Of a stretch of 64,000 nt of DNA, positions 1 to 64,000 are shown in pieces; the stretch's first letter is position 1; each line of letters opens with the position of its first letter. The notes under the pieces were generated by a model that was given only the letters and a program-made list of their open reading frames with translations, did not search any database and had not been told where the DNA came from. The stretch comes from a virus, in the IMG/VR virus record IMGVR_UViG_3300045592_000030; one strand, given 5' to 3'. The position numbers were made by a program, and so were the translations under genes.

Positions 1-166
1 ACGCCCTTTGCGGATAATCTCCCACGGGGCGCAATACGGGGCGCGTGGCTGCATTGATACGCCCTTTGCGGATAATCTCCCACCAGGGGCGCAATACGGG
101 GCGCGTGGCTGCATTGATACGCCCTTTGCGGATAATCTCCCACCAGGGGCGCAATACGGGGCGCGT
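1..166. repeat. Tandem GC-rich ~60-bp repeat, about 2.8 copies, array cut by window start
   Basis: Unit acgccctttgcggataatctcccac(ca)ggggcgcaatacggggcgcgtggctgcattgat starts at 1, 59 and 119. Copy 1 lacks 2 nt. Copy 3 diverges near 166 into inverted repeats (caatacggg...cccgtattg) ending at 186. Confidence 0.9.
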
Positions 167-186
167 ATTGCGTCCCGTATTGATTA

Positions 187-1032
187 TTATTTGCGATTGG
201 CAAAACATGTATCTAAAATTTCTTGTGAAGAAATTCCTAAAATATCGGTTAATGAAACAATCGTATCACATTTTACACCGGCTTTTTGAAGCCCGGTTTT
301 TATTGTTTCATTGTCGTTTTTTGTCGTTAGGTATCCGTAACAATGTGGCCAATCTTTATATGTTACGCCGGACGTTTCAAGCGCGCGGAACATGTGCCGG
401 CGCAAAAAAGACGGGTTAACCAGGGGGTATGCAATTTTCTTTTTATCAAAAAAAGTTGCACTATCTTTTATTTTTACCGCGCAAATGAAATACTCATCAT
501 TCACGTGGGACGATTGCCCGGTGTACAAATTAACCCGGTACCCCTTACTTTCAAGTGCTAATAAAGCATTCACAAAAGCGGCGTTTGTCTGGATGATAAC
601 CTTTGCTTTTGTTTGATAGCAAACCGATAGATTAAAAAACACATTGATAACCTTTGAAGTCTTGAAAATCTTGCGACGTACATTTATCATGTTATCCGGC
701 GCGCCCTGGAGGTATCTTGCGACATTGGGACAAAAGCCCACAATGCTGTTATATCTTTGTACACGGGGCGCGGATCCTATACTTTTCACGGTACCGACAT
801 TTAACCCGGCGGCGGATAATTTTTTCATGTTATCCGTATCACCTAATTTTAATAGGTTTTGTGCGTGCGTGAAATTTTCAGTACTTGAAAACTTTGTATA
901 GTATTTGCTTTCATGCAAAGAAGCCTCCACGCCCTGAAATAAGGGGTTAACTTCTTTGTCTTTTATGCTATTCACAAATTCAGTAACTGAATTATAAGAA
1001 TAAGCAAAAATCTTTTCTTTCGTTGTTTTCAT
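187..1032 (-). CDS. Hypothetical protein, co-transcribed partner of the AAA ATPase
   Basis: ORF 187..1092. The first ATG after the conserved leader is at 1032 (MKTTKEK). No family recognised by eye. Confidence 0.6.
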   Translation of the reverse strand: MKTTKEKIFAYSYNSVTEFVNSIKDKEVNPLFQGVEASLHESKYYTKFSSTENFTHAQNLLKLGDTDNMKKLSAAGLNVGTVKSIGSAPRVQRYNSIVGFCPNVARYLQGAPDNMINVRRKIFKTSKVINVFFNLSVCYQTKAKVIIQTNAAFVNALLALESKGYRVNLYTGQSSHVNDEYFICAVKIKDSATFFDKKKIAYPLVNPSFLRRHMFRALETSGVTYKDWPHCYGYLTTKNDNETIKTGLQKAGVKCDTIVSLTDILGISSQEILDTCFANRK

Positions 1033-1080
1033 TGTCTTTTGCTTTTTGCCGTCCCAGGCGGGCGGGGGCGGCGTTAAACA
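1033..1080 (-). promoter_or_regulatory. Conserved GC-rich 5' leader motif, copy 1
   Basis: mRNA sense GTTTAAC..CCGCC..CCTGGGACGGCA.AAA.CAAAAG..ATG. The same motif precedes the next gene upstream (2484-2530). Confidence 0.4.
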
Positions 1081-1082
1081 TG

Positions 1083-2483
1083 TTAAGCGCAAAATTTGTA
1101 CATCATCTCTGCAAAACGGTTTTCTTTGTGCTGGAGCCCGTTGTATAAGATGTTTATTTCATCGGTCTGCATACCTTTTAATACAGCCATCTGGAGCAAA
1201 TCGTCTTTGAAAACATCAAAAACTTTAGGATCCGACAATTTGCGCAACTTTGAGATTGCACGATAACCGAGTATCATGTCCACACCGGCGGCGGCTGCAC
1301 TTTGCCGCAAATCGTGAATGAAGTCTAAAACCGACTTATCACCGTTTGCGCAAACTTTCTCTATCTCTGAATCATAATCTATAAAGATAGGATCGAAGCG
1401 GTCAATCGTGGCTTTATCCATTTGATAACGGGTGATATACTGTAAATCTGCACCCTGGAGGGCCGTGTTACCCGTGCCAATGATACGAAAGTTTTCATTA
1501 GCTTTTATAGTTTCCCCGGCAAAGTTATAATAACCGTTTGCAAGTGCTTGATTCAAGTTAGTAAGTACTTCAGGAAGACACGCGTCCATTTCATCAAGAA
1601 GATAAAGCCCGCCAAACTTAAACGCTTTATAAAACGGCGTTTCCTGGTATTCACCGGCGGCGGATTTGAAGCCGGACAAAGTGAATGTTTCAGTTATGCA
1701 AGACTGCATGTAAAAATCAAGTCCCAGAGCGGCGGCGGCTTGCCGGGCAATTTCAGATTTGCCGGATCCGGCGGGGCCGTATAAATACGGGAATTCATTC
1801 ATAGAAATTGCTTGCACAATTTCGTTAAACTTTGCATGATAGTGCTCGCCGGTGGTGGTGTGTGTGGTACCGTCCACGCGCACAATTTTATATTCATGCA
1901 CCACCGGCGCGGCGTTCATGATAGGCGCGAGCATTTTCTTCACTTGTGCCATAACGTTTGCGGTAACTTGTGAAGTCACACCACCAAACAAACCGGCGAG
2001 GGCCGTTGTTGCCGCGTCCATAGTTGGCTCGGCGGGCTCGGCGGGCGTGCTTACTTCTTCATTCGTGGACGTTGCAGCCGGGGCGGGAGTGCTTACTTCT
2101 TCATTCGTGGACGTTGCAGCCGGGGCGGGAGTGTTTTCCTTTGCAGCGCGGCGGGCGGCGGCGTGCTCCTCCACCTTTGCGCGAATTTCAGCGTACCGAG
2201 GCTCGCCCTCAAATGTGATTTCAGTCACAAAGTTTTCAGTATCAAAAGCGCCGTTAATAAGACGTACAATAGTATCTTTGTCGTTTGTATCATCGTCCGT
2301 AGTACCAATCACGCGGCCAAATTTCCACCCGTGCATGTGGCCCTCGCCTGGATTGGTCCCGTCCCACTTTTTGCAGTGGGACATCAAATAGACGTTACCG
2401 GCGCAAAGTAAGATTGCGCTCTTTGTCCCGTTAACATAAGTGTTAACGATTGGATCACCTTTTTTAATTTGGTACTGTATCAT
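1083..2483 (-). CDS. AAA+ ATPase (MoxR/CobS-like AAA_5 core) with N-terminal extra domain
   Basis: Walker A GPAGSGKS and Walker B LYLLDEMD. Start moved to ATG 2483 (MIQYQIKK), because the longer track ORF reads through the promoter -7 box. Confidence 0.75.
   Translation of the reverse strand: MIQYQIKKGDPIVNTYVNGTKSAILLCAGNVYLMSHCKKWDGTNPGEGHMHGWKFGRVIGTTDDDTNDKDTIVRLINGAFDTENFVTEITFEGEPRYAEIRAKVEEHAAARRAAKENTPAPAATSTNEEVSTPAPAATSTNEEVSTPAEPAEPTMDAATTALAGLFGGVTSQVTANVMAQVKKMLAPIMNAAPVVHEYKIVRVDGTTHTTTGEHYHAKFNEIVQAISMNEFPYLYGPAGSGKSEIARQAAAALGLDFYMQSCITETFTLSGFKSAAGEYQETPFYKAFKFGGLYLLDEMDACLPEVLTNLNQALANGYYNFAGETIKANENFRIIGTGNTALQGADLQYITRYQMDKATIDRFDPIFIDYDSEIEKVCANGDKSVLDFIHDLRQSAAAAGVDMILGYRAISKLRKLSDPKVFDVFKDDLLQMAVLKGMQTDEINILYNGLQHKENRFAEMMYKFCA
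2047..2130. repeat. Perfect 42-bp tandem duplication inside the ATPase linker
   Basis: gtgcttacttcttcattcgtggacgttgcagccggggcggga occurs twice back to back and encodes TPAPAATSTNEEVS x2. Confidence 0.9.
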
Positions 2484-2530
2484 TGCTTTTTGTTTTGTGC
2501 CGTCCCAGGGGCGGCGGGTTAAACTTTTAT
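2484..2530 (-). promoter_or_regulatory. Conserved GC-rich 5' leader motif, copy 2
   Basis: Shares tgccgtcccagg, ggcgg and gttaaac blocks with 1033-1080 at the same distance from the ATG. Confidence 0.4.
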
Positions 2531-2550
2531 TTGTTTCTTGTTTACGTGTG

Positions 2551-2581
2551 CAAAGGTACAAAGAATATTTGAAACAACAAA
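2551..2581 (-). promoter_or_regulatory. Host-type promoter (TTTG-N19-TACCTTTG) for the ATPase operon
   Basis: Minus strand reads TTTG ttgtttcaaatattctttg TACCTTTG. This fits the Bacteroides -33 TTTG / -7 TAnnTTTG consensus with a 19-nt spacer. Confidence 0.55.
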
Positions 2582-2654
2582 ATATTTTCTATCTTTTTTT
2601 TCGTTTTCTGCAAAAAAAATCTTTTCGCCCCGGTTTTTGCGTGCTTATACATTA

Positions 2655-2685
2655 TTATATATATTATAAATTATATATATTATAA
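2655..2685. repeat. AT-only 15-bp direct repeat x2
   Basis: ttatatatattataa at 2655-2669 and 2671-2685, abutting the GC-rich island. Confidence 0.9.
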
Positions 2686-2840
2686 GGACCGCCACGGACA
2701 CGCGCCGCCCTGGATCCCCCTCCGGCGGTACTCGGTACCGCTCACCCCGTCCCAGAGCACCCCGAGCGCATATACCCCCGGCGCGCTGCGCCGGGGGCGC
2801 GACCAACGCGCCCAGTGTGGCGGTGGGTCTCGCGTGCGAA
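2686..2840. other. GC-rich, highly self-complementary non-coding island (candidate ori element or structured RNA)
   Basis: Perfect 10-bp stem cccccggcgc/gcgccggggg (2775-2797). Also ggtac-tcg-gtacc, gcgcg-accaa-cgcgc, and long-range ccgccac...gtggcgg. No plausible ORF. Confidence 0.4.
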
Positions 2841-2879
2841 AAATGGCTTTTTTCGGCAAAGTTTGCCAAAAAGCCATTT
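2841..2879. repeat. Near-perfect 39-bp palindrome
   Basis: aaatggcttttt..ggcaaagtttgcc..aaaaagccattt. Further hairpins at 2916-2941 and 2978-3010. Confidence 0.8.
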
Positions 2880-3114
2880 GATAGTCAGCAACTTACGAAC
2901 TTTCGTCGGCTTAATGTTTCACGAAAAAGCAAGCGTGAAACCACAAAAATCAGCCTTTTTAAGCCAAATATATAGGGGCTGAAAAAGCGTTTAGAAAACG
3001 TCTTTTCAGCTTCAAGACAACCATTCTAAGCTACAATATCCATCCAAAAAAAGCGATTTCTTTCTTTTTCTCCACTATTAAGCCGCAAGTTTACCACTAT
3101 TCCACTGCAAACTT

Positions 3115-3156
3115 CCTATTTTGTGGAACATTGAGCATTGCAGTGGAATACATGAA
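3115..3156 (+). promoter_or_regulatory. Conserved upstream regulatory element, copy A
   Basis: cctattttgtggaacattgagcattgcagtggaatac matches the minus strand of 50975-51010 apart from two substitutions and a 2-nt indel. It has the same orientation relative to its downstream genes. Confidence 0.45.
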
Positions 3157-3243
3157 GTATTTTACGGCCGGCGGCACCACCCCGCATCCATAAGCCGCAA
3201 GCACACACACGCTATATATAAAATAGGTGTGGAAGACGTTTTC

Positions 3244-3294
3244 AGGCGGATAGTGAACCAAAAATTCGTTATCCGCCTATTATTTTGTGATTTT
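3244..3294 (+). terminator. Intrinsic terminator-like hairpin in the leader upstream of the methylase operon
   Basis: 9-bp stem aggcggata/tatccgcct followed by attattttgtgatttt. Confidence 0.5.
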
Positions 3295-3340
3295 AACAAA
3301 TTTATTTTGTGAAAATGGATATTATATCAAATATATTGTT

Positions 3341-3348
3341 TACCTTTG
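3341..3348 (+). promoter_or_regulatory. -7 box TACCTTTG of the plus-strand operon promoter
   Basis: Perfect TAnnTTTG 26 nt before ATG 3374. The flanking ~55 nt are homologous to the promoter at 50734-50775. Confidence 0.5.
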
Positions 3349-3373
3349 CGGACGTAATATTGAAAACAAGCAA

Positions 3374-4099
3374 ATGACAGAACAGACAGAACGTCCACAA
3401 AGCAAGGTTATCCTCGGCGACTGTGTGCAATATATGCACACACTGGACGACAACAGCTTTGACCTGGCCATTGTGGATCCGCCCTATGGAGACGCTGCCG
3501 GGCAATATCAGCGTGGAACGCGCTTTGGTGGTCGTTTCTGCCGTTACTTCGAGAAGAATGTCAAGGCGGGCATCACCACCGACAACGCCAACCGCAAGGA
3601 CGCGCCGACGTGGGACATGGCACCGACGGAGGAATATTTCGACGAGCTGCGGCGTGTATCACGCAATCAGATTATATGGGGTGCCAACTACTTCAACATG
3701 CCGCCTACGCGATGCTTCGTGATATGGAACAAAATGCTGCCGGAGCAATTCTCTATGGCCATGTGCGAGTATGCGTGGACATCGTTTGACCGATCGGCTA
3801 AGCTTTTCTCCATGCAGCCGATGCGCAATGAGCACAGCGGACGTTTCCATCCTACGGAGAAGCCCATCGAGCTCTACGCGTGGCTCATCCACATGTTTGC
3901 CAGCGACGGCGATACCATCCTTGACACGCACATGGGTTCACAAAGCTCACGCATTGCAGCTTATCTCACGGGCCACGACTACACCGGCTGCGAAATAGAC
4001 CCGTGGTATTTCAAGAAAGGCAATGAGCGGTTCGACCGCGAATGCCACGGTATCATCAAGGACAACGGAACGACCATCAAACAAGAAAGTATTTTTTAA
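3374..4099 (+). CDS. DNA methyltransferase, beta-class N6A/N4C type
   Basis: AIVDPPYG near the N-terminus and FHPTEKP...ILDTHMGSQSS near the C-terminus. Start at ATG 3374 (MTEQTERP). Confidence 0.75.
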   Translation: MTEQTERPQSKVILGDCVQYMHTLDDNSFDLAIVDPPYGDAAGQYQRGTRFGGRFCRYFEKNVKAGITTDNANRKDAPTWDMAPTEEYFDELRRVSRNQIIWGANYFNMPPTRCFVIWNKMLPEQFSMAMCEYAWTSFDRSAKLFSMQPMRNEHSGRFHPTEKPIELYAWLIHMFASDGDTILDTHMGSQSSRIAAYLTGHDYTGCEIDPWYFKKGNERFDRECHGIIKDNGTTIKQESIF

Positions 4100-4138
4100 T
4101 TTATAAGATTATGACAGACGAACAAAGGAAACACATTG

Positions 4139-4408
4139 ATGATTGATGAATGTGCCAAAACAGCGACAAGGAACGCGGAACAATCCATTAAGGGACTGAT
4201 TAGCGAGCTTGGCGACCTTATCGAGGAAAACCCAAACGACGAAAAATTAAACTTTCACGCGCAACTGAGTGTGCTGACCGCATGCTCTATGATACTGATG
4301 CGCGGACTTATCGCCGTGGACTTGGAGAAAGACGATCTGCTGAAACTTTCCGGAAAGACATGGGAGGCAGTTCAGGAAATCAAGCAAAAAAACGATGCCG
4401 ATGCTTGA
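4139..4408 (+). CDS. Hypothetical small protein
   Basis: Track ORF 4136..4408 starts at TTG. The first ATG is at 4139. Confidence 0.5.
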   Translation: MIDECAKTATRNAEQSIKGLISELGDLIEENPNDEKLNFHAQLSVLTACSMILMRGLIAVDLEKDDLLKLSGKTWEAVQEIKQKNDADA

Positions 4409-4530
4409 CGGCTCGTTCTTTTTCGCGCTAATACTTATCGGGATTGCAGCCTACGCCATCACGGTATAGCTGTTCCCGTTTGATGATGAGAAGTAAATTT
4501 CACCAACAACTTATTTTTTCACAAAACACT

Positions 4531-4839
4531 ATGGCAGACGAAAAAACAAAGAAGGACGCAATGTCCGAATATGAAATGGTAAAGAAAGTGCTGGAAGCAC
4601 TTCACGACACCAAAGTGGCAAAAGGGACAAAGGTAATCATCGAGTGCACCAATGATGAAGGAGGCAGTGAAAAAATGAGCTTACACAAAATCATACATGG
4701 AACACCCTTCCAGCTTATCAAGATGCTGCATGCCGCGATGTGTGTTTACCCCGATTTCAAAAAACTCATCATTGCAACAGCACAACTCAGTGAAGTTGTA
4801 GTGTCTCATGTAGAAACACAAGAAAAAACAAACGAATAA
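4531..4839 (+). CDS. Hypothetical protein
   Basis: ORF 4444..4839. Likely start is ATG 4531 (MADEKTKKD). Confidence 0.5.
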   Translation: MADEKTKKDAMSEYEMVKKVLEALHDTKVAKGTKVIIECTNDEGGSEKMSLHKIIHGTPFQLIKMLHAAMCVYPDFKKLIIATAQLSEVVVSHVETQEKTNE

Positions 4840-4916
4840 GAAAATTAGCTTCGTTCAGAAATATTTGGTGGGGTTTGTGCTATCTGTTCCCTAATACGGG
4901 CATTTTAGACAAAAAT

Positions 4917-5102
4917 ATGAGTAAAGACGCAATCATTATAGCCATTGAGCTATTCCTTATCGTATGTGTGTATTTGTTTATCAGCCATACCACCATCAAT
5001 AAGACATTCCCGTACATTCATGTGCAATATCCGCTTCGCGGCCTTATTATCTTCATCGGCTGCACAATAGTTGGAATATTAGCCATGCACATCAAGCACT
5101 AA
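4917..5102 (+). CDS. Small membrane protein (two hydrophobic helices)
   Basis: ORF 4875..5102 with ATG at 4917 (MSKDAIIIAIELFLIV...). Confidence 0.45.
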   Translation: MSKDAIIIAIELFLIVCVYLFISHTTINKTFPYIHVQYPLRGLIIFIGCTIVGILAMHIKH

Positions 5103-5103
5103 G

Positions 5104-5160
5104 CACAACGTCCGCACCATCAAAATTGACGATGCGGACGTTGTGTTTGTGTTGTTGTTT
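5104..5160 (+). terminator. Intrinsic terminator at the convergence point of plus and minus operons
   Basis: 13-bp stem cacaacgtccgca/tgcggacgttgtg followed by tttgtgttgttgttt. Confidence 0.7.
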
Positions 5161-5608
5161 ACTTGATCGTGATAAAGACATCGCTACCGCGCATAAAATC
5201 CGCGTTGAGCTTTCGCAAGAGGATGTCGAACCAATAGCGCGAGTTGTTCACTCGTCCTTTGGCTGTGTTCTCACCCACAAGGATGCAGCCATCGGTGTCA
5301 GCTTCCGTATTGCCAGGATGAATGCGCACACCCGAATAGCCGGGAACATTGTTCAACAAAGGAAGGTCGCACTTGAAACGCGGCGAATAGGTGATTGTCA
5401 CCTGATAGCGGCCAGTGGGAATGGCCGTTACATGCGGCTGCTTCATAAACATAATCTCATTGAGCGACATCTTCGAGTCAAGGCCGCGGTCGGTGTCCTC
5501 TAATGTACAGCAATAATGCTTGCCGTCGCCCAGCCGCTTGCCGTCGATGCTCAGCGTGCCGATGGTATAGCCATCGCACTTCCATTTTCTTTCAAGTAGT
5601 ATTTCCAT
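5159..5608 (-). CDS. DUF5675-like protein, putative cell-wall peptidase of the lysis cassette
   Basis: IHPGNTEADTDGCILVG His/Cys motif, positioned after the holin and wall-hydrolase genes. Function is inferred. Confidence 0.5.
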   Translation of the reverse strand: MEILLERKWKCDGYTIGTLSIDGKRLGDGKHYCCTLEDTDRGLDSKMSLNEIMFMKQPHVTAIPTGRYQVTITYSPRFKCDLPLLNNVPGYSGVRIHPGNTEADTDGCILVGENTAKGRVNNSRYWFDILLRKLNADFMRGSDVFITIK

Positions 5609-5614
5609 CTTTTG

Positions 5615-6013
5615 TTATTCTTTAGCTAACTTCCAACCCTGCTTTACATCATCAATATCAGCCGATACGCCATTCTCCACATAGCTCATGGCGGCAACGA
5701 CAGCGCATATCTCGCCTTCCGACCATGCCAGCTTTCGCCCACGTGCTATGCAGGTGCGTTGGCTCACCGTAGCGATATACCGCTCGGTGTTGTTCTCATT
5801 GTTCGGTGCCCATCGTGAAATGATCTTGCCGATGGTGTTGCAGCCGTAAGCGTGATAATACTTATAGAGGATTTTGATGGCTGCACGATAGCCGTAAGCC
5901 ATCGACTGAAAAGTTTCAAACGACGGGTCGGATCCTTTTATCTCGCCCTTCCAGTCATTGCCCTTGCGAATGTTCAAGGGGTTGTTGTTGCGTAATCCGC
6001 GTGTCAGTGCCAT
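5615..6013 (-). CDS. Putative endolysin / wall-degrading protein (NNP-x-NIR motif family)
   Basis: N-terminal RNNNPLNIRKG motif. Lies immediately downstream of the holin. Confidence 0.5.
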   Translation of the reverse strand: MALTRGLRNNNPLNIRKGNDWKGEIKGSDPSFETFQSMAYGYRAAIKILYKYYHAYGCNTIGKIISRWAPNNENNTERYIATVSQRTCIARGRKLAWSEGEICAVVAAMSYVENGVSADIDDVKQGWKLAKE

Positions 6014-6016
6014 AGG

Positions 6017-6586
6017 TCAGTCTTTCTTGGAATGTTTTATCGATTGTTGCGGTTCCTCCGTGTTAGAACCATAGCGATGATGCTGTCGTTTCTCCCACCG
6101 ATCGCGCTCACGCTGGCGCATCTGCTCCAATCCGGCATCATCAACGAGCATGGATGATTCCGCATCAGAAGCGTGGAGCAAACGAGAGGAAAAGAAAAGT
6201 ACAATACCTTTAGGGGTAATATCAATGCCGTAAGGTTTAAGGATGTTGGAAAGAATGCTGCCACCCTCCAGCGCACAGATGAACAGACAGCCCCACGTGG
6301 CGACATTATAACTATGTCCGCTTGCCGCGTCGATCATCGCCACCATCAGCACGAAAGCCACATACGTTATCATCTTACCCATCGTCTCGCGGAAAGCCAT
6401 CGACCACGATACATGAATGCCGAGTTTCAGACTCTTGCGGATGCCCGCTATCAGGTCGCATAGCACTACACTCAACATCACCATAATCCATGGCAACATC
6501 GTGCGGAACGTGTCATGCAAAAAAACTGCCGCCATCGGTACAAACAATCCGCTGGCTGTATTTGTAGCTGTTTGTGGTATCTTCAT
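6017..6586 (-). CDS. Phage holin family protein
   Basis: Several hydrophobic helices and an EGGSILSN motif like the Phage_holin_4_1 family. First gene after late promoter copy 1. Confidence 0.6.
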   Translation of the reverse strand: MKIPQTATNTASGLFVPMAAVFLHDTFRTMLPWIMVMLSVVLCDLIAGIRKSLKLGIHVSWSMAFRETMGKMITYVAFVLMVAMIDAASGHSYNVATWGCLFICALEGGSILSNILKPYGIDITPKGIVLFFSSRLLHASDAESSMLVDDAGLEQMRQRERDRWEKRQHHRYGSNTEEPQQSIKHSKKD

Positions 6587-6628
6587 CTTTTCTTTTCCTT
6601 AAACATTGATACTTTAATTTTTCTATCT

Positions 6629-6663
6629 CAAAGATAAGAAAAGCCCCGCCGGGCTTAGGGACA
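6629..6663 (-). promoter_or_regulatory. Late-promoter-like motif copy 1 (TGTCCCTAA-N18-TATCTTTG)
   Basis: Plus-strand ttagggaca 6655-6663 and caaagata 6629-6636, with an exact 18-nt spacer. Lies 43 nt upstream of the holin ATG. Confidence 0.6.
6631..6656 (-). terminator. Intrinsic terminator after the fibre gene, embedded in the promoter spacer
   Basis: Minus strand AAGCCC-GGCG-GGGCTT followed by TTCTTATCTTT. Confidence 0.55.
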
Positions 6664-6755
6664 CCGACGGGGCAAACATAAAAGAAAACATACGGACAGA
6701 ACGCCCTATCCGTTCTCGATAATATCCACTATCTGACATTTATTTAATTAACAAT

Positions 6756-7976
6756 TTATGCCCAATTATTATCGAACTCACTTATCATAAGCCATCCAGC
6801 CCCATGCTTATCTGATGATATCAAAGGATTTGTAAACTCTCTGATATTTATAAATGTTTGTACTTTACCACCAGATAGTAACCAATCTGGATTTCCATTA
6901 ATGTTTAGAAAAACGTTATTGTATGTATCATGTGCATTTACAACTGTTACTTTTTTGCCAGTCCCTCCTGCAAGCATTTCGTAATGATAGTAAGTACTAT
7001 TGTCAAATATTAATAAATCAACTGGGAAACCATATATATCTGCTAATGTTGCATTACCATAAGCCGAAGAATATCCAGTGCTAGAGTCTGGATATAGGGG
7101 AACGTAGTATCCACCAACACCATTCGATTGAAGATCAAATCTTACATAAGAGTTAGTATCTCCATTAACGTAATAGTCTATAACAGTGTCATGTACTCTA
7201 GCCATATTTAGACAAGTAGTTCCGAACGACCCTCTACATCTAATATTACCTGAATAAAATCTTAATGTACGGCTGTTTTTTGTTCCTTGCTGGCTAATAT
7301 CTTCATTCTCGAACGTCATTCCATGTGTTCCAAATACTAATCTACCACTAGAGCCAACTCCTTGTAGATAATTAAATGTCCCGCTCACACCATTTAAAGT
7401 TCCACTAATACGACAGTCCCTTACTTCACTGTCTCCAGTTATCAGCATCTTAGTAGCTACAACTGACCCATCTTCAGAAACACGATATGGTGCTGTAGCA
7501 GGGTCACTTCCTCCTATCCAAAGTCTTACGTCATTGCTTTCTGTACTAAAACCACTTAAACCACCTACAATATTAAAATCACTATCCATTAGTAATAGTT
7601 GATTACCTTGCAAAAACTTAATCTTTGCATTCTTAGCGATAATGAGAGATGTAAATATTGCTGTGACATTAGCAGAGAATTGTTCCCAGTATGTATTTCC
7701 TCCAGTAGTTCCCGGTTTATTGCTAGCATTAGCAGTATGATCTTGCAGACATAAATAAGCATCCCATCCTGTAGTAGCGTTACTGTTAGCTATAAGAGCT
7801 ACATCAATATATCTTATTCCGTCTTGCTTTACGTTAGATTGATTAAGATACTGTGTACCTTCTACCCATTCACTGTCACGTATTACACAACCTTGTATTC
7901 CTTGGTCTCCCTTCTCACCAGTCGCACCCTTCCTCGCCCGCTTGACGGTGGTTGAACCCATTGCTATTAATGACAT
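6756..7976 (-). CDS. Tail fibre / receptor-binding protein candidate (AT-rich cassette)
   Basis: The N-terminal motif MS-I--GS-TVKR-R-G is shared with 13090..14259. Short collagen-like GATGEKGDQGIQG. Last structural gene of the operon. Confidence 0.55.
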   Translation of the reverse strand: MSLIAMGSTTVKRARKGATGEKGDQGIQGCVIRDSEWVEGTQYLNQSNVKQDGIRYIDVALIANSNATTGWDAYLCLQDHTANASNKPGTTGGNTYWEQFSANVTAIFTSLIIAKNAKIKFLQGNQLLLMDSDFNIVGGLSGFSTESNDVRLWIGGSDPATAPYRVSEDGSVVATKMLITGDSEVRDCRISGTLNGVSGTFNYLQGVGSSGRLVFGTHGMTFENEDISQQGTKNSRTLRFYSGNIRCRGSFGTTCLNMARVHDTVIDYYVNGDTNSYVRFDLQSNGVGGYYVPLYPDSSTGYSSAYGNATLADIYGFPVDLLIFDNSTYYHYEMLAGGTGKKVTVVNAHDTYNNVFLNINGNPDWLLSGGKVQTFINIREFTNPLISSDKHGAGWLMISEFDNNWA

Positions 7977-7982
7977 ACGCTT

Positions 7983-8273
7983 TTATTTGTTATATCTAAA
8001 GAACATCCATCCGAATAATCGGACTAAAGAATAATACACATAGGCCATGATACGCTGAAAGGCATTATGGCTGGCAGATAGACATGCACAGAGAAACAGC
8101 AAATCATAGGCATAACGATCCTCGCCATCGCCGAGTGTATCGTAGCACTCATCATGCTGGCGTGCTGCCTTGTCAAACGTCTTGCGGCATGGAAGCAAAA
8201 AGCGCAACCACACCGGGCCGACACCCAGGCCATTCACACCCTCATGCCATAAAAAACCTTTCATCGTCATCAT
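7983..8273 (-). CDS. Small protein with phospholipase A2-like motifs
   Basis: GLGVGP ... FDKAARQHDECYD resembles the parvovirus-type YxGxG / HDxxY PLA2 signature. First ATG at 8273. Confidence 0.45.
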   Translation of the reverse strand: MMTMKGFLWHEGVNGLGVGPVWLRFLLPCRKTFDKAARQHDECYDTLGDGEDRYAYDLLFLCACLSASHNAFQRIMAYVYYSLVRLFGWMFFRYNK

Positions 8274-8279
8274 CAACCA

Positions 8280-8951
8280 TTACTTAGAAGTGGAACTTGC
8301 TTTTGCAGAGCTTGCGCTGTCGTTAACCGCAGATGCTCCTTCCGTGCTTTCGTTTGTCGTCTTTCCATCATCCATGCTTGCCTTAGTCGTGAACGACGGC
8401 TTTTCAGGATAGCCCTGCTTGTAGTCGTAGGCCAACACTTTCTCGATGCCGGTAAGTGTATCGGACTTAACAGCTGCCTTGTGAGCCTCGGTGTTGTCGT
8501 AACACTGACACGCATACACCTCTATGGCGTTGAGCATCGTCAGTGCGTCGCTGACATCAAGATTGAACACGTAGCTGCCATAATGGATATAAGTCTTGTC
8601 AATGCCGCTTGCCTGTTCAGCCGCGAAACGCTGTCGCAATGCCAGCCGCGTGTCTCTGTCAAGCCATATCTCCTTGCCGTCGATAGTAAGAGAGTTCACG
8701 GCGGAGGATTTGTCGTAGGCGGAAATCTCGCTCAGTATAAGATCTTTCAGCCGTGGCATCACATCCTGCTCAGAAAGAACATTCAAGAGCTTTACACCAT
8801 CATAGACATATTCCGCCACAGTGCCGTTGGTCTGATTGCCATCAGCATCAAAGACAGGATGCTCCTCGACGGTCTCGTTAATCAATACATAAGCCTGTTT
8901 GTTGCTCAACGTAACCTGCTTCTGCGGTTCTGAAAATCTGTATTTTTCCAT
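8280..8951 (-). CDS. Hypothetical protein, possibly a DUF4376-like fibre-assembly factor
   Basis: Sits between the RT and fibre genes and has a Ser/Ala/Thr-rich tail. The family call is by eye only. Confidence 0.5.
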   Translation of the reverse strand: MEKYRFSEPQKQVTLSNKQAYVLINETVEEHPVFDADGNQTNGTVAEYVYDGVKLLNVLSEQDVMPRLKDLILSEISAYDKSSAVNSLTIDGKEIWLDRDTRLALRQRFAAEQASGIDKTYIHYGSYVFNLDVSDALTMLNAIEVYACQCYDNTEAHKAAVKSDTLTGIEKVLAYDYKQGYPEKPSFTTKASMDDGKTTNESTEGASAVNDSASSAKASSTSK

Positions 8952-8971
8952 AATTGTTATTGTTTTAATCG

Positions 8972-10897
8972 TTAATATATCAAATTCTTAAACTCATCCA
9001 TCGACGCAAGACTCTGTACGGCATCCTGCTCGCTGACATGATATTCTTTGTAAAATATCTTGTTATTTTCGGAGCATTTATGCAAACGTTGATGTATCGA
9101 TGCCTTACCTTCATTCACAAGCATATAAAACTCAACGATTTCGAGGCTGCTTTCCGGTGAATGACAAAGTACAGGCTCCTGCTTACCCGGCAGAATAGCA
9201 AGATATAGCAACTTCACGTAATATGATTTTGGTACTTGCTTCAATGCTTTATCAACCGAAATATGCTTTTCCTCTGCAAGTTTCGCGGCATTCTCCTTCA
9301 TCCGCAAGTCGGACACAATTAGTTTGTATTCCACGGGGATGACAACCGTTCCATCAGGCAAATCCGCATGTTTTTTCTTGCAGCCCTTCTGAATAGTTGA
9401 AGAAACTCCTTTCTTATTGGTGAAAATCATACGATGCTCGATTAAATATTGTAGATGTTTGCTATCAGTCTTATCAAGAATACCTTTATAGCCGGCATAG
9501 TGCTGTTTGCCTTTGCGAAAAGCGCGAATGCTCCTGCGCCGTATCTCTGCACGAGGCTTCACAAAGCTGCGGAAGAAATCATATTTACAGAAGCGAAAGC
9601 CATCATCGACTTTCTTTATCTGATAATCATTCTTCACAGTTAATGAATAGCGTCCTTCGTAGAACGACATTTGAAACGACATAGCTTCGCGCACCACCTG
9701 CTTATCATAACTGCCTATCAACCGATTGTCGCCAAAGCAACAGAAAAAGACGTGATAACGCTGCAAGATAATACTATCGCATTCTGCTATCGTTATCATC
9801 GCCATCAGTTGCGAGAGGCAACCACCAATCGGAAGTTTTACGGTTTTAGAAAAAGCCGTTACAAACAGCCAGCGAAGATAAGGACAAACGATCGTTTGAA
9901 ACATCACCGAGAAAACAACCTGTATGGAGGTATTTTCATAGAAATGCTTAATATCCGTCAATCCTACGTATGCTCCTGGATGTGTATCAACCCAATGGCG
10001 TATGATATTAATCATACAATACTTCGGATCGTTGGATAACATCGAGCGTCCCTTGATGCCGCTGTACACATTCCTCACGAGCTTATTGCGGAACTTCTGC
10101 TCCACGACAATCAGAAGAATATTCTGTACGATGCGGTCAAAGACATCCGAAATATCCGCGTTTCTGTCCTTATCACCCTTACCACGCTTATGAATAATAC
10201 GTCGCTCATTCGGTAATGGCTCATAGGTCTGAGTAGCTAACAGATACCAGATATAAGCGCAAACTTCTAAACGATGAACTTCGTACCAATTCTTGACAGG
10301 CTTAGAGCAATGTGTGCGTTCCATCGTGCGGTCAAATCCAGCGAGGATTATCTCACGTGATAGAACAAATCTCCGCATATTTTTCAGTTTCCTTTTCGAG
10401 TTGGCTGTCTTGAGTTCTTTAAAAATCGGGTCGTCTTGCCGGTAGCCCGTTGCGTTGCTTTCCGCTTTCACCTCGTCGCTACCCCAAAAAGGAAGTTCTG
10501 AGCCGTAATCACACCGCCCATACGCACCAGTGGCCGCATGGTCTTCCGTTATCTTTAGGCTTGCTGCCTGCGATGCGAGGGATTCCCTGTTTATGATATT
10601 CACTACCGCTTTGACAGCCGAAGCCCCGACGTAATTGTCATTGCCATTACCTGCGTGGTTGTTACCATTCAAAGTCCGAACCGAAGGATTCGGATTCCAA
10701 GTGTTGAGGTTACAACCGACGACGGAGCCGTCATCCTCGCCTTCGCTCTTCGATAAGGTTTCATCGGTATCGTTGTTCGTAAGGAAGGGATTGCCTTGCG
10801 ATACCGCGTCTGCCTTACCGTCAACCCACAGTTGATAGTACGAGAGTATTTCTTTAGCTCTCGGCACACAATCGTAGATATGTTTTTTCTTACTCAT
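8972..10897 (-). CDS. DGR reverse transcriptase with a long N-terminal extension that contains the TR
   Basis: RT motifs: RIIHKRGKGDKDRNADISDVFDRIVQ, VYSGIKGRS, LTDIKHFYE, LPIGGCLSQ (DGR-type SQ motif), and FGDN in place of YxDD. The first ATG after the TR is at 10378. Confidence 0.8.
   Translation of the reverse strand: MSKKKHIYDCVPRAKEILSYYQLWVDGKADAVSQGNPFLTNNDTDETLSKSEGEDDGSVVGCNLNTWNPNPSVRTLNGNNHAGNGNDNYVGASAVKAVVNIINRESLASQAASLKITEDHAATGAYGRCDYGSELPFWGSDEVKAESNATGYRQDDPIFKELKTANSKRKLKNMRRFVLSREIILAGFDRTMERTHCSKPVKNWYEVHRLEVCAYIWYLLATQTYEPLPNERRIIHKRGKGDKDRNADISDVFDRIVQNILLIVVEQKFRNKLVRNVYSGIKGRSMLSNDPKYCMINIIRHWVDTHPGAYVGLTDIKHFYENTSIQVVFSVMFQTIVCPYLRWLFVTAFSKTVKLPIGGCLSQLMAMITIAECDSIILQRYHVFFCCFGDNRLIGSYDKQVVREAMSFQMSFYEGRYSLTVKNDYQIKKVDDGFRFCKYDFFRSFVKPRAEIRRRSIRAFRKGKQHYAGYKGILDKTDSKHLQYLIEHRMIFTNKKGVSSTIQKGCKKKHADLPDGTVVIPVEYKLIVSDLRMKENAAKLAEEKHISVDKALKQVPKSYYVKLLYLAILPGKQEPVLCHSPESSLEIVEFYMLVNEGKASIHQRLHKCSENNKIFYKEYHVSEQDAVQSLASMDEFKNLIY
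10610..10731 (-). repeat. DGR template repeat (TR)
   Basis: 122 nt aligning without gaps to 11096-11217 (offset 486). Contains 30 coding-strand adenines and 10 AAY codons. Confidence 0.9.
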
Positions 10898-11086
10898 TTG
10901 TCCCTTTAAAGAAACTGAACTGCTTTCGCACGTATGGCTACGCGTCGCGCCGCTAAGCCGCGGCGCAACACTGCCGCCATCTTTCAGCTATTGGCCATTT
11001 GCCTTATGCTTGTGGCCGTAATCTCGTTAAGCCACTGCTCACATTTACAATTCGTATATTATTAATGTTAATTGTTCTCTTTTTAA

Positions 11087-13057
11087 TTATGCTATCAAGA
11101 CAGCCGAAGCCCCGACGTAAAAGTCAAAGCCATAACCTGCGTGGTTGTGACCATCCAAAGTCCGAACCGAAGGATCCGGACTCCAAGTGTTGAGGAAACA
11201 ACCGACGACGGAGCCGTGTACCTGTCGTTTACCGACACCGGCGTTATTGGTCGCATACGTCCATAGATAACAATTCTCGTAGGTTCGGGCACCGCCGCCA
11301 ACGGTCTTTGCACAGAAGAGCGAAAGGGCATAGTTGCTTGTCGCAACCCAAGCCTCATTAGCCAGGACCGATGGATAAGCATAACGCTGCGACAAGCCTT
11401 TTTCGATGTCTGCCTCGCCATCTATATCAGCCTCGTAACCGAAAGACTTTCGAGCGGGAAGATCATCAATACTGGCCGTACAGCGAAATTCCATTGACAA
11501 GTTACTGCTTGCATCTTGCTTGATAACATAGAAAGCACCGTCCGTCTGTTCAAAGCAACCATACGCATACGGCAGTATCTTGCCACGGTAAACGGGCATA
11601 GAACGTTTCAAGATAGCTTTTTTGCCAGTCAGTGAAGTGCCGTCAGAAGTCAGCGTCATACCGTCGGCAAACTCCATCAGCGTATAACTGTTCACGACAG
11701 CCGTCATCACACCATCTGCCATACCTTCACAATTAGGCACATCGCGCACAATGAAGTAATGCTTTAGAGCAGTCATACCCGTACCAGTGCTCACATCAAT
11801 ACTGCCATCAGTAGAGCATTTCATCTTACCGTCATCGCCATAATAGAAAATATGGCTCTTGCTGCCTATCATAGAGATAAGTCCGGCAGCGGAAATAGCA
11901 TCGAGAACACGTTGTGGCTCCAGCATCTCGACAATGCCATAATTACTATTGCCAGCGATACCTTGTACAAGTCCGTATTTAGTGCCGCTATTGGTAATAG
12001 CCGAATCGCCCCATGTATTATAATAACGTGCATCTGTGTTCGACACGATTACCTTCCATCCGCTGTTACCGCTGACAGCATCATCATTAAAAGTTGTAGC
12101 ATTCACACTGTCAAGTGGTGTAAGTCCTGCACCGAAACAGTTCAATGCCGTTTCGTTAAGCGTGCCGATTTCTGCATAGAGCAAAGCACACCATGCCTCG
12201 TAGAACTCATAATACTCACCTAAATAAGGTGTGCGAGTCAACGGATCGGTATTCTTTGCCTGTGCACGCTGTATGCTCTGTACGCAAGACGTGAACTGCG
12301 TAGGATAGCCGCCACCGCTCTTTTTATAAGAAGCCTTAAAGATACCATTAGGCGCGTCATAGGTTCCTGCAACAGCGGTGTTGTAGATACAATGCTGCTG
12401 TGTGTTAGTATCGCCGCTGAGCTTGCCATATACCTCGCCCATCGCACAAATACCATGTTTCGGCAACAGTTTTGCCATCTTGCCGTTCCAATAAGCCGGT
12501 ACAAGGCCAATACCCATGACATTAGTCTCTTTATCATCAACTGTCTTAGTATCTTTGAGAAGATACGGCTTGGTGTCCCAACAAAGATACAGATCCCCGT
12601 CGCTTCCATCTATTGCCACCGTGTCGCCATTTGTGGCCTTAGTCAGGCAAGTACCTTCAAGCGTATGCTGCTTCGCTCCGCCTTTTACAGTGCACAAGTG
12701 CAGATGCGATCCGATTTCATGTATAAGCGATTTGCTGCCATAAGTTGTAGCCGCATCCGGAGACTGCGCACCATTCTGACGTGCGAAACCGGCAAACTGA
12801 TTTTTCTCGGAAAATGCCGCCATCAACGCGGCAAACTGCGAAACGGTATCAGATGCTTTCTGTGCGGCTGATGTCGCCGACTCCGCCGCCGTGCGAGCCT
12901 CCGCAAGATCTCCTGCTGTATTGTCGCCCACTTTTTCAGTGAGCGTTTTAATTGTTACTCTGCGCACATGCCCATCTCTCTCGGCCACCACCGCGTCGGT
13001 GTCCTGTGGGTCGGTGATAAGGGTTGCGGTACCCAAGTCTTTAATTTTGCTTTCCAT
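11087..13057 (-). CDS. DGR target: tail fibre-like receptor-binding protein
   Basis: 656 aa in the fibre module, with the VR at its extreme C-terminus (...GSVVGCFLNTWSPDPSVRTLDGHNHAGYGFDFYVGASAVLIA). Confidence 0.8.
   Translation of the reverse strand: MESKIKDLGTATLITDPQDTDAVVAERDGHVRRVTIKTLTEKVGDNTAGDLAEARTAAESATSAAQKASDTVSQFAALMAAFSEKNQFAGFARQNGAQSPDAATTYGSKSLIHEIGSHLHLCTVKGGAKQHTLEGTCLTKATNGDTVAIDGSDGDLYLCWDTKPYLLKDTKTVDDKETNVMGIGLVPAYWNGKMAKLLPKHGICAMGEVYGKLSGDTNTQQHCIYNTAVAGTYDAPNGIFKASYKKSGGGYPTQFTSCVQSIQRAQAKNTDPLTRTPYLGEYYEFYEAWCALLYAEIGTLNETALNCFGAGLTPLDSVNATTFNDDAVSGNSGWKVIVSNTDARYYNTWGDSAITNSGTKYGLVQGIAGNSNYGIVEMLEPQRVLDAISAAGLISMIGSKSHIFYYGDDGKMKCSTDGSIDVSTGTGMTALKHYFIVRDVPNCEGMADGVMTAVVNSYTLMEFADGMTLTSDGTSLTGKKAILKRSMPVYRGKILPYAYGCFEQTDGAFYVIKQDASSNLSMEFRCTASIDDLPARKSFGYEADIDGEADIEKGLSQRYAYPSVLANEAWVATSNYALSLFCAKTVGGGARTYENCYLWTYATNNAGVGKRQVHGSVVGCFLNTWSPDPSVRTLDGHNHAGYGFDFYVGASAVLIA
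11096..11217 (-). repeat. DGR variable repeat (VR)
   Basis: 14 mismatches to the TR, all at TR adenines. Covers the last 41 codons of ORF 11087..13057. GC-rich 3' end cgtcggggcttcggctgtc is identical in both copies. Confidence 0.9.
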
Positions 13058-13089
13058 ATTATTTGTTCTTTTATGATTTTACGTATAAA

Positions 13090-14259
13090 TTAAGATGCTG
13101 CGGAAGTGGAATCCAACTCGAACTGTACGGTACCGGCCACATCAATATCGCACATTACCGTTGTCTTGTTCCCGGCATTATCCGTCACATCGTAATCGGT
13201 ATCGCTGGTACTGATGGTAACATCCTTCGTCTTTACCGTGCGCACATCAACGAAGTTAGCTCCGTTGTCCTGCAAGCGATAAATATGGTGTTCCCATGTA
13301 TCATTTACGATTTTGATGAGTTTTCCAGTGCTCATCTGTACTACAGCCGGAGTCAGTCCTACGCTTTCGCCATCATCGACCTGCTGCTTGGTCGCATCAG
13401 TGTAACTATATACAATCTTGAATGGGTCTGTTGTATCAAGCACATCAAAACCAACGGTATAAACGTACTTTGTAACATCAGTAACACCTTCCGGATAGAA
13501 ATAGACAACAAATGTAGTCTGTCCGTCCACATCATCCACGCCGATAGCGTTATCCTTCTTTTCCTGCAAGGCAGATGCCGCTGTTACGCTCAGCTTCTTT
13601 GTATTCTTAAGCAAGTCATAGTCAGCCTTGCAGATAAGATAGCCGAACTTCACAGCATCTCCGCCATAGAGCAAAGAAAACGTTAGACCGATATGGTCGG
13701 ATGTTGTGTTGAGTGAATCCGTAGAAACGCCATCGCTTTCAGCTACGAGATTACCCGTCAATCCGACGATGCCGACATACGAACCTGCGCTCAGTGGCGA
13801 GATGATTACGTCGATGCTTCCGCTTACAGGCTGCTCCTGTGCACCGGCGCAACGAGCATCACAAGAGAATGTCAGCGTGTCGTTGCTGTCATTGTCCTTG
13901 CTCGCAAGGTTGCCGATGATAACCAGCGTATAGCTGCCATCGGTGAGCATCTTGAACTTGTCTGTATAACCCGTTGTCGTACACGCGCCATTAGCATCAA
14001 AAGCCAATTCGATATTAAGGTATTTCCATTTTGCAGTGCCATCCACGATGGTAACGGGCTGTTTGTTCGTTGCCTCCAGTACCGGCTTAACCTGCGGACG
14101 ATTGGAATCCTCAATGATTTTACTCCAGTCTGGCGTTACCGCTCCTGCCGAGTTCACACCCTGGTAGAGGGCCACGCCAGTAGGCATCTCGAAGTGCATT
14201 GCTATGGTATATCCACGGCGCAAACGCTTCACAGTGATAGAACCTGTTGTTATTGACAT
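13090..14259 (-). CDS. Virion structural protein (fibre/baseplate-associated)
   Basis: 389 aa, beta-rich. N-terminus MSITTGSITVKRLRRG is paralogous to that of 6756..7976. Confidence 0.6.
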   Translation of the reverse strand: MSITTGSITVKRLRRGYTIAMHFEMPTGVALYQGVNSAGAVTPDWSKIIEDSNRPQVKPVLEATNKQPVTIVDGTAKWKYLNIELAFDANGACTTTGYTDKFKMLTDGSYTLVIIGNLASKDNDSNDTLTFSCDARCAGAQEQPVSGSIDVIISPLSAGSYVGIVGLTGNLVAESDGVSTDSLNTTSDHIGLTFSLLYGGDAVKFGYLICKADYDLLKNTKKLSVTAASALQEKKDNAIGVDDVDGQTTFVVYFYPEGVTDVTKYVYTVGFDVLDTTDPFKIVYSYTDATKQQVDDGESVGLTPAVVQMSTGKLIKIVNDTWEHHIYRLQDNGANFVDVRTVKTKDVTISTSDTDYDVTDNAGNKTTVMCDIDVAGTVQFELDSTSAAS

Positions 14260-14271
14260 AGCTTTAAGACA

Positions 14272-14466
14272 TTATTTGTGTGATACCCCTCCTATGAGTT
14301 TACCATCAAGAGCGGCCATGCGCTCGTCGATGTCGCCTTGAAGAAGGGGAGAGGTAACGACCTCCTTCTCGGTCAATATCAATTTTCCGTCAGCGGATAG
14401 TGTGTGAATAGAATCAGAAAATCCTATCGACACCGCCTTATCTTTGTCTGCTAAAATATAGTTCAT
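14272..14466 (-). CDS. Hypothetical small protein
   Basis: 64-aa ORF with an ATG start inside the structural operon. Confidence 0.45.
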   Translation of the reverse strand: MNYILADKDKAVSIGFSDSIHTLSADGKLILTEKEVVTSPLLQGDIDERMAALDGKLIGGVSHK

Positions 14467-14470
14467 AGTG

Positions 14471-14504
14471 TGTAGTGTATTAATGTATGTAGTGTATTAA
14501 TGTA
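14471..14504. repeat. 17-nt tandem repeat x2 (plus a degenerate third copy) in an intergenic gap
   Basis: tgtagtgtattaatgta at 14471-14487 and 14488-14504. Confidence 0.85.
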
Positions 14505-14533
14505 TAATGTGTAGTGTGTAATGACGATAAGCA

Positions 14534-15829
14534 TCAGCGGAACGCAAGCGTATTGCCGTAGCTGTCAGTAAGCACATTGCCGTCATCATCAACAGCCGTA
14601 GCGAGCGGTTCTTTGAAGTCTCCGTACACATTCTCCGTATAGTCGGCATTAGCCGCTACATTCGTGATACCCAATGCAGTCAGTGGATAGGTAACATTCG
14701 CGCCGGTGCCAACTTCCTTGCCATCAGGATAAGCTTCCGATATTCCCGACCACACGAAATCGAAATAAGCGTCCGGGAATTCAAGCTCCACATCGCCGAA
14801 GCCAGTACCGAGCGTTGTTGACTTCGTTTTTATCTTCACCCCGTTGGTATGGTAGGTATCGGTAGGCAATGTGCCAGCCGTTATCAGCATGGACGGAGTA
14901 AAATCGGGTCTTGTGAACTTCGCCGACAAAGTAATATCAGCGAGCTTCACGTCCTTACCCTCTGCGTTTGTCTGATAAGCGACGACCTTAAACGAGCGCG
15001 ATGCAAACATACGTGCATCGATGGTCAGCGATGTCTTTGTCAGCTCCATCACGCCAAATTTCGGATCAATGGCAATCTCGTTGTCGTTGTCGTTAGGGTC
15101 AACGAGCTTCACCTTATAGTTGTCGGATTCTACCGGATTTGTACCACCTTTCAATGAGAAATGCCACGTATGCAGATAGCTGAACCTGTCGAGCACAATG
15201 TCCTCTGTATCAGTACCCACATCCATGCCACGTGAGCGTTTCCACTCGAACAGCAAGAGTTTATCCATAAAAGGATTGTAGAGAAAATTCAACGGGTCGA
15301 GACAAGACAGCGCATACTGGTCCATTCCCCTTGCTACCGTATTCAGTGTGAATTTCTTCGTAACGACGTGAACTTCCTGATTGGTACGCTTGTCAAGGAT
15401 GTAACCGTCAAAATAGACATCATACGATTCATTCTCCGGCACATTCTTCAACACCTTCAACATGCAACGCGTGTTGACACCTAAATTGGCATCATCTTTA
15501 CCTACGCGTTCAATCTCATACTCGTTAGCAGCAAAAACTTGCTCGATAGGCTTATTGTTCACCATCCAGTGCATCTTATCGCTGCTTGTGATTACGTCCG
15601 CATTGGTGTATGGCACTACATGGCCGTCGGCATCTTTCATTGAACCGTCGTTAGCGACGAGTGAAAGATCTGGCAGAATACAAGTCGGTGCAATCATGCG
15701 GTCGGGAAGATACTGCCCCGTCATGGAATCATAAACCTGCGTGAGCGGACTGGCCTTGCTCAGCACGCGCACACTGACCGCCATATTAAGCGGTTGAAAG
15801 TCTCTGTGTATTCGGTTGGTTAACTGCAT
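14534..15829 (-). CDS. Virion structural protein, function unknown
   Basis: 431-aa ORF tightly packed in the tail/baseplate operon. Confidence 0.6.
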   Translation of the reverse strand: MQLTNRIHRDFQPLNMAVSVRVLSKASPLTQVYDSMTGQYLPDRMIAPTCILPDLSLVANDGSMKDADGHVVPYTNADVITSSDKMHWMVNNKPIEQVFAANEYEIERVGKDDANLGVNTRCMLKVLKNVPENESYDVYFDGYILDKRTNQEVHVVTKKFTLNTVARGMDQYALSCLDPLNFLYNPFMDKLLLFEWKRSRGMDVGTDTEDIVLDRFSYLHTWHFSLKGGTNPVESDNYKVKLVDPNDNDNEIAIDPKFGVMELTKTSLTIDARMFASRSFKVVAYQTNAEGKDVKLADITLSAKFTRPDFTPSMLITAGTLPTDTYHTNGVKIKTKSTTLGTGFGDVELEFPDAYFDFVWSGISEAYPDGKEVGTGANVTYPLTALGITNVAANADYTENVYGDFKEPLATAVDDDGNVLTDSYGNTLAFR

Positions 15830-15841
15830 ATCTTTTGTATT

Positions 15842-17788
15842 TTATATTGCGATTGATTTTGTTGCGAGTACCGCGCTGTCTTTGTCGTATGCCTTGAAAG
15901 TGAACAGGGTAGAGAGTTCATCCATAGACAGATCATTGTCGCCATCCTTAAAGGAGATGTCAAACCCTACATACTTACGCTGTCCGTCCTCTGTAGTCTT
16001 GATGGTCGGCGTGTTGTTGAATGCCACCACCTTTGCTTCCTGCTGCCAGGCAGCATCATTAGTAGCGTCGCCACTATCCCGCGTTACCGACCACTTCACG
16101 GCCTTCTCCGTGAAATCATCGAAACCGCGCGTAAGGAAGATGCGCAACGGAGCGGTCTCGCCAAAGTCGAGTGTTTCGGAAAAAGTGTTCTCTATCTCCA
16201 TCCTTACGGCGAGCTTCTCTATCTGCTTGATGGTGCCCGACATGTAGATATTTTCGAGATAGATGGAATATCCCGTCATGTCAAGTCCATAGACTTTCAA
16301 ATTGTCAAGATCGCCCTCCTGCATGGCGATGTTCGCTACCTGGAACTCCCATGTATTGACATTAACAAGCATACGCTCGTAGCGCAAGGTAGAGTACCGG
16401 CTGCTCTGGCGGTCTTTGTTCGTGAAGTTACCGTAACAGACAAAGTGCATATAAGCCGACGGATGCTTAGAGAATGTCCCGTCGGAATATTCCCTCAGTG
16501 CGTATCTGAATGAAGAATTAGTTGCCGTCTCCATTATCTCCGTAATACGAAAATAGCAAGTATAGAAACCGCTGAAACGAAAGTTACCCTTGTAGTCATC
16601 GTAATCATCAGTTGAATTGTTGGCTGTATTGTTGTCGTGGAAGATACCCATGCAAATATCATCGACTGCGATCTTACCGATTTCACCCTCTTCAAGTTTC
16701 AGATACACGGTACCCGTATTAGCCGTTGTCCCGGCGCTGTTGGTGTCTGGAACAACCGTCTTGACGATACCTGCACCCGGCGCACGCCACTGGTTGCCGA
16801 CAAAGACTTCTACGCGGTTGTATCTTAATTCGGGAACTTCGATAAAACGGCGTAAGGTAAGACTATCGCCCTGCATGGCACCATCCTTGCCGAACTTAAT
16901 ACCGAAGCCCGTCATGCCATCGGAAAAACCCTGCTCGCCAATGACAATATCGCTCAGAAAATCAGCATTGCCATGAGTCTTTGATTTGCCCGTTACCTCG
17001 GTTTCACCTATGGTGAGCTTGTGAAGTGTGGCATCATCTTTTGTCTTGCTCAGATATTCTTTCTCTCCATGATCTGAAACATACTCAGGCGTAACGACAT
17101 CGGTTTCAGAGTCGGAAGAAGTCTTAGGATATTCAGCAACGCCCGTGAGCAGTTTGCCACCAAGGAAAAGCTTTGAAACAGTGGCTATCTTTGCCGTGAT
17201 ATTATCAAAAACAGCCTTTGCAATCGTCTTGATGAATGTAACCGTATCATCCACCGATGAATATTTCCACCAGGTATCAATACCACCGGCGGCAATGGCT
17301 TCGTCGGAAGAGAGCGAACCGCAATCGACGCGCTGCGTCCATGAACGCATCTGCGTAGTACCGTCCGTAGCGACGCTGGCAGAGATGATACCCTGCAAGA
17401 AAACGAAATAATAACCCTCAACGCCTATCTGCTCGCCATTGGCATTCTTGCCATAAAGGTCTATCTTCTCCGATGGATAGACGATTTGCGCATAAGCGTT
17501 GACAGCCTCCGACTTAGGGATGGCGGCATAGACGTACTTAGGCGTTGATGTGTTGAAATATGTCGGTGCCACGGCTAAAGGCCACCGGCGGTAGTTGTGT
17601 CCGGCATCGAAGGAAAGTCCGTCGATGCCACGCATGTAGCACATGATGACCGCACCGCTCGACACATTGCCCTGCAAGTAATCAGGCTGGCCCATTGCAT
17701 TGAGCGTGATGTAGAGTGCATCCGGCGCAATCCAATAGTTTTCGGGTCGCGCATCGGTCATCTGGTATGTCGTCGTTTCGTCTGCCAT
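15842..17788 (-). CDS. Virion structural protein, function unknown
   Basis: 648-aa ORF, first gene after late promoter copy 2. Confidence 0.6.
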   Translation of the reverse strand: MADETTTYQMTDARPENYWIAPDALYITLNAMGQPDYLQGNVSSGAVIMCYMRGIDGLSFDAGHNYRRWPLAVAPTYFNTSTPKYVYAAIPKSEAVNAYAQIVYPSEKIDLYGKNANGEQIGVEGYYFVFLQGIISASVATDGTTQMRSWTQRVDCGSLSSDEAIAAGGIDTWWKYSSVDDTVTFIKTIAKAVFDNITAKIATVSKLFLGGKLLTGVAEYPKTSSDSETDVVTPEYVSDHGEKEYLSKTKDDATLHKLTIGETEVTGKSKTHGNADFLSDIVIGEQGFSDGMTGFGIKFGKDGAMQGDSLTLRRFIEVPELRYNRVEVFVGNQWRAPGAGIVKTVVPDTNSAGTTANTGTVYLKLEEGEIGKIAVDDICMGIFHDNNTANNSTDDYDDYKGNFRFSGFYTCYFRITEIMETATNSSFRYALREYSDGTFSKHPSAYMHFVCYGNFTNKDRQSSRYSTLRYERMLVNVNTWEFQVANIAMQEGDLDNLKVYGLDMTGYSIYLENIYMSGTIKQIEKLAVRMEIENTFSETLDFGETAPLRIFLTRGFDDFTEKAVKWSVTRDSGDATNDAAWQQEAKVVAFNNTPTIKTTEDGQRKYVGFDISFKDGDNDLSMDELSTLFTFKAYDKDSAVLATKSIAI

Positions 17789-17806
17789 TTTCTCTTTTGT
17801 TTACTC

Positions 17807-17841
17807 CAAATATAGCAAATGACAGACGGAACTTAGGGACA
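17807..17841 (-). promoter_or_regulatory. Late-promoter-like motif copy 2 (TGTCCCTAA-N18-TATATTTG)
   Basis: ttagggaca 17833-17841 and caaatata 17807-17814, with an 18-nt spacer. Lies 19 nt upstream of ATG 17788. Confidence 0.6.
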
Positions 17842-17850
17842 GGGGGAAAG

Positions 17851-18879
17851 TCAGACTTTCAGCGAAGGCGAGCCGTTCAAGTCGAAAATCACACTAAACT
17901 GCACGTCCATCACATCGTGAGCATGACGGTTGAGAGCCGAAACGCTGTCATCAGGCGACACCACACAAGGAAGCCAGTTTCCGGACACCAACATCCAAGC
18001 GTGCTCAGTCATCAGAAAGTCGTGCATCACCCATTGCTGCCAGTCGTCATCGAGCGGCCCCGTGCTCATCTTCCACGTCTCCACATCATTCTGTTTCTTG
18101 ATGAGACGACGCGAGAATCTGTTGAATGTCTCACGATTGGCCAACAAATAGTTATTTTTCGTGATAGCAACCGTCGTCTCCCTTAAACCCATTGCCGAAA
18201 ACGACTCCATCACTCCAAATCGGTTAATGAAACGGAACTGATAGCGGTCGCGCTGTGCTGGCATCACATAAACACTACGTCCGCCCAACGTGCGCAATCC
18301 CGCCGGATTGTCCTTATCGATGACAACGGGGTAGGGTAGCGACCGCGGCCCTGCCGTAATGTTGGCTATCGTGGCCGACATATCGTTTGGCAGAATATAC
18401 GTATCACCATCACAGAGCAATTCGGGATGCGATGTCGGCTTGCGCGTGAAGTGAAGCGCGTCGCGCGAGGCTGATGAGAGCAAACGGTCTAAGTCAGAAT
18501 AGCCACCAAGCAAAGCCCGTCCGCCCGTATCGGTAACAATGCCAACATTCTCATGCACCTCACCATTCTGCATGTATTCGTCCCATGCTTTCAGCGTGAA
18601 AGAGATGTAAGGATAGTTGGCTGGAGCCGTAGCCTCGTATTGATAGGTGGAAGCAACAGCACGCAAAGCGGAGCTGATGTCGATCTGCACCGTCTCACCG
18701 CTATCGACTGGTGAGTGCAATACATAATCGACATAGCTACCGCCTTGCAGCCCTGCTGATACCTGCAACATAACGTTGTGAAAACTCACGGTGCCCGTTA
18801 CATCGCTGGCTGTTACGTTATATACTATCGGCGTATCGACAAAAGGCGAAGCCGACAAAAGGGATATAGTCTTTGCCAT
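17851..18879 (-). CDS. Virion structural protein, function unknown
   Basis: 342-aa ORF in the structural operon. Confidence 0.6.
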   Translation of the reverse strand: MAKTISLLSASPFVDTPIVYNVTASDVTGTVSFHNVMLQVSAGLQGGSYVDYVLHSPVDSGETVQIDISSALRAVASTYQYEATAPANYPYISFTLKAWDEYMQNGEVHENVGIVTDTGGRALLGGYSDLDRLLSSASRDALHFTRKPTSHPELLCDGDTYILPNDMSATIANITAGPRSLPYPVVIDKDNPAGLRTLGGRSVYVMPAQRDRYQFRFINRFGVMESFSAMGLRETTVAITKNNYLLANRETFNRFSRRLIKKQNDVETWKMSTGPLDDDWQQWVMHDFLMTEHAWMLVSGNWLPCVVSPDDSVSALNRHAHDVMDVQFSVIFDLNGSPSLKV

Positions 18880-18882
18880 AGT

Positions 18883-21597
18883 TTATGAAGCATAAAAAGT
18901 TATCTTTGCCTCCGTAATACCCGTTTCCGCGCTGATAGTGTAGCTCACCTTATCTATATAGCCCACCATACCGTTGATACGGTAGCGTTGCATCCAGTGG
19001 TTAGGAATGTCAGCTATCTGTGCTGCCGTTACCTGGCACGTTACGATGAACTTCTTGCGATTCAGCACGAAATGCGCATATTCAGAGATAAACGAGTCGA
19101 ACAATCCACGTGAGCGTATCTTCATCGTTACATCGCCCGTCTTTGCATCGACGACATCATTATCACAGATAGGGCTTTTTGCCCACGACGGTTGTTTCCA
19201 TGCCCGTATTTTCAGTGCGAAACGCTCATCACCTCCTATGCCATCCAGCTTTCCGTTGTAATCATAGACGTTGGCCATGTTATCCATCGTGTCAGACGAC
19301 ATCGCATATTTTCCTGCCACGGTGCGCCACTTGCTGTTGCCAAAGCCATCATAGTCATAATCATAGCTCTGCACATCAGCATCGGCACCACCACCACGCA
19401 TCAAGGTCAGGTCGAAGCCCCACAATGAATCGCTCTGCAAAGGCGAATTGCCGTCATCGGTCTTTGTCGGATCATAGCTCTCGATGAGATTCAATTCCTC
19501 TGTCAGATAGAAATCAGCCAGTCCCTCAGAGAACGTATTACGGATTTTCTGCGTAACAAACTCATGTTCCATATCATCGTCGATGAATACTGCCATCATC
19601 GGTTTGGCATCGTCGGCATTGATATTGTTGGCCTTGTAGGTACCCGTATCGTCCTGGTAAGTGTTGCCAAAACTGTTAACATAGATAAGTTCGTTGTGAT
19701 AGTTCACATCGTTAAACTCCACGGGGGTAAAGCCTATCTTGCGCTCCTCGATAAAATCGTTGTTCAGTTCCGAGCAATCGCCTAATTCTACACCATGAAA
19801 CTGCCCCACCTCAAACAATCGCGGCTGCAACTCACTGGCTTGCGTCGCGTCCTTATCCACCTTGATACGATAAACATTGCCAGTGCGCCGGTCAATGTAA
19901 CAATTGTGGTCGCCCGCACTAAGATTGCGGAAGAAATCAGTGTAGGTCTTATCCGTTACGGTATGATCCTGCGGATAATCGATATAATCGTAGGTCGTAT
20001 CGTAGTCGGGCTTACCATCCGTTATGTTCTTTTGCTGTTCACGGTCGCTGCTCTCCTTAGAATAAATCATACGGAAGCCCGTAATCTTCTCGCTGATTTT
20101 ATTCATCGAGATAATCTGTCCGACAAAATCAATCGGTGTTTCCTGTGAACGGAATATGTTGCGCACAAGATAAGCCGTTACCCGTTTCTTCTCATAATCA
20201 TAGCTGAAACGGATGCCAAAAGCGGCCTCCAATGCGTCGAGCACTTCCTGTACCGACGTATCAGGCAGACAATAGCTGTTGGCATACATACCCATTACAT
20301 TGGCCGTAATGGTACTCGACTTAATCTTTGCGGTGATTTTAATCTCCTTTACCTTGTCAACGCCCACCTGAATATGCGATGTTTTCCACGTCTTAGACGA
20401 AGTATCATACTGATACCAGTCGCACGAATCGACGCTTTTATTTTCGGTGTCCTCCAAGTAGAGCTTACCGCCACATCCTCGGCTGTCGAGCCATGCCTGT
20501 ATCTCATCGATATTCGAGAAATACGGCTGATAAGAAGAAATCTGCTTTCCTGTCTCGCCATCAGTGTAAACGGTCGCACCCTGACTGTCGAGCGACACAC
20601 TCGTACCATGAATGACCCGCTCATCATACTTACAGCGCGTCGTGAAGAAACAAAGGCGCGAGAAATCGCCAACGGCCAACAATGCCGACTTATCAAACGT
20701 TACACCTAAATATTCAAAGAGCTTATCAAGGAAGTGCAAGACATAGAAACACACGCCCGACTGCTGGCGGTCGGCATCGAGTACCCAATACGGCGATTTG
20801 TCCTCCCACTGGTTTTTGCTGTCCTTTGCCGGAACAATATCAGAGGAAGTCTTACCATCGTCGTTTAAAGCATGATGACGATAACAGACACGTGCATTGA
20901 CATACTTTGCACCGTCGGAATAGGTCTTATCCGTATTGATGTAACTTGTATCGACTTTTGGAATGATGACTGAATGGCCGTTAGGATAATCCCGCTGCGA
21001 TGCTTTCACGGCTACCTGCTTGCCCGACACGACACATTTACCAGAAAAAGAAAAGCCTAAAGCCTGCGGATTACATGAAGCCGTGGTCTTGCGGTTGGTA
21101 GCCCAATAATCGGCATCTTTCTTTTTGCCCTTGTACTTCACATACACATGATAGTCGTAAGTGATTTCGGCCTTCACGTCGCCTATCTTCTCACCAATGA
21201 GAATATCATCTCCCATCGGCACATCTCGGCATTTCAACTGTCCGATAAGGTCAGAGAAACTATGCTCGTTGGCATCGATATTCATACTGAGCTTATCATC
21301 CACTTCCTCGTCGTCCTGCATCACAAGCGTACCACTGCGAAACGGCATACCGTCCACAAGAATACGCGCCGGAAGATGCTCTAATGATACCGGCCGCAAA
21401 TCGCTGTAAGCATCCTCAATATTCTTCACCACGGCACGGTTGCCGTCGAGCGGCATCTCCACGGGATAAGTGAACATCTCACTCTCATGGAACAGCTGGT
21501 TCTGATCTTCTATAGAGATAGAGGCATCCTCCTTGAGCGTCAGGTCGTGCAACGCCCCGTCCTTGGTCTGTACCTGTATGTTAAGATGACTGTGCAT
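18883..21597 (-). CDS. Large virion structural protein (baseplate/tail hub candidate)
   Basis: 904-aa ORF. Call rests on size and position only. Confidence 0.6.
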   Translation of the reverse strand: MHSHLNIQVQTKDGALHDLTLKEDASISIEDQNQLFHESEMFTYPVEMPLDGNRAVVKNIEDAYSDLRPVSLEHLPARILVDGMPFRSGTLVMQDDEEVDDKLSMNIDANEHSFSDLIGQLKCRDVPMGDDILIGEKIGDVKAEITYDYHVYVKYKGKKKDADYWATNRKTTASCNPQALGFSFSGKCVVSGKQVAVKASQRDYPNGHSVIIPKVDTSYINTDKTYSDGAKYVNARVCYRHHALNDDGKTSSDIVPAKDSKNQWEDKSPYWVLDADRQQSGVCFYVLHFLDKLFEYLGVTFDKSALLAVGDFSRLCFFTTRCKYDERVIHGTSVSLDSQGATVYTDGETGKQISSYQPYFSNIDEIQAWLDSRGCGGKLYLEDTENKSVDSCDWYQYDTSSKTWKTSHIQVGVDKVKEIKITAKIKSSTITANVMGMYANSYCLPDTSVQEVLDALEAAFGIRFSYDYEKKRVTAYLVRNIFRSQETPIDFVGQIISMNKISEKITGFRMIYSKESSDREQQKNITDGKPDYDTTYDYIDYPQDHTVTDKTYTDFFRNLSAGDHNCYIDRRTGNVYRIKVDKDATQASELQPRLFEVGQFHGVELGDCSELNNDFIEERKIGFTPVEFNDVNYHNELIYVNSFGNTYQDDTGTYKANNINADDAKPMMAVFIDDDMEHEFVTQKIRNTFSEGLADFYLTEELNLIESYDPTKTDDGNSPLQSDSLWGFDLTLMRGGGADADVQSYDYDYDGFGNSKWRTVAGKYAMSSDTMDNMANVYDYNGKLDGIGGDERFALKIRAWKQPSWAKSPICDNDVVDAKTGDVTMKIRSRGLFDSFISEYAHFVLNRKKFIVTCQVTAAQIADIPNHWMQRYRINGMVGYIDKVSYTISAETGITEAKITFYAS

Positions 21598-21602
21598 AAA
21601 TA

Positions 21603-22265
21603 CTATTTTTCCTTATTGTATTTTTCGTAATAGGATGATGACGGTGCCAGCAAACGGCTCTCATCATCGAGTTCTACATGATAGGACGTAGTGCCGAACA
21701 CCATGCTATGATAGGCACGGATAGACTCGTGGCCAAAGTCGAAACAAATGCCATCTCGAATGATGACCGATGCATTGTTGTGAGTCTCAAAAGCATTCCA
21801 CGACTCCGCCCTGCTGTAATCATAACCCTTGCCATAGCCCTTTTTGAGCAATCCGTAGCTACTGCCGTATAAGTGGACATGCGAGAAGTCAGCCCGACAA
21901 TGTATCTCTGCCTTATCGTAGGCATCGACATCCGACGGAGCAAGAATAAAAACCTTTGGCTTACCATGAAGAACAAGCGTTTGTCCCGGATTATCGACGA
22001 ATACGAAACCATGCTCAGAAGGCTCGTTGTAGAATACGTCGGCAGCATGGAAATCAGCCTCGTGCCCATTGAACCACTGCCCGAAATAACGGCAAAAGAG
22101 ATGATAGAAACCACCGTCGTACACCCAATCCCAATTGTTGTACATCACGCGCAACATCTGGGTATAGCTCTCCGAGGCCATCATCTGCCGGTAGCCATCA
22201 ACACACGCATGGTTCTCGTGTGCTGCCTTGCGTATCTGTTTTTTGAAAGTATCAAAGTCTATCAT
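21603..22265 (-). CDS. Hypothetical structural-module protein
   Basis: 220-aa ORF, tightly packed. Confidence 0.55.
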   Translation of the reverse strand: MIDFDTFKKQIRKAAHENHACVDGYRQMMASESYTQMLRVMYNNWDWVYDGGFYHLFCRYFGQWFNGHEADFHAADVFYNEPSEHGFVFVDNPGQTLVLHGKPKVFILAPSDVDAYDKAEIHCRADFSHVHLYGSSYGLLKKGYGKGYDYSRAESWNAFETHNNASVIIRDGICFDFGHESIRAYHSMVFGTTSYHVELDDESRLLAPSSSYYEKYNKEK

Positions 22266-22267
22266 TG

Positions 22268-23272
22268 TTACTTGCTCCTTATCTTTTCCATTTCCTCATT
22301 CTGCTGTGCCATATACTCCATGTGCTGCAAGACAATGTGGAAGTTCTGCTGATTGACCGACTGCTCGTCGAGTCCCAAATATTTCTCCATCGTGGCCACG
22401 GTGCGCGTATAGAGTTCAAGCGGGGTGGAGCGGTGCCCGTCGTCGGTACTCTGCCGTTTGAAGCACCTCGGATAACGCTGCCCAAGATAGTGCATCATGC
22501 CCGACCACCAAAGCAAGACAACCTGCCACCGCACGGGGCTGAAATGGGAGAAGTCTTTCCAGTTCGTTATCGGTTGGTCGGGACGGAAAGCGAAATCGTG
22601 CTCCTTGATACCGCTCTGCTCGTTGACATAGCGCACACGACGGTTATAGATAGTGGCTAAAAACTGTGCCATTGCCTTTCTTACGAGCTTCTCCTGCGCT
22701 GCAATTGCTTTCACGTCATAGGTGCGACGATGCTTCATCATACGCACCAGCTCATTGCTGCAATGCACATACCACTCCATGAAGTCCTGTGCAAAACGAT
22801 ACCGCTGCCATGTGAAATCCTGCATCAGTGTGGCGGGTCCATCGTAGATATGGCGGTGGGGAAATGGATATAACGTCCACTTCTTGTAAGTTGGATAGAC
22901 AAAATTTGTCAATCCATTGCCTTTCTCATCATCTATCCATTTAAGATTATCCTCGACGAATGAATGTAATTGCCACAAGTATAAAGAAAATGTTTGTTCG
23001 TCGCCGTGTATCTTACAGACATAATATTTATGTAATAAGGCATCATCGGACGTATCATCCGCTTTTTCGTCTTGCTTAGTGGATAAAACATCTATATTGG
23101 CCAATGCAAGAAAGATATTACATTTAGTCTCGAACATGGTAGACACATTCGCGGTCGCAAAGATCAACGACTGCCCGACAAAAACGGCAGCAATCGTTTC
23201 CAGTTGTTCACGGCTGCAAAAGTTCCATGCCCGTGGTATCTGAATATCTATCTTTCTCGGCGGTGTAAACAT
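22268..23272 (-). CDS. Hypothetical structural-module protein
   Basis: Track ORF starts at TTG 23281. The first ATG is at 23272. Confidence 0.55.
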   Translation of the reverse strand: MFTPPRKIDIQIPRAWNFCSREQLETIAAVFVGQSLIFATANVSTMFETKCNIFLALANIDVLSTKQDEKADDTSDDALLHKYYVCKIHGDEQTFSLYLWQLHSFVEDNLKWIDDEKGNGLTNFVYPTYKKWTLYPFPHRHIYDGPATLMQDFTWQRYRFAQDFMEWYVHCSNELVRMMKHRRTYDVKAIAAQEKLVRKAMAQFLATIYNRRVRYVNEQSGIKEHDFAFRPDQPITNWKDFSHFSPVRWQVVLLWWSGMMHYLGQRYPRCFKRQSTDDGHRSTPLELYTRTVATMEKYLGLDEQSVNQQNFHIVLQHMEYMAQQNEEMEKIRSK

Positions 23273-23288
23273 AACGTCCAACTAATTG

Positions 23289-24329
23289 TTAATTCATGCC
23301 CGGTAAAACGAACATAACATTTCCCGGATCGTTGTTTCTGAACTCTGGCTGCGCGTCGCAATCGCACGTATCGGATTTCTCGTACCAAGGTGCGAGCTTG
23401 ACCGATGCAGATATAACGTCCATCTTTTCGAGTTCGTCCTGATGGATGCGGCAATACTCCACGGCGGCATTGATGTGCCGCTCGCCCTCGGTATGGGCAA
23501 TGATTTTTCTGTCCTTGCTGACAGTGATAATACTCGTGCGTTCCTCAAGGTATGCGGCAAGACAGCGACTCAAACGGCTTATCAGCGTGCATAACGTCTT
23601 ATCGTCGGTACCCTTCACGGCTATGCGGCAAAGATCGTTGCAGAAGTCCTCTCCTATCAGGGGAGCTATCTGCTCGTCCTGTATATACCGTATGTCGGGA
23701 AGCATGGAAATGAACTTTTCACGGTTGCCGTAGATGTCAAGATACTGCTGCAATACGGTTGCCGACGGTATCAGCACGTCGGCTGCAAGAAAGTAGTAAC
23801 GGCTCTCCTGCCATGCCTCGCAAATGTCGGATGCTTCCTTCTGTGCGTCGGTCATTGCCGTGGGGTCTGTAATAGCAGCATGATCGCGGCAAAGTTCCTC
23901 GAGGTATTCAAGTATCTGGTTGATGCAGATGCGTGTCTCCTTTAAGCACGTATTCTTGAAAAGGTCGAGCATGTCTTTTGTTGGCGTGCCGTAGTCGTCG
24001 GCTGTTGCCACGTTCACTCCCATGTTGCTCAGACTGACTGCCTGAACGCCGATGGCCCGCGACATGGCATCGAAGGCCACGGTGCGCTGGCAAAGGGCAA
24101 TGAGATGTGTCATCGGATTCTGCTCGTTGTTGTTGGCCATGTCGGAAAGATAGGTTTTCACATCGAGCGACTTGTAGGCTTTCACGAGCTGCGTGTAAAG
24201 CTTACGTCCTAACTTATCAACCAAAAGTTCATGCTCACTGTTGTTGATGAACCCGGCCAACGGTCTTACGTCGTCAAGGGCATGTGCCGGAAAAGCCAGT
24301 TTTAATTCGTCTATCGTTGTTATGATCAT
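23289..24329 (-). CDS. Hypothetical structural-module protein
   Basis: 346-aa ORF directly downstream of the portal candidate. Confidence 0.55.
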   Translation of the reverse strand: MIITTIDELKLAFPAHALDDVRPLAGFINNSEHELLVDKLGRKLYTQLVKAYKSLDVKTYLSDMANNNEQNPMTHLIALCQRTVAFDAMSRAIGVQAVSLSNMGVNVATADDYGTPTKDMLDLFKNTCLKETRICINQILEYLEELCRDHAAITDPTAMTDAQKEASDICEAWQESRYYFLAADVLIPSATVLQQYLDIYGNREKFISMLPDIRYIQDEQIAPLIGEDFCNDLCRIAVKGTDDKTLCTLISRLSRCLAAYLEERTSIITVSKDRKIIAHTEGERHINAAVEYCRIHQDELEKMDVISASVKLAPWYEKSDTCDCDAQPEFRNNDPGNVMFVLPGMN

Positions 24330-24347
24330 CGTCGTAGGTGTTAATGG

Positions 24348-26183
24348 TTATTCCTGTGTAGCATCGGCAATGCCGGTCTTGCTGTTGTCAAGTGTGGTGA
24401 TAGCCTCTCGCTTGATGACCCAACGGAGGTGCGGGTCCCAGTCGTTGAACTGCGAGGCCACCTGCCAGGGTCTTAGCACCAGCTGCTGGGTAGGCATCAT
24501 CTGTAACTGCTTCATCAGATAGCGCGTGCGCATGTCGGTGCCACTGTTCTTTCCCGCCGCGCCGGGGGTGTTGCCGATAAGGGTAGAGTCCAGTCCCATA
24601 GCAAAGAAGATGATGCTTGATATTTCCAACAGTTCGGTCTGCTGTGCATCGGCATTGTTCTTACTGCTGCTTTCTATCTCCACTACCTTGAAGCTGTCGT
24701 GGTCTTTGCCGTCGCTGCCCGAGAAGGTGAAGGCGATAAGGCTCTGTCCGGCATTGGTGCGATGGTTGAGCCAGTTATTGATTTGCGTGAAAAGCTCATC
24801 ACGGAGCTGTGGTTTTGTCTTGATGGCTACTTCCTTGCCCTTTGCACGTTTCTGCTGTGCGTAGAGCGTCTGCTCGTTATAAAGCGAGTTGAGATAATCG
24901 TTGTGAATGTAAATCACGCGGCCAATGACATTAGCATTGCGCTTGCGCGTGTATCGGTCAGAGATGATCGTGGCGGCATATTCATAGACATCACCCGTGA
25001 AGATGCTGTGCCACGGCTGCACGGGATAGTAAGGCCGTCCGCTGGTAGGGTAGGAGCAAGGGAGGATGAAGTGTGTGCGTCGCTGCTCCGGGCTCTTATC
25101 CCTGTCCTCGCGCACATAGCGTTTCATGTCGGCCAGTGGTGTTTGCCAGGTCAGTGCGGGCAAAGCGACGATTTCCTCGTCCTTGATGTTTTTCAATGTC
25201 GTGGGGTCATCATAGAAGCGGTTGGAGAGATACACGTAGTTGATACGTCCGTCGTCGTCCATGCGCTCCAGTCGGCAGAGATGTGCCGGACGGTAGCGTA
25301 TGGCCTGTACCTTCGGCTTCCATACGGGTTCGAGTTTGTGGGTACTATCGTTATAGCTCTGCTGATTGATGTCGAGTTCGGGGAAACATATACCGAGCAA
25401 GTCAATATCACTGCCCAGTTGCAAGGCGGTCAGTCCGTTGCAGGTGTTGTCGCAAAGCTGCTGTATCTCCGGCGCGTCGAGCTGCCAGCGTTCCAAATCA
25501 TTATTATACTGATCTATCTGATTGTCGATGCTGGCAATAAGCGTATCGGTGCTGTTGCCGTTCTGCTCTTCTCTGTTGTCGCCATCGATAGGAAACATCG
25601 CGGCAGAATCGGGATCGTCGGCAACGCCCTGCATTTGCAACTGTACCTTCTCGCGCTGTAAGTCACGGATAAAGCCCTTGAGCAAGACGTTGGCAAAGGC
25701 GTATGGCACATCACCCTCTATCATCGTACCTCCGTTCTGATAGCGCACATAGTGGTACATGGGCTGCGGGCCTTGTCCGGCGAGCAAGTCGGTATTGAAC
25801 TTATGTCCTGCCGCGGTATAGGGAAGCATCGACGTGAGCAAGGCCACCACGTTAGGGATTTTGTTCTGTGCACCCCACGTGATATAGCCTCTGTCCTTTG
25901 TCCCCGCGTTGGCCACCAACTGCTCCGAGCCGCTGGTCTGCATCAGCAAGGGGAGCATACGGCGTTGGCCGGTGCCATCGTCCTGTCCGTTGCTACAACC
26001 GAGTTGTGCGTTGATATACTGTCCGTAGTCGCCACCCGGCATATTATTGTCGTCGTGAGTGTAGTGGTTAGGTGCCACGGCATAACCGGCTTCCAACAGA
26101 TGCTGCTGCACACGGGCAAACTGACTGGTGCCCTTGGCGGTGATCACGCGCCGGTCGGCTAATGTATTCTTTGTGCGTACCAT
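24348..26183 (-). CDS. Portal protein candidate
   Basis: 611 aa, first gene after late promoter copy 3 and next operon after the terminase. Call rests on size and position only. Confidence 0.4.
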   Translation of the reverse strand: MVRTKNTLADRRVITAKGTSQFARVQQHLLEAGYAVAPNHYTHDDNNMPGGDYGQYINAQLGCSNGQDDGTGQRRMLPLLMQTSGSEQLVANAGTKDRGYITWGAQNKIPNVVALLTSMLPYTAAGHKFNTDLLAGQGPQPMYHYVRYQNGGTMIEGDVPYAFANVLLKGFIRDLQREKVQLQMQGVADDPDSAAMFPIDGDNREEQNGNSTDTLIASIDNQIDQYNNDLERWQLDAPEIQQLCDNTCNGLTALQLGSDIDLLGICFPELDINQQSYNDSTHKLEPVWKPKVQAIRYRPAHLCRLERMDDDGRINYVYLSNRFYDDPTTLKNIKDEEIVALPALTWQTPLADMKRYVREDRDKSPEQRRTHFILPCSYPTSGRPYYPVQPWHSIFTGDVYEYAATIISDRYTRKRNANVIGRVIYIHNDYLNSLYNEQTLYAQQKRAKGKEVAIKTKPQLRDELFTQINNWLNHRTNAGQSLIAFTFSGSDGKDHDSFKVVEIESSSKNNADAQQTELLEISSIIFFAMGLDSTLIGNTPGAAGKNSGTDMRTRYLMKQLQMMPTQQLVLRPWQVASQFNDWDPHLRWVIKREAITTLDNSKTGIADATQE

Positions 26184-26205
26184 ATCTTTCTCGTTATTTC
26201 TAAGG

Positions 26206-26240
26206 TAAAGATAGTGTTTCGGGATAGGATATTAGGGACA
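26206..26240 (-). promoter_or_regulatory. Late-promoter-like motif copy 3 (TGTCCCTAA-N18-TATCTTTA)
   Basis: ttagggaca 26232-26240 and taaagata 26206-26213, with an 18-nt spacer. Confidence 0.55.
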
Positions 26241-26279
26241 CGAAAAAGCTCATCAGTGCTTTACTTCATACGCACAACC

Positions 26280-26323
26280 GCAATACTCCTTACTTTCAAC
26301 TGCAATACTCCTTACTTTCAACT
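26280..26323. repeat. 22-bp tandem repeat x2
   Basis: gcaatactccttactttcaact at 26280-26301 and 26302-26323. The 16-mer ttcaactgcaatactc recurs at about 50978-50993. Confidence 0.85.
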
Positions 26324-26330
26324 GCTAAAG

Positions 26331-26379
26331 AGAAAGCTCACAACCGCTAAACTTTGTGTATTGCGGTGGTGAGCTTTCT
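26331..26379 (-). terminator. Long hairpin after the methylase operon
   Basis: 17-nt arms agaaagctcacaaccgc / gcggtggtgagctttct with one mismatch and a 15-nt loop. The downstream T-tract is weak. Confidence 0.4.
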
Positions 26380-26383
26380 GTTT

Positions 26384-26454
26384 TTCTAAGAAATTGAAGT
26401 TGTTTTTCTAAGAAAAGTTCATCGTTTTTCTTAGAAAAGTAAGTTTCTAAGAAA
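26384..26454. repeat. Four spaced copies of the palindromic decamer TTCTAAGAAA / TTCTTAGAAA
   Basis: Copies at 26384, 26406, 26428 and 26445 (spacing 22, 22, 17), most preceded by gtttt. Confidence 0.8.
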
Positions 26455-26475
26455 TGGCGAGCGATAATGATTAAA

Positions 26476-26787
26476 CTACAAAGCTAATAGTGGATTGATA
26501 TAGCGGTCAGCGAAACGGGATTGAACAAAGATTTTCTCCACACGCTTCACGGGTCTGTCGCTGTTCATAATGTTGCTGATGCCCGTGGCCGCAATGGGTG
26601 TAAAGCCTTCGGGCATGGCATACTCACTTACAAAGACGGGCTGTGGTTTGTCCAGACACCAGCCATAGAAAGCGTCGAAATCAAACGAGGAAAGATATTT
26701 CTTCGTATTCTGATAAGGTGGATCGCAATAGATAACACTATGCGGTGGAACAGCTACATTTCTGTAGTCAGCTTGCGAGACGTGCAA
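26476..26787 (-). CDS. Dam-like (D12 class) adenine methyltransferase, C-terminal DPPY half; no ATG of its own
   Basis: SVIYCDPPYQ motif IV. The track start is TTG. The frame stays open upstream through the poly-G tract. Confidence 0.6.
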   Translation of the reverse strand: MHVSQADYRNVAVPPHSVIYCDPPYQNTKKYLSSFDFDAFYGWCLDKPQPVFVSEYAMPEGFTPIAATGISNIMNSDRPVKRVEKIFVQSRFADRYINPLLAL

Positions 26788-27626
26788 AGAGACGGAATGG
26801 CTGATACCCCCCCAAGTCTTTCTAAGCTCTGCAACCTTTCAAGGCTTTCTAAGCTCTCCAACCTTTCGAGTCTTTCTAAGCTCTGCAATCTTTCAAGGCT
26901 TTCTAAGCTCTGCAACCTTTCAAGGCTTTCTAAGCTCTGCAAACTTTGTAAAGACTCCAACCGCTGTAAGCGTTCCAGCCGCTCGATATTCGGGTTGCAT
27001 TCAAATTCGCGGATGTCGCTTGTAGATTTCTTTTTATCTTTCTTGAAATGACAGGAAGCGTAGAGCGGATTGGTCTGCAACACGCGCTCATCGCCATTGC
27101 GCTGCAAAGCTTCTACAACGGAGCCTTGAAAACGTATGCGACGGACATGGATATGGTTGTTGGTATCAGGATGACCGCAAAGCGATACTTTATCCTTAAC
27201 ATAGTCGCATATTTCCGGACAGAGCTGCTCCATCATCTGCCATCGGTCAAAGACGACGGCCTCGTGGCACGCACGCTTGTATGGTTCAAGCTGTTGGGAA
27301 TACATATAACTGCGTTGGTCGTTACCAAAAGAAAAGCACAGCCGGGCATACGAATCATGGTCTTTCAGCGAGAAAAAATCCTTGCACGAAATCCACCTGC
27401 GCTCATTGTGAAACTTACCCCGAATGGCATCTGGGAACACCAGTGCGGAGTCGGTGATGTCGTTGGCGATGACCTGCTTGTATCTGCCCGATACCATCGC
27501 GGCATGGCTCGCGGCACAGCCACCGGCAAACAAATCAACAAAGGTATCTGCACCCGGCAATGAACTCATCAGCCAACCAATGACACGGTTCTTACTGCCC
27601 TGATAAGGTAATCCGTAATTTTTCAT
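26754..27626 (-). CDS. Dam-like (D12 class) adenine methyltransferase, N-terminal AdoMet-binding half plus repeat tract
   Basis: YQGSKNR and FVDLFAGGCA (FxGxG) motifs. Ends 20 codons after the poly-G tract. Confidence 0.7.
   Translation of the reverse strand: MKNYGLPYQGSKNRVIGWLMSSLPGADTFVDLFAGGCAASHAAMVSGRYKQVIANDITDSALVFPDAIRGKFHNERRWISCKDFFSLKDHDSYARLCFSFGNDQRSYMYSQQLEPYKRACHEAVVFDRWQMMEQLCPEICDYVKDKVSLCGHPDTNNHIHVRRIRFQGSVVEALQRNGDERVLQTNPLYASCHFKKDKKKSTSDIREFECNPNIERLERLQRLESLQSLQSLESLERLQSLESLERLQSLERLERLESLESLERLQSLERLGGVSAIPSLCTSRKLTTEM
26807..26813 (-). repeat. Homopolymer G7 (C7 on the plus strand) at the frame break of the methylase
   Basis: One extra G would join frame 26754..27626 to frame 26476..26787, giving ...LERLGGGISHSVSLHVSQADY... 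Confidence 0.9.
26818..26952 (-). repeat. 27-bp tandem repeat, about 5 copies, inside the methylase ORF
   Basis: Unit ctttctaagctctgcaacctttcaagg at 26818, 26845, 26872, 26899 and 26926. Encodes (LESLERLQS)n. Each unit consists of three related 9-mers. Confidence 0.9.
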
Positions 27627-27940
27627 GCTGAATAAAATCTTGTGCCATCAACCTCTATCACCAGATAGTCGTTGATGCGTCGTATCTCGCCACTATTGAC
27701 AAACTTAATCATGTGCTGGCGCACACGGGGAAAGGCTTTCAGACAGATGCAATAACCTTCCTCCAAAACGCCCTGCTGAGTAACATACTTGATATGGAAC
27801 GGCACCTGCTGCTTGTGTCGTGCATCGGCAGGAGCGTTGTAACCTACGGTGTGATGACCCGTCAGCGGATCATCCCATTCCCATTTCTCGATATAGTTGC
27901 GTAGATACTCGAAACTGACTGTTGGATTATTCTTTGGCAT
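27623..27940 (-). CDS. Hypothetical protein
   Basis: 105-aa ORF between terL and the methylase. Confidence 0.5.
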   Translation of the reverse strand: MPKNNPTVSFEYLRNYIEKWEWDDPLTGHHTVGYNAPADARHKQQVPFHIKYVTQQGVLEEGYCICLKAFPRVRQHMIKFVNSGEIRRINDYLVIEVDGTRFYSA

Positions 27941-27951
27941 AATGATAATGA

Positions 27952-29949
27952 TTAGAAACCGCCCGGCATACAGAGGCCGGTAAGGTTGTTACGATAGAAA
28001 CGACAACCGATGTAAAGGTCATCGAAAGCGTCGGTACCATCGGTACGCAACTCTGCGGGAACAGACGATCCATCCACATTGTCGGTACTCAGTTTCTCAC
28101 CCGTCTTGTCTTTCTTGAAAGTGCCCATGACCTGGCGGATGCCGCAATTCTCCATCGCTATCAAGAGACTTTCGTTGTTCTCACGGTTGAAACGAATGAC
28201 CGGATAGACATACCCTGCCAATCCCTCGTTGATGTTCTTATACTTCATGTCGTGTTCCATTGCCTGACCCATATAGATAGGGTTGACCGCCCAGCCATGT
28301 TTACGGAGCTCGGCAATCACGGTGTCCTTGATGTCGGCATTACCGCTGATGGAATAGACTTTCATCTTGGCCGTATGGTTGTAATAGTAAAAGACGTTGT
28401 TGTTCTTAGCCTTGTGAGGTGCATAATATTTATCCCACAGAGCGATCAAGTCCTGCAACATCTGACCGTCCTTGACGAACATACTGCTCAGCACGTTCAT
28501 GGCCTCTACGCTATCACGGCGATACATCTGCGCCGTTACTATCCAGTTGATTTTCGCGTTGTAGTCAAGGGCAATGTGCAAGGGTAGTCCGTCGATGCAA
28601 TCGCCATCCAACAAACAGTCGTTCTTTAAGCCTAAGTAGTGGAAGTTAGGCGTTTCATATTCCTGCTGCTGTAAGGCACCATTATACACCGTGCTGGCGG
28701 TCTTGACACAATAAGCGTTGTCGATGGCCGGGCAATCCTCACAGATATAACCATGCACATTCTCAATGTCAAGGTTGCAATAAAAGCCGTCGCTCAGTCG
28801 CTTGGGCTTTTGGTTAAGCACCGATATTTGGAACACGAGCGGGCTAAGGTCCCGCTTCATGCGTGCAATATATTCCTTGCCGAGAAGGTCAACGTTGTCA
28901 AGCGTGGATCCGCGATAGACGATGAATGCCGCACAACGCAAATCGTTGATGTGGCGTGCGTACTTCTTGCTGCCACGTATAGCCATCATCTCAAAATGCT
29001 GCTCCTGGGTAATGAGGAACTCGTAATCAAAGATAAGGTCGGCATCGTCAGCATCTATCAGATGATAGGAAAGACAATAGTCCACCATGCCCTTAGTCAT
29101 GTTGACATATTGCCGCGGCAAAGCCTTGAACGGTCCCTCGTGGCGCATCATGGAAACGGCAATCTGCTGGATGCGGTCTTTCGTCTCCTTATCGACTTCG
29201 TGAATGCGGTGTTTGCTATCCTCTGCACGGCGCATAAGCTCGTTCCAGAAGTCCACTTTGTCGGCATAGTCAAACAACTCCTGCTGAATATCGCGGTAGG
29301 TCTTTCCGGCAAACTCACCGGACGGGATTTTCAGGTCGAGTTTCTTTTCCTCCTTTTCAAGCCAGTTGTTTTTATTCGACAAAGATGCATCCGACGTGAA
29401 ACATGTACTCTTGTAGAACGGATTGTTGTTGTTGAAACCATTGATAGGAGACGGGGGGACAATACCCGACAGAGCGGGCATCACTTCCTGGTTAAGCTTG
29501 GTGTAAGGAATGAACTTACACTCATCGATAATCAGCGAGTTCAGGGTCATGGAGTTCACGGATCCGAACACCGCAAGGGAGGCTGAATACCATAGCCAGC
29601 CGTTAGCCATCCACAACATGTTGTCGTAAGATTTTGGTTTCATCACCGGCTTTGGCACCCATTTTGGCGGAATGCCCCAACCGAAATGCACGCCCTCTTT
29701 GAAACCATAGAAACTTTCCATAGCAAAGAGCATGGCGGGAATGGTGCGAGCCCACAGCTGCTTGCGCGACGAACCGCAAATGGCACCCAGACCGCGGGGC
29801 ATGGTCTGCGCTACCTGCCATAGACGTGCGCCCTGGAACTGCGACTTTCCCCAACGGCGACCACATATCGCACGCAAATCACGAGCCTGCGAATAATAGA
29901 GCTTTCGCTGGCCACGGTGCATATAGACATCTCTACGCTTCTGTGCCAT
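27952..29949 (-). CDS. terL: Terminase large subunit
   Basis: Walker A CGRRWGKSQ and Walker B LIIDEC. 665 aa. Confidence 0.7.
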   Translation of the reverse strand: MAQKRRDVYMHRGQRKLYYSQARDLRAICGRRWGKSQFQGARLWQVAQTMPRGLGAICGSSRKQLWARTIPAMLFAMESFYGFKEGVHFGWGIPPKWVPKPVMKPKSYDNMLWMANGWLWYSASLAVFGSVNSMTLNSLIIDECKFIPYTKLNQEVMPALSGIVPPSPINGFNNNNPFYKSTCFTSDASLSNKNNWLEKEEKKLDLKIPSGEFAGKTYRDIQQELFDYADKVDFWNELMRRAEDSKHRIHEVDKETKDRIQQIAVSMMRHEGPFKALPRQYVNMTKGMVDYCLSYHLIDADDADLIFDYEFLITQEQHFEMMAIRGSKKYARHINDLRCAAFIVYRGSTLDNVDLLGKEYIARMKRDLSPLVFQISVLNQKPKRLSDGFYCNLDIENVHGYICEDCPAIDNAYCVKTASTVYNGALQQQEYETPNFHYLGLKNDCLLDGDCIDGLPLHIALDYNAKINWIVTAQMYRRDSVEAMNVLSSMFVKDGQMLQDLIALWDKYYAPHKAKNNNVFYYYNHTAKMKVYSISGNADIKDTVIAELRKHGWAVNPIYMGQAMEHDMKYKNINEGLAGYVYPVIRFNRENNESLLIAMENCGIRQVMGTFKKDKTGEKLSTDNVDGSSVPAELRTDGTDAFDDLYIGCRFYRNNLTGLCMPGGF

Positions 29950-30697
29950 TGTCGTTGTCTCCTATGTTTTCATCATCGGGCATGGGCATTTCCATCTCCT
30001 TCTTGTTTTCCTCCTCGTCATCGTCGTCATCAGCGGAAAAGGTGCCGTCCTCCTGTTCTTTCAGTTCCTTCACCTCGGTAGGCGTGAGGCCGTAATGCCG
30101 TTCAAGACTCTTACGATCCTTTTCAGAAAGGTTACTGCGGCTGTTGTCAATGATGCTGACATCACCCGTAACGTTAAGGTTAGGATTGGCCATACTCTCC
30201 TGCGGATTGTCCTTCTCGTTGAAGTTCTGATATATATCCATATAGATTTTTGCTCCCGACGTAACGCTGCGGTCATTACCCATTTTCATGCCGTGCGACA
30301 TCAGCCAGTCGGCACTGGCCGTTACCTTGATGCGGTCCATCGCACGCGTGGAAACAGTAAGGGTGTTGACAATATAGTTGAGCGTATACACGTCGCTGCT
30401 TATCTCGCTCGGCGTGCGTGGCACACCTTCACGGATATTCAGTGCATCGACATATTCCTGTGCCTCACTGTTGCCCTCTTTGGCCTTGTGAAGAAGCATG
30501 GCATATTCGCGTTTCGCCAATCGACGAAGCGTATCAGACGGGTCTATGAAATGGTCTTGAAGCCACTCCCAATATGCCTCGTAAACAATACGGGCACGAA
30601 AACGCTGTACGGTGGAGAAGTTGATGCGCTGCAAGTCGGCACCCCCGCGGATCCACTGCTCCACACGATGAAGATAGTTGGATGATGGTTGACTCAT
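29933..30697 (-). CDS. Terminase small subunit candidate
   Basis: 254 aa, overlaps the terL start by 17 nt, acidic C-terminal tail. Call rests on position only. Confidence 0.35.
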   Translation of the reverse strand: MSQPSSNYLHRVEQWIRGGADLQRINFSTVQRFRARIVYEAYWEWLQDHFIDPSDTLRRLAKREYAMLLHKAKEGNSEAQEYVDALNIREGVPRTPSEISSDVYTLNYIVNTLTVSTRAMDRIKVTASADWLMSHGMKMGNDRSVTSGAKIYMDIYQNFNEKDNPQESMANPNLNVTGDVSIIDNSRSNLSEKDRKSLERHYGLTPTEVKELKEQEDGTFSADDDDDEEENKKEMEMPMPDDENIGDNDNGTEA

Positions 30698-30706
30698 GGA
30701 TAAAGA

Positions 30707-32104
30707 TTACTTCTTTTGTTTCTTTGCTGCCTTTTTCTGTTCGTAGGCTTTGTTGTCCTCGATGGTCTTGTCAATAAATGGCTGATAGGCTTTTGCCTCT
30801 TCGTCGCCTATCAGTGCGGCTAACTCCTTTAGATTTTCCTGCATACCGGCAATACGCGTCTTGGTGGGCTGTTTGTCGGTACGGCGAAGATACTTGATGA
30901 TAGCATCGGCTTTTGCTTTTCGCTCAGCTGCTGCCTGGCGACGTGCCACGGCTTCGGGATTATTATCATCAATCCACTGGCGTACACTCAGCTCAAAAGC
31001 GGGGTCGGCCTCCGTTACCTTGCGATGATAAGACTTCAAGAGCGACAAAAGACGGACTTTTCCGTTTTCGTCTATCTTGAAGCGGTCTTTCATCTCTTTC
31101 TGATACTGCTCGTCATAGCGCAAACGAAGCCATACCTTTGCCAGTTCCCTATCTACATGCTCATAGACAGTCTCGTATTGCTTGGTGGCATCAGCGGCTT
31201 GCTGAGCATAGACAGCCACTTCCTCAGGCTTACCGCCCTGCTGTGCCATCAGCTTTGCTCGCTCGGCGGCAGCGGTGGCGGTGGCACGCATATTGCGCAC
31301 GTTATCGACATCGGCTTGCAATGATGCCGGCAGCAGCCATTTCACCTGATCAAGATGCAAAGAAGAGGATAACGACATAGCATCAAGAGCGGATGCGCCA
31401 CCATTTATGGAAACATCAGCATCGTTGCTAACATGCTCGGTAGATTGCTTGTTTACTTCATTCGTTGATGTTCCCTTTTTGTCGTTGGCGGTATCAGCGG
31501 ATAGGGTAGGGGCTTTTGTCTGTGTGGGGGATGCCGGCGTGGCAGCATCAAACAAAGATGGTGCAATCTTTGCCTCTTCTGCCTCTCGCTCGGCTCTTTC
31601 GGCTGCAAGTTCATCATTGTTTTTCTCACGCGCCTCTTTGTCGGTGATAATTGTCATGCCCAACAATGCGGCTATCTTCTCTTGTGTCCGCGTGTCGGCT
31701 GACTGCAATTCTTTCTTGCATTGTTCGCGCTGCATGGCTTCCTCCTTGGTAGGACGACCACGGCGTTTCCTGCGCTGCAAGGCTGTGATATAGGCATAGG
31801 TCTCGCCATTCACGCCCTGCACAGTCATACCCTTGCTGATTTCATCTTTTATCTGCTCGACATAATATCGCAAACGACTTACCCGGCGACTGTAATCACC
31901 GAGCATTAATGAAGTCTTGGCAAACTTGTAGGCAAACTGAAAAGCGGTAATAAGCTTTAATCCGGTCTCAATATCCTTACGGTCGGATAATTCCCATACA
32001 TCCCCCAATCGCTCCAAACGGGGGAGCGTGTCAGTAGTAAAATTAGAAAAATCCGTTACCCATTTTAATTTTTCATCATCTGTCATATCCTTGTATAGCT
32101 CCAT
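30707..32104 (-). CDS. Hypothetical coiled-coil protein with a basic RRKRRGRPTKEE patch
   Basis: Start moved to ATG 32104 (MELYKDM), because the longer track ORF reads through the promoter -7 box. Confidence 0.55.
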   Translation of the reverse strand: MELYKDMTDDEKLKWVTDFSNFTTDTLPRLERLGDVWELSDRKDIETGLKLITAFQFAYKFAKTSLMLGDYSRRVSRLRYYVEQIKDEISKGMTVQGVNGETYAYITALQRRKRRGRPTKEEAMQREQCKKELQSADTRTQEKIAALLGMTIITDKEAREKNNDELAAERAEREAEEAKIAPSLFDAATPASPTQTKAPTLSADTANDKKGTSTNEVNKQSTEHVSNDADVSINGGASALDAMSLSSSLHLDQVKWLLPASLQADVDNVRNMRATATAAAERAKLMAQQGGKPEEVAVYAQQAADATKQYETVYEHVDRELAKVWLRLRYDEQYQKEMKDRFKIDENGKVRLLSLLKSYHRKVTEADPAFELSVRQWIDDNNPEAVARRQAAAERKAKADAIIKYLRRTDKQPTKTRIAGMQENLKELAALIGDEEAKAYQPFIDKTIEDNKAYEQKKAAKKQKK

Positions 32105-32147
32105 AATCGCTGTATTTTTGATTCCACACAAAACTTTTCTTTCTACA

Positions 32148-32182
32148 CAAAGATACAAAACGGGGGAATTGACTAAGGGACT
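32148..32182 (-). promoter_or_regulatory. Late-promoter-like motif copy 6 (aGTCCCTtA-N18-TATCTTTG)
   Basis: taagggact 32174-32182 (2 mismatches) and caaagata 32148-32155, with an exact 18-nt spacer. Confidence 0.5.
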
Positions 32183-32262
32183 GAAAGTAAAGGTATTCTT
32201 CCCCTATTCTTAACGCCTTTGCCCATCATCCCGTGCGTCGAATTATAATTCGACAACTATAA

Positions 32263-32301
32263 ACAAAAAAAACCGCACCGAAGAAAAATCTCCGGTGCGG
32301 T
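32263..32301 (-). terminator. Strong intrinsic terminator after the capsid operon
   Basis: Minus strand ACCGCACCG-loop-CGGTGCGGT followed by TTTTTTTTG. Confidence 0.8.
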
Positions 32302-32398
32302 ACCCTCTATGCGAGGTATATGCGGGCCTATGAAGCATCTCATTTATGAAACCTTAATGGCTAAGTAATAGTCGGTGCCCGCCTTGGTGATACGTGGT

Positions 32399-32989
32399 TT
32401 AAGCTTTACTTGGGTCTTTTGCTGTCGGTGCTGCTGCCTTTGCGCTTGCGAGCAAGCTGTCCCAACCTTCGGTAGGCTCTTCGACGAACAGATGCGGATA
32501 GACTACTCCGTTGAGCTTTAAGTCCATCTTCATCTGTCGGTCAGAGCTTGCGCTGTCGCCGGTATCGGAGTTGATGCCTCCTGAATCGGCCTTCACCTTA
32601 CGCACCTTATCGTAGAGGATCTGCGAGTTACCGTCAGAGTCGGGGATGATGACAAACACATCGTTGTTGTTCACGGCACGCGCAAACTTACTGGTGGTTG
32701 CATCGACGACCTCGGAAACGACGGTAGCGGTCAAGTTAAAGCCCTTGCGATAGCCGGCGGAATCGCCGACAATCTTCTGCTTCTCATCAGCGGCCTCGAA
32801 CTTATACAGTCCCTTACCTGAATTAAAGATAGGGGTGCTGTATGTATTATCGGTACGGGTCAGCGGAGCTGTAAGGTCAGACTTCAAACCGAAGTAGGCC
32901 ACAGAGCCCATTCCGGCAAAGTTCTCCATACAACTGTTGGCGTTGGTAACGTCCATCATTGTAGGGCATGTTTCTTTAATTGCTGCCAT
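32399..32989 (-). CDS. Virion protein downstream of the capsid gene (decoration or tail-tube candidate)
   Basis: 196 aa, last gene before the strong terminator. Function not resolved. Confidence 0.5.
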   Translation of the reverse strand: MAAIKETCPTMMDVTNANSCMENFAGMGSVAYFGLKSDLTAPLTRTDNTYSTPIFNSGKGLYKFEAADEKQKIVGDSAGYRKGFNLTATVVSEVVDATTSKFARAVNNNDVFVIIPDSDGNSQILYDKVRKVKADSGGINSDTGDSASSDRQMKMDLKLNGVVYPHLFVEEPTEGWDSLLASAKAAAPTAKDPSKA

Positions 32990-33102
32990 AATTATATGTT
33001 TTTATTTGTTGTTACTAAGAATATGTTCTCTTATCAAGAAGCAAGATAGAAGAGAGTAGGAAGGCAAATGCCTGTCCTTGCTCTCTTTATCTGGGGGCTT
33101 GT

Positions 33103-34392
33103 TTACTCCTTAGCGAAGATAGCGGTGATTGCGTCAGGCTGATTCTTCGTGATGTAGGTCAGAGCTGCGTTGGTAGAACCGTTGCTCCAACGGACGAACT
33201 TATAACCAGTCTCGGCTGTTGCGGTCAGCGTCAGCGTTGTACCTGGAACGTATGCGCCATTGGCATCAGCACTGCCACCTGTAACGACTACCTTACCACC
33301 CCCGGCAGGAGTGGCGGTAACAGCGAGCGTGTTATCGTGATAGTCGCCGCTAATCAACGATGTAGGAGCAACGACAGCTGCGTCAGTCATCGCGAACTTA
33401 GAAGGCATGAGCTGCACGATACGCGTACCGATAGTGGTCTGAATCTGGAACTGGATGTCGGTAAGGTCGTCATCGGTGCCCTCCTTGATGCCAACGTAGT
33501 TGTCAACGGGATCGCCGTTGTTGACACCAATCTCAAAGTTATTAGGAACAGTGAACACGATGCGGTCGCCAACGCCCCAGTCCTCAACAGGAACAACAGT
33601 TAGTCGTGGCATCTCGATAAACTTGAAGTTGACAGTATTGCCCTGCATGATGACCTCACGGTTGTTGCGGCGAGCATTGCCGTAAGCATCAGAGATAGCA
33701 ACAGATGTGTCAACATTCATGTAAGCAAAGGTTTCCTGACGTTTCAGGGCATCAGGCAGAGCGTTGTAAGCTGCGCGGAAATTCTTCCATGCGGCTGTAT
33801 CGCTGTCGTCCTTCGGCGCATCGAGCACATCGCAATGGATAAGGTTTTTATTCTCCTTAGAGATAAGGCCGTTCTCAACCTCGTGTGCTATAACGGTCTG
33901 GAAACCGTCAAAGAGGCCAAGAGCTTTCTTGTCATCCTCATTAGCGTCGGCGTTGTCCTTATCACCCCACCACAGGTTAGACATACAGTCGTCAGAGAAG
34001 GCTGTTGCAATCTGGGTCAGTGCTAACTCAGAAAGCGGATAGCTGACAGTAGCATCGCCATTGACATTAGCAACAGGCAGCTCGCGATAGTTACCCTTAT
34101 TGTCTGTGTAATGGTTCCAAACGGTGTAAGTAACCAGCGGACGCTCCTGTAAAAAGCCCATCTGCGAGTTAATCTTATCACCGGCATTCTTGCGACGTGT
34201 GGTGCCACCCTTACGATAGAACACATATTTTGTGTTCATGAGCTGAATGCCGGTAAGAACGTTGATGCCTAAGCGGGCAATCTCATCCTTGGCATAGTAA
34301 GCAGGACCCATAAGGATGTTTTGCTCAATCTGATTGGCCAAAGTCTTTAAGGTCTGAATTCCGATAAACGGAACAGTGTTAATTGTATTCAT
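33103..34392 (-). CDS. Major capsid protein candidate with a C-terminal Listeria-Bacteroides repeat-like domain
   Basis: 429 aa, directly after the protease-scaffold gene. The C-terminus ...TATAETGYKFVRWSNGS... resembles the GYxFxGW repeat. Confidence 0.55.
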   Translation of the reverse strand: MNTINTVPFIGIQTLKTLANQIEQNILMGPAYYAKDEIARLGINVLTGIQLMNTKYVFYRKGGTTRRKNAGDKINSQMGFLQERPLVTYTVWNHYTDNKGNYRELPVANVNGDATVSYPLSELALTQIATAFSDDCMSNLWWGDKDNADANEDDKKALGLFDGFQTVIAHEVENGLISKENKNLIHCDVLDAPKDDSDTAAWKNFRAAYNALPDALKRQETFAYMNVDTSVAISDAYGNARRNNREVIMQGNTVNFKFIEMPRLTVVPVEDWGVGDRIVFTVPNNFEIGVNNGDPVDNYVGIKEGTDDDLTDIQFQIQTTIGTRIVQLMPSKFAMTDAAVVAPTSLISGDYHDNTLAVTATPAGGGKVVVTGGSADANGAYVPGTTLTLTATAETGYKFVRWSNGSTNAALTYITKNQPDAITAIFAKE

Positions 34393-34438
34393 AGTGCTAT
34401 GAGTTTATATGAATTAATATCTGATGATTTGTCGTTGA

Positions 34439-36130
34439 TTACTTCTTGCCGTTGTCGAACATCTGTGCGGCATAAGGCTTCGACGGGTCGTAAACCTGCT
34501 GCACAGCGGCAATGCGAACCTGCTTTGCACCTGCGCCATTATCGACGGGAGCGTTTCCGGCTTCGACATTCTTACCGGCACTCTGGCCCATTTCCTTCAT
34601 CTGCTCGTCGCGGTCTTTCAGGTTCTGCTCCAGTTCGGCGATGCGAGCGGTCTTTGCGTCGATGTCTTTCTGTATCTCGGCCATCTTCGCGTTGAGCTCA
34701 GAAACCTGTTTATCGCTTGCGGCCTTTGCGTCGGCAGTAGCCTTCTCGTTTGCAGCTTTCTCATCTGCAAGAGCTTTGTCGCTTGCGGCTTTTGCGTCGG
34801 CAGTGGCTTTCTCGTTTGCAGACTTCAACTCGGCAATCTGAGCCTCGTAGTTAGCCTTTGCGTCGGCCAGCTTCTTCTCGTAGTCCTCCTGGGCTTTCTG
34901 AGCGGCTGCGGCATTGTCTGCTTTCTGTTTCTCACTTTCCGCCTTGATGTTGCCAATAGCGGACTCAAGCGTATCAAGCTGTGCGATGTTGAGGAACGAA
35001 CCGTTCTCAATCTCTTTCTCGCTACCAGTCTTTACGGCCAACTGCTCCACGTTGAGCAATGCGGCCACATTCTGATATTTCTTATCCATGTTGCTGTTAT
35101 TTTGTTGATTAGAATGAGCATTGATTTGTACTGTTGCAGGGGCTTGTGCCTGTGCTGCAATCTGCGTTGGTGCGGACATAGCCACATGCGCTGTTGCGGA
35201 AGAAGCGGTAGTGCGTGCGGATGCGGCATCCTGTGCGGCTGGAATACCGGCAGCTTTTGCCAAAGCTATCACACGGTCGAAAGCCTGGCCATAATCACAC
35301 TGGCCATTCGTCCAGATGCCTTTGGTCTTTTCAGCGTCGTACAAGTTGCCATGTATCATTTCATCCTTGCTCTTCGGGAAACTTTTCATAATGGCCGCGC
35401 GGAACTCCACGCCCGACTGAGCCAAATCATCGAGGATGATCTTATCGCCATCACTACCATCAGCCTTGCGGTACCATTCATTCTTATTGTAGCTATCCGG
35501 ATCGTAAAGCTCGCGATAGGTTTCACCGGTGTAAAGCTTATCCATATCACCCATCTTGTAGAACATGGCCATCACACCAATAGAGCCAAACTGGTCTTTC
35601 GGGTGCATGTACCATATTTCATCGCACATGCTGGCTAAGTACATAGCAGCCGACGCACACATACCATCGACCCACATCACTACCGGCTGCTTCTTGCTAT
35701 GAGCATAATCGATAGCTTGCTGGTAATCGTTGTGCGTCCATGCGGCTCCGCCTGGAGAGTTCACAACAAAGAGATGACCGACGCACTTAGGGTTGTCGGC
35801 ATTGCTCATAATCATATCGCGGTGGTCGGCACTTCCATAGGAACACAAGTCTCCGGCACGTGTCATTGGACCGTCGATAGTCATCACGTTTATGAATGGA
35901 TCGTTGATATTGTCTTGATAAGAAGAAATGCTCAACCCCGTTTCCGTAGAGATGTTCACATCCTGAATGACCTCCATTGTCGCGGCGTTGACCAACTGTC
36001 CAATCGTCTTTTCCATCGAAATGGGATAATGGCCGTTGAGATTTTGCTCCACCACATTGCGATAAGCTGCGGCGGCACTGGGCTCAATGGCAAATATCTT
36101 TGCGGTAAGTAATTCGTGTAATCCTCGCAT
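34439..36130 (-). CDS. Head maturation protease (ClpP/S49-like) fused to a coiled-coil scaffold domain
   Basis: VVNSPGG and MCASAAMY motifs. The Ala/Lys/Glu-rich C-terminal half has a repeated NEKATADAKAASDK. Start at ATG 36130. Confidence 0.7.
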   Translation of the reverse strand: MRGLHELLTAKIFAIEPSAAAAYRNVVEQNLNGHYPISMEKTIGQLVNAATMEVIQDVNISTETGLSISSYQDNINDPFINVMTIDGPMTRAGDLCSYGSADHRDMIMSNADNPKCVGHLFVVNSPGGAAWTHNDYQQAIDYAHSKKQPVVMWVDGMCASAAMYLASMCDEIWYMHPKDQFGSIGVMAMFYKMGDMDKLYTGETYRELYDPDSYNKNEWYRKADGSDGDKIILDDLAQSGVEFRAAIMKSFPKSKDEMIHGNLYDAEKTKGIWTNGQCDYGQAFDRVIALAKAAGIPAAQDAASARTTASSATAHVAMSAPTQIAAQAQAPATVQINAHSNQQNNSNMDKKYQNVAALLNVEQLAVKTGSEKEIENGSFLNIAQLDTLESAIGNIKAESEKQKADNAAAAQKAQEDYEKKLADAKANYEAQIAELKSANEKATADAKAASDKALADEKAANEKATADAKAASDKQVSELNAKMAEIQKDIDAKTARIAELEQNLKDRDEQMKEMGQSAGKNVEAGNAPVDNGAGAKQVRIAAVQQVYDPSKPYAAQMFDNGKK

Positions 36131-36454
36131 AATAGATATATTGTTTATTTCGATTTTGATTTCTACACCAAAAGTAAACAATACATTTTTCGTCAGGACG
36201 CAAAAATTAGGGGGAAAACCTTTGTTTTCGGGAAAGAGCAAAAAAAAAGTGAAAACAAAAAATCCGCATATCCTCACGGACAGCGGATCAACCATTGAAT
36301 TTATGAAATACAAAAAAATCAGCAAATGAAAGCGCATCCCTGCGCCATCATTTGCAATGCCTATAGATATGAATGAAACAATCTATTTTCTAACATACAA
36401 AACATTTCCGACATTTTTAACCTTTTCAATATACAATCTTACTATTCAATCTTA

Positions 36455-36937
36455 CTATTCAATACTAACAATCCTTGACCTTGACTGCATCACCAGTTCC
36501 ACGTTCATGGTGTGCGTTAGGTCTGCATAGCTCTCTGATACAGCAAACGAACAGGTGTTTGGCAGTGGGACGAGTGCTTTCTGCTCGCCATTGCGTATTG
36601 TCAATAAGACCAAAACGTCCATATTTTCGACGTTATCTGCCTTTTCGCGCACCGTATCGAAGCCACCTGTAACAACACACTGCAAAGTGTGCTGGTGAAT
36701 ACGTCCATAGACAGCATCCTTATCCTCCGTAGCCAGCGATGGTGAAGTGTCCATATCGCCGTCGCCGGTACCATCCATTGCTAACGACAATACCGACGCG
36801 CCCAACGTAATATTCGATTTCTCCATGATCACAAGCTTAGGCACCAAATAAAGAATACCCTTACAAGCTTCAAGAGGAATGAAATCAACCTTGACCACAT
36901 CATCTAATATCTGTTCCAAACAACTGTTATCTGCCAT
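36455..36937 (-). CDS. Hypothetical protein
   Basis: 160-aa ORF. Its 3' end overlaps a 13-nt tandem repeat (36434-36459). Confidence 0.5.
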   Translation of the reverse strand: MADNSCLEQILDDVVKVDFIPLEACKGILYLVPKLVIMEKSNITLGASVLSLAMDGTGDGDMDTSPSLATEDKDAVYGRIHQHTLQCVVTGGFDTVREKADNVENMDVLVLLTIRNGEQKALVPLPNTCSFAVSESYADLTHTMNVELVMQSRSRIVSIE

Positions 36938-37066
36938 CGTTATTTATATATGCGCTGACAACGCAAAAAAACATCAGAAAAATCAATTCTGTTGTATGGT
37001 TGCCAAAAATACATTATTAATTATTTCTTTAACGTTTGTTTATAATTAACTTAACATCGTTTTTGC

Positions 37067-37822
37067 TTATACTTCTGTTTTTACCTTTTCGTCTTTCATT
37101 CCGTTGCTGATTTGCTCAGCCTCTTTTGCAGTGATATGCTCGAAGAATCGGTCAGAAAAATCTATGCGGTCGTTAGGCAAAATATTCGCGCGGTCAAGCC
37201 ATCGGTTTGTCATCCGTCGCAACGACTCGCGTTCTTTCTTGTCTGCTGACACGGGAATACCATACACCATGAAGAAGCGTTCCAACGTCTCCAGCCGTGG
37301 CCGGTCTATGCCACGTTGGTTACAGAAACGACGGTCTTGTATCATCCAGTCGAGCAAACACAAGACAAATTCATGTCTGAGCATTCCTTCCAGTCTGGTA
37401 ACACTGCTGCGGTCGAGCGAATAGCTGTTGTTGACGCGGATAAAACGTCCACCATCGCAAATCTCCTTTGGTGTGGCAATACAAAGATAGTCATAACATT
37501 CGTTGAGGAAGTTACCACTTTCCTTTGCCATTGTGCTTATTTCCTGCGCCGACGGCCATTCCTTTGCGTCCCGTTTGATGATTTTGTCCTTACCGTCGGG
37601 CGTGCGGCCACGAAGCATATTCTTCCATGCCATCTGCGAATAGCAATGATTGCGTGCCATGTCGCTCTCGCTCATCACGCGCAAGCCCATCGACAACACG
37701 ACATATTCCTGCGAGAAAGCACAGAACTGCAATGGCTGCTCCGGCGATAAGGGATGATCCGTATCGCGGTTGCGGTAGAACGCGCAAATGTACTGCGGCA
37801 ATCTAAGATAGATGTTAGCCAT
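37067..37822 (-). CDS. Hypothetical protein
   Basis: ATG at 37822, two nt after the stop of the upstream gene. Confidence 0.55.
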   Translation of the reverse strand: MANIYLRLPQYICAFYRNRDTDHPLSPEQPLQFCAFSQEYVVLSMGLRVMSESDMARNHCYSQMAWKNMLRGRTPDGKDKIIKRDAKEWPSAQEISTMAKESGNFLNECYDYLCIATPKEICDGGRFIRVNNSYSLDRSSVTRLEGMLRHEFVLCLLDWMIQDRRFCNQRGIDRPRLETLERFFMVYGIPVSADKKERESLRRMTNRWLDRANILPNDRIDFSDRFFEHITAKEAEQISNGMKDEKVKTEV

Positions 37823-37824
37823 AA

Positions 37825-38133
37825 TCAGCACTCCTCCTCGTGAAAGACTATCGGCCCCTGCACCTTGTCAGTGTCCGTATCGTTGTCGGGTTTATCCTCC
37901 TTTGTAAACTCTAAACGAAATACACTCAGCACAAAGAACAGCCAATTGAATGTTATGCCATAAACATAACGAAGTCCTGGCTTACCAATGGATTTTTCTT
38001 CGTGTGCCAATATAGGCATACAATTACGGTATATATATAGCGAAGGAATAACAAAGAAAGTGGCGAATGATCGACGCTGTGCTTTATTACACCAATAACA
38101 ACGATCCAAAATCTTGAATTTTATCTTCTTCAT
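37825..38133 (-). CDS. Hypothetical membrane protein
   Basis: 102-aa ORF with hydrophobic segments. Confidence 0.45.
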   Translation of the reverse strand: MKKIKFKILDRCYWCNKAQRRSFATFFVIPSLYIYRNCMPILAHEEKSIGKPGLRYVYGITFNWLFFVLSVFRLEFTKEDKPDNDTDTDKVQGPIVFHEEEC

Positions 38134-38144
38134 ATAATTAAAGG

Positions 38145-38381
38145 TTATATTGCCTGACTGATGTCCTTACCCACATGCCAACATCCACAAATGGAACAGC
38201 GGTAAATAGTATATCCATCGTGCTTGAGCCACCAGTGGCGGCATAGCCAGTGTTTGGCCTTGTGCTCCGTAGAGAATGGCTGTTTGGGTTTCCATCGTCC
38301 TTGTTTCTTACTGTAATGCTCACGTGGCTGCTTACCTTTCGGATGCATCCGCCGGTCGTGGTAGGGTGTATAATCTTTCAT
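38145..38381 (-). CDS. Small basic Cys/His-rich (zinc-ribbon-like) protein
   Basis: 78 aa with CRHWW...CSICGCWH. Confidence 0.45.
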   Translation of the reverse strand: MKDYTPYHDRRMHPKGKQPREHYSKKQGRWKPKQPFSTEHKAKHWLCRHWWLKHDGYTIYRCSICGCWHVGKDISQAI

Positions 38382-38440
38382 ACGCTGCCGGGATTGTTCC
38401 TTACCCTAAAGATAGAACAAAATGCTAACAGTAAAAGACG

Positions 38441-39127
38441 TTATTTCTTCCCTTTCTCACGTTTTGCGGCATCTGCTTTTTTACGCAACTGCGCACTCTT
38501 AGCAATGAATGTTTTCATGCGCTTGTCAAAGTAGTTTTCCATGCTGTCTGCATAGTCAGCAAAGAGAGCCTGCTGCTCTTCGGAGCCCGTACTGCGCGTA
38601 TGGCGGAAAGCGGAGGAAAGCTGATGCAAGGCAGTAGCCACACCCTCAAACTGCGTGAAGTCGTATTCTTCCTGCGGAAAGAGCTCTTTCAGTTCCTGTT
38701 GAATGTCTATCAACTTACTTTCGACAATATCAGAGAGGAAAGTAACCATATTGAGATGGTAGCTGCACAGCTGCTTCACATTCTGCTTGTGTTCATCGTC
38801 AGCCGGTATCTTCTTCCACAAGTCGTTAATCTTGATGTCCTGCTTTTCGGTGTGGTGCAAGGTTTTTCGTTGCATGGCGGTCAGGATCATCATGGCAATG
38901 CGCTGGTCGTCTTGCTCCACTCCTTTACGAATGGCAAGAGGATTAGAACCGGGCCGCTCGGCCACCTTGAACATCTTGTTTCGATGCTCTACAAGTCGCT
39001 CGAATTTCTCATCATGGAACACCAGTTCCAGTACGGACATGTATTCCGACGTGCGGCACACATCAAGCTCCATCGGCATGGTGAACGATGGCAGCTTTTC
39101 ATAATTGATATATTCCTTCTGTTTCAT
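38441..39127 (-). CDS. Hypothetical protein
   Basis: 228-aa ORF. Confidence 0.55.
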   Translation of the reverse strand: MKQKEYINYEKLPSFTMPMELDVCRTSEYMSVLELVFHDEKFERLVEHRNKMFKVAERPGSNPLAIRKGVEQDDQRIAMMILTAMQRKTLHHTEKQDIKINDLWKKIPADDEHKQNVKQLCSYHLNMVTFLSDIVESKLIDIQQELKELFPQEEYDFTQFEGVATALHQLSSAFRHTRSTGSEEQQALFADYADSMENYFDKRMKTFIAKSAQLRKKADAAKREKGKK

Positions 39128-39194
39128 AATTGTTATCTATTAAAATCGTAAATTTCAACATCGAAAGGTTTTTCCATTTTTTGAATTTTATTTG

Positions 39195-39716
39195 TCAAAC
39201 TAATAGATAATCTTGCCAAATTTCGGCAAATTGTTGGCCGAAATAGATTGCGATTTCATCGCTTTCGGAAGCAAGAGCACCACCGTTATGCGCGGACGCG
39301 CTCAAAACATCGTAGTACGAGTACAAACACGACGAACCGACATCGGAACCGCTGTTCGCACTACCGACGCAAAGCGAGGCGTCTTTCTTTATGATTTTGA
39401 ACCAAGGAAAATACTTATATTGACCAAAATCTGCCCAGTCAGGTTTCCAACTGCCCCGCAATGCCTTTGCTATTATACAAAGTTTAGCGTATGCCTTTAG
39501 ATGCTTAGGTGTAATTCCTTCAACATAAGAAGGATCATCTCCTGTTACCTTGCAGGCATCCTCGAAGGTCCTTATTTTTTCATAGTCATTCAGAAACATT
39601 TCTTCTCCGTATAGATTGCGGAGCATTTTCTTACCGTTTTCATCTGCATCTTTATATGCAGTCTGTAATTTTGAAACAGGCACGAATGCCATGTTTATGT
39701 TTTCTTCTTTTTCCAT
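39195..39716 (-). CDS. Hypothetical protein
   Basis: 173-aa ORF. Confidence 0.55.
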   Translation of the reverse strand: MEKEENINMAFVPVSKLQTAYKDADENGKKMLRNLYGEEMFLNDYEKIRTFEDACKVTGDDPSYVEGITPKHLKAYAKLCIIAKALRGSWKPDWADFGQYKYFPWFKIIKKDASLCVGSANSGSDVGSSCLYSYYDVLSASAHNGGALASESDEIAIYFGQQFAEIWQDYLLV

Positions 39717-39722
39717 AATTAT

Positions 39723-39902
39723 TTATTTGAATTGTTCCTTACTCCAATTTACGCCTTTCTTAAATCCTTCTACAAATGCATTAGTGCATATATCATGAAT
39801 TTCCATATTACATATAGACTTTGGAAATGTCCATAAAAGGCATTTACCACATCTCTGACTTCTACCATCATATAAATTAGCTGCTTTTTTTATTCCTACC
39901 AT
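39723..39902 (-). CDS. Hypothetical small protein (AT-rich island)
   Basis: Track ORF starts at TTG 39908. ATG at 39902. Confidence 0.4.
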   Translation of the reverse strand: MVGIKKAANLYDGRSQRCGKCLLWTFPKSICNMEIHDICTNAFVEGFKKGVNWSKEQFK

Positions 39903-39908
39903 AATCAA

Positions 39909-40142
39909 TTATTTTAAATGTTTCATATACCAATCAAATTTAGCACTTATCCTTCCGTAATAAGAGTCATAAATCCTCCTATTATATTCAGCCCTTTCAT
40001 ATCCTACAAAGAAACTATTACATTTACATGTATAAAAATCATTCAGATTCTCTAACTCGTTTGAAAAGTGTTCGGCTCTTTCTTTATAATATCCCTTAGA
40101 AAGTATCTTTTCCCGTAGCTTTTTTATTGTTCTTGCTTTCAT
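39909..40142 (-). CDS. Hypothetical small protein (AT-rich island)
   Basis: 77-aa ORF with an ATG start. Confidence 0.45.
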   Translation of the reverse strand: MKARTIKKLREKILSKGYYKERAEHFSNELENLNDFYTCKCNSFFVGYERAEYNRRIYDSYYGRISAKFDWYMKHLK

Positions 40143-40389
40143 ATCTATTTTCCTGTATTAAATTATGATGCTTTGCGAAAAGACATGGAGTCTTACCATC
40201 AGAACGTAGATCATTACAATCATCAGTGCAATCAACTCCACAATCATACTTTTTTAAGCATGTACCCCAAAGAGAAGTTGCGCATCCGTCTTCATCTTTT
40301 CCATATCAAGGGCAATCTTTGAAAGTTTTCTTCTTGTATTTTTTCCTATGGTGCATGACTGCATCAGGGAATAGTTCCTGCTGCTTCAT
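40096..40389 (-). pseudogene. Cys-rich ORF interrupted by a single in-frame TGA
   Basis: ATG 40389 sits 4 nt after the upstream stop. 25 codons are followed by TGA at 40306-40308, then 69 further sense codons (six Cys) to TAA 40096-40098. Confidence 0.45.
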
Positions 40390-40393
40390 TTCT

Positions 40394-40624
40394 TTACCTT
40401 CTCTTTTGCGTGATTTTTTTATAGATTTCATCTGCATGGTCAAACATCCATGTCATTCCCATACCAAACCCTTTCATGAAGAGCTGCTTTTCGTTATGCG
40501 TCATCTGATAAAGATGATGTTTCAGCAAAGAATCTTCCGCCTTGTCACCTTGGCGCATAGCCTCTTCGGTAATCAATTTTTCCTTTTCTTCCGGTGTCAT
40601 TTCTTTACCTCCTTTTTCTTCCAT
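40394..40624 (-). CDS. Hypothetical small protein
   Basis: 76-aa ORF. Confidence 0.45.
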   Translation of the reverse strand: MEEKGGKEMTPEEKEKLITEEAMRQGDKAEDSLLKHHLYQMTHNEKQLFMKGFGMGMTWMFDHADEIYKKITQKRR

Positions 40625-40803
40625 GTTTGGTAAGAAACATTTACTTCACGAAATGCGTAAAAAGTCTTACCGCAATTTTCGCATTGGACCTCTTCTCGTT
40701 CAAAATCGTCGTCTCCTTCAAAGGCTGTACCTACCTCTTGATGATGTCCGCAATAGGGGCAGATTAATTCATAACTGCTCCATGTATCAATATCTTCCAT
40801 CAT
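40597..40803 (-). CDS. Zinc-ribbon small protein
   Basis: CPYCG...CENCG pair. 68 aa. Confidence 0.5.
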   Translation of the reverse strand: MMEDIDTWSSYELICPYCGHHQEVGTAFEGDDDFEREEVQCENCGKTFYAFREVNVSYQTWKKKEVKK

Positions 40804-40805
40804 AA

Positions 40806-41048
40806 TTATTTCTCCTTTCTAAAAACCTTTGATGATATTCTTTTATATTTCACATCAGGGTTAAAATTCTTTGCTAAAAAATTTAAGCTGCTGTCCTTAA
40901 GTTCTTTAACATCTTCAGCAAATTCTTTTGCATCGGATTGTCGGTCCCCAAAATTCCGTAGGCTGTGCCATCTTTTATGTGCCTCAGGAGGCAAAATAAA
41001 CCATTCTTTAACAATATAACCATAATCAGTATTGCTAACTTGCGCCAT
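40806..41048 (-). CDS. Hypothetical small protein
   Basis: Track ORF starts at TTG 41093. The first ATG is at 41048, 14 nt after the upstream stop. Confidence 0.4.
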   Translation of the reverse strand: MAQVSNTDYGYIVKEWFILPPEAHKRWHSLRNFGDRQSDAKEFAEDVKELKDSSLNFLAKNFNPDVKYKRISSKVFRKEK

Positions 41049-41061
41049 ATCTAATCTCCAA

Positions 41062-41319
41062 TTATTTATTATTTTCGGTAAAATGTAATTCAACCTCTAC
41101 CGGATTATCCCCATAATTCATTTTATACCCCAATATTGATTTAATAGTCCCTTTCGGCAAGACCAGCCAGTCACCGTCAAACGACATGAAGTAATCTAAA
41201 TGTGGCTTTTTCATTGATAGTATTTCTTCCTTTAAAGGATTCACCGAAAGATAAAATCTGTTCATCTTGCTCTTAATGCTGATACCTTCTTGGTATCTTT
41301 CAAAATCTGAATCCGTCAT
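41062..41319 (-). CDS. Hypothetical small protein
   Basis: 85-aa ORF. Confidence 0.45.
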   Translation of the reverse strand: MTDSDFERYQEGISIKSKMNRFYLSVNPLKEEILSMKKPHLDYFMSFDGDWLVLPKGTIKSILGYKMNYGDNPVEVELHFTENNK

Positions 41320-41516
41320 ATCTGTTCCTCCTCTCCCAGATGGTTAGTGTTAACTTTTTTGCTTTTAGCTTTATCTCTCTCATCGGCATCGTCATCTCGA
41401 GCCATTAGAACAAGGCAAGCAAATATTGTCATCATCGCCATTATTATAATTAATCCTAATACTATAGCTCGTATGTTATCAAGTCTTGTGATCCAATAAA
41501 ATGTTTCCATAATCAT
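41316..41516 (-). CDS. Small single-pass membrane protein
   Basis: 66 aa with one hydrophobic helix and an acidic/basic tail. Confidence 0.45.
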   Translation of the reverse strand: MIMETFYWITRLDNIRAIVLGLIIIMAMMTIFACLVLMARDDDADERDKAKSKKVNTNHLGEEEQI

Positions 41517-41530
41517 CTAATTTTTAGTTC

Positions 41531-41704
41531 TTATCCATGAAATTTAATTAATAACTTTGTAATATCTTCTTTAATATCAAGCACCATTTTTTGATTTTCT
41601 TCTGAATAACACATTGACTCTACATAATCACATAGATCATATAAGTCTACAATAGCATCTTTTTTGTCTTTTTCAAAAATTTGACGATCTAAATCCGTTT
41701 CCAT
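41531..41704 (-). CDS. Unlisted 57-aa acidic ORF filling a gap in the track
   Basis: Hand translation: METDLDRQIFEKDKKDAIVDLYDLCDYVESMCYSEENQKMVLDIKEDITKLLIKFHG. Overlaps the upstream gene by 16 nt. Confidence 0.4.
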   Translation of the reverse strand: METDLDRQIFEKDKKDAIVDLYDLCDYVESMCYSEENQKMVLDIKEDITKLLIKFHG

Positions 41705-41880
41705 ACATATACCTTTTCTATGTCTTTTTCTGTGGCGTAATTCTTAATTCCTTTAACCTTGTAAAGGTAAACTCCTCTACTGTCTTTAAGCACTTCGGTA
41801 ATGATAGAGATCTTACCGATCATCTCTTTGTTTTTGTGACTTACAACCTTTACGGTGTCACCTAATTTAAATTTATTCAT
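41689..41880 (-). CDS. Hypothetical small protein
   Basis: 63-aa ORF. Confidence 0.45.
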   Translation of the reverse strand: MNKFKLGDTVKVVSHKNKEMIGKISIITEVLKDSRGVYLYKVKGIKNYATEKDIEKVYVWKRI

Positions 41881-41903
41881 AGTCTTTATGTTTAAATCAT
41901 TTT

Positions 41904-42329
41904 TTACTTATCAGTGCACTTGTTTCTTACCAGTTCGTTATATTCTGCTATCCAATCTGCTGGTATAGCCTTATTTGCATCGATATAACGCTTAATCCCA
42001 TCTTTTATCATGTCTATCCGTTTCCTGTCCCAGATAAATTTAGGCATTACTCCCAACGGTGGTCTATCTGTATTATCTTTTTTCGGATATTTGGCAAAAA
42101 ACACATCAAAATTAAGGTTTCCAATTATATCTCTCCAAAATGCGGGTCCTTCTTTAGTCCTCGACCACTCGAATCCACCATTATCAACACAAGAAGATGG
42201 GTCTATTTGAAATACGCCCACGTCAGCCTTGTTTCCTTGGTGAACTTGATTGCTAACCATTTTCTGAACTATTTCTATAGGGAAATCCTTGATTTGCCCT
42301 TTTAAATCTGACTCTTTAACTTTGTACAT
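41904..42329 (-). CDS. Hypothetical protein with GGFEWSRTKEGPAFW motif
   Basis: 141-aa ORF. The motif is common in small phage proteins of unknown function. Confidence 0.5.
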   Translation of the reverse strand: MYKVKESDLKGQIKDFPIEIVQKMVSNQVHQGNKADVGVFQIDPSSCVDNGGFEWSRTKEGPAFWRDIIGNLNFDVFFAKYPKKDNTDRPPLGVMPKFIWDRKRIDMIKDGIKRYIDANKAIPADWIAEYNELVRNKCTDK

Positions 42330-42331
42330 AA

Positions 42332-42583
42332 TTACTTATTTAATAAGGGAGGTATTGGCATCCAATAGTCAACGTCATCTAATTCTGCACTATCACATAA
42401 AAAATCACCTGTGTCACTCCATATAAATTCACCTTCATCAATAAACAAATATAACGTTGTATATTCATTATTTCCTTTTATATGACAAAGAACTTGTTTG
42501 GAACGCGACATTCCATCTTCTGATTCTTCTTTTGTTTCAGGAAGTCTTACTTTAGCATCTATCCATGTTTCTTGTTCTATCAT
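42332..42583 (-). CDS. DUF551-like small protein
   Basis: WIDAKVRLP...YWMPIPPL pattern. Confidence 0.5.
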   Translation of the reverse strand: MIEQETWIDAKVRLPETKEESEDGMSRSKQVLCHIKGNNEYTTLYLFIDEGEFIWSDTGDFLCDSAELDDVDYWMPIPPLLNK

Positions 42584-42935
42584 AATTAATATTTTTTAAA
42601 ATAAGCCTTCCTAAGAAAGAACTTATATCTTTAATCCGTAGGCAATCATATCTTTCCATAATTGGCTCTACTACATTATCTTTTTTAACTAAAATACATT
42701 TATCTGTTACTACTATGTTAGCTTCATCATCATCATCACGAAATAATTTAGCATCTAATCTACCCCACGGGCGTATATTGATATGGCCCATTCTGATATA
42801 TTCTAAACCCGCACTATTTAGATTTTCAACTATAAGATCAGCGGGAGAATACCATTCTCCGAATATATCCCTAAAACCCATATCAACACGTACATCGCTC
42901 GGTATAGGTATCATTATTCTATTTTCTTGTCTCAT
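42552..42935 (-). CDS. Hypothetical protein
   Basis: 127-aa ORF that overlaps the next gene by 32 nt. Confidence 0.45.
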   Translation of the reverse strand: MRQENRIMIPIPSDVRVDMGFRDIFGEWYSPADLIVENLNSAGLEYIRMGHINIRPWGRLDAKLFRDDDDEANIVVTDKCILVKKDNVVEPIMERYDCLRIKDISSFLGRLILKNINYDRTRNMDRC

Positions 42936-42942
42936 AATCTAC

Positions 42943-43284
42943 TTATATTAATATTTTAAACATTTCACATGATTTATCATCATTTGATTTGTATGTTATA
43001 AATCCTATCCTTTTATACCAGTCTGCTATCCAACTGGTACTATCATTTACATGTAAGTACAGATATTTGCACCCTTTTTGTTTTGCAATATCCTCAACTA
43101 TGGATATAAGTTCTGTGGCCATTCCTTTTCTCCTCTCATGCTCTGAAACATTAAGATTTGACAGGAACATGTTATGGCGTTCATTCTCATAATAGGTTAA
43201 CTCACAGAAAGCATTTCCGTGTTCCTCCATAATGTATATTGATACATCATCATTATCTGAATTTATGTTAGTAATTGTTTTCAT
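42943..43284 (-). CDS. GNAT-family acetyltransferase-like protein
   Basis: RRKGMATELI (R-x-x-G-x-A motif A). 113 aa. Confidence 0.55.
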   Translation of the reverse strand: MKTITNINSDNDDVSIYIMEEHGNAFCELTYYENERHNMFLSNLNVSEHERRKGMATELISIVEDIAKQKGCKYLYLHVNDSTSWIADWYKRIGFITYKSNDDKSCEMFKILI

Positions 43285-43286
43285 AA

Positions 43287-43467
43287 TTAATATTTTTTAC
43301 CGTTCTTATAGGGGCGCAGTTCATTGTACTTCATCTTTAGGTCAATGAATTTGAACAAGTCAATATTGCATCTTTTAGCAAGTGGGAACACATTCCTTTT
43401 CATGAAATCCGTGCGCCTTTGCGATTGAATAAGCACGGTCACGAAGTGCATTTAAATCTTGTTCCAT
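43287..43467 (-). pseudogene. Frame-broken remnant with a MazG-like N-terminus
   Basis: ATG 43467 gives MEQDLNALRDRAYSIAKAHGFHEKECVPTC, ending at the stop at 43375. A second frame stays open to 43287. Confidence 0.3.
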
Positions 43468-43482
43468 AACTACTTTTATTAA

Positions 43483-43650
43483 TTATATATTGTTATCTTT
43501 TTTTAATAGTTCATTTATTAAAACATCTGTATCTGAAATAGCTGTTCTTGCAATAATCTTTTTATCTGCATTAGCATTACTTGCCATTAAATATTTAGCA
43601 TATAGTTCCGTGGAAATGTACACTCTTACCAAATTAAAATTTTGTCCCAT
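43483..43650 (-). CDS. Unlisted 55-aa ORF, paralogue A
   Basis: MGQNFNLVRVYISTELYAKYLMASNANADKKIIARTAISDTDVLINELLKKDNNI. Starts 2 nt after the upstream stop. Confidence 0.5.
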   Translation of the reverse strand: MGQNFNLVRVYISTELYAKYLMASNANADKKIIARTAISDTDVLINELLKKDNNI

Positions 43651-43652
43651 AA

Positions 43653-44387
43653 TCATTCAATCATTAAATAGTCTTTTACCAGTTGCTCGTTGTACTTCAA
43701 AAATGAATCTCGTTGCTCTGCTGTATGGAAAGCAAGAAAATAATATCTATTTAGGCAATTGATTTCCATTATGATATTGTTAATCCTACTTATTACATAT
43801 TTAGTAAGGTGTATATCATCCCATTCTTCATCAGTGATAGCACCCCCGTAATAGGGCATGAGCTGGCTAATCATTGCCATTGCAAGTGCTGACTTGGCAT
43901 GCTTTTCATCATAGAAAACATTGCGATAATTATCACAAAAAACTTCGTATTCACTTATATCTTTTATTTCTGAATGTGTATCTATTTGAACACAATCCCA
44001 AGGAATATCTTTTCCATGTAAATCATCCCAAGTTTTTATAGTTTGTTCATTGTCTTTTATTAACTCAAAAATTACATCATTATGATCTTTTCTGAAAATG
44101 CCATTACATTGATAAGGACCGCAACCTTTTATTTTTTCATAATAACATCCTGCACACCTACAATCAGAAGAGCGACATACCGATGACACAACTCTTAATT
44201 TAGGGCCATTATATCCTAAAGGCCTAAGAATAGAATCTTCTTTTGGGTCTATTTCTTTTTTATGTCTGTTTTTAAATTCCTCATAACTGTCATTTTCGGC
44301 TTGTATTCTCTTATCTCTTTCTTCTTCTTCATGAAACTCTCCGTATTCATCATAATATCCTTGATTAGTCTGATATTTTACTGCCAT
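43653..44387 (-). CDS. Hypothetical Cys-rich protein
   Basis: 244-aa ORF flanked by the two paralogous micro-genes. Confidence 0.55.
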   Translation of the reverse strand: MAVKYQTNQGYYDEYGEFHEEEERDKRIQAENDSYEEFKNRHKKEIDPKEDSILRPLGYNGPKLRVVSSVCRSSDCRCAGCYYEKIKGCGPYQCNGIFRKDHNDVIFELIKDNEQTIKTWDDLHGKDIPWDCVQIDTHSEIKDISEYEVFCDNYRNVFYDEKHAKSALAMAMISQLMPYYGGAITDEEWDDIHLTKYVISRINNIIMEINCLNRYYFLAFHTAEQRDSFLKYNEQLVKDYLMIE

Positions 44388-44393
44388 AATTTT

Positions 44394-44546
44394 TTATTTT
44401 AAAAGTTCATTAATTAAACAGTCTGTATCTTTTACAGCCGTTTTAGCGATTATAATCCTATCAGAATCCGGACAGCTTGCCATTAAATATTTAGCATATA
44501 GTTCAGTGGCTATATATACTCTTACCATGTTTAAATCTTGTTCCAT
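44394..44546 (-). CDS. Unlisted 50-aa ORF, paralogue B
   Basis: MEQDLNMVRVYIATELYAKYLMASCPDSDRIIIAKTAVKDTDCLINELLK. Starts 2 nt after the upstream stop. Confidence 0.5.
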   Translation of the reverse strand: MEQDLNMVRVYIATELYAKYLMASCPDSDRIIIAKTAVKDTDCLINELLK

Positions 44547-44548
44547 AA

Positions 44549-45022
44549 CTATCTGTAATTATAAATTTTATTTTTAACTCCTTCACGTCTTGCAATAGAT
44601 GCAAGCATACATAGATCGCCTGAGTTATTGCATTCAACAAACCTCGGTCTCTTTGTGACATCTATATTCTTTCCGTCATATTCGAGTAGTCCCCAATTTT
44701 CTGGTATTTCTTCTGGAGATAATAGACCTTTCGGAATAAGATAGTATCTAAAATTACCACAGGCATTTTCTTTTTTACGACATTTCTTTTTGCTATCTCT
44801 CAAAAAATCACTCCTACTTGTTTTAATTTCTATCACATAAGATAGAAATCCATTCGTCCCCCATACATCAGGATTCTCAATCCCAATCGTAATGAGCTCT
44901 ATGGCTACGATTTTACAAGAGTCTATCATGGTTCCGTCGGAAGTGTATTTTATTCTTCCATTATGTAACCATCTTGCTCCTTCCTGGCATAATCTATAAT
45001 GTAATGAATCGGTAGCACTCAT
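44549..45022 (-). CDS. PD-(D/E)XK nuclease-like (MmcB-like) protein
   Basis: ENPD...VIEIKTSRSDF pattern. The call is by eye. Confidence 0.45.
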   Translation of the reverse strand: MSATDSLHYRLCQEGARWLHNGRIKYTSDGTMIDSCKIVAIELITIGIENPDVWGTNGFLSYVIEIKTSRSDFLRDSKKKCRKKENACGNFRYYLIPKGLLSPEEIPENWGLLEYDGKNIDVTKRPRFVECNNSGDLCMLASIARREGVKNKIYNYR

Positions 45023-45024
45023 AA

Positions 45025-45216
45025 TTATTTCTTTAAAAAGTCCTTACACTTTAAATTCTCTCCCCTGTGGTCTATCATATAGTACAGTCCTACCGTACCT
45101 TCTTTCAAATACCTTTTGCAGTTTTCTTTCCTCACGCATTTTCCATTCGTGCACATTGCTATGTCAGAATTTGGTGAGATAAATTGTACAGGATTTTTCT
45201 TTAAATCTGTTTCCAT
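45025..45216 (-). CDS. Hypothetical small Cys-containing protein
   Basis: 63-aa ORF. Confidence 0.45.
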   Translation of the reverse strand: METDLKKNPVQFISPNSDIAMCTNGKCVRKENCKRYLKEGTVGLYYMIDHRGENLKCKDFLKK

Positions 45217-45218
45217 AA

Positions 45219-45404
45219 TCAGTTATTTTTATTTACCTTAAACTTATCACAAAACTCAAGAATCCGTAGAATATCTTCTGCAAGGTCAATAACCTGCTTA
45301 TCCAGCGTATTCTTCTTCATTTCTGAAACTACAAACTTTTGATACATAATGATATTATCAAGAGTATTTATCGTTTCCAATTTTAACTGCTTCATAACTT
45401 TCAT
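45219..45404 (-). CDS. Hypothetical small protein
   Basis: Track ORF starts at TTG 45461. The first ATG is at 45404 (MKVMKQL). Confidence 0.4.
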   Translation of the reverse strand: MKVMKQLKLETINTLDNIIMYQKFVVSEMKKNTLDKQVIDLAEDILRILEFCDKFKVNKNN

Positions 45405-45483
45405 AGTTAGTCCTTTCCATTTCCGAATATCGCACAGAAAAAGAACAGCGCTACGATCCAAATTACTATAATCAATATTGCTT

Positions 45484-46017
45484 TCATTTGTCGGTGAATA
45501 TTTGTTTCAAGTAATCCTCGAGATTGATAATACGATAGGGTAGGGCATTCTTCTTACAGTCGTTGACAAAGGTAACATCCACATCATCCAGTGTCAACGG
45601 TGTGCGTTCCTTGTCTCTGTCTTTGCGTGCGGCATCTATCTTCGTGCGGTCGGGTCGGCGGATATATATCACTCGGATGTTGCACTCGTGCGAGAAATGC
45701 TCACGAAGATAGGACAAACCTTTTTCGTCGATGACATACACGTTGATGCGTGTTGTGGAAAGGTCTTTGAAGTTGGCCCAATATTCATATCCGCCATACT
45801 GCGTATAGGCGAACATATCCATCTTGTCATAGCCGATGTTCTTTGTCGGGTCGTGGAAGATATGCTCGCGGCGATTTTGCTCTCCCGGTCGCATCGGGCG
45901 TGTGGTGTGGCTGACCAGCACCTTGAAGCCTACGTCGGTCTTTTCCAACAACCGTGCGATGGTGTCCTTGCCGCTACCACTGGCACCAACGATACATAAT
46001 ACTTTTCTGCGTGCCAT
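45484..46017 (-). CDS. Guanylate-kinase-like (d)NMP kinase
   Basis: P-loop GASGSGKDT and SHTTRPMRPGE motif. Confidence 0.7.
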   Translation of the reverse strand: MARRKVLCIVGASGSGKDTIARLLEKTDVGFKVLVSHTTRPMRPGEQNRREHIFHDPTKNIGYDKMDMFAYTQYGGYEYWANFKDLSTTRINVYVIDEKGLSYLREHFSHECNIRVIYIRRPDRTKIDAARKDRDKERTPLTLDDVDVTFVNDCKKNALPYRIINLEDYLKQIFTDK

Positions 46018-46232
46018 CAGCCTTCTATCTCCTTTAGGTTTTCCTCGACGAACCGATATTCCTCTGTTGTTTCGTCGAAATTGTACAAAGTCAGTTCCCG
46101 AAGCAATCCACGTATAGCCTCCGTTGTGGAATGCGCCTGCTCAACACTGCTCACACTGCCTTTCGGCAATGTAGCCGATACAAGCTCTGCGGACTTAAAA
46201 CCGTCCTCGTCTGAATGAATTTTCAGTTCCAT
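46017..46232 (-). CDS. Hypothetical small protein
   Basis: ATG at 46232. The track ORF starts at TTG 46238. Confidence 0.45.
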   Translation of the reverse strand: MELKIHSDEDGFKSAELVSATLPKGSVSSVEQAHSTTEAIRGLLRELTLYNFDETTEEYRFVEENLKEIEG

Positions 46233-46240
46233 AATCAATC

Positions 46241-46705
46241 TTATTTTATTTCAACTACAATTGCATCCGATGTAAGCGGGTACACCCACATACGACGAAA
46301 CATTTTAGATTTATTCGATGTAATCATCAGTTGCTCATTTTCCAAGCCCTCCACGCGATCAATACAGACAATCCCATTTTTCATAGGTATTTCAATCTTG
46401 GTATCGCTATTTACCGTCAGGCGGTCAGCCGCAAGCGACACACCATCCAACACCTGAACGGCCTGCTGCTGCGCATTGTCAACTGTCGCACTCTGCTGCG
46501 ATTGATACTTATACTGTCGCTTAATCGACTCGAAAAAGAAGATATAAGCTCCAAGACAAAAGAAGCTTCCGGCAGCACAAGTGCACATCTGCACAAACTC
46601 CTTCCACAACCCGAAAAGACCTGCTGCGGAAAGAAACACAAATATGCAACAATATGCCAATGCACAAAGAAATGGCATCAGTTTACTTTTTACGTTTTTC
46701 TTCAT
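46241..46705 (-). CDS. Membrane protein, function unknown
   Basis: Two N-terminal hydrophobic helices and a soluble C-terminal domain. Confidence 0.5.
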   Translation of the reverse strand: MKKNVKSKLMPFLCALAYCCIFVFLSAAGLFGLWKEFVQMCTCAAGSFFCLGAYIFFFESIKRQYKYQSQQSATVDNAQQQAVQVLDGVSLAADRLTVNSDTKIEIPMKNGIVCIDRVEGLENEQLMITSNKSKMFRRMWVYPLTSDAIVVEIK

Positions 46706-47192
46706 CTTTATAATGTTTTAGTTGCCAATATAACTGTTTACGTATCGTTTCCGCCTCGCTCGGTGATAACTGAATGGGGCAATGGAGATAACTCCTTATG
46801 CAACGAGGATCAGCGAGCGAGGATAATGTTGGCGGTCCATACACGCGAACGGGGCTGCTGCTAAGACAGGAGGCATGAAGCTTGCCATCAGAAGGTAGCC
46901 AGTAGTAGCCATCACCGTTAATGATTTTGTCACGAGAAAATCTTAGCTCTGGGATGTCAAGGTGGTCTCGCACCTTTGACGATAACATATCCGATATATC
47001 GTCCTGCTTTTTTGTATGCTGTAATGGCCCTTGCCATAGAAGCAATAAATCTGCAAATTGACAAAACCATTTCTTGCTGCGTCTTACGAAACGACTGTAA
47101 TGCCTCACTTTGCTATGTGTGTGCATCTCGTACAACTGCACCAACAGTTTTACATTATTCTTCTTTGTCTTTCTTATGCTTGTCATTTGCAT
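46683..47192 (-). CDS. Hypothetical protein
   Basis: 169-aa ORF. Confidence 0.5.
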   Translation of the reverse strand: MQMTSIRKTKKNNVKLLVQLYEMHTHSKVRHYSRFVRRSKKWFCQFADLLLLWQGPLQHTKKQDDISDMLSSKVRDHLDIPELRFSRDKIINGDGYYWLPSDGKLHASCLSSSPVRVYGPPTLSSLADPRCIRSYLHCPIQLSPSEAETIRKQLYWQLKHYKDEEKRKK

Positions 47193-47269
47193 CTATTTTA
47201 TCAACCAGTCTTATAAAACTATCAAATATGCTTTCATTATCAATTATTTATTGAAATTCATCTTACTTT

Positions 47270-47914
47270 TTACTTTGTAAACGCTTCCCGTGTCTTGTCA
47301 TCCGCCTCTTTCTTCTTTGCAAGGATATATGCTATACGCTCATTCACGGATTGCAGTTCTGTAAGATCGCATTCATGAATGGGCGTATCTTTCAACCCGA
47401 CTTCATCGCCTTTATGATTCAGCTGTAAAAAGGATTTCCGCTTTTGATACTGCGCAAACATGTTGCCAGTCATCATCGACATAAACTGCGTATTCTGAAC
47501 CTGCTGCAAGGTAACAATTCCAGAATTAGGGAGAAGACCAAGACATACATAGAACGCATAAGCGCGGAAAGAATCAAGCGAATAGATTTTGGTGCATATT
47601 TCCTTTATCTCTCGCTTTTTCGTCATCGGCTCTTTAAGTCGATAGTCTGGGTAGCGACCGACACACGGCTGAAATTCAGGCGCAATCTTATTAGTCTCTG
47701 GCAGTGTGTCAGCCTCCAACAGATACTGCATATCTGCAACACCTTTCAACCACCGCGATGCTTCCACGGCATCGTGGCTTGTGCCAAGTCCGAAAGTGAA
47801 TCCCTTGCTTGTAGAGTCGTAGCCTAAGCCGTGCCAGTCATTTCCCTGTAAAAGGGTATGGTCAGTACATAGCCGCATGGCTTCGTCGGCTCCCATAAAT
47901 CGATATACTCTCAT
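47270..47914 (-). CDS. Hypothetical protein
   Basis: 214-aa ORF. Confidence 0.55.
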   Translation of the reverse strand: MRVYRFMGADEAMRLCTDHTLLQGNDWHGLGYDSTSKGFTFGLGTSHDAVEASRWLKGVADMQYLLEADTLPETNKIAPEFQPCVGRYPDYRLKEPMTKKREIKEICTKIYSLDSFRAYAFYVCLGLLPNSGIVTLQQVQNTQFMSMMTGNMFAQYQKRKSFLQLNHKGDEVGLKDTPIHECDLTELQSVNERIAYILAKKKEADDKTREAFTK

Positions 47915-47970
47915 TATCGTAAAATGTTTAAATCAGTTATTTATCATAATCAGTATTATGATTACTTTGC

Positions 47971-48351
47971 TTATCGCTCGTCGCCATTTCCGTCGATAAC
48001 TCCACGTTGCTGTCGGCTGGCGAGCTTTTCAAGGTTCTCACGTGCCACGTCATCAAGTTTCCAGCCCATAACCGAACACAAGCCTGACAACTGCCAAAGC
48101 ACATCACCGGCCTCTTTGCGGATTAAGGCGATCTGCTCGTCAGTGAGATAATACGATTGTGATAACGGATGCTGGCCCTGCTCGGTGAGCGGCTGTGTTA
48201 CCACGTGAAGATGTTCTTTGCGCACGGCTTTAGCGAACTTACCCAACAGTTCGCCACATTCAGCCGCAAGATTGAAGCCCATATAGACAATGTTGTTGCA
48301 TGTAGGCAAACAGGTCATCATGGCTTTCTTTTGATACTCGTTGATTTCCAT
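47971..48351 (-). CDS. mazG: MazG-like nucleoside triphosphate pyrophosphohydrolase
   Basis: AAECGELLGKFAK ... EAGDVLWQL pattern typical of MazG. Confidence 0.75.
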   Translation of the reverse strand: MEINEYQKKAMMTCLPTCNNIVYMGFNLAAECGELLGKFAKAVRKEHLHVVTQPLTEQGQHPLSQSYYLTDEQIALIRKEAGDVLWQLSGLCSVMGWKLDDVARENLEKLASRQQRGVIDGNGDER

Positions 48352-48370
48352 TTTGATGAATATGTTTTGA

Positions 48371-49255
48371 TTAAACGTTAATTTTCATGCCATCCAGCGT
48401 TAGCTGATACTGAATAGCATTCTGTATTTTCTGTGCGATGATCACCGCATCGGGATGTGCCGGACCCGTTACCTGCCGCAAGCGCAAGTCGAGCAATGCT
48501 TTCCACTCGAAGCCGTTGTAGGTATAGACAGCACGGCTTGCGGTCTCCAGTGGCAGACAAGAGCGTGCATCCTGCGGCTTTACACCCAACCGCAAAGCAA
48601 GACGATAAGCCCAATCGCTGACGTGCCAGGAAAGCTTTATCGGCCACGTGCGCCACCAGCGATGCCGCATCTCATCGCAATGTCCGGCCAACTGAAACCA
48701 TGATCGGCAAATGGTGATGCCACCATACTTCTTACCGAAGTTGACGTAGCGCGTGCTCTGTTCGGCAATGCTGTTAGGCGATTTGCGGTTGAGCTCACGC
48801 GTGATGGCAATGCTCGTCGTTACGCACAACGTATGGCGCACCAGCATCATCACAACTTTTACCTTCGTGGCCTTGGCCTTAGCGATAAACTCTTTTGGCG
48901 ACACCTCATTGTTGCCTAAGATTCCGTTGAAAATATCGTCATGGTCGCGGACAAACTGACCGTTGGTAGAGATGAAGGCGGTCTGCTTTTTCAGAACATA
49001 ACAGCCCACATACGGCTCATTCTGCAAGAAGTGAAGCAACCAGTTATTCTTCATCTTCTGCACGTTGTTGATAATATAATACCGGCTCTCATGGCGGAAC
49101 ATCGACGTATGGCCGTTAGCCTCCAGTCGTGCCACCATCTTTTCATTGTCGGTAGTCTTGTCAGAAGCATAGCACACACGGGCACAACGTGCCACATGCG
49201 CGGCGCGGTCGCTGCCCTGCTGCCAGTATTCTACTAAAGGATTGACGTAATTCAT
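48371..49255 (-). CDS. thyX: ThyX-like flavin-dependent thymidylate synthase homologue (divergent signature)
   Basis: GHTSMFRHE and NRKSPNSIAEQSTRY align by eye with the ThyX GH-S--EH and RHR--S----S-RY motifs. RHR is replaced by RKS. Confidence 0.55.
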   Translation of the reverse strand: MNYVNPLVEYWQQGSDRAAHVARCARVCYASDKTTDNEKMVARLEANGHTSMFRHESRYYIINNVQKMKNNWLLHFLQNEPYVGCYVLKKQTAFISTNGQFVRDHDDIFNGILGNNEVSPKEFIAKAKATKVKVVMMLVRHTLCVTTSIAITRELNRKSPNSIAEQSTRYVNFGKKYGGITICRSWFQLAGHCDEMRHRWWRTWPIKLSWHVSDWAYRLALRLGVKPQDARSCLPLETASRAVYTYNGFEWKALLDLRLRQVTGPAHPDAVIIAQKIQNAIQYQLTLDGMKINV

Positions 49256-49318
49256 TTCTCAAAATTTATGTTGTACTTAATGTTATATACATCACCGATC
49301 ATCGTGCGGACGGGGCCA

Positions 49319-49597
49319 TTATACAAAATCTATCAAACCCTCCACCTTCGAATTGTCCATCTGCTTCTCCGGCATAGGGGCATCAGTGATAGCGTCCCAC
49401 TCGTCGATAGCTTTTTGGATGAACAGCTGCTGTTTCTTCACCAGCCGGTGCAAATCCTCGCGTGCCAGGTCTGCCGTTCGGCATTGGTCGCTGATGAGCC
49501 GCAAGTCCTGATAAGTGAGGAAACTCTGAAATTTCAGCGGTTTGCCGTCGCTCCATGCCACGGGCCGCGTTTCCATCTTTGGTAATCGTTTATTCAT
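49319..49597 (-). CDS. Hypothetical protein
   Basis: 92-aa ORF. Confidence 0.5.
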   Translation of the reverse strand: MNKRLPKMETRPVAWSDGKPLKFQSFLTYQDLRLISDQCRTADLAREDLHRLVKKQQLFIQKAIDEWDAITDAPMPEKQMDNSKVEGLIDFV

Positions 49598-49699
49598 CTA
49601 CTCAAATAGTTTTGATTGTTTCACTTTCATCTTCTGCTGATACCGCACATTCGCCGGAACGTTGAACATCATCCGACGGTTCGTAAAATCATTCTCCAT
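49598..49699 (-). CDS. Possible 33-aa micro-ORF
   Basis: ATG 49699 (MENDFTNRR...). Fills the gap between the primase-like gene and the next gene. Weak support. Confidence 0.25.
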   Translation of the reverse strand: MENDFTNRRMMFNVPANVRYQQKMKVKQSKLFE

Positions 49700-50666
49700 T
49701 GATAACCCGATGCCAAAAGCATTTTCGGTCGTAGTCGGTGGGGAAGTGCAAAGCGTCCCACGATACCGTACCACTATAATAGAGATTGCCCACAAGGGCG
49801 ATGAAACCGGCGATGGTGCTTTTGCTCACCGACCGCAACAGCTCATCAAACTTCTTATCACACTCGGCGGCATTGTAATTGCCCGACAACGCCGATACGC
49901 GGTGGAAGAAACCACGGCCTACGCCCTCACCCATCGACGCGAAACAGAAACCTATCTTATACCACGTGTCGTAGTCGTCGGCGATGTTGGCATGGTCACG
50001 CTCCAGCCTCGTTACAAGCTTATCGATAAATGCCGTCTGGTCGCGCTCCTGCGGCTGCAAGTCGTAGCGCATCGGACGGATGGCCCGTTTCGGCACATAC
50101 AAGCCACGGTAGGCCACACATCGCTCGTTGATATAAGGCTGGTCATCATACGAGGCAAAGCGAATGCGAGTGATGTCGCTGCAAGCCTTGTCAAGGGTGA
50201 TGCCAAGGGCCTTGTATTCATCATAGAGAGCCTGAAACTGCTCCTTATGTTTTTCGGGATAGGCGAGACGCACGAGAGCAAACAATCCGGTGCCACTGCA
50301 ACTGTGCATGAACATCGCCACCTCCGGACGGAACCGCAACACCATCGCGATGTTGTCGGGATTGCTGATGCCCTCGTTGTCGCCTTTGTCAATGTCAAGC
50401 GCAATATATCCCGTGTGCCTGACAAGGGCATCGCCACGGCGCACACGAAACTCACCGCTCAGTGTGGCCCCTGGCAATTGCCGTTTGAGAGCCTGATACT
50501 CCGGCATGGCTTTGGCCGCTGCCGCACCATGATCGGCTATCAGTTGGCGAAGCTTACTGACCTGCGGCTTCCAACGGTCAGTGAACAGAAACTCGCGCAT
50601 CTCCACGGTCCCTATTCCCTGCCGGTCTTTGGCGTTGGCATATAAGCTGCATCTCTCGGTAAACAT
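49689..50666 (-). CDS. Primase-like replication protein (BT4734/VirE-like N-terminus plus PriCT-2-like region)
   Basis: IALDIDK, HSCSGTGLFALV and YDTWYKIGFCFASMG patterns recognised by eye. Confidence 0.5.
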   Translation of the reverse strand: MFTERCSLYANAKDRQGIGTVEMREFLFTDRWKPQVSKLRQLIADHGAAAAKAMPEYQALKRQLPGATLSGEFRVRRGDALVRHTGYIALDIDKGDNEGISNPDNIAMVLRFRPEVAMFMHSCSGTGLFALVRLAYPEKHKEQFQALYDEYKALGITLDKACSDITRIRFASYDDQPYINERCVAYRGLYVPKRAIRPMRYDLQPQERDQTAFIDKLVTRLERDHANIADDYDTWYKIGFCFASMGEGVGRGFFHRVSALSGNYNAAECDKKFDELLRSVSKSTIAGFIALVGNLYYSGTVSWDALHFPTDYDRKCFWHRVINGE

Positions 50667-50733
50667 TGTTGTTTAATATTAAAGTTTAACGTTCAAAACA
50701 ACCATCTCCAGTCATGGATAGGTCATTACATTT

Positions 50734-50764
50734 GCAAAGGTAAACATTATGTCCATATTTACAA
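50734..50764 (-). promoter_or_regulatory. Host-type promoter (TTTG-N19-TACCTTTG) for the replication operon
   Basis: Minus strand TTTG taaatatggacataatgtt TACCTTTG. The surrounding ~55 nt are homologous to 3297-3362. Confidence 0.55.
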
Positions 50765-50974
50765 AATAAATCAAGAGAAAATTTATAGAAAAAGTCGATT
50801 TTAGCCAAGATTTAACATTTCGTGGACGTTTCTACCTTCATAATAATAAATAATATATCCACATGCGCGTAAAGAAAACATTCATCAGCCAACATCGGCC
50901 GGGAAGATTGTTTCACACAGAAACTGAAAAGTAAACAACATCTCTACTGCAAGTATTGCTATGCTAAGGATGAA

Positions 50975-51010
50975 GTATTCAACTGCAATACTCAATGTTC
51001 CACAATAGGG
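50975..51010 (-). promoter_or_regulatory. Conserved upstream regulatory element, copy B
   Basis: Minus strand ccctattgtggaacattgagtattgcagttgaatac matches 3115-3151. Confidence 0.45.
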
Positions 51011-51124
51011 AGTTTCCAACTTACCACTGCTAAACTTCCAACTCACCACTGCTATAATAAGAAAAAGTATTAAAACCATGTAGAAATATTTTATTATTTG
51101 AATTATTCTTCTTATCTTTGCGAT

Positions 51125-51727
51125 ATGAAGAGTGCTAAAGTGTTAAAGATATTGCATGTATCGCGTCAAACGCTCGTGCAGTACGTGAAGAAGAAAGAGA
51201 TAAGGGTCGTATCATTGCCAAACGGCACGTACGACTACAACGATGATGATGTATATCGCAAGGCTGGGCTTGCTTCAGAAAGAATGAACATTGTCTATTC
51301 ACGTGTATCTACGGCAAAACAAAAAAACGACCTTGATAATCAAGAAAAGACTTTGATTGACTATTGTAACAAGAATGGTGTTAAGGTAAGCAAGTCTTAT
51401 AAGGATATTGCAAGCGGAATGAATTTTGACCGTAAGCAGTTCAAGCAACTACTTGGCGAGATACTGAATTTCAAAGTTGGCAGGTTATACATTACGTACA
51501 AAGATAGGCTTTCTCGCATCTCGTTCGATATGTTCAAGCGACTGTTCAGTGAATTTGGATGCGAGATAATAGCCATCAATGATACGGACGATAAGGCAAA
51601 CGAGACAGAGATATTCGAAGAAATCATTTCAATGCTTCATTGCTTCGCTATGCGGATGTATTCACGAAGGAGAAAAAGGAAACTCGAAATAATGGAAGAG
51701 GATTTGAAAAATGAGATTAGTCTATAA
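51125..51727 (+). CDS. tnpA: IS607-type serine recombinase transposase (MerR-like HTH plus resolvase domain)
   Basis: N-terminal HTH KVLKILHVSRQTLVQYVKK and catalytic YSRVSTAKQ. ATG at 51125. Confidence 0.75.
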   Translation: MKSAKVLKILHVSRQTLVQYVKKKEIRVVSLPNGTYDYNDDDVYRKAGLASERMNIVYSRVSTAKQKNDLDNQEKTLIDYCNKNGVKVSKSYKDIASGMNFDRKQFKQLLGEILNFKVGRLYITYKDRLSRISFDMFKRLFSEFGCEIIAINDTDDKANETEIFEEIISMLHCFAMRMYSRRRKRKLEIMEEDLKNEISL

Positions 51728-52952
51728 GTTCTACATACGGCACGCAGAAGATCTTGACAGGTTGTTTAGTATTTCAAACAATCTGTACAATCAGGCGTTG
51801 TATCTGTTCCGTCAGCAGCTGAATGCCGACGGTACGTGGCTGTGGTATAACGACATGGATAAACTCATGAAAAAGACCACTAACCTCGAAGGCGAATGTA
51901 ACTACAAGTTGCTGAAATCTCAATGCTCTCAGCAGATACTCCGTGTTCTTGATAAGAACATCAAGGCTTATTGCAAGAGTATCAAGGATTGGAAGAAGCA
52001 CCCCGAGAAATACAATGGAATGCCTAAGATGCCTTGTTACCGAAAACGAGGCGGTATGTTTAACCTGTATTATACCAATCAGTCATGCAGTATTAAAGAT
52101 GGAAGAATCCGACTTGCTAAGGATTTATTTGTCTCTATTCCTCAATGGGAAAAATATGGCGAAAGTCTAAAGTCGATACACCAGGTACGTTTAATACCAA
52201 ACTTCCGTAACATCAAGGTTGAAATTGTCTATGATAAGGAGACAGAGCAAGCTGATGTGGATAAGGCAAAATACGCTGCTATTGACCTTGGACTCGATAA
52301 TCTCGCCACGATGGTTACTTCTGAAGGCTGCACGATTTATAGCGGCAAATATCTCAAATCTTACAATAATCACTTTAACAAGACACTTTCTCACTTGCAG
52401 TCTATCAAGAGTCTGCAAGGCATAAAGCGAACGACAAGAAGAATCACTCGTATTTACGACAAACGAGACCGCTATTTTGAGGACGCATTCCAGAAGGTTA
52501 GCCGTCAGATTGTCGATACACTTGTACGGAACCGTATAGGAACGTTAGTTGTAGGCTACAATGCCGGATGGAAACAAAAATCCGACATGGGCAAAAAGAA
52601 CAATCAAAAGTTTGTTCAGATGCCTTTTGCGAGACTGGCAGACTATCTCCGCTATAAGTGCGAGATGATTGGAATTAAGTTCATTATGCACGAGGAAAGT
52701 TATACAAGCAAGTGCGATGCTCTTGCTCTTGAACCTATTGAGAAGCATGAAACATATCTTGGGCGCAGGGTTAAGCGCGGATTATTCCGCTCCTCGACCG
52801 GGAAGATGATTAATGCTGACCAAAACGGAGCCTTTAACATTCTTAGAAAAGTAGTCGGCGATTCTGAGTTTTCTCGGATAGTCGGTAGCGGGCACTCGTT
52901 ATGTCCGATACGATACCGCAATCCGTTTCAAACGGTTGCAGGAAGTATGTAA
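51711..52952 (+). CDS. tnpB: TnpB (OrfB_IS605-type RuvC nuclease), lacking the usual CxxC zinc-finger pairs
   Basis: RuvC motifs AIDLGLDN, HEESYTSK and NADQNGAFNI. Only one Cys lies between RuvC-II and RuvC-III. Overlaps tnpA by 17 nt. Confidence 0.75.
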   Translation: MRLVYKFYIRHAEDLDRLFSISNNLYNQALYLFRQQLNADGTWLWYNDMDKLMKKTTNLEGECNYKLLKSQCSQQILRVLDKNIKAYCKSIKDWKKHPEKYNGMPKMPCYRKRGGMFNLYYTNQSCSIKDGRIRLAKDLFVSIPQWEKYGESLKSIHQVRLIPNFRNIKVEIVYDKETEQADVDKAKYAAIDLGLDNLATMVTSEGCTIYSGKYLKSYNNHFNKTLSHLQSIKSLQGIKRTTRRITRIYDKRDRYFEDAFQKVSRQIVDTLVRNRIGTLVVGYNAGWKQKSDMGKKNNQKFVQMPFARLADYLRYKCEMIGIKFIMHEESYTSKCDALALEPIEKHETYLGRRVKRGLFRSSTGKMINADQNGAFNILRKVVGDSEFSRIVGSGHSLCPIRYRNPFQTVAGSM

Positions 52953-53804
52953 AAAGTAGAATAATTATTAATACATTTAATACTTTTAATAACGTACTAC
53001 AACCGCAACAATGCTTCACTTTCACTACACCACCGTTTCACTTCCACCGCGCCACGGGATCCGCCTTCATCATCCACACAAATCATGCTGTTTCAGCCAC
53101 AATGTTTCACGGCTGGCGACCGCAAAATCAAGCGAAAAATCGTCATCGGGAGAAAAATATACGTTTTGTACGAGAAAGATATATTTTGTATAAAAACGAG
53201 GGCGTTTGTACGAAATCAAGGGCGTTTTTGCAGTTGTTAACAATGTAAAATTATATTTTTCGTGTTAAATTATACACTCCATATATCTTTTTAGTACGAA
53301 AATTATACGTTTTTTTTTGCCTAACTCGCTGATTTCCTTTTACTTCCTATATAAAATATACATTTTAACACTATTTTTAGATATTACGTGTACGCAGGAG
53401 GAGTAAAATAAGGGTATAGAAAATAAGGTTTTACTTGAATAAATACGGACATTCGCGATCTCTCGCTTGCCTACCTTTCCTATCTGCAACCAACTGATTT
53501 ACAATATACAAGCGGAGCTTGTATATGCTGCTTACATTAATTTTACGGGTGAGGGTATTTTTACAAAATAGGGGTAATAGAGGTTGGGGATTTTTTTTAT
53601 TAGTTATAGAGAGATTTTCGACCAATTTGTATAATTTTGGGGACATTTTCGGGTTTAGTGGCTGATTATTAGTTAGTTAGCGTGTATAATTTTTGTACGA
53701 AAAGTGTATGTGAGTGTATAATTTCCGAGACACGCCCACCTTCGGGAAGGGAGTAACGGAGCCTCTCGAAAGTGAGCGTGAAACATTTTTTGATATGTCT
53801 TGCG

Positions 53805-54758
53805 TCAGTAGGTTACATTTGGTTTGTCCTTCCATTCCACTTCCTCGAAGCCGACTTGAAAGCCGCCACCTTGTGCTGCCGTGGTACCACCAAAGAAGTT
53901 GCCGGTATAGACGGTGCGGTAGCCGCGCTCAATGTCAGCGTCGGAGAATAGTTTTTCGTAGACAACATTTCCAGATTTGTCAAAAGCCTGAACTTGAACA
54001 ACGAGTTTTCCGGTGCCGTCCGTGGATTTCGGGAAGGTGAACACGTCCCACTGCCCTACCCTGCCGTGCTGGTCTTGTGAGATGTTGAATACTTCCGTCT
54101 GCTTACTGTTTTCCGTGCCCTGGAGTGTTACGGGATTGAGCGTCGATGAGCCCTGAAGATAATAGAACTTCATCTGCGCCACCGTATCGGGTATCGCGTC
54201 GGTCGTCTTTAAGCGGAAACAAGCCACGGTGCGACGGAGCGTGAGATTGTGGCCGGTGTCGTTGTCGGTAACGGTAACATTGCCGCCATAAGCGAATGTG
54301 TCGCTCAGATGATTGCCGTTGAAGGTTATCTTTGTCGGTGTGGATATAATAGCTTCCTGTTGGCCGTTGTGCGCCACAGCGACGATAGAATAATCGCCCG
54401 GCGTAAGATTGGCGGTCAGCGTGCCAAAATCAGCGTCATCGTTGGTCTGATGCGCTTGAAAGGCCACCTCACTGCCATAGAACACGATGAAGTCGATACG
54501 CTTCACCACGTCCTTTACGGCGGCGGCTTCCGCCCGCGTGACAGGGGTGCGGGGTGAGGATAAATGTTTGGCGGACGATGGTTCATGGGATTGTGTGAAA
54601 CCGTCGATTGTGAAGATTACCTTTGCGGGTGTGCCTTGCGGCATGGTGGGTGTGGAGGATAAGTCCTCGTCGATAGCTTTCTGACAGGCGGAAAGCGAGA
54701 ACAGCATAGCGAGTGAAAGAGCGCACAATGCTGCGGAACAGAAATAAAAGTGCTTCAT
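53805..54758 (-). CDS. Lipoprotein (moron-like stand-alone gene)
   Basis: Signal peptide with lipobox LSAC (MKHFYFCSAALCALSLAMLFSLSAC). A terminator lies upstream and a long non-coding region downstream. Confidence 0.65.
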   Translation of the reverse strand: MKHFYFCSAALCALSLAMLFSLSACQKAIDEDLSSTPTMPQGTPAKVIFTIDGFTQSHEPSSAKHLSSPRTPVTRAEAAAVKDVVKRIDFIVFYGSEVAFQAHQTNDDADFGTLTANLTPGDYSIVAVAHNGQQEAIISTPTKITFNGNHLSDTFAYGGNVTVTDNDTGHNLTLRRTVACFRLKTTDAIPDTVAQMKFYYLQGSSTLNPVTLQGTENSKQTEVFNISQDQHGRVGQWDVFTFPKSTDGTGKLVVQVQAFDKSGNVVYEKLFSDADIERGYRTVYTGNFFGGTTAAQGGGFQVGFEEVEWKDKPNVTY

Positions 54759-54834
54759 AAGTTTTTAGATTAGATGATCGGATTGTATGTTTGAACGTTA
54801 CTCAACAGGATAACGGATTTCCTTTGTTTTTATT

Positions 54835-54876
54835 ACAAAAAAGAGTGGCTATTTCCATCACGGAAACAACCACTCT
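54835..54876 (-). terminator. Intrinsic terminator after the tape-measure operon
   Basis: Minus strand AGAGTGG-loop-CCACTCT followed by TTTTTTG. Confidence 0.6.
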
Positions 54877-54946
54877 GAGCATCGAATGAAAACCAATCGC
54901 AATGACGTGGCTTGCGGCCACGCTGGTGCGTTATATTGTGTCCAGC

Positions 54947-55531
54947 TTAATGCCAGTACACAACCGACGTTACAAGCGCGTGTGTGGCTTTTATCGTAGG
55001 TCGGGTGTGGAGTTTGGCCATCATTGCCTCGGTAGCATTGCGCCAGGGGTTTATCTTTGCGCTGTCAGTTCCGGGAATGGAATAACCATAATAGCCGGTG
55101 TATAGAGAAAGCGAGAAGTCTTTTTTATCCAACATGGCTCCTTGCAGGATAACCGACTTGATTTTGTCGCCCGTCAACGATGCGAAAGCAATTTGCCCGT
55201 CAATCACAAGGGGGTCGTAGGCGTATTGCACGCGGTCGATGACATCACCTAAAGCGGCTCTGACCTGTTCGGTCCGGTCGTCGTGGGTGAGCAACAAAAG
55301 TCCGCCCTGCCATTCCCGCTGAAAATAATAGCGGATGGTGTTAAGCGTATCGCTGTCAACGGTTGGTACTTGCAGCAACATCACAAAAGGCGCGTCCACC
55401 ATACAAGAAACTGCTTGCATGAAGCGAGCTATGGTAATGTCGCCGCTGGTCTGAAAGAATACCGGCTGACCGACATTGCTCTGTAAAAGATTGGGCAACT
55501 GACGGTCAACACAACAGGGTTCTATATACAT
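54947..55531 (-). CDS. Hypothetical protein downstream of the tape measure gene
   Basis: 194-aa ORF. Confidence 0.55.
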   Translation of the reverse strand: MYIEPCCVDRQLPNLLQSNVGQPVFFQTSGDITIARFMQAVSCMVDAPFVMLLQVPTVDSDTLNTIRYYFQREWQGGLLLLTHDDRTEQVRAALGDVIDRVQYAYDPLVIDGQIAFASLTGDKIKSVILQGAMLDKKDFSLSLYTGYYGYSIPGTDSAKINPWRNATEAMMAKLHTRPTIKATHALVTSVVYWH

Positions 55532-55555
55532 GGTCTATTCATTTAAATGAAATCG

Positions 55556-58500
55556 TTACTTATGTTTATTCATAAATTGCTGGGCTTTGTTCAATGCGTC
55601 CAGTGCTCCACCGCGTCCGTATGGATCCATACGAGCTTCAAAGGGCTGATTAAGACGATCAACGAGCGACGTGATAGCCACCGACAGCGCACCCATAATG
55701 GCTTTCGTGTCGTTATCCACACCCGTAGCACCACTCGCCGCGGCCACCTGCTGCACGTTACCGGCATCGTAGGTGCGGTAAGGCATCGAACTGCGGTTCT
55801 TATCGTACATGATGATTTCCCTCAGTAAGTCGGGTCGGTTCATCATCATGGCTGCTGTGGTCTCACGGCCTATCACCATTTCCGGACCGCGCTCGGCAAC
55901 CAATGACGGTTGGCCGTTAATCATCGTAGCAATCGGTGAGCGCACAATACCCGTAACGGCTTGTGATATGCTTGTAGCAGCATAGACGCGGCCATCATCA
56001 CCGACAACGGGATAGCTCTGACCGTCCAAAAGTCCACGGTATTTCTGCACGTTACCTTCATCATAGGTGAGCATTCCCGTCTTGAGCTTCGTATTCGTAG
56101 ATGCCGAAGAAGTGTTGCTCTTGCCTAACTTGGAGAGGAAGGCAGAAAGCAAACCATTCAACAATGCTGTGATAACAGCCACCAAAGGAATACCCCACCA
56201 ACCTAATTTGCCAATAATATTAGCGGCACCGCTGACAATACCTCCCTCAGTATCAGTTGTGGCTTTCTTCACAGTGCTATGCGTGTTCGATGCGTCCTGA
56301 TCTTGCTGAGCCTTGTCAAGAGCAGCGTTCATCGTCGTGGTGATAGTCTGCTGACCGGCTGACTTGGCTGTTTCAGCCGCAAGAATATTCTTATTGCTCT
56401 CCTTGTGTTCCTGAACGCGTATCTTACTGCTTTCCTTTTCTGACTTGCTGATGGTTTTGGAGGAATTCTTATTCTCCTTTGCCATCTTGTCATTGTGCTT
56501 TTGGTTCTCTTTCTCAATGGCTTTATCATCGGCCACTTTTTGTTTCACTTTCGAAGATAACCCGCCCAAAGCATCACCAGCCACACTACTAATGGCACCA
56601 CCGACAACACTTGTGGCATCGGTATTGCCCTGTCCAATACTCTGTGCTGCACCCGTGGCCGCGTTCTGCGCTGCCGTTACGTCAGTAGCACCAGCCGAGG
56701 AAGTTCCTGTCATTGTTGCCGCACCATTGCCCTTACCCATATCCGTAGCTCCAGCCGCACCGCTTGCTGCACCGGTTGTCTCCGTGGGTGCGGGAGTTGA
56801 CAAGTTGCTGTTACCAATAATAATATTCGCGTTCTCAATGGTTCCGGTCGGTATGCCGTTGTCATTGAAAAGCTCAGTTTCAAAACCGCTCTTCTTGCCT
56901 TTCTTCGCGGCTTTACGGATAAGCTCTTCCTTGACCTTGCGCATCATGAGCTCGTTGATGATCTTCACCGTCGATTGCGCATAGGCACGCACCATGTCGG
57001 CCAATGCTTCCTTGACGGCATCACGGCCAGCCTTGGCACTATCCGACATCATCGCGAAAGCCTTACCCATTGCCGTGCCCAACTGCTCAATAGGATCCGT
57101 CCACTGCTTCAACTCACTCATACGGTCGGTAACGCGTGTGGCTACGGTCTTTTCAAGTTCATTCTGCGCCTTATCTATCTTGTCAAGGTAATCGTTTAAT
57201 ACCTTCGGGTCGGTAGTCTTTAGTTTGGCCATCTGGTATTGCGCCTGTGCCGCCCATAGATTATTGCGCTTTTCGGCCATTTCCACATCATCGCCGCGGA
57301 CGGTCTTGGAAAAACCGAATGGTTGCCAGTCGTTCTGCCGACGACCATAAAGACTTTCCTTATCTGACATTCGCGACAACGCCCTGTCAGCATTGCTGTA
57401 CTGACGATACTCATTACTACGCTGCCACATCGTATCAATGATTTTCTTGAGTTCATCAGAACGTTTCTTCTGCTCTTCCCAAAAATCATCACCATACTTC
57501 ATAAGAAGATTATAGAGATAATAAATATTATCTCTCAATTCTCCTTTGTTAGCGTCGAGTATCTTCTTCAAGTCGTCAAGGTCGGGAATGCCATTACCGT
57601 CAAGTTTGACATCATATAAACCTTTTATATGATTACCCTTGTCATCCTCGTAGCCGTTCATCATCTTACCGGTGGTTTCCCAGTTGTTCGCCCATTTCAC
57701 CATTTTAGGCGTACCATCCGGATTAAGAACACCGCTAAAATTAGAAACGAGTCCTGTTATCCATTTCCAAAGTCCTTTATCTGTGCTTATATCGCTCTCA
57801 TAAGGATGATAACCATTACGCGGGAACTGCATAAGCATCTCATAAAACGGCGACATAAAGCGTTTGGGAGCCGTGCCATTAACAATTACCTCGTCAAGTG
57901 TATTACCGCTTCCCTTTGCCCCCTCTGTATTCTTTAACGGATTTGCTCCACCGGCATAACGACGGACATCGACAGGATTTAAGCCCACATCGATAGCTTG
58001 CTGAGTATATTTCTTGATAACATTACCCAGTATATCAAACGACTCTACAACCTTTTCGGTTGCATCTGCCTGTTTTTCGTGAATATCAGCATTAGACTTT
58101 AGATTTTCCGTTCCATTCTTATATATCTCATCAAGAACAGCACCGGCGTTTATGCCATAAACAGCATCGGAACCGTTGAACTTAGCGAGATTTCTATAAG
58201 CCTTGTCAAGGTCAACATTCTGCATACGAGCCATGAGAGCCTTACTTGCGGTTCCGCCATTTTCCGTATCAAGTTGTAAATAGCCAGTAGAAAGCTCCTG
58301 AAGCATCTTAGAAAAGTCTAATTCAGGATGCTCGTTTTGGTGTCCTGACAAGCGGAAACGTGCTGCCGCAAGGAAACGGTTCTCGTAATCTTTCAACTGT
58401 GCTGTCAGTGCTACACCAACATCAGGCGTTAGGTCTTTTCCTATACGGTCTTTCAATCCTGTCAACTGTAAATTGAAATACGCCTCAATGTCAGATATAA

Positions 58501-61189
58501 TAGCAGTAGCATCTGTCTTTGCGAGTTTCAATTCCTCATTAGCTGCTTTTCTTGCCTTAGCCCTTGCCTCACGTTCCTTCTTTAATCGATCTCTTTCTGC
58601 TTTTGCTGCTGCCTTTGCCGCAAGTTTATCCTCGGTCTTATCATTATTGAATGTACCTGCGTCGGAATCGTCGGCGGAAAGATCCTCGTTAGAGATGAAT
58701 GGCCCAAAAGCTGCATTTACCTTACCAGTCCATTTATCCGTGGATTTCTGTTGAGCGTAATAAGCCACTGCGTTCCAAAAAGCATTAGCTTCTCTCGCGT
58801 TCTTAGATGGATGCCACTTAAAACCGCTTGTTATACTATTCGCCTTAAATCGTCCATCAGGATCATCGAAGAATTTACCTGACCGTTGATTTATAGCTGC
58901 GGCAAACTGAGCATCGGAAATGTTATACCCGGCATGGCGACGCAAAAAATTAGCGAACCCCCAAGGGCCTAAATGACTATGATCTTGATAAAAGCCATAC
59001 AGCCACGAACTACCCTGCGCACTATGTTTTGTACCCTTTATACTTTCATCATAACTTTCAAGTCTGTTTGCCGACCACTGAATACGCGGCTGCACTACGC
59101 GTTTCATTTCTTTATCACGAGCCTCTAACGCATACTTGTTTTGCAGTTGTTTGACAACAGCGCGATAGGCATTTGACAAATCTTTAGCGGACGAAGTCTC
59201 CGTTAATAGATTATTAAGATAGCCTCCGTAAATCTTATTAAATTCCTTAATAGCTGCCGTGCGCTCTTGCGTGCCCTTCTTTGCTTTAAGAATAGCCTGA
59301 TAATGCCGATAAACTTCTATTTCCGCCGCTTTCGCTTGCACCTTGTACTCATGTACGGCATCATTCAGACTATTTTGTTTTTCAGTAGCTTCTTTTGTTG
59401 CCGACGCATACGCATAAATAGTGCCGATGACAGTAACGACGAGAGCCGCGATTGCACCAAAGACATTCGACTTCATCGCAATGTTCAAGCCCTCTTGCGC
59501 TGTCCTGGCCGCAAGCATAGAGGCACGAAGTTCTGTAAGAGCTGTTACCGCTCCCTGTATGCCACGGATGATGCCATAGGTACTAAAGAACATGATGATT
59601 TGCGGCAAAAAGCGGATGATGGTCTTTGCGTCGAAAATGAGCAACTCAAAAGTCAGGCGCAAAGAGTTCATCACACCCTGCGAGCCGGTCATCTCTTTGC
59701 TCAGATTGTACCACTGCAAAGCCAGTTCCTTCACAGAGTCAACTCCATCTTTGTTGACGAAAGCTTTAGACCAAAGATTATTGGCCCGCTCCATCAATCC
59801 GTTGGCAGTCTCCTGACGAAGATTGTACTCCTTAGTAACATCCTGGCCATCGATGAATGCTTCATTAGCTGTTTTGACATGCTCACGAAGCATATCAACG
59901 TTCTTTGCCATTGACACAGCCACGGCATTCAGTCGCGCACCTTCTGAACCTAACGGCTTAAAAATATTCCACATGGCATTCATGTTACCCATGTCGTGCA
60001 TGCGCTGGAAGATAAGCAAGAGCGCGTCCATCGTCTTACCTGCCGAAAGCATGTCTTTCAACGTGTCCTTCGGTAACTTTAATGCTTTAGCAAGAGTTTG
60101 CGGCTGCGTCTGCAACGCCGTGATCATCTTATTGAATGCCGTTGACGCGACTTCCGGCATCAGCATCATGGAGTCGGATGCCGAGCCTAATGCCAACAGC
60201 TGCGGTGTGGTAATTTTACTTACCGATGCAAGGCCGGCCAATCGTTTAGCAAACTCCATGATGTTGTTTGCCGATGACGTACTGCTGGAAGCCAGTCGGA
60301 ACATGGCCGAGCCGGTGGATAACAGTGCCTTCTCAATTCCCATCTTTTTGATGAGCCCCATGTTTTCCACCATCTTAGACATCATCGGCAACGTGTCCTC
60401 ACCCATCTGCTCTTTCAGCGCGACGTTTACCTGGTTGGCTGCTTCCGTGAAACCAGCCAAACCCTCTACGCCGTACTTACCAAAGCCGAGCTTACTGCCC
60501 TCGTAGGCAATCTGCTGTAAATCGGTCAGTGTAGAACGTGTGTCAACCTGCCGCAACCGCTCGCTCAGCTTATCCACCATACGCATCGACAATCCCGACA
60601 CCATGCGGATTTGCGAAAGCTGGTCGCTCATGTCAAGGTTCTTTCGGAACATGTCGCCCAACTTCGATATAGCTGTGCTGACAAGGGCAAACATTCCAAG
60701 GTAAGTACCGATATTGCGGATAGACGTTTTCCACGCATTGCCATGTTTGCTCACGGCACCCGTGTTTTTGTCTATCTGCTTTTGCACGGCTTTCATCTGC
60801 ATCTGCAACTGCTTCTGCCGTTGTATCTCACTGCCGGATGTATTCTCCAGCTCTTTTCTCAGCGTAGAGAGAGCCGAGCGAAGCTGCCGTGTGGTAGCCC
60901 CACCAAGGTTTTTCAGAATTTTATTGATGTCGCCAAGTTCCTGCAAGTTGTGCTTCTCGGCACTGTCGAGCGTCTTGAACTGCCGTTCCAGCGCATTGAT
61001 TTCCTTGCGCAACTGTCGTGTTTTGTCAGTCTCCTTACCCGACTGTGCAAGGAGCTTCTTGTATTCCTCCACGCGCTTTGCATAGGTCCGACGGAGCTGC
61101 TCAGCTTTTGCTCTGAGCATTTCTATCATCTGCTTTGCCTGTGAAGCGTTACAGGTGATGACAACCTCTGCCTTTTGTGATCTTGCCAT
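55556..61189 (-). CDS. Tail tape measure protein
   Basis: 1877 aa with long coiled-coil stretches, internal hydrophobic segments and Gly/Ala/Thr-rich tracts. Confidence 0.75.
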   Translation of the reverse strand: MARSQKAEVVITCNASQAKQMIEMLRAKAEQLRRTYAKRVEEYKKLLAQSGKETDKTRQLRKEINALERQFKTLDSAEKHNLQELGDINKILKNLGGATTRQLRSALSTLRKELENTSGSEIQRQKQLQMQMKAVQKQIDKNTGAVSKHGNAWKTSIRNIGTYLGMFALVSTAISKLGDMFRKNLDMSDQLSQIRMVSGLSMRMVDKLSERLRQVDTRSTLTDLQQIAYEGSKLGFGKYGVEGLAGFTEAANQVNVALKEQMGEDTLPMMSKMVENMGLIKKMGIEKALLSTGSAMFRLASSSTSSANNIMEFAKRLAGLASVSKITTPQLLALGSASDSMMLMPEVASTAFNKMITALQTQPQTLAKALKLPKDTLKDMLSAGKTMDALLLIFQRMHDMGNMNAMWNIFKPLGSEGARLNAVAVSMAKNVDMLREHVKTANEAFIDGQDVTKEYNLRQETANGLMERANNLWSKAFVNKDGVDSVKELALQWYNLSKEMTGSQGVMNSLRLTFELLIFDAKTIIRFLPQIIMFFSTYGIIRGIQGAVTALTELRASMLAARTAQEGLNIAMKSNVFGAIAALVVTVIGTIYAYASATKEATEKQNSLNDAVHEYKVQAKAAEIEVYRHYQAILKAKKGTQERTAAIKEFNKIYGGYLNNLLTETSSAKDLSNAYRAVVKQLQNKYALEARDKEMKRVVQPRIQWSANRLESYDESIKGTKHSAQGSSWLYGFYQDHSHLGPWGFANFLRRHAGYNISDAQFAAAINQRSGKFFDDPDGRFKANSITSGFKWHPSKNAREANAFWNAVAYYAQQKSTDKWTGKVNAAFGPFISNEDLSADDSDAGTFNNDKTEDKLAAKAAAKAERDRLKKEREARAKARKAANEELKLAKTDATAIISDIEAYFNLQLTGLKDRIGKDLTPDVGVALTAQLKDYENRFLAAARFRLSGHQNEHPELDFSKMLQELSTGYLQLDTENGGTASKALMARMQNVDLDKAYRNLAKFNGSDAVYGINAGAVLDEIYKNGTENLKSNADIHEKQADATEKVVESFDILGNVIKKYTQQAIDVGLNPVDVRRYAGGANPLKNTEGAKGSGNTLDEVIVNGTAPKRFMSPFYEMLMQFPRNGYHPYESDISTDKGLWKWITGLVSNFSGVLNPDGTPKMVKWANNWETTGKMMNGYEDDKGNHIKGLYDVKLDGNGIPDLDDLKKILDANKGELRDNIYYLYNLLMKYGDDFWEEQKKRSDELKKIIDTMWQRSNEYRQYSNADRALSRMSDKESLYGRRQNDWQPFGFSKTVRGDDVEMAEKRNNLWAAQAQYQMAKLKTTDPKVLNDYLDKIDKAQNELEKTVATRVTDRMSELKQWTDPIEQLGTAMGKAFAMMSDSAKAGRDAVKEALADMVRAYAQSTVKIINELMMRKVKEELIRKAAKKGKKSGFETELFNDNGIPTGTIENANIIIGNSNLSTPAPTETTGAASGAAGATDMGKGNGAATMTGTSSAGATDVTAAQNAATGAAQSIGQGNTDATSVVGGAISSVAGDALGGLSSKVKQKVADDKAIEKENQKHNDKMAKENKNSSKTISKSEKESSKIRVQEHKESNKNILAAETAKSAGQQTITTTMNAALDKAQQDQDASNTHSTVKKATTDTEGGIVSGAANIIGKLGWWGIPLVAVITALLNGLLSAFLSKLGKSNTSSASTNTKLKTGMLTYDEGNVQKYRGLLDGQSYPVVGDDGRVYAATSISQAVTGIVRSPIATMINGQPSLVAERGPEMVIGRETTAAMMMNRPDLLREIIMYDKNRSSMPYRTYDAGNVQQVAAASGATGVDNDTKAIMGALSVAITSLVDRLNQPFEARMDPYGRGGALDALNKAQQFMNKHK

Positions 61190-61214
61190 ATCTCAATCCT
61201 TTAATTTTTCTTAG

Positions 61215-61249
61215 GTAAAAATACGAAATACAAAGAGGCCGTTAGGGAC
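61215..61249 (-). promoter_or_regulatory. Late-promoter-like motif copy 4 (TGTCCCTAA-N18-TATTTTTA)
   Basis: ttagggaca 61241-61249 and taaaaata 61215-61222, with an 18-nt spacer. Preceded by a GCCCCG...CGGGGC hairpin (61266-61292). Confidence 0.5.
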
Positions 61250-61376
61250 AATACCCAACGAAACAGCCCCGCCATTATCACAACGACGGGGCCGTAAAGA
61301 CAGAAAAAAACACATCCTTTCTGTTTACTGATCGTAAACCTAAAAAAATACTATGATAAAAAAAGAGTTCCTGAAG

Positions 61377-61898
61377 TTATATCTGCATGGCCATACCCTC
61401 GATACCCTCTGCAAGGTAGGTCTGACCTTTCAACCCGTAATAATCCTGCACATAACCGCACACACGACTCTGCACATGTCGCATCTCCATCATAATAGCC
61501 GGTCGCTGCGAGCGTCCTGTACGACGGTTCCACTTCTGTGTATAGGTTGTTTTGTATCGTGCCTTGCGCGAACTATCAACACCGCCTAACTTCGTGCCAT
61601 CACCAACACCCATATCCACAAATCGCAAATAGTCGTTGAAAGAGAACACCATCGCAATGTCTGCCGGATTGTTGGCATTGATGATACGCGCTTCGACGCT
61701 TCTTTCTCCTTCACCGGTGGAATACCACTGACCACGCACACGGCGGTACTCGTTGATGGCATCATAGCCAGGATAGACAAGCGTAGGCCATACATGTTGT
61801 GTAAACATATTAGCATGCAACTGATACATCGCATCGGTCATAAACTCATAGATGACGCGGTTCAGCGGTCGGGTGCGTTTCTTGTATTTTACTGCCAT
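61377..61898 (-). CDS. Tail-module protein, function unknown
   Basis: 173-aa ORF upstream of the tape measure gene. Confidence 0.55.
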   Translation of the reverse strand: MAVKYKKRTRPLNRVIYEFMTDAMYQLHANMFTQHVWPTLVYPGYDAINEYRRVRGQWYSTGEGERSVEARIINANNPADIAMVFSFNDYLRFVDMGVGDGTKLGGVDSSRKARYKTTYTQKWNRRTGRSQRPAIMMEMRHVQSRVCGYVQDYYGLKGQTYLAEGIEGMAMQI

Positions 61899-61918
61899 GA
61901 TGGTTCCTCCTCTGATGA

Positions 61919-62485
61919 TTATTCCTTTGCATCCAACAGTTTCTTCACCGTCTGCCAGTCGGTAGTCTGAAAGTTCTCGCTGTCATAGTCGTAGGTTCCC
62001 ACAAGAATGATGACTCCTGCGGGCTTTTCGTGTTTTGTCTCATCATTCGGTTTCTCGCTCTGCTCGCGCACCACATAGAACTCAAACGGCTCTACCTTTG
62101 GCATAGCCACATCGTCCTGCTTGATTTCATCGCGCCGTGCATGACGGATGCGCATCACGTCGGCATGGGTCAGCACAGCATATTTGCGCTGAGCACGATG
62201 AACGGATTTTATTTCTTCCTGCTGAAAATACTTTTCGTAAGCCTCCTGACACTGATGATAGTAAAGCCAGTAGAAAGCATTTTCAAGAAAAGCCATCCAC
62301 TTCTCCGCACTGACCATCATCGTGCGAGCAATCGGCTCCTCGATGAACAGCCGTCGGGTCTTGACATCAAAGGACAACAGCCCTTCTTTCTGCACGGCAT
62401 CGAAGGTGGCAAAGAGGCGGATGGTACGCGTCGCGACATCTTCCTCCTGCTTGTGCTTACGTTTGAATAAGGATAAATTTTTCAT
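61919..62485 (-). CDS. Tail-module protein, function unknown
   Basis: 188-aa ORF. Confidence 0.55.
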   Translation of the reverse strand: MKNLSLFKRKHKQEEDVATRTIRLFATFDAVQKEGLLSFDVKTRRLFIEEPIARTMMVSAEKWMAFLENAFYWLYYHQCQEAYEKYFQQEEIKSVHRAQRKYAVLTHADVMRIRHARRDEIKQDDVAMPKVEPFEFYVVREQSEKPNDETKHEKPAGVIILVGTYDYDSENFQTTDWQTVKKLLDAKE

Positions 62486-62488
62486 CGC

Positions 62489-63070
62489 TCAAAGATTATA
62501 TTTGGCATTAACGACACAAAGCGGTCGCTGCACCAGTTGAATAACATTCAGTTCACACACCCACCAGGCGTTGTACATCTTCGGTATCGTAGCCCAATTA
62601 GCGTTTTCCACCTGCAAGCCAGCGCAAGGCGCAATGTCGAACTGCTCACGAAACGGCTTCACCATCGCAAGCTGTTCCTCGCTGAGCCCATTGAGATGAT
62701 TCGACGCGGCTTTCTTCAACAACGAGAGGAAAGCCAAACAATCCAGTGCCATATCGTTACCTAATATCTTGCAGTCGGACGCATCCATATCGCGCTGCGC
62801 CTGTGTGGTAGCCATGCCGCCAAGGTTTTGCTTCACCATAAATAAGATGCGGTGCTGATAACTGATGACAGAACCCTGCACCATACCATCTATCTGCGTG
62901 CAATAGCCCACGGAAGGCGACGAAACCAGCGGCAAACTTTTTATCCACTCATCGCTGCGGTAGTCCACCTCGGTACGAAAGAAAGTCCTACGCTTTCCTC
63001 CCGCTCCGCCGTTATTGGTCAGCTTATACAGCTCCGTCCACCGCTCTAACATGTTATCAAGTCTGAACAT
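62489..63070 (-). CDS. Tail-module protein, function unknown
   Basis: 193-aa ORF, first gene after late promoter copy 5. Confidence 0.55.
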   Translation of the reverse strand: MFRLDNMLERWTELYKLTNNGGAGGKRRTFFRTEVDYRSDEWIKSLPLVSSPSVGYCTQIDGMVQGSVISYQHRILFMVKQNLGGMATTQAQRDMDASDCKILGNDMALDCLAFLSLLKKAASNHLNGLSEEQLAMVKPFREQFDIAPCAGLQVENANWATIPKMYNAWWVCELNVIQLVQRPLCVVNAKYNL

Positions 63071-63094
63071 AATACTAATGTTTTGTTGCTATAA

Positions 63095-63129
63095 CAAAGA
63101 TAGAATATAGACTAACAGATATAGGGACA
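63095..63129 (-). promoter_or_regulatory. Late-promoter-like motif copy 5 (TGTCCCTAt-N18-TATCTTTG)
   Basis: atagggaca 63121-63129 and caaagata 63095-63102, with an 18-nt spacer. Confidence 0.55.
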
Positions 63130-63239
63130 GCTTCGACTATTCAAAAGAAAATTGCGGAGCACAGATTTTATAGGTGTTTTTAGTAATCATAACATTGTTT
63201 ATTTTTCTATGAAAAACGAGTAAGAAAAACAAAATAAAA

Positions 63240-63305
63240 TTCTAAGAAAAGTACGAAGCTTATAATAAGAGAGCACAATGCTCAGATATTGCGAGCTCCG
63301 TACTT
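63240..63305 (-). terminator. Hairpin plus T-rich tail after the dnaN-proximal genes
   Basis: 11-bp arms aagtacgaagc / gctccgtactt with one mismatch. The minus-strand tail reads TTTTCTTAGAATTTTATTTTG. Confidence 0.4.
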
Positions 63306-63314
63306 TTCACTGCG

Positions 63315-63476
63315 CTACTCCTCGATACGCGGTGTAGTCTGCGTGCCGTCCTTAAAGAACGACACCACACTGACGATAATCAGGAACAGACACAAAAGGC
63401 CAACGATGGCAAGGGGCAACCCGAAGAGGATAGTCACAGTCCAGGCGAGCCACGTAGGAACGATAATTGTTGTCAT
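63315..63476 (-). CDS. Unlisted 53-aa hydrophobic ORF
   Basis: Hand translation: MTTIIVPTWLAWTVTILFGLPLAIVGLLCLFLIIVSVVSFFKDGTQTTPRIEE. Starts 29 nt after the dnaN stop. Confidence 0.45.
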   Translation of the reverse strand: MTTIIVPTWLAWTVTILFGLPLAIVGLLCLFLIIVSVVSFFKDGTQTTPRIEE

Positions 63477-63505
63477 AGCTATAAAGTGTTTGGTGAGACA
63501 AATGG

Positions 63506-64000
63506 TTAGGCGTTCTCGGCCAGCAAGAGTGGCATCTGCAAGAGCGACAACGACGATTTCGGATCTTCCTCTTTCATGGTGATGGCCTTCGACGGGTCGG
63601 ACATCATCAGTCGCACGTTGTCGGTGGTGGTCAGTGAAAGCATGCTGATGAAGTCAACACCTTTCAAGCCTATCTGGAAACCGACAGGCAGCGTACACTC
63701 CACACACTGCAAGGTCTCCTTGCTGGAACGTGCGAAGTCAAGGTCCTGCGAGAATAAAGATAACTCACCGTCTTTCTCGCATTTCAGGCAGATAAGCGAT
63801 GTCTGTATAGAAGAAAACATCACGATACGCTTCAAGGCAGAAACGAGCATCTTTACATCGACGACAACATGGTAGTCCTGCTGTTGTGGGAACACGACGT
63901 TGTAGTTAGGATAACGGCCTTCGATGGTAGTAATGTACATACTGGTGCCACCGGCATAGAAATGCACGGCGCGGTTGTCAGCCTCGATATGTACGGTCTC
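63506..64000 (-). CDS. dnaN: DNA polymerase III beta sliding clamp, C-terminal part (5' end outside the window)
   Basis: GRYPNYNVVFP, ALKRIVMFS, IGLKGVDFISML and LLQMPLLL patterns typical of DnaN. The frame stays open to the window edge. Confidence 0.75.
   Translation of the reverse strand, partial: ETVHIEADNRAVHFYAGGTSMYITTIEGRYPNYNVVFPQQQDYHVVVDVKMLVSALKRIVMFSSIQTSLICLKCEKDGELSLFSQDLDFARSSKETLQCVECTLPVGFQIGLKGVDFISMLSLTTTDNVRLMMSDPSKAITMKEEDPKSSLSLLQMPLLLAENA

Follow-up and report, generated by a model that had tools for sequence, protein, structure and literature searches.

Is a phage methylase gene whose reading frame breaks at a homopolymer a sequencing artefact, a decaying pseudogene, a gene read through by ribosomal slippage, or one state of a reversible switch? 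The question is raised by a minus-strand locus in the window, by which we mean the whole 64,000-nucleotide stretch of viral DNA that was analysed, and which is part of an uncultured tailed phage encoding a terminase large subunit, a head protease and a 1877-aa tape measure protein. Related contigs of 83.7-84.3 kb suggest that the phage genome is about 84 kb long. A preliminary description had proposed that an adenine methyltransferase is divided here by a G7 tract (C7 on the plus strand), with an N-terminal half (YQGSKNR, FAGGCA) ending soon past the tract, and a DPPY half in another frame that lacks an ATG and is open back through the tract. The open reading frames reproduce this layout in both halves (Table 1).

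Within the 290-aa ORF encoded in the window, motif X (YQGSKNR) is followed by motif I (DLFAGGCA, 27519-27530), a helical target-recognition region and a repeat linker, after which the frame reads through the G7 run and two Gly codons into 17 out-of-frame codons that end in a stop. The catalytic DPPY is absent from this product; it is encoded at 26713-26724, inside the -1 frame of the catalytic half, where no start-like codon precedes a TTG at 26787. The run itself lies where the repeat linker gives way to the strand leading into DPPY, and its length sets the reading frame: one additional G, or the loss of two, yields a single 383-aa ORF reading ...LERLGGGISHSVSLHVSQADYRNVAVPPHSVIYCDPPY..., as had been predicted by joining the frames by hand. 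A split two-subunit enzyme was considered and rejected, as an ATG is lacking in the catalytic half and the relatives are single ORFs. A G7 run is unremarkable by chance alone, with one G/C run of at least seven observed in the window against about 1.7 expected under a first-order Markov model. What rises above chance is the coincidence of the run with the frame break, and its consistent behaviour across relatives.

Table 1. Features of the methylase locus and its neighbours, with positions in the window.
Feature	Position	Strand	Remarks
Predicted D12/Dam-family N6-adenine DNA methyltransferase gene	26476..27626	minus	in the window, the G7 (putatively OFF, -1) allele
ORF encoded in the window, 290 aa + stop	26754..27626	minus	ATG start; exact protein is P0121
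Putative slippage tract, homopolymer G7 (C7 on + strand)	26807..26813	minus	G8 in frame; G7 and G9 out of frame
Catalytic half, -1 frame	26476..26838	minus	open from 26838 to stop at 26476
In-frame repeat linker, (Leu-Glu/Gln-Ser/Arg)n	26814..26990	minus	directly upstream of the G run
Conserved 105-aa ORF	27623..27940	minus	TGA overlaps methylase ATG (ATGA); in relatives, invariably precedes the methylase
Large terminase subunit, 665 aa	27952..29949	minus	phrog_2, E 2e-5; 30-32% identity to terminases
Conserved 611-aa gene	24348..26183	minus	downstream; bounds the methylase slot on its other side

The joined 383-aa protein matches the Pfam D12 methyltransferase family (PF02086, MethyltransfD12) with 55.5 bits (cut-off 22, E 8.9e-15), and precomputed annotations place its relatives in the same family, in keeping with the D12-class enzyme first suggested. 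Its motifs are ordered with DLFAGGCA towards the N terminus (residues 31-38), CDPPY towards the C terminus (residues 302-306) and the recognition region between them. A profile built from 85 homologues matches the PDB entries for T4 Dam (residues 5-74 and 146-184) and E. coli Dam, with the catalytic half aligning to T4 Dam residues 146-184. An AlphaFold2 model of a relative that is 93-96% identical (P0001) has a confidently predicted core (mean pLDDT 82.7), and its top 24 PDB matches in Foldseek were T4 Dam, E. coli Dam, DpnM and Mcbe1 (probability 0.98-1.0), with TM scores of only 0.27-0.46 owing to a long insert; the repeat region of this model, at residues 200-263, forms one long helix of low confidence (pLDDT 35-56). 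The cut-off of the canonical Dam subfamily, NCBIfam TIGR00571, was not reached (39.6 against 114.85 bits), and hence GATC specificity cannot be assumed. Homology and motif order thus point to a member of the Dam family that is not a canonical Dam, with the intact gene predicted to encode an orphan, phage-borne N6-adenine DNA methyltransferase of the alpha class (D12).

The gene occupies a slot in the late or packaging module, between the terminase and the next gene of the structural region. Every related locus keeps the order of terminase, 105-aa ORF, methylase and 611-aa ORF, with the upstream terminase intact at 665-666 aa in all of them. Family searches gave no match for the 105-aa ORF, nor for the 611-aa gene, for which an initial 'portal' label was dropped. 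A scan for promoters and terminators found nothing above shuffle expectation, and Rfam returned only spurious microRNA matches, on intergenic palindromes. Among the phages of INPHARED, the locus had no megablast match and tblastn gave only distant, partial matches to the methylase; neither a protein-pattern scan of IMG/VR nor a search of representative bacterial genomes found a close relative, the best match in the latter being a Treponema ruminis gene with 38% identity.

The close relatives came instead from a search across 5.8 billion proteins for homologues of the joined protein, which enabled the comparison of the tract between related genomes that the preliminary description had put forward as a check. 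Hundreds of full-length single ORFs cover 96-100% of the joined protein, and the closest read ...LERLGGGISHSV..., exactly matching the joined-frame prediction. In the DNA of relatives, the tract is found as G7 (the window, L047, L048 and L055-L059), as G8, which is in frame (L050-L054), as G9 (L060), and as two interrupted versions that are also in frame, GGAGGGGG (L043-46 and L049) and GGGGAGGG (L061). Tract length is therefore polymorphic among close relatives in both directions, by one unit either way. Clusters at 90% identity were listed to add further alleles, several of them assigned from protein sequences only. Their members include G7-type products ending in GGVSAIPSLCTSRKLTTEM and a stop (P0126, P0130, P0006 and P0007), G9-type products ending in GGGY...RLAS and a stop (P0146, P0147 and P0151), C-terminal partner ORFs to these G9-type products that start with MGGGI (P0141 and P0145), and about 23 in-frame products. 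A scan of metagenomes for the DNA pattern GTYTCGCAAGCTGAYTAY gave, among the matches listed, only chance matches and the already known LAHS01 contig. Counting the sister clade described below as well, about 14 of roughly 18 disrupted alleles of this 1.1-kb gene break at the tract, which is only about 8 nt long. Relatives also carry other inactivating lesions, namely an extra T in a T-run (L052/P0148), a 132-aa truncation (P0139/140/142) and a 65-aa product (P0137), and hence the gene is dispensable and has sometimes truly been lost.

The out-of-frame alleles do not form a group of their own. In a neighbour-joining tree of the N-terminal region of the proteins, they are scattered beside in-frame sisters, with the caveat that recombination could inflate the number of independent events. 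One tight lineage holds the G8 (P0003, P0136 and P0144), G7 (P0007) and G9 (P0151) types together, and a G7 allele differs from a G8 allele by 6 mismatches in 1147 nt (L048 and L051). The same pattern extends to a syntenic sister clade (54% protein identity), in which one locus has G8 at the same codon (L182) and another has the interrupted, in-frame GGGGGGTGG (L183); its clusters, of about 22 alleles, add three G9-type alleles ending in NGGGYS and a stop, and two that are out of frame in other ways, all inferred from protein. The distribution of alleles indicates that changes of tract length have most plausibly been recurrent and independent, rather than one inherited lesion.

Such recurrence bears directly on whether the G7 allele is real. 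Homopolymers are error-prone on some sequencing platforms, and an error or misassembly, with the real genome carrying G8 and an intact gene, had been raised from the outset. However, the exact 290-aa product of the window is found on at least nine contigs from at least five samples, in JGI and in ENA wastewater data, among them two JGI contigs that match the window at 100% identity over 4.4-4.9 kb, and an ENA wastewater contig with 2 mismatches, all three with G7. A one-off assembly error is excluded because the identical G7 allele recurs in these JGI and ENA contigs. As G7 and G9 alleles are also present in independent SPAdes, MEGAHIT and Logan assemblies, and frameshifts occur in neither the terminase nor the 105-aa ORF of any related locus, we regard an error of any kind as exceedingly improbable. 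Programmed recoding, the other alternative named in the preliminary description, scarcely fares better. It would make G7 functional, with the full-length enzyme produced through -1 ribosomal frameshifting or transcriptional slippage on the run, and it would accommodate a catalytic half that sits in the -1 frame without an ATG. Homopolymer runs can cause low-level slippage of polymerases or ribosomes, and OFF alleles, as the out-of-frame forms are termed below, may be leaky to this extent. Yet most relatives have a single in-frame ORF, with G8 or an interrupted run, meaning that a frameshift requirement is not conserved, and the G9 alleles would need the opposite shift. The zero-frame CUU GGG GGG GUA departs from the canonical X XXY YYZ heptamer, no Rfam frameshift element was found, and a frameshift stimulator can be rejected because the 131 nt surrounding and following the tract are predicted to fold no more stably than shuffled sequences (MFE -28.2 against a mean of -30.7 kcal/mol, z = +0.69). 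Recoding of the G7 allele is therefore very unlikely.

A weightier alternative is neutral decay at a mutational hotspot, in which the methylase is a dispensable accessory gene and the G7 of the window a fixed, effectively irreversible pseudogene, with no bet hedging involved. The identical G7 consensus across contigs and samples would suit this explanation, as would the other inactivating lesions, and the replacement of the run by interrupted codons in some lineages. Nevertheless, every OFF allele examined is otherwise intact: once the tract is repaired, the window, L047, L048 and L060 each have an uninterrupted ORF (4/4 OFF alleles checked), where decay had been expected to leave further disabling mutations. 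Over the 100 codons after the tract, dN/dS is 0.04-0.21, even with pairs that contain OFF alleles included, and so the out-of-frame catalytic half is under purifying selection. The G8 run is kept between lineages of the main clade at dS of 0.6-1.0, and stands at the same codon in the diverged sister clade, despite GGG being the rarest Gly codon in the window (43/753, 5.7%) and GGGGGG being used for none of its 49 Gly-Gly pairs. Both the -1 and the +1 alleles adjoin ON sisters in tight lineages. Neutral decay thus appears rather unlikely, but the stable G7 consensus, the other lesions and the locked runs together leave it some weight.

The evidence instead favours the phase-variable reading that was first proposed for this locus, given that G8 is in frame, and that G7 and G9 recur in several lineages and in the sister clade. 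The poly-G run is probably a slipped-strand-mispairing hotspot at the junction of the repeat linker and the catalytic half, and thereby a contingency locus in a phage Dam-family methylase. With G8, the full enzyme would be made, placing the gene ON; with the G7 of the window, or with G9, translation would be truncated before DPPY, methylation would not be expected, and the gene would be OFF. A further slip of +1 or -1 could restore the gene, since its remainder is undamaged. By analogy with known contingency loci, such switching may be fast and reversible within populations, toggling the methylation of progeny DNA, and may be adaptive as a hedge between hosts with restriction that the methyl mark blocks, and hosts or methylation-dependent nucleases for which the mark carries a cost. 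Three findings stand against an adaptive switch. G7 is the consensus in at least five samples from two sources, meaning that the OFF state is stable at the consensus level in the strain of the window, and could be a fixed loss. Some relatives bear the other inactivating lesions noted above. Several lineages also have interrupted, locked tracts, and therefore switching is not universally maintained.

Directly beside the tract lies a second variable element, which had gone unnoticed in the preliminary description. The 3' part of the linker is a 27-bp tandem repeat (about 26813-26947) of five copies with 90% identity, encoding LES, LER and LQS triplets. Between the NIERLE anchor and the G run, the linker measures 96, 123, 126, 141, 150 or 177 nt in close relatives, with size steps that are mostly of 27 nt and always in frame, meaning that copy number varies among them. 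At the protein level, such Lxx repeats are a hallmark of this Dam subfamily, because 83/85 family members have four or more Leu-x-x triplets in succession (up to 25). It is conceivable, if distinctly doubtful, that the two elements form a two-tier hypervariable cassette that is selected in a subclade of the (Lxx)n Dam subfamily, in which the G run would set the gene ON or OFF, and the number of repeats (in a linker of 32-59 codons among close relatives) would tune the geometry between recognition and catalytic regions, and thus activity or specificity.

Switches of the kind proposed for this phage methylase have been described before, in a few other phages. The adenine methylase ORF of Bordetella phage BPP-1 contains a G homopolymer of variable length, for which a frameshift was proposed to control expression (Liu et al. 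2004, as given in PMC4791379). In the sequence record of this gene, bpm, a G8 run occupies codons 194-197, between DPPY and the FxGxG motif (FAGSG). Hence both are phage adenine methylases in which a G run separates the catalytic and cofactor-binding halves. However, bpm is 251 aa long, has the opposite motif order, with DPPY first, and does not belong to the D12/Dam family; it adjoins the repressor and primase genes of a temperate podophage, whereas the window gene lies in a packaging module, and it has no adjacent in-frame repeat of the sort found here. The evidence also differs, being heterogeneity in one sequenced stock of BPP-1, compared with G7, G8 and G9 across many metagenomes and two clades in the present case.

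Homopolymer switching of other phage genes has been followed by experiment. The agt gene of T2/T4 has an A-run contingency locus, at which the ON and OFF states of the T2 DNA-glucosyltransferase exchange sensitivity to one restriction system for sensitivity to another (Gomez, Barrick and Waters, bioRxiv 10.1101/2025.10.21.683753). Campylobacter Fletchervirus phages are described as using poly-G tracts within genes for receptor-binding proteins (Sorensen et al. 2021, Cell Rep 35:109214). In these phages, slippage at a homopolymer within a gene causes reversible +1 and -1 frameshifts and generates mixed progeny, and the same logic may apply to the locus in the window; as with agt, the affected gene would specify a DNA-modification enzyme. 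The differences are that experiments were made in cultured phages there, in contrast to comparative evidence from an uncultured phage here, and that they concern A-runs or G7-11 runs in the genes of a glucosyltransferase and of receptor-binding proteins, rather than a Dam-family methylase.

Phase-variable methylases are also familiar in bacteria, as in the Type III mod phasevarions of Haemophilus, Neisseria and Moraxella. Campylobacter jejuni cj0031 is a Type IIG phase-variable methyltransferase with a poly-G tract (PMC13076061). The likeness lies in a simple-sequence repeat inside a methylase ORF, which in the bacterial genes is switched ON and OFF by slipped-strand mispairing. Those methyltransferases are chromosomal components of restriction-modification systems, the switching of which rewires host expression, whereas the window methylase is an orphan on a phage genome that would be expected to act on phage DNA, and its repeat is a mononucleotide run between the two halves of the enzyme. 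Orphan Dam methylases are found in other phages, P1 Dam being another example. With T4 Dam, the window enzyme shares the fold family, the motif order and a presumed role in protecting phage DNA from restriction, but it differs in its variable (Lxx)n repeat and slippage tract, and in the region from motif II to DPPY, which spans about 245 aa compared with about 110 in orphan phage Dams. For the repeat, the closest parallel among the systems considered is the specificity subunit of the Type I enzymes EcoR124I/II, in which the number of TAEL repeats changes the spacer length of the recognised sequence. In both cases, a short peptide repeat that separates functional regions of a DNA-modifying protein changes its copy number in frame, although the window enzyme, unlike EcoR124I/II, is presumably monomeric.

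The particular value of this locus is therefore the breadth of the natural evidence, together with the coupled repeat. To an idea based on a few cultured phages, it adds natural evidence across samples, from many metagenomes and two clades, and it draws attention to a large subfamily of Dam enzymes in which the linker is a variable Leu-x-x repeat. For annotation, it means that where a methylase in a viral metagenome is called 'split' or 'pseudogene' at a homopolymer, the call can reflect a real alternative state, and should be neither tacitly corrected nor discarded. Should the two-tier cassette exist, it would be a graded epigenetic bet-hedging device of the phage against restriction systems. 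More generally, if the switch works as proposed, the phage releases a mixture of methylated and unmethylated genomes, and its host range with respect to restriction-modification and methylation-dependent nucleases would then be a property of the population, rather than a fixed trait.

The methylase is dispensable, because relatives carry inactivating lesions other than those at the G run, and its loss sometimes proceeds by other routes. In the related locus L052 (products P0004 and P0148), a T run has gained one T near codon 63, at about positions 1585-1590 of the locus, while the G run there is G8. A 132-aa truncation ending in ACHEDFICIRKPTM* recurs on three contigs (P0139, P0140 and P0142), and another product, P0137, is a truncated methylase of 65 aa. 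Slippage also seems to affect the interrupted run GGGGGGTGG of the sister clade (compare the locus L183), judging from two of that clade's proteins, from which the nucleotide states are deduced: P0155 (..LMGGWIANI) is consistent with G7-TGG, and P0157 (MGGVANI) with a deletion of 2 nt immediately after the run.

The G run adjoins a coding repeat that varies in length, with the linker spanning 96-177 nt across the close relatives L043-L061. Runs of 4-25 Leu-x-x triplets are present in 83/85 methylase homologues, and an AF2 model renders the repeat linker as a long helix, at low confidence. Comparison with bpm, the adenine methylase of Bordetella phage BPP-1, reveals a likeness of position: codons 194-197 of bpm (MPGGVV) contain a G8 run that lies directly before the cofactor motif LDPFAGSG and separates that enzyme's two halves, as the window's run does in its own methylase, although bpm belongs to an unrelated methylase class.

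Features of the methylase region, the BPP-1 comparison and the head-protease leader
Feature	Location	Strand	Description
Spacer	window 26184-26475		densely packed with repeats; between methylase and 611-aa gene
Boxes TTTCTAAGAAA/TTTCTTAGAAA	window 26379-26455 (three phased at 22 nt)		palindrome-like, n=4
Second 22-nt repeat	window 26262-26327		3 copies
Inverted repeat	window 26327-26383		26 nt
27-bp tandem repeat	window 26814-26990	minus	in-frame, coding (Leu-Glu/Gln-Ser/Arg)n; adjoins G run on its upstream side
bpm	BPP-1 (L188, NC_005357) 29758-30513	minus	annotated adenine methylase
A9/T9 run	window 36240-36248	A9 on plus, T9 on coding strand	leader upstream of head-protease gene, after hairpin

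Downstream of the methylase, the repeat array of the spacer looks like a regulator-binding array or a promoter region. The TTTCTAAGAAA/TTTCTTAGAAA boxes are kept in relatives. A search of the spacer against Rfam returned only spurious miRNA matches. A further homopolymer, the T9 run near the head-protease gene, is probably non-coding; its site reads TTTTATTTT in L043, and the run is missing from L061.

Searches of INPHARED and IMG/VR found no near relative of the phage. Among deposited phages, even the nearest has a terminase only ~30% identical to this one. Metagenomes from wastewater and other sources repeatedly yield contigs of 83.7-84.3 kb.

The composition of the 64-kb window suggests avoidance of restriction sites. 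CTAG is nearly missing, with 4 observed against the 82 expected from trinucleotides (ratio 0.05), and the depletion of GATC is also strong, with 101 sites where 291 are expected (ratio 0.35); the remaining 4-base palindromes have ratios of 0.74-0.96. Such site avoidance would bear on what the methylase might protect.
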